Shown here piece after piece: positions 1 to 43,149 of a stretch of DNA of 43,149 bases (positions are counted from its first letter, which is position 1; every line of letters starts with the position of its first letter). The DNA lies in assembly GCA_002256025.1 (NCBI GenBank), contig NKIB01014458.1, positions 1 to 43,149 on the forward strand, written 5' to 3'. The stretch is from Asterionella formosa (taxonomy: Eukaryota). The position numbers were made by a program, and so were the translations under genes. The notes below the pieces were generated by a model. The model ran no database searches and had not been told where the DNA came from. It worked only from the letters and a program-made list of their open reading frames with translations.

Positions 1-550
1 CGTTAAGTATTCCTTGAAAGTTCTTGTAGCACGCGTATGCGAGAAACTTCGCTTTCCACATGTGCCATTTAGCATCTTGCCCATCGAATGTTGGCAACCT
101 CACTGACGTGTCTTCGTCACTTCCCATGGTTCCTGAGTAGCCTGTGGCCTTAAAGTGAACGCTTTAAAGCGTGTTGAAAGGTCTCGTACTCCTTCCCGTC
201 TGACGGGTTCCTCTTACGTAGAACTTACCTGTTATACCACTAGTATTGTTATCTTCTTTCTGCTGCTAGCCTTCGTGCTAGTTTTCGCTATTGACCTTTC
301 TCTGTCAATTCTCACTGTTTCTTAATTATAAGATTAAACTAAAACTAAGTTTCAATCCCATTCATCACACTTCGAGAACCTGTTCTTCGTGTTCCCTTTT
401 CGTTGATGTAAACCTTCTTCTGATTGATCTAAGACATCAATCTCGTTAGCAAGCTTCTTGACATGGGAACGCACCATTTGACTCATTGGACTATAGTCGA
501 GTCCACAGTCCTTGTGACTCATTATAGCCATTGATGCTATATTCTTGACA
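1..550 (-). mobile_element. 5' part of a Ty1/copia LTR retrotransposon; candidate 5' LTR at 230-550
   Basis: On the minus strand, 550->230 reads TGTCAAGAAT...GGTATAACA (TG...CA ends, 321 bp). It is followed by GGTAAGTTCTACG at the PBS position (tRNA not identified) and a Gag ATG about 100 bp downstream. The second LTR is outside the window, so the boundaries are inferred. Confidence 0.6.
2..127 (-). CDS. Ty1/copia Gag(-Pol) N-terminus, runs off the left window edge
   Basis: Hand translation from the ATG at 127 gives MGSDEDTSVRLPTFDGQDAKWHMWKAKFLAYACYKNFQGILN, open to the edge. The F(D/S)G..W..W..KF.A.A pattern is typical of copia Gag starts. Absent from the ORF track because it is truncated. 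Confidence 0.75.
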   Translation of the reverse strand, partial: MGSDEDTSVRLPTFDGQDAKWHMWKAKFLAYACYKNFQGILN

Positions 551-766
551 GGCTAGTAGGGTTTAAGGGTTTATCAAAAAGAGGGGGACGAAATATCATT
601 TTCCTATTATAATTTTATCACAAATTAATTTGGTATTTCGAAGCGCGCCCACTATAGCAGACGACATGGATCCACATAAATCAACATGGAGTTCTGATTT
701 TGATCGCATCAATAATAGGGATCCCATCTTCACAAATATCTTGAGCGAGGGCACAGCCATCAGGCA

Positions 767-1435
767 ATGTTCTATCGCACCTTAGTTACTCTAGCTGTCG
801 TTGGACGAACAAGTCAGGCCTTTCTCCACTCCAACCGTGTCTTCCGAGCCGCCACTTCCCTCCGAATGTCGTCTAGTTCTGAAGCCAAGCGCGTCCTGGT
901 TCCCATTGGGGACGGGAGCGAGGAAATCGAGACCACTTGCATTACAGATACACTGGCTCGGTTCGGAGCCCACGTGACGGTTGCTTCCGTGATGCCCCAC
1001 TTGGTTTGTAGAATGAGTCGAGGCATCAAGGTCGTCGCTGATGTTAGTATCGACGATGCGTCCAAAGAAACGTGGGACATGATTGCGCTTCCCGGGGGCA
1101 TGCCTGGAGCGGAGCACTTGCGCGATTCTGCCACTCTCATTTCAATGCTCGAGAAGCAGAATCGCGAGGGTAAAATGTACGCGGCTATATGCGCTTCGCC
1201 TGCCGTTGTCCTGGCCTCCAAGGGGTTGGGAGCTGCAGGAATCACATGCTATCCGGCGCCCGCGTTCCGTGACATTTTGGCTAACCCTGTTGACGATGAC
1301 GTTGTGGTCACCGACAACTTGACCACGTCGAAGGGACCAGGAACTTCGCTCAAGTTTGCGCTTCAGCTAGGTGAGCAGTTATTTGGCAAGGAAAAGGCGG
1401 ATGAGATTGCGGCCCAAATGCTGGTCACACGTTAG
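767..1435 (+). CDS. DJ-1: DJ-1/PfpI (ThiJ/YajL-like) glyoxalase/deglycase, probably organelle (plastid) targeted
   Basis: Motifs GSEEIE (catalytic Glu), LPGGMPGAEHL, AAICASP (nucleophile Cys) and TSKGPGT. N-terminus is a hydrophobic leader ending SQA|F, then a Ser/Arg-rich transit-like segment. Intronless. Confidence 0.93.
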   Translation: MFYRTLVTLAVVGRTSQAFLHSNRVFRAATSLRMSSSSEAKRVLVPIGDGSEEIETTCITDTLARFGAHVTVASVMPHLVCRMSRGIKVVADVSIDDASKETWDMIALPGGMPGAEHLRDSATLISMLEKQNREGKMYAAICASPAVVLASKGLGAAGITCYPAPAFRDILANPVDDDVVVTDNLTTSKGPGTSLKFALQLGEQLFGKEKADEIAAQMLVTR

Positions 1436-1468
1436 TAACCACGATTCCTTCTTGTGAAGGCGTGTAGT

Positions 1469-2959
1469 TCATTGCAGAAATTCTTCTATATTTGATATTA
1501 GCTCATCTATATTACATTGGCATCGTTTCGTCAAGCCGTGGTCTTTCCCTTCCTGGATGAATTGTCGAATTTCCTTGAGGATCGGATAAATTGCTGACAA
1601 ATTGAAGGATGCCATATAATTCGCGGCTTGCTTTGAATCACTAATGATTGAAAGTGCCTTTTTGGAAAGGACAAACCACAGTAGCAGCAGATCATCTCCT
1701 ACTTGAGCGGAATCATTGTTTTGCTCAAGATGACTGGCGTTGAGCTCTGTAGCGATACTCCCATGGCGGTGATGAGAATGGGACGAAATTAGCTCGGACC
1801 GTAGCTTCTGCCAACTCCAATGAATGTTTGTCCCATTTAACCAGTTATGGTTAATGGAAAGGGTGGGTTCTAGATTCTCGACTGTGTGGTGCCAACCAGA
1901 GGGCACGAAAATAGTTTGACCAATTTCTTGGATAACCTCAATGGCGTGTTGTCGAGCCTCAGCAAGTCCTGGAAAAAAGATATCTAGACCATCCTGAATG
2001 TCAGCGTGAAGGTGGCTTGCCAAGTGCATTCCGAAGCAGTCGTAGAGAAGGTGCGTGTATTCAGGAGGAATCAAGTACCACCGTTTTCTGCCACAAACGT
2101 TGGTTGACCACGAAAAGGACCACAGAACGTCAGCATGAAGGCGTGTTGATGTTCCCGCTGGGCCTAAATAAACAAACTTGTATGCATGTCCCATGGCACC
2201 ATTTAGCCAATCGTCACGGAAGTACTCAGGCCACTCATAGTAAGCGTCATAATCTTTATGAATTGCAACGAATTTCCAGTCCTTTAAGTACAAAAGGTCT
2301 CCATTGTCCTGCATTCCATGATGTCGCTCCCACCATTGCGCATATTCCGACAGTGTCATATCGTCCTTTCTTGGTCTATTTATCGTAAATCCTGCTCGAG
2401 ATTGTACATATACTGGGGCCAGGTCTTGTCCAAAGAGCTCCTCCAATCGATGCAAGTTGGGCTTACTACCGGTACTAACTGCGACACCATCATCATCATG
2501 CAGCACGTGCATGACCCATTCTCGGGTTGCTCCCCATTGTTCAGCGATTCCATCAATTAGCACTGGTTGATTTGTCATCATGTACGTGGAAACAAAGTCG
2601 TGGTAGTCAAGACTTTCACAGTGTCGTCGCTCGATTTCCTTCTTGTTGTTATTATTATTATTATTATTCTCTGTAGTTGCAGTCATAGTTGGATCTGACG
2701 ATGCGTCATTATGACGATGATCGCAAGCAATAATAACATAATCTCCCAAAGCATCGACCCTTCCATCAAAAATAGCAGGTGCCAAAGCAGATTCGTCGGC
2801 CCCTCCCTTGGTCCATATGGAGTGAATGATTCTAGCAATGGCCTGTCGTCTCTGAGGCATGGATGATTGTGAATACGAATAATTGTGGCCAACTGTAGAG
2901 AATGATTCATCCAATGATGAATGATGGACTTGAGCGGTACTGCAGTCTCGTTCAGCCAT
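1469..2959 (-). CDS. JMJD4: JmjC-domain 2OG-Fe(II) oxygenase, JMJD4-like
   Basis: Motifs LYLKDWKF, YFRDDWLN, YKFVYLGPAGTSTRLHADV (HxD), SFSWSTNVCGRKRW and FVPSGWHHTVENLEPTLSINHNW match JMJD4. The start is uncertain; I used the first in-frame ATG (2959), whereas the track begins at a GTG. Confidence 0.88.
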   Translation of the reverse strand: MAERDCSTAQVHHSSLDESFSTVGHNYSYSQSSMPQRRQAIARIIHSIWTKGGADESALAPAIFDGRVDALGDYVIIACDHRHNDASSDPTMTATTENNNNNNNNKKEIERRHCESLDYHDFVSTYMMTNQPVLIDGIAEQWGATREWVMHVLHDDDGVAVSTGSKPNLHRLEELFGQDLAPVYVQSRAGFTINRPRKDDMTLSEYAQWWERHHGMQDNGDLLYLKDWKFVAIHKDYDAYYEWPEYFRDDWLNGAMGHAYKFVYLGPAGTSTRLHADVLWSFSWSTNVCGRKRWYLIPPEYTHLLYDCFGMHLASHLHADIQDGLDIFFPGLAEARQHAIEVIQEIGQTIFVPSGWHHTVENLEPTLSINHNWLNGTNIHWSWQKLRSELISSHSHHRHGSIATELNASHLEQNNDSAQVGDDLLLLWFVLSKKALSIISDSKQAANYMASFNLSAIYPILKEIRQFIQEGKDHGLTKRCQCNIDELISNIEEFLQ

Positions 2960-4684
2960 TTTGAATCCAATGATTGATGCAGCAGGGTAATTTTCACACG
3001 AGAGATCAGTTGTCTTGTTGACTCGAACCGAACAAGGGATCACTATTTATACAACCACCGACAGAAGTCTTGATTGGGGAGCGATGGTTGCTCATTTCGT
3101 TAAAAAGGCATTAGATGTGCCCGGTATGTATCCAGACCATAAATTTCCATTTTTCATTATTTAGTGTGGTGTATGTATTTATCATGGAAGATTTTAGAGA
3201 TCTACCGAGACCAGCACCAGCTGTCTGTGTCTCGTTGCATATGCGACGTCGTTTTCTTTTGATTGAGGGGTATGATAATAATCAAAGGACAAGTTCTCCA
3301 AAAAAAAAAGGAGTAATATAAAGTACTATAGACGTTTGTTGAAGGGCTCAACTAAATTTTCAGGGAAACTCAAAGAAGACGTTTTATCTATAGGAAAAAC
3401 AGGCCAAAACATCCCGGCTTTTACAAAAGTTTGTCTAGACCCAGGGACAAGCTACGGCAACTTGCTTTCGCACCTGAGTGTGCGTTTAAGGGGTAACGAG
3501 GTACCTGGTACGTTCACTGGAGTACTTGGTACCAGGTCGTACATTCAAAGCAATGGCGTGAGTCGATCTTCACCAGTCATTCCAGGACAGTACAGTAGAG
3601 GAGCTACGTAGCTACCGGTATAATATTGGCCTTTTTTCCAGTTTTGTAAACCATCATCATGCTAATTACAACTCCGCATACTCCCCACATGTTTATCAAC
3701 CAAACATCAATACCGGCATTACTACCGGTATGCCGTGTCTTCTGATCAATGAACTATTGGTTGCAACTCTGCCCCGCCCTTTGCATATAGAGGCAACTGA
3801 TCCACCAGCAGTATTCATAGAACATTTGTGCGGAACGAAGTGTCGATGTGTCATGACGAGTTTTTTGTGGTCAGTACAAAGTCGTGTTTAGTATAGCTGT
3901 TACTACTACCATCCTTCGCGAGAGAATGATTAAGATCTTGAAACACCCTTACAGTGCAAACGAGCCGCGATCCTTTTAACGATTGGAAGCAAAATGTTTC
4001 TCTTTGTCGAGGACTTGCGCGCAAATCGTTGGATGAAGACTTTGTTTTGATAGGAAGAGTCTGACTCGAGCACAAACGCATATACATTTGAATACTTTGC
4101 TCTTTCTTTTTGCTGTGCTAACTCTTTAACGTTGTTTTTCTCAGAAATGGAGACTCGGCATGATCTACAAGAATATATGTGTATATATATATCAGTCATA
4201 CTACGGTATCACGAGGAGTAAATTGTAAGCAGAGACAGCAATCTTTACACTCATATAATGCTCTATGCATACATTCCTTGGAGTTTCATGGTATCCTATA
4301 GGTAAGTGGTATTACCATGCAGCATATGTCATCATTTTTTGGAAATGTTGATATGTAGAGAATGATGAGAACCTTTCAATAAATGCTCTTACAGCGAAAA
4401 ACGACCGGGATTCTTTTGGTTTGTGACTATAAGCAAAACGTTTATTACTCCTCCCTTGAGAATTGTAAACGGTCGTGAATGAAGACTCTTTGGTTTTTGA
4501 TAGGAAGATCTGACTCAAACCCACATCATTTCAGCTGGAAGGATATTTACCCCAAAGTAATTTTGTCCCTTCTAACCCAATCTCTCTCCCTCATCAAATT
4601 CTTTCAAAATTGGAATTGATGTATTAAAGTCAAGTCTTTTTGTCATGATAAAAGTAACAAGCCGATTGCAAGATATCTCACTTT

Positions 4685-5636
4685 TTAAAAAATCACCTTG
4701 GAATACAGGCAAAGGTCATGTTCTGCATTGATTATCGTTTCATCCCCTTGGCTGGGTAAATGGTAAGTTAAGGTAACCACAGCTCTCACTTTGTGCGATT
4801 GGGTCAAGCATGCCAGTAATGGAATCAGCTTTATTAGCAACGTTGGGTATGTGTACAGAAAAATGACAGTTGTTGATTTGAGAGTTTTTGCCAAAGGGGA
4901 AGAATCTTTGTTGTATGGTCAGTTTAATAGTGTATGAGGGTATAAACTAAAGCTGATGAGATCTTACCTTCCAGCAACCGCTCTGGATTTATAGTGGCGT
5001 CCACTTCGTAAAATATACACTTTGTGGGGTGCAAGCCTTCTTCTTTGGCCAATTCTTTAGCTAATGCAATGCAAGGAGGTGAGACATCTAAACCAATTGA
5101 TGTACATCCTGTCGAAACCGGTTATAAGAATAGAAAACAATATTAGTTTCCACTATCAAAGGTTCTTTCAGATTTTATTTCTCAAGAGATTTTGTCAGCG
5201 CACTGTACAAAAATTAATTACCTGATAACTTTGAAGCTGCTACACAGACTCGTCCGTCGCCACAGCCAATATCAAGCAATATATCATTCTCGCTTAGTCC
5301 GGTCCATGAAACAAAAGCTGCTATTTTCTCAGGTGTCGAAGGAACATAGGGACTTAAACAATTCGAAACAGCATTCGGATTCGAATAGTCATGGAAAATG
5401 ACAACATTTTCCTTTTCGGCCTCATGACCTTGGAACCCATCATTATAATTATTATTATTACTTCTACTAGCCACCATCACAGGGTCTGAATTCGATTCCG
5501 CACCATTGATGCTAGTAAGTTGAGCGTCAATCGCAGCTTCCAAATGAACATCCTCTAGTTCATCTGATCTATCTTTCAGCCTTTTGTCAAGCTGATTGAT
5601 AAATTCAATCATGCGCTGATGGTTATCATTGTTCAT
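4685..5636 (-). CDS. Class I SAM-dependent methyltransferase, FAM173/ATPSCKMT-like; 3 exons (5636-5222, 5108-4968, 4905-4685), 258 aa
   Basis: GT-AG splicing joins three pieces in frame: SPYVPST...LLDIGCGDGRV (motif I), GCTSIGLDVSP...FYEVDAT, and VIFLYTYP...AVVTLTYHLP. Exon sum is 777 nt. Confidence 0.8.
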
Positions 5637-5834
5637 CGTCGTCAATTTCTTTAAAATTAAATAATGCCATTGAAGGTGATGAGTGTTCAATAAGATACCG
5701 GTATGTGCCGGTAAATATGAGAAATCACGCATATGATACCTGGGAGTTGACGGAAACTCCGAAGTACGAAAAGTCACGCACAAAAACGGTGTTTTATCTA
5801 AAATCGACCGCGCATCACGTTTTCCCAAAAAACC

Positions 5835-5943
5835 GCAAAAGAACGCGAAGTTCGCAAAAGACCGCAGAAAAACGTCGTATATCCGGGTTTTCCCGTTCTT
5901 TTATGGTCTTTTGCGAACTTTTGCGAACTTCGCGTTCTTTTGC
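5835..5943. repeat. Perfect 26-bp inverted repeat with 57-bp spacer
   Basis: GCAAAAGAACGCGAAGTTCGCAAAAG (5835-5860) and its exact reverse complement (5918-5943). The right side also carries a 10-bp tandem duplication, TTGCGAACTT x2 (5911-5930). Confidence 0.95.
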
Positions 5944-5964
5944 AATCTTTTCGTTCGATCTCCG

Positions 5965-6265
5965 TCACTGACTTCAATGTGGAGGTCTGGCAAAAGAGAT
6001 ACCAATTGCCATCCATCAACTTTTTTTCTTCCTTCTAACGTCAAGTTTAACATTGTCAACAAAAACAGATGCTCGGAATGTTTCATTTGTTTATCAATAG
6101 GTGAACCATCACTAAAAACTGCTAGGGCAACAAATCAACATCCTGTCTTCAACACTCCATCTTTTGATGCAGGAGAATTGTTGAAAACATTTTCAAACCA
6201 AGTCGCAGAAGTTACTTTGTCATATATGCGTTCTCCACAAGTTGAATGTTTCACTTGTAGGTGAC
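5965..6265 (-). pseudogene. Plavaka-like (CMC/CACTA-related) transposase fragment
   Basis: One frame reads ERIYDKVTSATWFEN...GC*FVALAVFSDGSPIDKQMKHSEHLFLLTMLNLTLEGRKKVDGWQLVSLLPDL. This resembles the Plavaka pattern R.Y....g.Ww / hhh.SD / P.hhT..N.....R.K...W.h..hhP. It has an internal stop, and the upstream ORF 6220-6723 is probably its frameshifted N-terminal part. Confidence 0.55.
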
Positions 6266-8465
6266 ATACAAAATGTTTCATGATATTGGAATCGCAGAGC
6301 AACTTCTTGGTTTTGAAAAAAACTCACAACCTTTGCGACAATTGATGGTTCAAGTTTAGCTAAGTGGGAACAACGTTCTGATAAAGCTGCTGAAATTGAA
6401 GATTCTTGATAACCTCGTGTGGACGAGTTTTGAACCGAATTACAACCTTTGTAGTGATTGAGTTCATTGACCAATTGATAATATCCTTTGGCAAGTGCAA
6501 AATGTTTTTCCCTCAGTTTGTCATGTAGTACTTGTTGGTCCGTGCGATTAGAAAATTTATGATATGGAACCATGTCGTCCATCTGCATCCGGAAGTTGTT
6601 GTTAATGGTACTATTATCGACAGGAGCCATTTTTCTTGTAGCAACAACTGAAGAAGAAAGGTCATCATCACTTTCAGTATCAATTAGGGGATCCTGTGTA
6701 GTTGATGGTGTCCCCATTGACAATGGGGTAGTACCCCCACTAACTCCATGTCGCCGATTGGGTTCCTTTGGATAATTGCCGATTCGCGTTTTCTTTGTTC
6801 ACTCATTTGGTACTTGCTTCTTTGTTCCATACCGGCAGTATTTGCCGCATGTCGCTTGTTTCCATGAGCCTCTTTATGGTTGTTGAAGACATTGTACAAC
6901 TAGATAACTGTTGTCTTAAGTTTGATGATCTTAAAATCAGGTGTTGCTACAATGAAATGAATCATCAGACGTGCCATATTAAGAGTGCCTTTGAATTTTA
7001 TAAATGTATGACACTTAATATATTTATATATTTACATATTTTATAACTATATACATGGCAAATATATTTGAAATCGTTCTGTCATGTTAACAAAAAATGC
7101 CTGCTTGGTGAAAAAGAAATATCGTAGTAAAGCATATGACAAGGAAAGTTTACGCAATAATGAAAAACATTGTGGCTTCGACACATTGCGCTTTCGAAGG
7201 ATGGAGTATGTTTAAGGTAATGAAGCCATCAATGTTGTACGTGGATGAAAATCGTTGCGAGGAAATCAACAAATTGTAAACTAAATGCACGTTTCTTTTC
7301 TTCTCAGTTGATTCAATAGCTCATTTCGCTTGTTGGGGAGCACCAATGTAAAACAAAACTAAATTGGTAAGTGCTCTTGTCGTTGGACCTATTCACTACT
7401 TTTGGAACATAACTCATGGACACATTTACCTTCTTTCAAATTTAAGCTGACGAAAATGAATCTGTAAGTCTTATTCGACAACATTGGATACCTGAAACTT
7501 ACTTATTCAAGAATTGAATGACAATTTCATATTACAGACATATGCATCAGTTGCTTTGATTTTTGGTAAGTGAAGCAAGAGGATACGATGGAATTGCGTG
7601 ATGTTGTGTCAGTGTAACATGACTAGCTAACAAGTCATTCCTTCTCATTGTTACTGTCACTGTATAGGACAATAAAACCAATCAAACAACAGAATAATTG
7701 GCGAGTTCAGAGTGTCACTAAATGCAGGGAGAAAGACGAGACATTAAGCACTGCATGGCGCAAGATTCAGAATAGAGGAAGGGCGAGGCCACAGGAACAA
7801 TATACATTGAGCCAAGTGGAGAGAGAAAAATTGGGTCGCTGGCCTGTAGAATCATAGATAGCATTGCTAAATTTGATAGTATAATTACGATCCATTTCAA
7901 TCTATTTTGAACAATGCTTGTGATTAGAATCATGATCATGTTTAAGATAGATATATATTGAAACAATTCACATGATAGCATAGAGTTGAGCTGATTTTAG
8001 GATGCATTGTAGTAATAATTTACATTTGGCGATCACGAGAAGTGAAAATAATATGAGAAGCTTTATGGTATTGATAAGAAATGTTGTTGATCAGTTGATA
8101 TACATTGTGTGATGATAATGTTCTTATTATCATTATAATTCAAGTTCGGTAAAATATTAATAAATCATCTGTGCCACTTAGCATACAATACCCTTGATCC
8201 TATATGCATGATACTTTTTCTTTGCAGACATTAGCTATGATGCAGCTTTGCTTATGGATGGCTGAATGCTTCATCATGTTGAGATATTCATTAAGATATC
8301 TCCTTATTTTTTATCTTAGCAGCACTCAGCTCCCTCCAGAGTATATTGTGTGTCAACAATCGATTGAGCAATGCAATGGAATACACAAGCAAGATGCTAG
8401 ATCTAGACTACTTCCATGATTCCTCAAGGACAAGTAGTTATGACAAAGAAAATATCTGTGAGGCC

Positions 8466-8985
8466 TTGGAATGGATGAAATTCAGTTCAAATCAAGTTAC
8501 CGTTGCTGATAAATTTTCAAAATTTTTAAATGAAGTGATCTGTTCAAGAAAGCTCATCCATGTAGTTGTGACTCACAGTCAAATGTTTCGAATGAGTCGA
8601 ATGAGTCGACTTTGATGTAGCAAGCTCTCATCAACCACACGTTCAACGTTATTACTCCAGCTATAATGAGCTGAACGATATAGGCTTATTCGGAATACCA
8701 ATAGTTTGAAATGAATGATCTATGGTTATAGAACTATGATCAGTAAGTGTGCGATAGACATGGGCCTATCTATGAATGTATGTTTCTAGAAATGCAAACA
8801 GCATTTGGAGAATAGTTTGTTTGTTTATTCAAACCAAAGAGCTTAAACTATTTTAGTAACTCACAATAAGAATATAGAAATGAATGTCTCTATCTATAGC
8901 CTTCTTTGTCTGATGATGTAGATCTATCTAAGAAGGTAATACTTTAACAGTGATATACCATGAAAAATGATAAGAACGGCCCTAA
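8466..8985 (+). repeat. Terminal segment of a PIF/Harbinger-like element, second copy at about 17004-17109
   Basis: TTGGAATGGATGAAATTCAGTTCAAATCAAGTTACCGTTGCTGATAAATTTTCAAA (about 8466-8521) and AGTGATATACCATGAAAAATGATAAGAACGGCCC|TAA (about 8949-8985) both align with 17004-17109. The end GCCC|TAA fits a Harbinger GGGC-type TIR with a TAA target site. Confidence 0.6.
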
Positions 8986-9363
8986 GCAATAAATGCAGGA
9001 ACCTTAATATGTATTATCATTTGATAACAGAATACACCGGTACGCCTTGAAACAGATTTTTACTGTAAATGGGCCAACTTGATTTCACATTTACATTCAG
9101 TACCATACACATTATGCTTCAAGAATACAAGCTAAGAATGCTGAAGTGTCACAGTCGTGGTTGCGACGATAGTTTAAGCTTGAAGGTTGTGAACAGCAAA
9201 TGCTTTGGTAGTTCGAATTATCTGGTACATACAGCGAAGTAAATATCAATTGAATTTACATATTATGATGTTAAGCAAAAATAGCATCAACTGAAATGAG
9301 AGATTCGCCATCACAAGTCCTAAACGTCCCCCCTTGACTTCTACAAGCAACCGCAAATCGAAA

Positions 9364-11466
9364 CTAACGGCCAAAGCCGCTCACAAATGTGTCTTGAACT
9401 TTGACTCCTCCACTGGCGACAACTATGTCCCCATCGTCACGAAAGTCCAATGATAAATCGATGTCCTCGTCCTCCATATCCACAACAATATCCTCGTCTT
9501 CTCGGCTAATGGCAGGAAGGGGCTGGATCCCATTGCGCTGGAAATAACTCACCAACTGGGTCGGAATCTCGTGCAAGGTAGCGGCGCTTAAATCATCTGA
9601 GTTTCTGCAGTGTTCGTTGAATTGAACAAACTGTGCAATATCAGGTGTACCCGGTGGTTGCGAGTGATCGTCCAAAAATCGCATGGAACTGAAGTCGGCA
9701 TTTCCGACACCAACAATTACAATCGAGAGTGGAGCATCGGAACAAGCGTTCATCGCGTTAGCCGTTTGCTGCATATCGGAGACAGCTCCATCGGTAACAA
9801 TAAGCAAGATGCCGTAGGCTTGCTTTCCAGCGGTTCTTGCTGCTTGTTGCTGGCTTTTGGCGCGAGCTGCTGCGGTCTGAATAACTTGCGAGATGTCAGT
9901 CGGTCCCGACATGACCAAACCAGATTTAAAAGTCTGATGGTACGCGTCAATGATCCCTTGGATTCCATGGACTTCAGCAGTAGGACCGCATTGGAAGCAA
10001 TGGCGAACAACACCGCCATATTTAGCACCAAAACCAAGTACAGGATAACTTTGGTCGGAATCAAATTTGGCTGAATGAACAACATGGTTGTGAGAATGAT
10101 GATAATTACAGGCAACTCATTTGCATTTTTGAAGCCTACCTAGTACCGTGACAATTGCTTTGATGGCCTTTTCATAATCATTAAGTTGTCCATCTTTGTG
10201 CAAATAATGAAGCGTTCCAGGCTGACGAGGATCTCCATTGGAACCTGTAAAGTCAATGGCGACCGATACATTGAACTCACAGCCACCAGATACATAATCA
10301 ATAAATGTTGGTTGATTTGATGGAGATTTAAATGTTGCTGGAGCAGGTCCTGGCTTAAAAGCAACGGGAGCAGCAACCACTGCAGGGGCAGCAGTAATTC
10401 GAGTAGCCGCCATCTGTGTCGTGATCGATTCAACTCCAGCTACCTCAGCCTTCATGACAATGACTTTTCCGACATCCTTACCCTTCTGCTTGAGCACAAA
10501 TGCCTTCCCCATATCTTCTGATCCACCAGTTTCAGCCGATTTTAGTCCCTTGACACTGGTCTCAAATTGTCCCATTGGGACATGCTTTCCACTACTTTCA
10601 AAATCAAAAACAGTGACAAGGATTGGCTTGTCCAAGTCTCCTTGGCATAGACTGCTCAATGGAACAACTGCTGTTTCCCAATTAGGATTCAAGCTATCGT
10701 GTATGACCTTCGAGCGAAAAACATTGTCCCTTCGATATTGAGATATTTTGTTAGTAATTTCAAAAGTCTCAGTAGATCCAACAATGATACAACTGGTACA
10801 CTCTACTTACCAAGTGAGTCCACCAGCAGAGTCTCGTTTGCACGACAATTCAAAAAATGGATCACTTTTCTTCATAAATCCCTCAACATTCGTAAGTTTG
10901 ATTCCCTTCATCTGTAATCGCAGGAGTCCAGACCCCTGGCTCTGTGCCACATGAAGAAAGACACTACACAACAGGGCCTGTTAGGTTCCATTCGATTCGA
11001 GAAACGAGTGCAAATTCCAGGGCAACAGAAAAAAAGCAAACTTACGTTCCGCCATTCTTAAACTTTTTGGCTTTTGTGTTTCCACGGGCTCCGAGGCATT
11101 CGCCAATATCGAAAGTGGCGCTTCCCATGGGTTTATTGCTTCCCTTCCTGACTTGGTCGTACACCTGGACAGCGACAATCAAGGGTTTGCCAAGCTCAAA
11201 ATCAATGGTGAATACAGACGCCCAATTGGGGCTGAGACTATTTGCGATACTGAAAAAAGACGGCAAAGGCAGTGAGTGCATCGAGTCACACGGAGACGCA
11301 GAAGGTCAATGAAGGTTTCAAATACTCACGTTTCAGTCTTTCCGATGACTTCGGGCTTCATTCCTACCTGTGTAGATACATGAGTCACTACAGCATATGG
11401 ATCTGAAGTGCCGAAACTGGTAGTATTCTTAAGATTGGAAGCGTGAAGAGACAGCTCGACTTTCAT
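9364..11466 (-). CDS. Copine (two C2 domains + vWA domain); 5 exons (11466-11330, 11249-11046, 10963-10811, 10729-10140, 10070-9364), 596 aa
   Basis: C2 motifs SDPYAVV and KSDPFFEL, LSPNW/LNPNW; copine vWA motifs VAIDFTGSNGDPR, GFGAK, SGPT, LLIVTDG and PLSIVIVGVG. All four introns are GT-AG; exon sum is 1791 nt. Confidence 0.93.
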
Positions 11467-11639
11467 GTTGGAGATTTGGCCTTCGGTTGTTCGATTTGGA
11501 TTCTTTATGCGTCTAGGAAATCATGTGCTGTGATCCTCGCATGATGGCTGATGCATAAGAACCGTTATGCAGTATTGCATGATCGCTGATGATTTAAGGT
11601 GGGAATGGCGGCGTGATAATCGCTCACGCATGAATCATC

Positions 11640-11975
11640 ACGTGGTATCCAGGACCCTGGTACCGGTAGATACCCTGCTACATAGCTACCTGGTACCGTA
11701 TTCAATACCAGCCTAGTAATTTCAGGTGGTACCTGGTACCAGTACGTACTCATCTCTTATACCGGTATTCGGAGTCCTGGTACCGGTACCTGGTACTGGT
11801 CCCAGGCACCAGCTGGTACGACAAAAGAAGATGAATACCCGGTAGACTATCGGCATGTACTGGTTCCAGGTACCGTGTGTTCATGCCGGCTGATGGTCAC
11901 TTTTTCTCTACATAGATGGTAGTACCAGATAAGAATACTTCACTGCGGCTCCGAGTTTTTCTACGTACCCGGTAC
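11640..11975. repeat. Dense cluster of TACC(W)GGTA / GGTACC / TACCAGTA palindromic motifs upstream of copine
   Basis: Examples: CCTGGTACCGGTAG, TACCTGGTACCGTA, GGTACCTGGTACCAGTACGTAC, CCTGGTACCGGTACCTGGTACTGGT. Function unknown. Confidence 0.85.
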
Positions 11976-12548
11976 TTCATCGCGGTAATCACTTCAACAC
12001 GACTTGACGAAGACGACGGAGGGATGCAAATAACAACGGTCCATGACTCAAATCCAGTATTACCCGGTATTCAGTATTCTGGCGTTGATCATGACTTGCA
12101 ACAAAAATTCACATTTCATGGAATGCTCTTAGCAATATACTGGTAGGTAAATTGGATATAGGTCATGAATCTCCAAAGCATCATCTCAGCAATGATGAAG
12201 CTATTAATCAACATTAATGATTGTAGCCTCCTGGCTGGTACATAATATATTAGCTACCATTACATTACCATTTTCTATATGTGGTAGTTAGTAGGCATTC
12301 AAACAAAGGTCAACCTTTTATGATGAATTGGGAACTCGTCCTCCTTCTTGTACATCTAAGCCGCGTATTACGTGAAGTGACCATCATGTTAATAACCCTA
12401 GTTGATTTTGAATGGATCACATGAATTAGTTGAGAACATCAAAATGCTTACTTGAATATATCTATTTATTATCTGAATACATCACAATAATTATTTGATC
12501 AGAGTATCATGCATGCATTCCTGATCATCACTATATTACGTGATCACC

Positions 12549-12592
12549 TTCACATAATTATTTGAAATACTTCACGTAATTATTTGAAATAC
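12549..12592 (+). repeat. 22-bp tandem repeat x2 (subterminal repeat of the TIR element)
   Basis: TTCACATAATTATTTGAAATAC / TTCACGTAATTATTTGAAATAC, with further degenerate TCAC(G/A)T/TAATT copies across about 12410-12730. Confidence 0.85.
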
Positions 12593-14123
12593 TTCAATTA
12601 ATTCTGTAATTTAGATCACATTGCCTTGTAATTTTGTTCACGAAATTCTATAATATAGTTCACGTAATGTATTAAATTTGTTTACGTAATTTAAAAGTAC
12701 TATCAAATAATGTTGATTCCTAATTCAACTAGCTACCGGTACCGGTATTTCACATTACAGCCATGGGAAACAAATCTCGATATGCAATCAAACAAAGCTG
12801 TTCTATCAGAATGGAATCTTCAGTCTTGAGAAGGCATGCATTATGGCTGAGACATCTGTAAGGACATTGCAAGACAAAGAGAAGCCATTCATTCAGAAGG
12901 GAAAAATTATTCACTCTTGAACAGGCATCATTGTACGAAGTTGCAACATGAATGCATCACACACTGGATTCCTTCTTGTCCTTGAAATGACTTCTTCATT
13001 GACCTGCAAAGATTTACATAACAATAGTGTGTCAGCAATTCATATGATAGAACTAGCAACAGCAGAAAGCAACACACACATGTAGTAGTATTCAACTGTT
13101 CCTCGGGGGAGTCGAATTGAAACAACAAACCGGCAACAACCAGTCAGCACCACAACTCACTGATGTGTTCAAAAGAATGCTCCTGTTGTGAAATGGACGG
13201 CTAAAATGTAAAATAAATGAAGACAACAATAACAGAACCATGTGATTTATCGCTCGCTTTGCTGATACAATGACAAAAACTGAAGATTGAGCTTGCCTTA
13301 AAGGCCTCCATTGCGGGTCTCCATTTTGTATCATTTCACCCTCTATCACTCATGCTTTCCAAAGAACACTCCTTTTCTGAGAAGGCCCGTTCAAATGTCA
13401 AATGAATTTTGAAAACAATAGCATATCAGTATGAGTTATCCTGCGCTTGGTGATATGATAGCAAAAATAGTAAGCAAATAAATCTTACCTTAAAAGCATC
13501 GATTGCTTACGATCTCAATGTTGGTACCTGGTAGCCCTGGTACCTGGTACTGGTAGTATGTATCATAGCCCTGTGTAGGCCTTCTATACCGGTACCTGGT
13601 ATCATACCTATTCATTAGCTGAGGTCAACACACTCAGCATCACGATGCCATTCCAGACATATTCACAATACAGGTATGTTATTCATATTTTTTGTATCTT
13701 TAGAATTCTTACGAAATACAGTTTATGTAAAAGAATAAGAGAATTGATATTGGATGCTGACAATATCGATGGTAAGGATGATTGTTGATATGCTTCATGC
13801 ACCCAGTTGCTGACAACCACATCACTTCGATTTTCTCCATCAATTCATGCCCGATAGCACTCCGAAGATTTGCAGTCGATAAAACACAATAATTCGAATA
13901 GATGTTTAGTTTATCATTTCAAAATCAATATTAAATGATTCGTTCCATACCTGTTTTGTGCTCATTAGGGTTAGTCGTTGCTTACATCACGAATCATGTC
14001 GCGATATTTCTCGAGATCTATTTCGCTCCGTTTTTCTCAATCAATTAAGGGCAGATTGCAATCAAACAATTTGTAGTGAAGTTTTCTTTCGCAATGATTT
14101 ATCCTCTAAAAAATTTATCTTTA

Positions 14124-14495
14124 ACTTTTAAAATAATTAGTTGTAACATCAACTAGTTCTGCCTTGGAAATATCCATATGATTGTGAACCATCACATGAA
14201 ACCACGACAAGTAATCTTGTTCAGTATAATAGTAAATATTATTTACATGAAGTGCACAACCATAAACTGTAACATGAATTAAGACACCACAAATGTCCTT
14301 ACTATTTCACAAAGGAAGATGCATGTCGTAAATGAATTAGCCTCAAGAGCAGGACTTAGTTGAACTTTGAAATGAATTATTTGAAACATCAACTAATTCA
14401 GTCTTGAGTTCAAAGTTTTTTGTGAAATCTTCACATGAAACCGTTTAAAGTAATCTTTTTTACGTGAAAAGTGGCATTAATTCATGTGAAGTACC
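14124..14495 (+). repeat. Degenerate direct repeat (two copies of about 130 bp, offset about 240 bp) near the right end of the TIR element
   Basis: AACTTTTAAAATAATTAGTTGTAACATCAACTAGTTCTGCCTTG...TCACATGAAACC...AAGTAATCTT (from about 14124) versus AACTTTGAAATGAATTATTTGAAACATCAACTAATTCAGTCTTG...TCACATGAAACC...AAGTAATCTT (from about 14363). Confidence 0.75.
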
Positions 14496-14710
14496 TAACA
14501 CTCGTATGTAGACGAATTTTCGAAAAGTGGCGTATTTTGCGGCTTAGATGTACGGTGTGGGTGCCAATCCATCCCAAACTTGAATTTTTTAAATCATTTT
14601 GATTTAGTGAAGCAGTAATAGGCAGTTAGCAAATACTCAAGCAGCCCCCCTCTGCTGACCTGCTGGTAGCTTTCTAGCTTGAATATCATTTATGTGGTAC
14701 AGCATTGAAG

Positions 14711-17106
14711 GCGCTGTTCATGGCACTTTTTCGAAATTATGTCTTAAGTTACGTATTTTTATTACTTTTCTGAAATATTATGGCACTTTTTTCGTAATTT
14801 ATTTGTGTCAAACCACAATTTCAATGTAAATTGACTTCGCTTATCAAATAATAATTATTTATATGTTAAAACCGATAATTAAGTGTGTTGGTAACAATAA
14901 TTTTTTACCAACTAGCCATCACGACAGTATAATAGCAAAATTTTGTTGCTCAATGGCTATATTATGCTGGTCTCACCACATAATTAAATAAAAAGTCACT
15001 AATTTCGATTCAATAATTAACTTAATAATTGAATCGAACAATTGAATTGTACTCTTACTCATTTTTCTTTGATATCAAGTTCCAAAAAACAACTCATTTG
15101 TCGGTGCTGATGACCTACATTGACGACTTCACAAATAACCGGTACAATCAACCAATTTCAGTTGGCTGATAAATAAATATTTTCACATCGTTTGCTTCAA
15201 CTAGTCATGTTATTGTTATATTCCTCGTCGTCGTTTTCGGTGTAGAGCTACTTTTTAAGTTTCAAATCTGTTCATAACATCGTCATTTTGAATTGTGCAT
15301 TCATAAAAAACATGAAAAAAGCAATGCGCCATCAGCGACTTCAATTTTCGTTGTCAATATCAGTGTAATTACAATAATTCTTTGACGATTGTATTTTATA
15401 TGTCGTGATTGATATATAAATTAAATTTATTTTATGTAATTCTTTCTTATATTCACAGGAGGTCATTGCAAGCCCAAGGTTCGCAATCTGGTAAGAATAA
15501 CAGCTCGCAACATAACAGAGCTTCCAGGCAATTTACACAACGGTTCCACAGTCGATAAGTTGCCCCAACCAAGGGATGACAAACTGACTGTAATTCTGTA
15601 AGTGTTTGAGAATCATCCAAAATCACGTTATCAATAATTTTCTCATTAATCACATAGTAATGAAGTCCAGCACATGAATCAAGAGTGCGTGAAGAAATTT
15701 CCAAGCTTGTCGATTTATTTTTCAGAACACACTATTTTTCTGAAGAAGACCAAATGCCATTTCTATTGTTATTATCCTCAGAAGTGAAAAAAAAGTTAAA
15801 TGCATCCTGTGTTGAATCATCACGTTGTGAGCCAACAAAGGGAACAGTCACTCATTACATCCGACAATGTGTATGCTGCATCGCCCACCAGATAAAAACT
15901 TGCATCGAATGCTGCAACTCGATCGAAAACGGAAGTTCGTTAAAACGATACCTGGTCACTGCATTTTCCCGGTGCAATCACACCAAAATAAATAAATCGT
16001 GAGTCAGTATCACAAACAGCCTGGACATTGATTCCATAAGTCATGTAGTGAACAGGAAAATATGAACCAGGGTTATTGCCACTTTCAACTAAAGTTGGGT
16101 GGTTGATTGTGGCTAGGAATAGCACGAAGCAACACATTCTCTTATCAAGCCCTCGTAGCTTTTGCATTCAAAGTTGTAAGCCAATTTGATTAAATCTTCT
16201 CTTTCTTATGGGCGAATAATCTTGAGTTTAGTACAGCATCAATGAAAAAATCACGGCATCAACAAAGTGAAGCAATGATACAACCATAGCATGACAAATG
16301 ATGATGTATCTGCCACCAGCCAACCATCACAAACCAATGGCTACCACAATTTCGGGAATCATGGGCTCAGAGGTGGTGCCTCACTTGGAATAATTCCATG
16401 CAATCTGAATTTCCAGCAAAGTGATTTTTTTGAATGCTTTATGTGACATTCTGTATTTCTTTTCGAAAGCAATTTCGTGATTGAGTTTTCAACATGTGAT
16501 AGCCAGGAGATTCTTTCATGGTGTCATTTGTGCTTTCGTCTTTGTCAATTGGACGAGTCATGGTGTTGTTTGCGGCTTCTCTTTTGTCGTTTTGATGAGT
16601 GTTCTTGTTCCTCTGCTTCCTTTACTTAATGACAGTGGAAGAACAAATCCAGGTCACTGCTGTCATTGTCTATTCCAAAACCAATATTATCGTTGTCATC
16701 AAGTAAGGACTCAAGAGGTGACATCATGATTCATGAAATGGTGTGTTTTTATTATTATACTATAGTAGTATATATTTATTTTACATGATGACCATCAAAT
16801 GATGTTAAAGAAAATTTTTAAGTATGATAAAACGAGGCTAATAATCGCACTTGTGCCCAAGAGGACACAGATTTATATGATGACCATCAATATAGTCTGG
16901 AGGGATATACAGCCACATGATCTTTGCTGGATTGTTGCCATTGGAGATCCTCTGTGCTACTCCATGATACACTGTGATCACAAATTAGTGATACAGTGTC
17001 AAGTTTGGAATGAATGAAATTCAGTTCAAATCGAGTTATCATTGCTGATACATTTTCAAATTTCTTCAATTAAGTGATACACAATGAAAAATGATAAGGA
17101 CAACCC
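14711..17106 (-). mobile_element. Decayed PIF/Harbinger element (approximate bounds)
   Basis: Contains the transposase relic. The right end ...GATAAGGACAACCC|TAA at 17106 is shared with the copy ending at 8982. The left end candidate GCGCTGTTCATGGCACTTTT at 14711 is only a loose inverted match, followed by a TGGCACTTTT..CG.AATT repeat at 60-bp spacing. Confidence 0.45.
15453..16500 (-). pseudogene. PIF/Harbinger DDE transposase (DDE_Tnp_4/HARBI1-like) pseudogene
   Basis: Motifs occur in the expected order across frameshifts and stops: KYRM...F, PEIVVAIGL*WLAGG, SYF..HY.TYGINVQAVCD...RFIYFGVIAPG..SD, FYLVGDAAY, DAFNF, IEMAFGLL, LHYYVINE. Confidence 0.85.
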
Positions 17107-17425
17107 TAAAACCTACATCACTAAGTGGTGATCATAAAAACGATTTTAAAGGGTGAATTGAAAACTTTTTTATGTACTTCAACGCCTGTCCTGCGTCACG
17201 TTATCAATTTAAGCAAAATGACCGCAACTTGCAGGTACGGAGCTCCAGGTACATGTGTAGGTTAATCCACCGAGCGACGTACCGGACGGTATCATGTAAT
17301 CTATTAAACCATCACCACCAATAAATTCCCAAGTTTTCTTGTTTTTCCATTTGTTTTGGTCATCCACCTATCCCATTGATCTTTAGGATCTTGGGTAATA
17401 TTGTCGACGGACAAAGTTTGCAAGC

Positions 17426-19585
17426 ATGGCGGCGAAACGAGGAAAGGAAACTGCTAAGAAGGCAGTTCCGAAGAAAGAACCAGCAACGAAGTCTGTTCCA
17501 AAAAAGGTTGCTACAAAGAAGGCGCTTGTCAAGAAGCCCGCTCCCAAAAAGGCGAAATCGCAGAAACAAGTTGTTGAAGAACAGAGACTGGCTAAGCTCG
17601 AAGCCGATTACAACAACGACTCCGAATCTGATGACGAAGAAAGTTCTGAAGATGAGAAGCCAGTCAAGAAGGCTGCTGCTGCGTCGGTCAAGAAAGCTAT
17701 CGCTTCAAAAAGGCAAGTGAAAGAAGAAATGTCGGAAGGAAGCGACGACGATGTTGACAGCGAGGAAGCATCCTCCAATGATGACGACGAGGATGACTCG
17801 GAACTAAAAAGCAACAAATCCCGCCCGTTTTTCTCTGACGACAATGCCGCTTGGTTGAAACCAAAAGGGAAGAAAGCCCAGCTCATGTCGTCGGATGAGG
17901 AGGAAAATGATGATGAGTTTGGGCACGATCTCGAAGACGACGAAGAAGAAGAGGAGCTTGAAGTCGAGAAAGAGTCTCGGATATTGGATGCAGAAATGGA
18001 AACCGAAAAGGAGGAAGCTGAGGAAGAAATGCGAAGAACCATTGCTCAAAATACTGCCATCTTTCACTTGCCAACTTCGGAGGAGCTTGCGCTGGATACA
18101 GACCGTGCGATTCCTCCTTCGGAGATTCGTGCTCGCATAGAATCGATCCTGGAAGTTCTTGCCGATTTCAAGAGTCGTCGCGAAACTAATAGATCTCGAA
18201 CTGACTACGTCGATCAACTCGTATCTGATATTGCTGAACTTCATGGATATCTGCCTGAGTTGGTGGATTATTTTCATTCCATGTTTGGACCCTCTGAAAC
18301 TCTTGAGTTTGTTGAGGCTTCTGATAGACCAAGACCCCTTGTTGTGAGGACCAACACTCTCAAAGCTCGCCGTAAGGATCTGGCTTCCGCACTAATGAAG
18401 CGTGGTGTTGCTTTGGATCCTTTGGCTGCATGGTCAAAAGTTGGCCTCAAGATTATAGAATCGCCAGTACCTATTGGCGCTACTCCGGAATACTTGAGTG
18501 GTCACTACATGCTTCAATCTGCTGCCTCAATGTGCCCTGTTATGTCATTAGCACCCCAACCTTCCGAACGTTGTTTGGACATGTCCGCAGCCCCAGGTGG
18601 AAAGACGTCTTACATGGCTCAGCTTATGAAAAACACTGGAGTTATCATCGCCAACGATCTAAAGGCCGAGCGTCAAAAGGCAACAGTGGCAAACTTGCAT
18701 CGACTAGGCGTCAAGAATGTAATTGCCTGCACTCACGATGGCCGCAAACTTGGAAAGAAATTTCACAATAGTTTTGATAGAATCTTGCTCGACGCTCCCT
18801 GTTCCGGTCTCGGCGTGATCAGCCGCGACCCAAGCGTCAAAGTGCAAAGAACAATGGCAGATGTTCAAAAAGTTGCACATTTACAAAAGGAGCTTTTATT
18901 GTCTGCAATCGATGCATTGAATCATAAGAGTAAGACAGGTGGATGCATGGTTTACTCAACCTGTAGTGTCACTGTTTATGAAAACGAGGAGGTTATAAAC
19001 TATGCCCTTTCAAAGAGAGATATCAAGATTATTGACAGTGGATTGGATTTTGGTAAGTTCATGATCCGAGCGTTTTTGTTTGTTCTTTAAAGAGTCAAGG
19101 CTAACCTGCGGAATTTTTATGTTACAGGCAAGCCGGGGTTTACAAGATACCTGCAAAAACGTTTCCACCCGTCAGTTGCTCTGACTCGCCGATTCTACCC
19201 ACACGTCCATAACATGGATGGTTTTTATGTTGCAAAGATCCAAAAGCTCAGCGATCGTAGACCTGACGATACCAAAGAGCCCGAAATGGAAGCAACCGCA
19301 GTAGCTGCAGAGGAATCAAAGCCTGCCGACTCCACTCTTGTGAACGTCGACGCCGAATCGTCGGACGAAGAGGAGGCTCCCAAGAAGAAGTGGGTCATGC
19401 AGGGAAAGAAACGAAGCAAGAGAAAAGAAGACGATACGCCCAAGAAGAGCAAAAAGGCGAAGAGTGACCATTTGTCGGTGCCTCCAAAACGAGTTGTCCC
19501 TCCAACCAAAGTGGCGACGACCAAGAAGCTTGCAAGTGCTAAGACCTCCAAACCAAGAAGAAGAAAGCTCGAGGCGGACTCTTAA
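17426..19585 (+). CDS. NOP2: 25S/28S rRNA m5C methyltransferase NOP2/NOL1; 2 exons (17426-19052, 19128-19585), 694 aa
   Basis: Lys-rich and acidic N-terminus; RTNTLKARRKDL, IGATPEYLSGHYMLQ, LDMSAAPGGKT, LLDAPCSG, VYSTCS; after the GT-AG intron, RRFYPHVHNMDGFYVAK. Confidence 0.96.
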
Positions 19586-19874
19586 ATGATATCGAATCTA
19601 AACGCAAACATGTTTGTTTGAATGCTTTCTATGTAGTGAATCATTTTTTGCGTTAACTACCGGTGGGCTTGTTACTAGTGGAACACGATTCCACAGATAC
19701 TACAATAGAATACTACTGACCCATGATTTAGTATTCTTGGTTAGTTTCTTCAAGTTACGCAATCTTTATTTCTAGCAGAGGACGAGCAGGGTGACAGGCT
19801 GGTCCAAATTTTTCAAACTCGTTGTTCTTCAAAAAATTAACTTCCACACTAAACAAATATTTTATTTTTAATAC

Positions 19875-21615
19875 CTAAGCTGGCCCGGACATGATCTCAC
19901 TGTAAATCTTAGGAGACATGAGGAGGGTTCCAACTGCGGTACATCCAATAAGGAAGAGCCAGACAGATCCCCAACCATAGGCGTCCTGGAGAGGGCCAAC
20001 GGCCAAAAGACCAATTGAGGCAGTGATAGCGCCGCATCCGTTGATCAGTCCAGTGACGGTACCAAGCGACTTGTTGTTTCCACGGACAGATGGGTGACTC
20101 GCCAAATCCGCGGCAACAGCAGAAGTGATGATGTTGTTAGGCCCTCCGACAAGAATACCCATGCATGCAAGCATGATCAACAAGAGGACGGGACCAAGTC
20201 GCTCGGAGTAGACAGCAAAGACAGACAGGAAGACGATCAAGCAGCACATGAAAGTTCCAATGACAGCAGCACGACGTCCCCCGAAAATGTCAGAGACTAC
20301 ACCGACAATGATACCTCCAGGCATCATACCAACAGAGTAAAGGGCTGCGATAAGGTTGGCTGTCACTGCGTCGAAGTTCTTTCCGAGGAAGTAAGGAAGC
20401 CAGAAGAAAAGGACGTAGTTGGTAAGCTTGAAGAAACCAAAAGCAAAAGCGTACTGCGCAACCATGGGAATACGGAGAGCGGCAGCATACGAGATAGGAG
20501 CAGGACCCTCATCTTCTCCCATCGTAAGTCCCTTCTCTTCCATCTCCTTTCGCTTAATCTCGTTCTTTTCGAGGCGAATCTTAACCTCTGGGGTAATGAT
20601 TCCAACGGTGCTGGGGTCGGCAGTCAGACCCATTGTGAGGAAACCCCAAGAGAAGTTGGTCACGGCAGGAATGAGAATAGCCCACCAGTAAGGAAGGCCC
20701 ATTCCGAGTACCCAAGCGGTACAGAGAGCAGCAGTAATATCTCCACAATACTGATGGCAAGTCCACAGTCCGAAAATGAGGCCACGGTTCTTGATGGAAT
20801 CGGCATCACAAAACCAGTTTCCCATTACAGCAGTTCCAACCTAAACAGTGAAGATTCGAAAAATAGGTGAGTGATTTCGAACAATGTTGTTTTGCTTGGT
20901 CTTGTTTTGAACTTACAGGTCCTCCGGTGGACTGGAAGAAACCGAACAAGAAATAAACGGCAAGGATGAATACATTTCCGAGCGCTACTGACATGCCCTC
21001 AAAGTCGAACCACAACGCAATATTGATGAGGAAGAGACAAATTCCAGATCCGAACAGACCAATGGAAAGCACGGTAGTTGGGTTGAAGGTATCACCTAGC
21101 TTTCCGCTGATAATGTTACCGGCAGCATAGGTGGCCATGAAAGTGGTGTCCATCTCCGACAAGGTCAACGGCGAATAGCCAGCCTGGTGTTGAAGCTGCT
21201 GTTTCACAGTAGAATAGCATTTACGGGAGAAGTGAGCCATGAAGTATCCTCCGAAGGTAACGAAGAATGCCCAACTGTATAATTCACCACAAGTTAGTAC
21301 AATTGAAGGATTAAGAAACAAATGTTGCCATTGACCGAGAGTCGCCCATCGGCGAGTGTTGAGGGGTAGAAAAACCAAAAGTTTCTAGAATTGAACCAAG
21401 AGCGGGAGAGGCAAATACAGAACGACAGGAACATGACACAAGAATCGCACTTTTCACGAGGCATTGCATTGCTGGCACGACACGCCGACTGAATGGGTTG
21501 ATCAAGAGGCGACGCATACAATAGGTCCTATTACTCACGGCTGGTAAGCCTTGAGCTTGCGGAAGTTCTCGGCATCTTCGTCCTTCTGGACAAGAGGTTT
21601 GGATTCACTGCTCAT
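19875..21615 (-). CDS. MFS sugar-phosphate/glycerol-3-phosphate:Pi exchanger (SLC37/GlpT, OPA family); 3 exons (21615-21539, 21274-20917, 20840-19875), 466 aa
   Basis: Y..AHFSRK, GFFQSTGGP, AVMGNWF...RGLIFGLW, FFKLTNYVLFFWLP, AVAADL and TVTGLING match SLC37-type transporters; many TM helices; exon sum is 1401 nt. Confidence 0.92.
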
Positions 21616-23302
21616 GGTCGAGGGGGTTGTCGTTGGGATAGCAACAACAGAAGTACTACCTGGTATATGATCCAGATATGAGGACAAGGAAGGATCTTGT
21701 CCAATTCACTGCTACCGGTAGCAAAATCGGTTGGGTGGGCTGCAGGGCTGCAGTAGCAATGTATGCGTATGCGAACCCTGTTGTTCATTGCTGTTGCACA
21801 ATGGGCAGCTGTTAGTTTCACAAATGTAGGACGTACTTCGTCCGTTTTGGGCTACGCACTGATACATACGGACGATGCTGACGACAACAAGATTCGGGTA
21901 AACCACCATGTGCAGACAAAAGTGCTGAGGAGTAGCAGGCATTTAGCCAAGCATTTGAGTCGGGATTTAGACGTCATGAATCGTCACGAAGGCGATAATC
22001 TTGCAGATTCGTCCTTGTTCTCTACCAATGCCTCCGCCTAACCGCAGGCACAACAATTTATCTGGAAAAAGGGATCAGGCCAATGAGGGGGACGAATCTA
22101 CAAAAGGCTATCAAGGAGTGGCTGTCCCGGACGCTGTACAGAAACATTTAATGCCATGATGTACCTGGTACGCAAGTACCAGTTTCATAGCGAGAAATAC
22201 TGTGTGAGAGCCACAACAATGCTGACAAGGCCAAAAATACCAGAAACATCAAATGAAACTACCAAGTGCACCACAATGGCACATCAGGCCAAAAGTAACC
22301 AACATGTGTAAAGACAACCCCATACCACTATTGGTCTACTCTTGTGAGCAGGTTCTAGATCTAGCTATAGATGTGGTGAGACTTGACAAGTTTACAAGCA
22401 AAAAGAAATGCCAAGACTAGAGAACTGCTCCTCTCTAAACAGTGCTAGAATAGTTCTTGCCTCATTGCTTACCAGGACTTGTCTGCTGGTATAGTCCACT
22501 CAGTACCTTAGTAGTCTAGAGGTAGTCAAGTGCAAGTGGCTAGTGGCTCTATTCCTTAAACTGGTAGAATATAAGCTCTACTCTACATAGAGTATACATG
22601 GTATGCTACCACAGTCTTCCTGAGAAATGGAAATTTCTAGACTGTATCAGCTGAGATCAACATTCGGTTTCCTACACTAGGTCTTAGAAGCCACAGCTTG
22701 CAAAACGAATGTATTAACTACTGTCAGTAATCCAATTGTCATCAGAGGGATACCTGGTACTACCAGGGTACCGCAAAGTGGCCAATAGCAATGCTCTTGA
22801 ATCTTTAGATGTTGTCAGTGACAGCATATGGTATCGTAGGTTGTAGGGATACTATCCAAAAAGTCTTGACTCCATCATTGTCGGTTTCCATCATGTCAGG
22901 TAGCTTGACTAAATAGGAATGGTAGCTAATGTTGTGGCATTGCGCAAGTCGATTGATTCCTGTTTATTTCTACGGCAAGTAGTTGGGCGTTTCGGAGAAA
23001 GGTACAGCACAAACTAAATTAGCAAGGAATGGTATCAAAAGTATTGTACCCTTAATTTTTTTGCGATAGAAGTGGAGAAATGGTAACGCTGCCGAATAGT
23101 TCCTCCTAACGTTATTGCAAATTAATAGTATTAAATGTTCAAAGGGATTTAAAATCGCGCCATGCGATGTATTCATAGTAGAGATGTATAAAGCATAAAT
23201 TACCCGATGATTCTGTATACCAGTAGCCACCAAGGCTATTCACGAAGATTTGATATGTGTCATAACACTGGTATTGCAGTATAATTGTACAGCGTCGGGA
23301 GT

Positions 23303-25246
23303 TCACTTGTAAGCGATACTTCTGTTCGCCAAGCCATAGCTTACAGCCTTCTTCCAATAAATGTCGATATCGTCCAGATTTATTTCTCCTACTTCGTCTG
23401 TTTCCCTATGATCTGTTAAGTTTAAGAGGCAACCGGCGTGGCAAGGGTATATATGATTCTGATCGAGACTCATACATGTGTCAAAGGGGCCCTTCAGAAA
23501 GGCTTTAGGTGAATCCGTCATTTGCAGCAAACCGATTTGAATATGTTGGATCCATGTGCAATCTTTCACGTCAATGGGGATGAAAGGAACCGTGTAGTCC
23601 AAGATGAAGCGGGTCGCGCAACTCTTGGAGCTTCCTTTGAATGCCTTGGCATACAAATGCCCACTGTAGAATTTACCAACAACAACAACTTTGTAGTTAA
23701 CTATTTCCTGCATATCACTTGTGTACGAGACATTGGGAAGATCCATAGCGGCATAGCTGGAGAAAATACGAATTTTCAACTTGGGTCGTGCCATGAGTAG
23801 CAATTGGCACACGGCGGTTCCAACCTTTCCGTTGGCACCGATGAAGAAAAATTCTTCCAGATCGGGAATATTCATTATCTGTTGGAACACAGATGCTGTA
23901 GTCATCGTGTCACCAGTCCAGATGCGGATATTCTTGTCCTTGAGGAAAGGGTCTTGCTTGATGAGTTCGACAATGACAGACCCACCGTCATTGATCTGTT
24001 TCATTTTATTCAAATTCCCCAGACCAAAAAACCTAGTCCCACACCTTGTATTCTCCTCTCGGATTAACCGGATGATATCACGGTTAATCCCGTCATACTT
24101 CTTGGGTGAAAAGTAGTCCAAAGGAGTTCGGAGGACGCATATTACACGTGCAATGTACCGTTGTTTGACGAGGAAACGGGAGCAGGAGTAGCTGGTCATG
24201 AACAACCTTGTCAAGGAGCACACGATGTGCATGATATAGAACTCCAACTCAATCGGCAAACACGTGCGACGGTAGGAATCGTAGACGTTGTAAATTGAAA
24301 ATTCAGGACAGGTCAATAAATGTCCGATTCCAGCGTTGTGACCAACGAAAACGAAATCCTGCTGTTTTGGAGGTAACATCAGCTCATCTTTCTTCTTGTA
24401 TTCTCGGTATGTTCCAAAGAGGTGGTCCCAGATTGGCATGAAGAGCGAGTAGTTAGCATTGAAGTAAGCATGGTGGCCGAGGTGCGTCTCTGGGGTGTAG
24501 AATAAGTACCGAAGAGGAGAATATCGATGTGTAAATGCCCAATGTCGAACACGGATGTTCGTGTGCCCGAAGGCGTTGATAAGGTCGAAGCAAATCAAGT
24601 ATGCCCCAATGACTGCCCAATGTTGGTGACCACCAGTGAAGAATGGCACAAAAAAGGCGGGTCCAAAAGTGGCGATGTAAACGAAGTGTTCCTCAAAGTT
24701 CTGAACAAGCGATGTCGATGGAGTGGTGTTGATGGACAAGTGGTGAAAGCCATGCATGTACTTCATCTGGCGAGGAACATGAAGCCAGCGATGAACGGCA
24801 TAGTATAATGGCTCAACAAAGAGAACATGGCACCAAAATGTCTTGATAGCGCATGTGCTAATTGCTGTCGAGTCAGAGAAGAACATCCCCGGAAATACTA
24901 TCTGTAAAGCCACCTGTGTCCACATATGAAGCACACACCCAACAAGATAGTCATCTTTCTCTCGCTGGAGCTGTTTCTGAGGGATCCTGTTGTTGTAGTT
25001 ATCTTTATCTACGAAAATGTAATGGAGCGATAGGGTCAAATGGGTGGAAATTATACGTAGGATGCCAATGAGAAAGATTGGGAAAACAGGAGTAAAGTAG
25101 CAGAACAGCAATGGCGCCAAGAAGAACAGAACATCATAATCGGTGTTTCGCTTCGTCGCTGAGTGTGTTGGAATGAATGTTTGGGACTTGATCTCGGCTG
25201 TTGGTGCCGTCGGGTCGCTGAGATTCGCTTTTGGTGGCCTGCACAT
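23303..25246 (-). CDS. CER1/3: CER1/CER3-like protein: N-terminal fatty-acid-hydroxylase (His-box) membrane domain + C-terminal WAX2/acyl-reductase-like domain
   Basis: YYAVHRWLH, HGFHH, DLINAFGHTN, YTPETHLGHH and NYSLFMPIWDHLFGT, then LGNLNK...NDGG, TGDTMTTA, IGANGKVG and YPCHAG. Same order and spacing as plant CER1/CER3. Intronless, 647 aa. Confidence 0.9.
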   Translation of the reverse strand: MCRPPKANLSDPTAPTAEIKSQTFIPTHSATKRNTDYDVLFFLAPLLFCYFTPVFPIFLIGILRIISTHLTLSLHYIFVDKDNYNNRIPQKQLQREKDDYLVGCVLHMWTQVALQIVFPGMFFSDSTAISTCAIKTFWCHVLFVEPLYYAVHRWLHVPRQMKYMHGFHHLSINTTPSTSLVQNFEEHFVYIATFGPAFFVPFFTGGHQHWAVIGAYLICFDLINAFGHTNIRVRHWAFTHRYSPLRYLFYTPETHLGHHAYFNANYSLFMPIWDHLFGTYREYKKKDELMLPPKQQDFVFVGHNAGIGHLLTCPEFSIYNVYDSYRRTCLPIELEFYIMHIVCSLTRLFMTSYSCSRFLVKQRYIARVICVLRTPLDYFSPKKYDGINRDIIRLIREENTRCGTRFFGLGNLNKMKQINDGGSVIVELIKQDPFLKDKNIRIWTGDTMTTASVFQQIMNIPDLEEFFFIGANGKVGTAVCQLLLMARPKLKIRIFSSYAAMDLPNVSYTSDMQEIVNYKVVVVGKFYSGHLYAKAFKGSSKSCATRFILDYTVPFIPIDVKDCTWIQHIQIGLLQMTDSPKAFLKGPFDTCMSLDQNHIYPCHAGCLLNLTDHRETDEVGEINLDDIDIYWKKAVSYGLANRSIAYK

Positions 25247-26630
25247 GGTTAACGCTTTGTTAGTCTCCCGCGCACAACAGCCAATTCACAAATTAGTGGG
25301 AGAGTTCTGTGCAAGGTCTATTACGTATGCGTAAGCGCACGAAAATGAGGTGGACGAAATGACGAGGTGGGAGTCCTCCCTATTATTCCACCAACACCAG
25401 CCATGTATTTTACATTCATCCAGCACGTAATCGTAGTCTGGTAAGTACCAGTACTCCTTTCATATATGAATTGTAAAAATGTGATTGGAGGGAGATCCTC
25501 TTCAACAGAAACGGAAGTGCGTATTCGTACGTACGTGTCGAAAAAATATGTAAATGCCGATATCTGATAAATACAGCTTGTTATGAAAGACTGGTATGTA
25601 GGAATAAACATACCGGTAGCAACCGTTTGGGTAGGCCACTATCGTGACGTACAGGTATGTAAACTGATTGATTACCCGGCAGGTAGGTGTTACTCCGTAC
25701 GTATTGTACCCTGGTACAAGGTACCACCCCTTGGATCCACGACAACGATCCACTCATCAGGAAGTGTTTTTACCGCGGTTTGCACACTATTTAGCGATGA
25801 GTCATCGCAAGGTCCTCCCAGCAGGCTCGGCCTACGGGTACCTGGTACTCCAGGGCACTGATACCTGGTATTACCAGGTCTTCCATTTGTACGATGGCAA
25901 ATGATGATTGCAATGGAGCATGGAGAAGTCGTCATTGACATCAGATGCATACAGTATACTGTAGTGTAAACAAGCAAGCAATCTACTGATGTTACGGGTA
26001 CAGCAATTAACTCAACAGCCATGTGAGCCGCAAACAACTCGTTATTATTGAGTACTTGAAGTAGTATTTTATTGAATGCTGAGGAAGGCGGAGTCCCACC
26101 AGGTAAACAGTAAAACTGCCCAGACTACCCCAGAAGACTAGTGGTATGGTAAAAACTTTTCTAGCACATAATTGATTTGCTTTACTTTGTTTGTTAATAG
26201 TTGCTTTTATAAGCAAGTGAGCTTACTAATGTAAATGTCCATTGAAATGTATAGTTTTGAAAATTCAAAGCTCATGAATGTTTCAAAATAGAGGTGATCT
26301 TAGGAGGCGAGCTTCTTTTTTGCTCTTCCTAACTTAACTGAGATTAAACTACATCTCCTTCCTAAATACACTGATTTCTTATCTTGACATGTCTCAACAA
26401 TAGTCCCAGATGTTGTTTGATCAAAGGCTGCTTACAGAATTCTTTTGATCAAACTATATTGTATTTATTTTCCTTCTTGACTGTTCCTAGATTAGGCGGA
26501 CATGTCTGCCATTTCTTGTGGTATTGTCTTATTGCTCGAATTTGACCTTGACTTGTTTGCAATGAATCTAGTACTAGCACATCGTCCCTCTAGCTATTCA
26601 AGAAGAATGACGAAGTGTGGACCTTATTCC

Positions 26631-26700
26631 AATCAAATTCAGAGTAAAACTTCGAATCAAATACAGAGTAGAACTTCCTATCGAATACAGAGTCAAGAAC
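26631..26700 (+). repeat. 24-bp tandem repeat, about 3 degenerate copies
   Basis: AATCAAATTCAGAGTAAAACTTCG / AATCAAATACAGAGTAGAACTTCC / TATCGAATACAGAGTCAAGAAC. Confidence 0.8.
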
Positions 26701-29227
26701 AATCAGAAGGAACTGGATGTTACCATGATGGACGTATTGCAGGACCTTGTTGAAGAAAACAAAGTATGTTAATTCATCGTGGACTGCAATCATTTATTGA
26801 TTTGGCCTCCTAGAGTCCATTAAGTAAGGTAGAGAGAATGTCTCCTGAAAGTTCATATCTCGACTGTTGAATTTAATACACTATCTTCAACCATGTGTTC
26901 TTGAATCAATCATCTAGTAGTTTGTGGCACATGTTGCTATTCAGGTCACTAGAGGCAGAAAATATGGGAATGCTCACAACGCAGGCATCTTTATGTATGT
27001 GTTTCAACTCAGTGCGGTTGTCTAAACAAAAGGGGGCAGTGACAATTGTCAACATCAGCAAGACTGTTGGGTTTTAATGGCGGTGTGATGGTGCTGTCCA
27101 CCAATCGGTGCCTGGTACCTGGTATTCCCTCTGGGCGAAAACAATTGCGTCAATCATTATAAATTTCTCTGGGGCGATTTTAAAAACTACGATTTTCTCC
27201 GGCGGATGTCCTAATGTGTGCATTGCATTTAATTACAGATACATGAATAATATATATGTAATTAATTTAAATTGGCAACTACATTTCAAAAAATATAGTC
27301 GCCTCTCCCGTGAAAACAAATGAAACATGATATGGCTATGCAGATTGATATCAATAAATGTCAACATGGATGTAAAACAACACTCGAATTTTAAATTACA
27401 AAGTTTTGTTTGATGCCTGTATGATATGATTGGAGTAAATTACACAAGTTTTGAAACAAACACAGCAGATCATGAAGTCCTGAGCTCGTGCAGCTGTGTA
27501 AAATAGCAAATCGCTAATTGCTTGGGAGCCAGCATTCTCAATTGATGGAATGAATGAAGAATCAATGGGAAATCCCATTCAAAAGAGAAAATGGGGCAAA
27601 GTGACCAGGTCTCTGTGGGTCTGAGATTGACAACAGGAACTTCTTTGAGGTGATTTGAACAAACAGAGCCACACCCATATTTTGTGGCTTGCAGCATTCA
27701 GCAGAAGAGAATTTGATGAACACCGAAGAATATAGAGATAGTAGAGGATGAACATTGTTGAAGCCTGCAGACTATTCATTTTGGGACCATTGTGGGGTGT
27801 TGACTGAAGAGCACATGCGTAAAAGTGGTGATTACCAAGGTGATTGCTGAGAGCATATGTCATTTGTCAACAGAAAATCGGCAGCCTCAAATCTTTGACA
27901 AATGAATTATGCTCAAGCTGTCTTTGAAGACAACAATTGCGTCAAGACATCTCACCTCAAAAAATGCTGCAGCAGTTAGATGACCAGATAGAATGTCCCT
28001 CTGGGCTGAGAATCAATTTGATGGATTCCCAAATGCTACATCAAATATGTTTGTTTAAGCAACAGGCAGGATCATGTGTAGTAGTCAAACTTGTTGAGAT
28101 CTCCAACTGCTGCACTGCCTTGCACTGAAGATACTGAATCTCACTATGCAGGTTATCATGAATAAATTGGACACTTTCGCAAACCGATGCCCACTGATGT
28201 TGTAGGACCCATGGTGACTCTAGAAATGATAATGATGCATCTGCATGTTTGTGAAGAATTGACTGCATCTTCAGCTGATAAATACCAGCTGCGCATGATC
28301 ATGCTGAGATGGGTCATTGTAAATGGCATCAACTCCAAGTAAATGCCACAAAGGAGATCTACAGGCTATGAAATGGACCCGGTGAGGATCTAGATAGAAT
28401 AAGGCAGTAGGAATTGTATCGAGGAATCGGTTGCCAGTCATCAAGGCCAGTGACAGTGACAACCGTAGTTTATTATTTTTGCAGGCCAAGCACAGTGCTT
28501 TAAACAGTTCATCAGTGCAATTGTTTCGATTAATTGTGAGAGCAGTTGGAAGGCAATCATTTGAAGCAGCATGACGCATCATGGAACTCAATGCATTACT
28601 AACTCCAGCATGTACAGATAATGGACAAGGAAAATCATACTTGACTTCTTAAAGTGCCAAATGTATTCATGAAATTTGTATATTAATTAATTCTAAAACG
28701 CCTTAAAAACTGATGAGCGCATCTCCATCCATCATAGAACCAACTTTGTGCACCCTAGGCTGGTTTTCGGATATATTGAGGGAGAGTTTGGATTGCACGA
28801 CATAGCTCCCCATATCGTGCAACCTTAGTCGATATGATAGACTAGGGCATGTTGAGTTTGTCAGCATACCGGTTGCCTGACCTATGTAACAGGTCAAGAT
28901 ACTTTGTTTTGTTTGTACTCATTTTCCGACATCTTGCGATAACTAAATACTGGAATAACTTTCCAACAGTTCACTAAGCCGGGCTTAGTGGTACTGCCGC
29001 TATGTTTAACAACATTCAGAGATTCACACAGCAGGACCCAGCCAAGTAACTTTCTATGGAGCTGTCGTCAGCATGCATATAATATTTTGTAACGCTGCTC
29101 TCAAGAGGGACATGAAAGTGCGGGTTATGGATTTGCGGTCACTAAAATACTCGTTTTTGATTCGTGATTCCGAGTCTTGCTCTGCGCCTCAATTGAAACT
29201 GTCGACCACTAATTGAGTTTATTCATT

Positions 29228-30652
29228 CTACTCGGCTTCTGGGGTATCTTCCGCCTTTTTCGTGGCAGCCTCGTCATCGTCCTTCTTTTTCTTCTCGGCC
29301 TCGGCGTTCGCCTTGATCTGAGCTTCGACAACTTCTCTCAAGATAGCCTTCCCTTCAGCTTCACGACCTGCCTTCTTCAAGGCAAAGGCCCTGGCGCGCT
29401 TGGCACCGTTGACCATACCGTTTCCATCTGTCTTACTTCCCTCTTCAGCTGTTAAATGATCATTGCCCAGCTGCTCGGCAATCTTAAACTGTTCATCAGC
29501 AAGCTCAAATTCACCATCACGGCTATGCGTGTTTCCAATGTTAATGTACAATGAATGACGTTCCCAGTCAACACGAGCACAACGGGGCTCATCTTCGAGG
29601 AGAGGAAAGATTAGTTCGTACGACGCTCGAGCCTCGTCTTGCTTGCCCATGGCTGCAAGAGCATTTCCTTTTTGCAACAAAGCCGAACGCTTGCACAACT
29701 GGGATACACGAAGTGGAAGGAGTTTCAACGTTGCTGCGTTAGCGAGTCCTGGAGTGGTGGCGTTCTTTTCAAACTTTGGGTCGACCGTTGGATGGTCCTC
29801 GGCCTGATAATTAGGATGGAGGTGAGAAATAATGGGCAATAAAAGGCGCAATCATAGTAAATCAGTATTCTACTATAGTGAACGCACCTCGATAGCGACT
29901 TCGTCACCATCCCAGAACCCTTCTCCAGCAATCTCAAGCGCTTTCTCTGCGCAGCGGAGAGCTTCTTCTGCTCCTTCTTTGCCAGTCAAAGCCAATTGTC
30001 GTTTGCAGAGCTCCGACAAAGAAAGACTAGCACAAGCCGGCTCTCTGAGCAAAAGACTGAGACGAAGCGCAGCCTTTGCCTGCGACAAACGATCCTTACG
30101 TTGCTGAAGGACTTCTGCGTCATCTTCGTCGGCAGCGCCATCCAGAAAGACTTCTGATGGTCCTTTATCTTCGGAATCATCGTCTTCTGAAAAGAGGAGC
30201 TGAGCCAAGCTAACCTTCTGCTCTCGTCTTGCCATCTTCGCCATGGGGCCCCTTGTTGCTCTAGGAAGGAGATCTGCCTTCAAGGCGGTGAAGTATTCGT
30301 TCTCACCCCGTCGACGTCGCTGGACACTGTCTTCCAAATCGATCAAGAGCGACAAATCCGCAACTCCGCCATCATCGTATCCGCTTCCATTCAGAATCTT
30401 GAAGCCGGTTCCGGGCAAGGCCGGTTCGTCCAGAGCTTTCGCGGAGCCGAGCTGTTTCACGGGATAACGACAAGGCTTCGTTAGACAGCAGATCTCCTAG
30501 TTGTTTGGCTTCTGCAATCGCATGCAGATGCGCTTGACCCGTAGACTTACCTCTTCTTCGACGGGAGGCGGAGGGGGAGGCAAATCCATCTTGTTGATCT
30601 TGCGGTCCATTGCCTTTGCAACACCGCTGGAGGATCTCGCTTTCTTTCCCAT
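29228..30652 (-). CDS. Uncharacterised helical-repeat (TPR-like) protein; 3 exons (30652-30551, 30496-29888, 29803-29228), 428 aa
   Basis: GT-AG splicing links MGKKARSS...[10 protein letters not shown] to the two track ORFs in frame (1287 nt). TPR-like segments: [67 protein letters not shown]. Confidence 0.8.
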
Positions 30653-31329
30653 GATGTGTGTTATGCTGAGTGGAGGAGAGCCAAGGGCGCTGATTTGCTT
30701 TGTCGCTTTTCCAATATATACGACAGCAACGAGTATTTTATATTTTTACTCTGCTGCCTTCTTGGTTGACACTTTACATTTAGCTACTACCTAGGTACCG
30801 TACAGTTACGCGTCGTTGCGCCCATCAGGAGATGCAATTTAAATAACGACGACAGATCGAAGGAAACCACCGTCGTCCGTACTCATGTGCGTACATGCAT
30901 TCCAAATTTATTTACCGGTAAACGTATATACGTGGCTTCCGAAGCATGGCGACAGCAGTGGCTGCAGGGTGTCACCACCGTTGAGAATGGTACCAAAAGT
31001 AGCTACCAACTACTAGGTACCAGGTCCCGTACCGGTTAGTCTCGTTGCGTAGAGGCAGTTGGGAAACAGCGGACTTACATCCACCTGGAGGCTGGTCCTG
31101 GGTCCTCTATTGACCAAAGAGAAAACACACCACCCACACCACAGCTACACAACCGTTATTTGTACGCACATTTCCGGTACGTACGTACACATGATAGCCG
31201 TCAGCAGGAGATAATTCACGCTCGCGGAGTGGTGCCAGGGTACCAGTACCAGGTAACCAAGTATTGCACATTACCCCTGGTAACAGGTACTATGCATGCT
31301 TCTACCCAGTTAATTTGTAATATCCCAGG

Positions 31330-31800
31330 TAAGTTTGAGCTGTCAATCAAGCCTCCTTCCTGCAAAACTTGCATTATCCCCTTTGCTTTTCCTTCCCAGC
31401 CTTCTTTTACTTTTGTAACTTGCCTTTTAGTTTCAATTGATCAATTGAATGCTGAGAGACACAGCCAATTTTTGAATCTTTTTTCTCCTTCGGCGTTGAC
31501 CCCTTTTGATTGGAGTGAAGAAACCAGTTCCGCCCAATTTGAGGTATTGATTTTGGAAGACCAGTTGGAATACCATGTCTGCAGGATTCTTGCTCAGCCT
31601 GTGTCATCGAAAATGGGCCAATATCGTGTGGTTGGATAGAAAAGCTATGAATTTTTTCAACCTGGCATTGTCTTGGATGGATTCCAAGGTATAGTACAGC
31701 ATCATTCTCAATTACCCCAGTGAAGTGAATTTCAGAATTCTTTCTTCCAATTATTTTGTTCATATCTAGTGCATTCAGTCCATCAGGTCACTGTAGCTCC
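31330..31800 (-). pseudogene. Tc1/mariner-IS630-like transposase fragment
   Basis: Reads Q*PDGLNALDMNK...DIGPFSM...*KEGWEGKAKGIMQVLQEGGLID. GW.GK.KG..Q.L.ERG.ID is a motif I recall from DDE_3-type elements of stramenopiles and fungi. Contains stops and a probable frameshift. Confidence 0.5.
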
Positions 31801-32124
31801 TCCATTCATTTAGAAATTCCTGATGGTTTCACACTGGCCCATTCATGTCAATTTTAATCTAATTTTTAAGAATGATTTTCTGAAAAAAATAGTTTCTGAA
31901 CCTTGCTACAATTGGGGTCATTTTCTATTGGGGTTTCCCCCCAATATCAATTCTGAATATCAAGATTACTTATTCCTGAAATATCCTTATTAACATGCAT
32001 TTCATGCTGCCGGTATCATATACAGAAGTGCAAAGATTGGCTGTGGTACATACAGGTATGCATCATTTGAACATACTGGTACCTGGTACACAGCATGCAT
32101 GATGCTCTATAGTATAGTATGACT

Positions 32125-32164
32125 ACTGGTACTGGTACTGGTACTGGTACTGGTACTGGTACTG
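32125..32164 (+). repeat. (ACTGGT)6 hexamer microsatellite
   Basis: Six perfect ACTGGT units at 32125-32160 plus a partial ACTG. Confidence 0.95.
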
Positions 32165-32880
32165 TACCAATATTGTATGAGTTCACCAGCAAACTGGTAC
32201 TTACTGTAGTAAATATGTATTCAGGTAAGAAGGCCGAGATGCTGAGATGTGGCCAGTGTATTCCACAATATCATCCTCCAGATCTGTAAGGATGGAATCT
32301 GATGTGTCAGTTTGGAATGTGGACTGGTTTGGGGGTGCAAGGTGTGGAAGCGGAGGAAGGAATGAGAATCTTTTTCTTGGGATTGGGGTTGTTAGGAGTG
32401 GCAACATTTTTGGTGTGGTGGTTGGTGGATGGGGTGTATCCACTGCTGCATTGAGATTGTTGGGGTTGGTTGTTTTGGTGGGTTAGAATTCCACCAAAGG
32501 GTCATTAGGGTTAGGAGAAGTATTTATACGATCATGCCACAAATGAAAGATAACCATTGTCTGAGCTGTCAGTGCATTTGTTCAAGTACTAGATCAGCAG
32601 GCGTTAATATCCGCGATGTCCAAATCGTCATCTCGGCGAATTTACCGCAACTTGTACCAACAAGGTCCAAATTTTGTAAATACAGAGTACCGGTACTGGG
32701 TACGAGCGAGAACCTAATAAGTCTACCACAATAGTCAACCTACTACAGATCCTTTACCAGATTACCGGTGGTCTTAGTCTGAATGGTCTCTTGGTTGCCT
32801 AAACTGAGTTTATGTTCTGCTCTCTGGACACTCCCAGTAGACCGGTTGCATATCATACTATACCCAAGTCCTTATCAGTT

Positions 32881-34587
32881 CTAGCTTGTAGAGCAAGTAC
32901 ACCGTTGTTCCACTCTCAAGTCAACCCCACCTTGTGGTAGCACGGTGAAACCTGCTTGCATATCCTTGAGCAAGTCCTGGGGATTGATTCCTTTCGTAAG
33001 TCTATCATCCACAAATCGATATTGCTGCAACAATCGAGCCAGAATAACTCGAAGGACCACGTGTGCCAATGGTTGTCCGACACAGTTTCGAGGACCTGCT
33101 GCAAATGGCATGTAGGCTCCGAGGGGCGGCGTACAGTGGAACCATCGCTCTGGATCAAACTCATTGGGTCGCTCCCATATTTCCGGATTCCGATGAAGGC
33201 TATAAATCCACACACAAGCCATGGCACCCTTGGGTAAGGTTACAGACGTTGTTGTGGTATCTTGGATAGTGATGGGGAATGGCAGGGCTCTAACCACCAA
33301 GGGTGCAACAGGATACAACCGCATCGCTTCTTTAAGGACTGCATCCAAGTAGATCCATTTGGATACTTCTTTTTTCGTCAAAAATGCGCCATCACTAGTA
33401 GTTCCTATGACCTCGGCAGCGGCTCGATCTTGAATGCCGGGATACAAAGATAACAAGTGCAAAGTCCAAGACAAGGTTGCTGCACTTGTGTCTTGTCCGG
33501 CAAACAACAACGTAATTGCTTCGTCCAAGATGTCCTTTGGTGTGGAATGACTCGGACGGTCCCTCAACATGGCTAGAGGTGATGAAGGTTTGGCCGAATC
33601 AATGGCTTGCTGTGCAAAGGCTCGAATAGGACCCATGGTGCGTTCTTCCTCTCTGTACATGGCGGAGCAAGTGCTGTAAATCCACCTCGGCAGCAAGAAC
33701 CAAAATGAACGAGATTGAGCAAGGATAATCATTCGAATGTGTGTAACTGATGTGAGGTATCGTTTCAGTATGCTGGATTTTGCTTCGTCTTCGTTTTTTG
33801 TTGATTGCGAGTTTTTAAGTGAGGACAACGACGAGACCGATGAGCTATCCAGAACATGCGCCAAGGCATCGTCCTGTGCAAGTGATACATCCTCTGGTCC
33901 ATTTTCCTGGTGTGTTATCAGCCTGTATATTAGACCAATAGTAGCTCGCTGGATTATTGGTACAATATTTAAAGCTTGCGTCTCACTTAGTTCGTTCATG
34001 ACTTGCTTGGCGGCTCGGTTGGCTTCTCGTTCCAGACGCAAGCTATTTTGTGATTTTGGGTTTGATATCCCCCGTAGGAGGCAGTGAATGACAGAAGCCC
34101 TCTTTTCTCGCCATGCCTCTCCATCTGCTGTAAACACTCCCTCTCCACTAAAGTTCTTAAAATGATTATATGCTGGTCGCTTTATTGCGCCACAGCAGGA
34201 CGAGGGTCGTTCACGTTGTCGTCGTTGGCCGTTCGTTTGCTGCTCACTAGCAGTTCCAATCAGGACAGCTCTGACCGGTGTGGGGTGAGCCATATGTACC
34301 ACAGCTGTGGAAATTCCGTATACAGTTCCATACATACCGAATGGCCCTTTCAATCGCCTCATCCGAGGCAGGATGCCAGTGATGGTGGATGGTGCCATTT
34401 TCGAAGCGTCGGCGTGGTTCCCAGGGTGATAGTTGACAAAGCGGGGCCTCCATGTCACGGTCGGTAACTGACGCAACTTGTATTTTGTGTGACTGTGCAC
34501 GGCTATTAGTGCTATTGTAATCAAGATGAGCAACACCATGGCCCAGTAGAGCCAGGGGTCGACCACAAGTTCCATCAACAGAACCAT
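32881..34587 (-). CDS. Cytochrome P450, membrane-anchored (CYP4/CYP97-clan-like motifs; family unassigned)
   Basis: N-terminal TM helix; GVFTADGEAWREKR (C helix), LFAGQDTS (I helix), EAMR (ExxR), FDPERW, and the heme motif PFAAGPRNCVG. Start placed at ATG 34587 (568 aa); the track begins at a TTG. Confidence 0.95.
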   Translation of the reverse strand: MVLLMELVVDPWLYWAMVLLILITIALIAVHSHTKYKLRQLPTVTWRPRFVNYHPGNHADASKMAPSTITGILPRMRRLKGPFGMYGTVYGISTAVVHMAHPTPVRAVLIGTASEQQTNGQRRQRERPSSCCGAIKRPAYNHFKNFSGEGVFTADGEAWREKRASVIHCLLRGISNPKSQNSLRLEREANRAAKQVMNELSETQALNIVPIIQRATIGLIYRLITHQENGPEDVSLAQDDALAHVLDSSSVSSLSSLKNSQSTKNEDEAKSSILKRYLTSVTHIRMIILAQSRSFWFLLPRWIYSTCSAMYREEERTMGPIRAFAQQAIDSAKPSSPLAMLRDRPSHSTPKDILDEAITLLFAGQDTSAATLSWTLHLLSLYPGIQDRAAAEVIGTTSDGAFLTKKEVSKWIYLDAVLKEAMRLYPVAPLVVRALPFPITIQDTTTTSVTLPKGAMACVWIYSLHRNPEIWERPNEFDPERWFHCTPPLGAYMPFAAGPRNCVGQPLAHVVLRVILARLLQQYRFVDDRLTKGINPQDLLKDMQAGFTVLPQGGVDLRVEQRCTCSTS

Positions 34588-34857
34588 GATAAAAATACAA
34601 GGCTTGGAACAAATGAGAAGCGGGACAAAGTGATTGGAACAATCGATTGTGACCAGCCAGAGTTTGCAATGAAATCTGGTGGTGATTAGCGATCTATTAG
34701 AATGTGACCTTCCTTCGGGTTTCAAACTCTTGGTTGTACCTGGATCAAATGAGCATGGGTGAAAGTTGATTCGATCAATAGATTAGTATATCATCGATCG
34801 GCATACATGTATGATTTGATGAAAACAAAGAATCGTAATCACTCAATTTGTTGACCT

Positions 34858-35395
34858 GTGGTACCATGGTACCAGGTACCAAGTGATTCCTGGTACCTGG
34901 TACTATACCACTCCACCTTCAGCCATTTCTTGTGTCACGTGTATTTAAGTAGTATGATGGAGGTATGCGCGCATGCATGCCCATCCGTGTACGTGGCGTA
35001 CCTATATACCCCGGAGAGCAGTATGCCAGTACATTATCTTTGTATACTATGTTACTACTGTATAGTTTGTACGCTGGATCGTCGTCCATTTCTTCGTCGA
35101 CGGTGATACCACCGCCTGCGCCCAGCACCAAGCTCTCCTGGTTACTCCTGGTATCAGGTACCGGTACCTGGTACAAGGTACCAATACTCTACCAGTAGCT
35201 ACGTAGCTATGGCCGTGCTACGGTGAATTTTCCTCGAGGACAATAAGGAATGCATGGCAGCATCATTGTACGTACCTCCACTAGTAGCAGGGACTGTACT
35301 GAAGAAACATTTTTTCTTTCTCATACAATGTGGGAACACCGCAAGATCCAAAAACTGTGTTAACTGCACTACCTGGTACCTGGTACCCTACGGGT
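34858..35395. repeat. TACC(W)GGTA / GGTACC motif clusters in the divergent P450-AKR intergenic region
   Basis: GGTACCATGGTACCAGGTACC (34860), CCTGGTACCTGGTAC, CAGGTACCGGTACCTGGTACAAGGTACC (about 35155), TACCTGGTACCTGGTACC (about 35370). Confidence 0.85.
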
Positions 35396-35511
35396 AGGCA
35401 GATCCAGCCATACATTCCAGTACACACAACCAACGAAGCACCAACAGCAAAGAACAAGAAATTAACAGTATTATCATCCAGCCTTCTTATCGTGAACGTC
35501 ACCAAGCAGCC

Positions 35512-36480
35512 ATGGCAGGTGCTTCTGACACCATTGGCGTAGGCTTCGGCACAGCCGCACTCGGCGACCAATGCCACAATGTCGTTTTAATGGCACTAAA
35601 GGCGGGATTTCGTAAATTTGATACTGCCGAAGCGGACTGGTGGTACGATCAAAAGGGCGTGGGAACCGCGTTACAAGCGTTTTTCCGTGAGTGTTCGGAC
35701 GAGCAGTCCTGCGCGAGGACATGTGCTTCGGAGGATATTCGAGTATCCACCAAAATACCTCCCTGGTCATTGACTTCGGCATCGAATATTCGTGCGAACG
35801 CCGCGGCGAGTCGAGAGGAACTTGTTGGTTTCTGTCGTGATGTTTCCATTCACGACGCAAGTAATGGTGTTGTGGAAGATCGTCCCTTTCCTCTAGATGT
35901 TTACTACATTCATGCACCAGAGTGCTGGGATGGATGGCACCATCGTTGTAATAATGCGCCTCCTGCCCTTGCCTTGCGAGATTCTTGGATGGCAATGGAG
36001 GCCGTCGTTGGGATCGATCACTCCGCACGTCGAATTGGCCTTTCTAATGTTTCCCCACACCAACTCCGAGACATTATTCAATTTGTCAAGGAACGCCCGA
36101 CAGAATCTTATCCACCTCCAAGAATGCCGGACGTATTACAAGCGTTTGCAGATCCGCTCTCACCCAGCGAGGAACTGCGACGGATTTGCGAATTTCATGG
36201 CATTGAATTCGTTTCCTATTCCACATTGGGCACACAGCATCAAGGTGCAAATGAAAATTCCAACCCTGTGTTGACTAGCGATATTGTCCGAAGTTTAGCA
36301 CAACGACATGGGCGGAGTGTGGCAGAAGTTGTCCTGAGTTGGGCCTTGCAGAAAAATATGAGTGTCATTCCAAGGTCGACGAAGGAGCACCACATTGCCG
36401 AATTGGCCAACCTTTTATCGCAGCCTCCCTTTTTGAGTCCAGAAGATTTGGAAGCTATTGATTCTATGAAGTTAAATTAG
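35512..36480 (+). CDS. Aldo-keto reductase
   Basis: VGFGT, GFRKFDTA...Y (Asp/Tyr), VSTK (Lys), YYIHAP (His), RIGLSN, SYSTLG, LSWALQ and VIPRS. Carries Cys-containing insertions. Confidence 0.92.
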   Translation: MAGASDTIGVGFGTAALGDQCHNVVLMALKAGFRKFDTAEADWWYDQKGVGTALQAFFRECSDEQSCARTCASEDIRVSTKIPPWSLTSASNIRANAAASREELVGFCRDVSIHDASNGVVEDRPFPLDVYYIHAPECWDGWHHRCNNAPPALALRDSWMAMEAVVGIDHSARRIGLSNVSPHQLRDIIQFVKERPTESYPPPRMPDVLQAFADPLSPSEELRRICEFHGIEFVSYSTLGTQHQGANENSNPVLTSDIVRSLAQRHGRSVAEVVLSWALQKNMSVIPRSTKEHHIAELANLLSQPPFLSPEDLEAIDSMKLN

Positions 36481-36759
36481 ATTCTTTTCCTTCTCCATGA
36501 GTGTCACTCGGACTCCTCGAACCGAGTCGTATGTAGCATTGTTATCTGATTGCAAATGTCGTGTTGTCGTCATTCACGATGGAGTTGCGTCATTAGGGAC
36601 TTGCTGACGTCCCAAGTGGAACAACATCGTGCGAGCCGCGTCGTCCTCGCGCTGCTTTGTTGCTGTTGGTCAACCACGAATGCTTCTTGCGCCATCATGA
36701 GACGACATCATTTGAGATGGTGCCCTCTCAGATTCGGTCAGTCGGCCGTCCGCCGTGAA

Positions 36760-36940
36760 TGCAGTACCAGGTACAGGACAAGACATCATGTGCTACTGGA
36801 GTACCTGGTACCTGGTATCAGGTACACCGTACCAGGGTAGAACTGTTCACTCGGAGTACTACTACCGTAGACTATTTTATTGTACTTAGGATTCGTACCG
36901 GTACTATCTCTATTGGACACTACGTGGTTGGTACCACCAC
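36760..36940. repeat. TACC(W)GGTA / GGTACC motif cluster upstream of ABCF
   Basis: GTACCAGGTAC, GTACCTGGTACCTGGTATCAGGTAC, GTACCAGGGTA, GTACCGGTAC, GGTACC. Confidence 0.85.
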
Positions 36941-37094
36941 CACCACCAGAAACAAACAACAAGCCAACACGAAGGTAACGAAAATATGGTTCACAGCAAG
37001 AACGACCGAAACAACAGCGACTCATTGTTGCATTTGCCTTGATTCCCTCCACCTGACTACCTGCAATTAAAGGATATCGCTCCATCTCTACAAC

Positions 37095-39456
37095 ATGTCG
37101 AAGTGGAACGAGAAAAAGGCCAAAAAGGCCGAATTCGCCATGAATAAGGAGCTGGAAACTGCGGGGGAGAGCATTGAAGACAAGCTGGCCACTGATACTC
37201 GTGATGCAGCCATGGGCAAGGGAGACGAAGAGCTGTACGAGAAGAAGCTTTCCAAGGATGAAAAGAAGGCATTGGCCAAGGCGAAGCGAGATGCTAAGAA
37301 GAAGGTACGTTGCTGGATGACCATGTGAGTGTCGGCAAGGACTCATTCACCCCCACTGACAGAGCCAACGAATCTCCGAATCCACAGGCCAAGGGGAGCG
37401 ATAAGGACGACGACGACAAGCCGCTAGAGGAGGAGAAAAAGTCAGAAGACTTGTTTGATACTTCCAAAATGACATCGAAAGAAAGAAAGCGTGCTGCGGC
37501 CTTGGACAACCTCACGGCGCAGGATATTATTGTCACGTATGAAGCCAAAAAGGGAAAGCTGCACGAAAACACGCGTGATATCAATGTCAGTGGAGTAACC
37601 GTGACCTTTCACAGTCGCCCGTTGATTGAAGATACGGAAGTTGTTATCAACTATGGTAACAGATACGGGCTCATCGGACCCAATGGGAGTGGCAAGGTCA
37701 GTGTTAATTCCACCTTTTTGGAGCATTGGGGTCATCGAATATGCAGCTAACACGAGGTTTTTTTGTAACAGTCTACCCTTATGAAAGCGATCGCAGCTCG
37801 TGCTATTCCAATTCCAGATGCTATTGATATCTACTTCCTCGACGCAGAATACGAGGCATCGGATACCATTACTGCCCTGGAAGCTGTTCTGGATGTCCAG
37901 GACGAAGTCACTGAGCTGGAGCAACGGGCTGAAGCACTCAGCAATGCTATGGGCGAATGTGGTGATGATGAGGCCAAACAGGCCGCGGTACAAGGAGAAT
38001 TGGAAATGGTGTATGAAAAATTGGACGCCATGGATATTAATACTGCAGAAGCCAGAGCATCGACAATTCTACATGGTCTTGGATTTACTGCCAAAATGCA
38101 GGGCATGAAAACAAAGGAGTTTAGTGGAGGATGGCGGATGCGTGTCGCTCTTGCACGAGCCCTTTTTTTGAGGCCGGAATTTTTGCTCCTAGATGAACCA
38201 ACCAATCAGTGCGTAATTGTGACTACATGCTGCGGAGCTCGTGCATTTCTATTGTTTCTAACTTCTTTGTCTTTCCTTTGTTGTCAGTTTGGATATGGAT
38301 GCTGTCCTGTGGCTGGAGGACTACCTGTCAAACTGGGATAAGATTCTCTTTTTTGTCTGCCATTCTCAGGATTTTATGAACAATGTCTGCACTCACATTG
38401 TTCGTCTGGACCCAACGTTTAAGAAGCTGCGATATTACGGTGGGAACTACGATACCTATGTTCAGACCCGGCGTGATCAAGATATGGTTCAAATGCGTGC
38501 ATACGAGGCAGAGCAGAAAGACATTGCTGACATTAAGGATTTCATCGCCCGCTTCGGTCACGGTACCGCCAAGTTGGTCAGACAGGCGCAGTCGAGAGAA
38601 AAGCTTCTTGAAAAGAAATTAGCAGCTGGTCTTACAGAAATGCCTGAAGAGATTAAGATGTGGGATTGGACGTTCCCGGATGCTGGACAACTTCCAGTTC
38701 CAGTCTTAGCAATTGAGAACGTCACTTTCGCTTACCCCAACAGTGAATTCTTGTATAAGAATGTCGACTTTGGTATTGATTTACAAACTCGCGTGGCCCT
38801 TGTTGGCCCAAATGGAGCGGGTAAAACAACGCTGATTAAGTTGATTTGCGGAGAGCTGCTGCCCACCAAAGGTCAGATCAAGAAAAATCAGCATTTGAAG
38901 ATTTCTCGATTTACTCAACATTTCGAGGAGAAGCTTGACTTGTCAATGACTCCTTTGGACTTCTTCAAGCAAGTCGTCATGCCCACACAATCCATTGAGC
39001 AGATCAGACCGCTTCTTGGACGTTATGGATGTACTGGCGATATGCAATCTCAAGTGATGAATCAGCTCAGTGCTGGACAAAAAGCGAGAATTGTTTTTGC
39101 GATCATCGCATGGGAAAGGCCTCATTTGCTGCTACTAGATGAGCCGGTATGTATATATCTGATGAAAGTTGGATGATTGATATTTGGACAAAACTTGAGA
39201 CTTACACAAGTTCTTCTCATCCCAGACAAATCCACTTGATATGGAGTCCATTGATGCCTTGGCTCGTTGTCTCAATAGCTTCAAGGGAGGAGTCCTCATG
39301 ATTTCTCACGACATGCGGCTGATTTCTCAATGCGCCGAAGAGATTTTCATTTGCGACGAGAAGAAGATCACCAAGTACCAGGGTGACATCATGGACTTCA
39401 AGATGCATACTCGAAAAGAAAACAACAAAAAGTTGGCTCAACATATGAATGGATAA
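37095..39456 (+). CDS. ABC-F family soluble ATPase (ABCF2-like); 5 exons (37095-37304, 37388-37696, 37772-38208, 38288-39146, 39226-39456), 681 aa
   Basis: Two NBDs (GPNGSGKST / FSGGWRMR / LLLDEPTNHLD and GPNGAGKTT / LSAGQKAR / LLLDEPTNPLD), linker FIARFGHG..KL.RQAQS, no TM segments. Exon sum is 2046 nt. Confidence 0.95.
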
Positions 39457-40004
39457 TCTTCTTTATGATGGAGGGTCCATGTGCCTCATATTTTTAGTAC
39501 ATTTTTAGTCTGTGCCACAATTGTCTGGACTGGACAAATTCGTGATCCATAGGGCTCCATCAAGTTATAATCCACACAATGTGCCACTTGTTTTGATGAT
39601 GGCACTTGGGAAGAACCGGATATCTTAATTCCATTTCCCGAGACAGTTATAGGACTGCTGGTACAGTCAGGTCCTTTGTGTTTGGTGAACCACTGGGGCA
39701 GGGGTGGTGCCAGGTACCAGTACCCACACAGGTAACGGTAATCCAACCAACCCGGAAGTTGCTTTAGAAGACGGTTCATACTATAAAGGACTCGTAGCTA
39801 AATTTCTCATTTCTCACCCCAGCAGCTATGATTGAAGATGATTGTTATGGTACCTGGTACCGGTATTCCCTTCCACCTGTGCCCAATTCGGCCCCATGAT
39901 GATTGCAGGCCCCGAGACGAGAAGCTTTTGGAGTTCACTGCATAAATGTCCATTATAGCCAAGTCAAAAACGCTGCTTTGTTGCATCTCTGATAGTCCCA
40001 AACC

Positions 40005-41108
40005 ATGTCAGATTTGCCGATTAACTTGCACGAAGTTCCCATCATTGATTTGTCCGAACCCGAGGAAGCCCTAGTCGAAAAGGTTGCAAATGCTTGCTCG
40101 ACCTATGGATTCTTTCAAGTCACTTCGCACCAAGTTCCACTGGACACCTTTCGAGACCAGATGAAAGGCTATTTTTCCCTTCCCTCTGAAACCAAGCTTG
40201 GATGGAAACGCAATGAACATAACGCACGGGGTTACTTCGATGATGAACTAACAAAGCAAAAGCGAGACTGGAAAGAATGTCTTGACTTTGGCGTCCCCGG
40301 CTCTAGAGATTGGACTTTGGATGACGATGATTCTGCGAATGCATGTCTTGATGGCGTGAATATTTTTCCGTCGAGCGAACAGCTACCAGGTTTTAGACAA
40401 ATTGTTGTGGACTATTTCAACGATTGCGCAGAGCTTTCAGATCGTATTGCGAAGCTAATGGCTCTTGGTATGGGAGCTTCTCCCGAGGATGATTTCTTCA
40501 GGGATATGAAAGAAAACCATTCCTCCTATCTTCGACTGAATTACTATCGCCCTTTCCCCTCAAAAGAGGATGACCCAGCTGATATAGACAAACCTCTCGG
40601 GATATCCCCTCATCGCGACGCAGGATTCCTTACTGTGCTTGTTCAAGACGATGATTGCCACTCTCTCCAGGTTTACATGGAAGATTCCAAGGAATGGATC
40701 ACTGTTGTTCCAGTGCCTGGGGCATTGACTATAAATACTGGCGATATGGCAATGATCTGGAGCAATGGTAAATATCGGGCACCATTACATCGAGTCCGAA
40801 CGGATCCCGAGAAACAGAGATATTCCGCTCCATTCTTTTACAATCCAGGCTACTCATGTTGGGTAAAGCCATTGAATGAAGAAGTAGCAATCTACCGGCC
40901 TTGTCTTTGGGGTTACTTTCGAGCCGTACGCTTTGCAGGAGATTTGACTGATTTGGGCGTCGAAATCCAGACAAGTGATTATTTGAAAACGGAAGTTTCC
41001 AATCACATTGAAAAACAGAAAGTCTTTGAAACCAAGGCTGACTTCCGCGAATCATTTAGCGTTGCGAAATATCGCCCTTTGCTACAAAATATGAGTGAAA
41101 CATTGTAG
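40005..41108 (+). CDS. 2OG-Fe(II) dioxygenase, IPNS/DIOX_N-like
   Basis: VPIIDLS, ACSTYGFFQVTSHQV, RDWKE, LRLNYY, HRDAGFLTVL (HxD), NTGDMAMIWSNG...HRV and RYSAPFF (RxS). Confidence 0.95.
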   Translation: MSDLPINLHEVPIIDLSEPEEALVEKVANACSTYGFFQVTSHQVPLDTFRDQMKGYFSLPSETKLGWKRNEHNARGYFDDELTKQKRDWKECLDFGVPGSRDWTLDDDDSANACLDGVNIFPSSEQLPGFRQIVVDYFNDCAELSDRIAKLMALGMGASPEDDFFRDMKENHSSYLRLNYYRPFPSKEDDPADIDKPLGISPHRDAGFLTVLVQDDDCHSLQVYMEDSKEWITVVPVPGALTINTGDMAMIWSNGKYRAPLHRVRTDPEKQRYSAPFFYNPGYSCWVKPLNEEVAIYRPCLWGYFRAVRFAGDLTDLGVEIQTSDYLKTEVSNHIEKQKVFETKADFRESFSVAKYRPLLQNMSETL

Positions 41109-41111
41109 GAC

Positions 41112-42161
41112 TTAGGAGGTGGACATGACTAGAAGTTTTATCTTTTTTGCCTTCATCGATTTCAAAACATTTTGTGCTCGTGCAATTCGTCGTTTACGCC
41201 ATTCTTCATAGCGTAGTTTTTCTCCCAAAGGTAGCATCAATTCTTGATCCGGATCCAACCCGACAAATAGAGCAAGACAGCTGCGTGGATCTCCTTCTTG
41301 TGTTGGAACAACTTGATGCAGAGTCGATGGAAGAAACCCGTCCGACAACTCAGAAAGGCAATCCCCAATATTCACGACAAAGACGGGATCATCCTCCCCA
41401 ACATCACTGGGTAGTCTGACATTTACCCAGCTATCATCATCGGCACGTTGTAAGGTTGCACATCCTCCATTGTCGAATAGGAGCATGGTAATTACACCTA
41501 CATCCGTGTGAGGAGCAATGAGAGTGGTTTGGGGTTTTCGTTTGTGCCTACTGCCTACACGGTAGCCGAGCAAGGTGAGTATGGAAGTGTTGGCCACCAC
41601 ATTTGGGTTCTGAAAGACACTTATGGAATTCTTCAGCTCTGGATGGTGCACAAGCATCGCATCGCTGATGGCACGAACCACAGCCTGCGCAGTATGGTTG
41701 GCTACCTGATAGTAATTCTGGAGCGCGGATTGAAATTTCTGTGATTGGTTCCATTGAGGCCACACATTAGGAGCTAGCAACGCCGACTCGCCTCTGCCGT
41801 GTAAAGGGCCGATACGATATTTGCGAACCAAATCATTTGGGGCTTCGTCGCCCACCAACGAAGCGAAATTTTCCGTGCACATCGGCGAGTATCCTCGTCT
41901 CGCTCTGTCCTTGGTAAGACAGGAGCGGCGAACAGTTTCGTCTGCGTCGTGAAGGAACTCTCTAGTTGCGTTCAAAGCGGACCTGCAAAGACTCTTTGAT
42001 ATGCCAGTTCCAGATACATAGCAAAAGCCAGACTGTCTCAATTGATCCCAGAGGATGTTTGCGGTAGCCCTTCGCTCGTCCATCGTAGCTAAGTCGTTCA
42101 GATAGCTTGATACATTGACTGCGGTCTCATGAAAACCGGAACTTTCTGTCTCTTGAATCAT
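41112..42161 (-). CDS. 2OG-Fe(II) dioxygenase, IPNS/DIOX_N-like (divergent)
   Basis: GFCYVSGTGI, RRGYSP...EN, HTDVGVITML (HxD), VVNIGDCL...STLHQV and RSCLALF. The start is uncertain; ATG 42161 gives 349 aa, and the longer track start lies in likely non-coding DNA. Confidence 0.9.
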   Translation of the reverse strand: MIQETESSGFHETAVNVSSYLNDLATMDERRATANILWDQLRQSGFCYVSGTGISKSLCRSALNATREFLHDADETVRRSCLTKDRARRGYSPMCTENFASLVGDEAPNDLVRKYRIGPLHGRGESALLAPNVWPQWNQSQKFQSALQNYYQVANHTAQAVVRAISDAMLVHHPELKNSISVFQNPNVVANTSILTLLGYRVGSRHKRKPQTTLIAPHTDVGVITMLLFDNGGCATLQRADDDSWVNVRLPSDVGEDDPVFVVNIGDCLSELSDGFLPSTLHQVVPTQEGDPRSCLALFVGLDPDQELMLPLGEKLRYEEWRKRRIARAQNVLKSMKAKKIKLLVMSTS

Positions 42162-42735
42162 TACAGTTTTGTCTTGTTTAATGGAAGGCGACTGGCAAAG
42201 CCCACGCGGAAGATGGATCCTTCTGCAAATATTTTGCAAAGCGAGCAAAAAGTCGATGATGTCGAACTGATGGACAAAAGGTTTCCTACAATGGCGGCGG
42301 GACGGACACACAGGAGTGCTTGGCCGGAAGGTGCAGTTCGCTCGTATCGTACAGTACATACAATACTTCACCTCCGCAATCATGTGCATTTATACATCAA
42401 ATTTTCGGCTCATGATTCATGGGGCATGAATAAATAAATACACATACCGGTAGGTACCGGTACATGCTTGCATCACCAAAGAATAATCATTGATATATTC
42501 ATATGGCTGGGTGCATGATCGAAGAACATATAGTAGCTCTAGTAGGCCTGGTACAAACCATTATTTCTAAAAATATAGCTAAATATTTTGTGCGATGAAT
42601 CTCTTGTTGTTACAACCATCACCATGTTGATTGCGCTCGGTTGGTTCCCTTTGCTTCCCTTCAGTGCCTTGTGTTTTGCGATATAGTATTAGAACCGTGA
42701 TCATAGCGCTGATCGGAAACCAAACCGCAAAACAG

Positions 42736-43149
42736 ATGACATCAAACTTTCAGTTGTTTGGACGATATTTTTCTTTGGTGATGGCGGAGTCATCACTACG
42801 TGGGCGCTGGATTCCGGCCGACCTCCTCATTCACTACATGAACCAAAAATTCAACATTGGAAGCGACATGCTATTGACTACGCGAACATTGATGACATAC
42901 ATGAACAAGTGCTACCCTTCAATGTCCTATGATCCCAATAGAATCACCATTCCAAGTGGCACAGTGGTGGACTTCTATAGAGCCAACTGTCAAGTCAAGA
43001 GCGTCCGCTACAACCTATTCTTCTTTTCTGACCATGGTTCTCCTGCTCCTTTGTTTCCGAAGAACAGTAATGTCGCTTCTTTTCTTAATAATAGCGTCAC
43101 AAAGCGACTATTAGGGGGTTCAAGGCAAATTCGAACTGCAGAGGTGATG
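42736..43149 (+). CDS. Unknown ORF, open to the right window edge (at least 138 aa), possibly transposon-borne
   Basis: Hand translation MTSNFQLFGRYFSLVMAESSLRGRWIPADLLIHYMNQKFNIG...RQIRTAEVM has no stop. No recognisable motif. Missing from the ORF track because it is truncated. Confidence 0.45.
   Translation, partial: MTSNFQLFGRYFSLVMAESSLRGRWIPADLLIHYMNQKFNIGSDMLLTTRTLMTYMNKCYPSMSYDPNRITIPSGTVVDFYRANCQVKSVRYNLFFFSDHGSPAPLFPKNSNVASFLNNSVTKRLLGGSRQIRTAEVM

Follow-up and report, generated by a model that had tools for sequence, protein, structure and literature searches.

On the evidence of sequence, structural models and analogy with characterized algal proteins, the diatom Asterionella formosa probably has a single-copy, membrane-bound bifunctional enzyme of the CER1/3 kind that would convert acyl-CoA to hydrocarbon; we place the probability of this reading at about 0.78. 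The gene lies in a stretch of 43,149 nucleotides (assembly GCA_002256025.1, contig NKIB01014458.1, positions 1 to 43,149 of the forward strand), referred to here as the window. By sequence, its product (P0001) is a homologue of the CER1/CER3 family, but not of the subclade whose members have been tested.

Of 99 green algal genomes, 20 have a single CER1/3 gene, and none of these has a photodecarboxylase as well (Baca-Porcel et al., 2026; PMC13326499). In that study, proteins from Ostreococcus tauri, Prasinoderma, Klebsormidium, Mesotaenium, and the cryptophyte Proteomonas each formed hydrocarbons alone in yeast; the changes H142A, H155A, H243A, A455N/T456L, and C581A in the Ostreococcus enzyme, which alter histidines, the NADPH site, and the cysteine, each abolished hydrocarbon formation in yeast, and C21:6 was gone from an Ostreococcus CER1/3 knockout. 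Diatoms are named once in its main text, for alkenes, and are absent from its results and Table S1; a term search of its supplements found no diatom terms. A 2026 review reports two-domain proteins in cryptophytes and diatoms (PMC13510223). An initial annotation of this DNA had proposed that one polypeptide performs both steps of hydrocarbon formation. The proposal fits every feature that we tested by sequence and modeling, and the same has been shown for the five algal proteins, but its novelty was overrated: for green algae and for a cryptophyte, both the concept and the proposed experiments are already in print (PMC13326499). What remains new is a diatom protein in a separate, deep clade, absent from the set tested in that study.

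A Single-Exon, Transcribed Gene

The CER1/3 gene of the window (23303..25246, minus strand) is intronless and transcribed. It is a single exon encoding 647 amino acids in an open reading frame without a stop. The stretch was present, whole or in part, in 20 of 22 listed runs, mainly lake and freshwater metatranscriptomes. Four of the 22 were aligned to the locus; one contig covered 23140-25322, and joints were seen in none of the four. The approximate transcript span is 23131..25322 (minus strand), with a poly(A) site near 23131 and contigs ending at 25283-25322; these ends come from assembled contigs alone, which fix neither the start nor the level of the transcript. At 23131, a contig from run X5, whose RNA status was guessed, ends with a poly(T) stretch, which fits a polyadenylated mRNA from the minus strand. 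Cover in runs X5 and X6 was limited to about 23093-25284, with DNA in the libraries still possible. Three of the four aligned runs carried a 6-base in-frame insertion behind position 24861, between the N-terminal helices and the first His box, which is probably an allele.

The neighbors of the gene in the window encode an MFS transporter, an rRNA methyltransferase, a P450 (about 7.6 kb away), an aldo-keto reductase, an ABC-F protein, and two 2OG-Fe oxygenases. We considered a biosynthetic cluster around the CER1/3 gene and found no tie between it and these neighbors. The P450, the aldo-keto reductase, the ABC-F protein, and the two 2OG-Fe(II) oxygenases, which are convergent, lie inside 10 kb of each other (32881-42389), with no link shown to CER1/3. 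Elsewhere in the window, a stretch without a long open reading frame upstream of the MFS transporter gene (22000-22289) was overlapped by a contig of run X1 at a depth of about 1145, and is either a repeat or an abundant RNA.

Two Domains with Intact Catalytic Motifs

A first homologue search gave 222 matches, the best 120 of which were listed (55-81% identity; the named ones were diatoms), and the counts of conserved residues given below refer to those 120. The initial annotation had described the histidine motifs HRWLH, HGFHH, GHTN, and HLGHH as intact, and all were found to be present and conserved. They lie in a His-box, di-metal domain of the FA_hydroxylase family, a putative aldehyde decarbonylase, whose core (residues 139-279; 24410..24832, on the minus strand like all features of the protein) matched Pfam PF04116 above the cut-off (E = 3.8e-16), the sole Pfam match in the protein at E ≤ 0.01. 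In the first His box (HRWLH, residues 152-156; 24779..24793), H152 and H156 were both conserved in 120/120. In the second (HGFHH, 165-169; 24740..24754), H165 was present in 119/120 and H168 and H169 in 120/120, while the histidines of the third (HLGHH, H255, H258, and H259 of residues 255-259; 24470..24484) were again found in 120/120. Joint alignment also identified an N-x-x-G-H motif (N224 and H228; 24557..24577) that overlaps GHTN (227-230), with asparagine at position 224 as in two plant CER1s (P0169 and P0173) and green-type CER1/3, and arginine in a plant CER3 (P0166). A scan of the genome with PF04116 gave nine matches, the remaining eight being in open frames of 289-466 amino acids.

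In an AlphaFold2 model (mean pLDDT 87.8), the N-terminal half of the protein was helical and the C-terminal half α/β. The N-terminal domain modeled alone reached a pLDDT of 93.4; its top match, a weak one, was yeast Scs7p (Z = 6.0, rmsd 5.4, 174 residues aligned; Foldseek E = 0.73). Residues 37-74 were the sole stretch above threshold in a hydropathy scan, so the predicted membrane topology depends on the helical model and on homology.

The C-terminal domain (residues 297-647; 23306..24358) is predicted to have the acyl-ACP reductase (WAX2-like) fold and is a putative acyl-CoA reductase. In the model it aligned with the cyanobacterial acyl-ACP reductase 6jzq over 307 residues (Z = 25.1, rmsd 3.8) and with the carmabin TAD domain (Z = 23.4), with a drop to 10.1 for the next unrelated structure; Foldseek agreed, with 6jzy and 6jzq at E values of about 1e-8. 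The three motifs named in the initial annotation, i.e., TGDTMTTA, GANGKVG, and YPCHAG, are all present. The first (residues 444-451; 23894..23917) starts with the TGD typical of its clade in the joint alignment, HGN being found in the plant/green type. GANGKVG (470-476; 23819..23839), a Rossmann G-x-x-G-x-x-G nucleotide-binding motif with G470, G473, and G476 conserved in 120/120, aligns with GATSKLG of plant CER3. The putative catalytic Cys602 of YPCHAG (600-605; 23432..23449), conserved in 119/120 with one homologue truncated, aligns with the cysteine of CHAG in CER3 and green-type CER1/3. As the initial annotation had held, plant CER3 (P0166) has this cysteine and plant CER1 lacks it, with serine or tryptophan at the position in the two CER1s examined (P0169 and P0173). 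In models by Kojima et al. (PMC11020225), the CER3 cysteine is reported to superpose on C294 of the reductase.

The Pfam model CER1-like_C (PF12076) did not match the protein at E ≤ 0.01, and the C-terminal domain was therefore identified from its fold and by alignment. The same model matched some members of the clade, below the cut-off; a genome scan with it gave 0 candidates, which is uninformative because it misses P0001 as well. Searches of solved structures by sequence gave 0 matches at E ≤ 1 for the protein alone, and weak Rossmann matches only for a 10-sequence profile, with acyl-ACP reductase at E = 1.7.

Conservation and Copy Number

The nine histidines, three glycines, and Cys602 were all kept in 118 of the 120 listed homologues, the exceptions being P0046 (H165N) and P0076 (C-terminus truncated). 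A second homologue search gave 210 matches, of which the best 120 were listed, and among divergent relatives all 14 key residues were present in 16 of 16 candidates tested. A feature search of the ESM Atlas ranked ECERIFERUM1-like clusters first (score 0.96), a result that we treat as a lead only. Among prokaryote genomes, 89 candidate stretches yielded 0 confirmed matches, so that nothing at this sensitivity points to a donor among bacteria.

When the assembly (68.4 Mb in 15,436 contigs) was searched with P0001, its own locus was the sole match. The plant CER3 P0166 also matched this locus alone (E = 7.2e-40, 28% identity over P0166 residues 48-621). With three candidates scored for each of these two queries and one match obtained, the paralogue count that the initial annotation had suggested came to one CER1/CER3-like locus. 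No second paralogue was found in the 15,436 contigs, a degree of fragmentation at which a partner paralogue or a photodecarboxylase could have been missed.

The bifunctional reading draws on the following observations: a CER1-type N224 and a CER3-type C602 occur together in one protein; both sets of catalytic motifs are intact and conserved among close homologues; the model of the C-terminal domain folds like acyl-ACP reductase; no partner paralogue was found; the five algal CER1/3 proteins active alone in yeast have the same motif set (PMC13326499); and, as set out below, diatoms are reported to contain n-21:6, the GMC oxidoreductases of the genome showed no photodecarboxylase orthologue, and one giant-virus copy has b5-related neighbors. 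Against it we count the low identity, the long branch described below, the silence of PF12076, the weak match to Scs7p, the other chemistry performed by the superfamily, and the fragmentation of the assembly.

A Deeply Separated Clade

Searching the 50%-cluster representatives with a profile gave 716 matches, the best 150 of which were listed. Three unrooted trees were built, i.e., a quick tree of 67 rows, a careful tree of 40 rows picked from full-length matches, and a further tree of 32 rows. They divide the family into two sides, with support of 100/100 across a long branch. On one side are plant CER1, plant CER3, proteins of Paulinella and Amorphochlora, and the green-type proxy P0193; on the other, with P0001, are diatoms, other eukaryotic contigs, and virus-like proteins, forming a clade of 26 rows in the 40-row tree (100/100). 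The branch separating this clade measures 0.84 + 0.39 changes per column, a length to be read with the tool's warning that long branches meet at the family split and with compositional bias in mind. In the two rhizarian algae on the first side, Amorphochlora (P0148) and Paulinella (P0165), CER1/3 is of the plant/green type and has both sets of motifs.

In these trees, plant CER1, plant CER3, and P0193 serve as proxies for the tested algal enzymes; in the 40-row tree, P0001 does not fall inside the plant/green clade of CER1, CER3, and CER1/3. Four of the tested enzymes are plant/green-type by eye, judging from the N-terminal 400 residues given in a supplement in which MkCER1/3 is not among the four (PMC13326499). 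The function of P0001 is therefore extrapolated across the deepest split of the family, at about 25% identity. The initial annotation had suggested such a phylogeny and did not foresee that P0001 belongs to a deep clade of its own, in which giant-virus copies are also found.

In the trees, P0001 groups with Fragilaria crotonensis KAI2497819.1 (73% identity, 100/100). The orthologue of Phaeodactylum tricornutum (XP_002182026.1/B7G477; P0375) is 59% identical with its motifs intact, and those of Seminavis, Chaetoceros, Ditylum, and Trieres belong to the same clade with all motifs intact. Annotations of the diatom orthologues go no further than predicted protein, fatty acid hydroxylase, or WAX2-domain protein, and the literature searched contained no functional study of them.

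Alternative Functions and the Likely Product

The His boxes of this superfamily are also used by hydroxylases and desaturases. Both domains of P0001 might then be active with a different outcome, the aldehyde being made and the His-box domain hydroxylating or desaturating, or forming a Δ1 alkene or another lipid. A deep split lies between the clade and every tested enzyme; its second His box in the clade is H-x-F-H-H rather than HSHHH and its nucleotide motif has glycine where the plant types have serine; the superfamily includes the hydroxylase Scs7p; and brown algae are reported to make a different (Δ1) isomer of C21:6 by a route described as unknown, though without CER1/3 (PMC13521276). However, P0001 matches CER1 in domain order and ligand set over its full length. 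Furthermore, the n-21:6 of diatoms is reported as the 3,6,9,12,15,18 isomer (PMC4483651), which is the one made via CER1/3 in Ostreococcus (PMC13326499), and we regard a different product as unlikely.

A reductase-only role like that of CER3, yielding aldehydes or alcohols with the His boxes as structural relics, had been raised as a caveat in the initial annotation. Its premise stands, in that plant CER3 retains most of its histidines although they are dispensable (PMC13326499; seen for P0166 in our alignment). As a reading of P0001 it is weakened to the point of being very unlikely: nearly all of the 120 listed homologues, and 16/16 divergent ones, retain the nine histidines together with N224, whereas P0166 has lost N224; Cys602 is kept; no CER1-type partner was found in the assembly; and loss of the His boxes, where it occurs, is plainly recognizable. 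The case in point is P0123, a single metagenomic sequence of 715 amino acids, nested among the diatom copies on a long branch, with eroded His boxes and the Gly motif and cysteine kept; by sequence it looks like a CER3-like branch of independent origin that would act as a reductase only. The converse, a CER1-like decarbonylase supplied with aldehydes by another reductase and using its C-terminal domain as a scaffold, gains something from the silence of PF12076 and from variation at residue 472 (Asn in 65 and Gly in 53 of the 120 listed homologues) where CER3 has threonine, but is the least credible of the three given the conserved glycines and C602, a cysteine missing from the two plant CER1s examined, and the strong match of residues 297-647 to the reductase fold.

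The n-C21:6 of diatoms has been known since about 1970. It is reported to be a main hydrocarbon of theirs and to derive from 22:6 (PMC4483651), and no enzyme was found assigned to it in diatoms in the literature searched. By analogy, we lean slightly toward P0001 as its source, a guess drawn from diatom chemistry; a freshwater species may use other substrates. In yeast, the enzyme would be expected to give C15-C17 products.

Photodecarboxylase and Electron Donors

Scans of the genome for the GMC family found three whole open reading frames and two fragments. Compared with a solved photodecarboxylase, the whole frames gave 115.7 bits (below the score of a non-photodecarboxylase), 49.6 bits (again behind other enzymes), and no match. 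Within this fragmented assembly, therefore, the family scans and the matches to solved structures revealed no photodecarboxylase orthologue among the GMC oxidoreductases. Thalassiosira pseudonana is reported to lack the enzyme (bioRxiv 2020.06.23.166330), and Phaeodactylum tricornutum to have a homologue (PMC6231261); Phaeodactylum would combine this with its CER1/3 orthologue, as opposed to the mutual exclusion seen in green algae. The two GMC fragments (L004:829-1428 and L017:1426-2004), both like long-chain alcohol oxidases, each adjoin the same retrotransposon-like sequence, and are apparently one copy split across contigs by an insertion. The genome also gave 39 matches to cytochrome-b5 domains, which make an electron donor possible, no more than that.

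Relatives on Giant-Virus Contigs

Single-protein queries of a viral collection gave no match. Three further scans, a profile scan among them, all led to a single contig carrying the family, the IMG/VR giant-virus contig GVMAG-M-3300023174-59 (L020). Its CER1/3 copy (L020:9953-11707; P0128) is motif-intact and 35% identical to P0001, and its neighbors include a match to an A32-type packaging ATPase (E = 3.6e-5) with an intein-like Hint/homing-endonuclease insert. From metagenomes, 80 of 86 loci were kept; the majority were eukaryotic, and one (L066) was the same contig as L020. Two others (L022 and L023) are AT-rich (GC 0.29 and 0.21) and gene-dense, with genes for a capping enzyme, MutS, RNA polymerase subunit N, PCNA, and eIF4E nearby, a gene context from which we infer that they are viral. 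L021 resembles them and is too short to judge.

On the 54-kb contig L023 (GC 0.21), three genes lie on one strand (8751-12943), encoding a FAD-binding protein, CER1/3, and a cytochrome-b5/desaturase fusion. The best solved match of the FAD-binding protein was NADH-cytochrome b5 reductase (E = 0.0011). The position of CER1/3 between a b5-reductase-like gene and a b5-desaturase fits the electron need of decarbonylation, and the trio is possibly a viral unit leading from lipid to hydrocarbon. A 2025 paper states that no cytochrome b5 reductase from a virus has been found so far (PMC11814380).

Two candidates were set aside: P0396, at first grouped as virus-like, falls with eukaryotes in the 32-row tree, and the loci of P0124 (L032 and L038) are eukaryotic. 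With P0396 taken out of the 16 candidates tested, fifteen virus-like clusters remain, with 33-43% identity to P0001 and an informative gene context in three. They require three label changes on the 32-row tree, i.e., they are not one clade, and the diatom group does not include the viral copies, so that genes may have passed between viruses and ancestors of these algae. Since the 32-, 40-, and 67-row trees are unrooted and carry no clade test, we claim no direction of transfer between virus and host. We found no description of CER1 or alkane genes in giant viruses in the literature searched, from which subscription journals were largely missing, so that absence of viral CER1/3 from print is not established.

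Discussion

In the mechanism that we envisage, Cys602 of the C-terminal domain would accept the acyl group of a Cn acyl-CoA in thioester linkage. At the Gly-rich motif, bound NAD(P)H would reduce this thioester to the aldehyde, which would be released. The aldehyde would then pass to the N-terminal His-box di-metal center, where removal of C1 would give a Cn-1 alkane or alkene, with electrons probably supplied by cytochrome b5 and its reductase. By extension from the green algal enzyme, the protein may be located in the ER as a homodimer.

P0001 resembles the bifunctional algal CER1/3 proteins in being a single-copy protein of two domains with three His-rich motifs, a nucleotide-binding motif, and the cysteine. 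It differs from them in its separate clade, in its identity of about 25% to the green-type proxy P0193, and in having TGD in place of HGN and G-x-x-G-x-x-G in place of GATSKLG. The land-plant CER1/CER3 heterodimer is homologous over the full length with the same domain order, at 21-24% identity (21-25% across plant and green-type proteins together); plant CER1 lacks the cysteine and the one plant CER3 compared lacks N224, whereas P0001 has both in one chain. Residues 297-647 share their fold with cyanobacterial acyl-ACP reductase (6jzq and 6jzy) and the carmabin TAD domain (9e4s and 9e4u), but at 12-17% identity, and are fused to a membrane His-box domain. The cyanobacterial reductase, by comparison, pairs with a separate aldehyde-deformylating oxygenase.

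The bifunctional principle as such is no longer a surprise. The CER1/3 family is nevertheless the obvious candidate for the origin of n-C21:6 in diatoms, and Phaeodactylum, a model in which genes can be edited, has an orthologue with which to address the question. Should Phaeodactylum rely on CER1/3 and photodecarboxylase alike, the mutual exclusion seen in green algae would not be a general rule. A broader picture, which we offer tentatively and do not hold to be the probable one, is that the diatom gene represents a second CER1/3 lineage, separated long ago, which makes n-C21:6, can coexist with photodecarboxylase, as in Phaeodactylum, and has been carried and diversified by giant viruses as a hydrocarbon-forming metabolic gene, once in a three-gene unit with a b5-reductase-like gene and a b5-desaturase. 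With the motif-intact copies on giant-virus contigs, the metabolic genes of these viruses would then extend to hydrocarbon synthesis, and infected plankton would form hydrocarbons under viral control.
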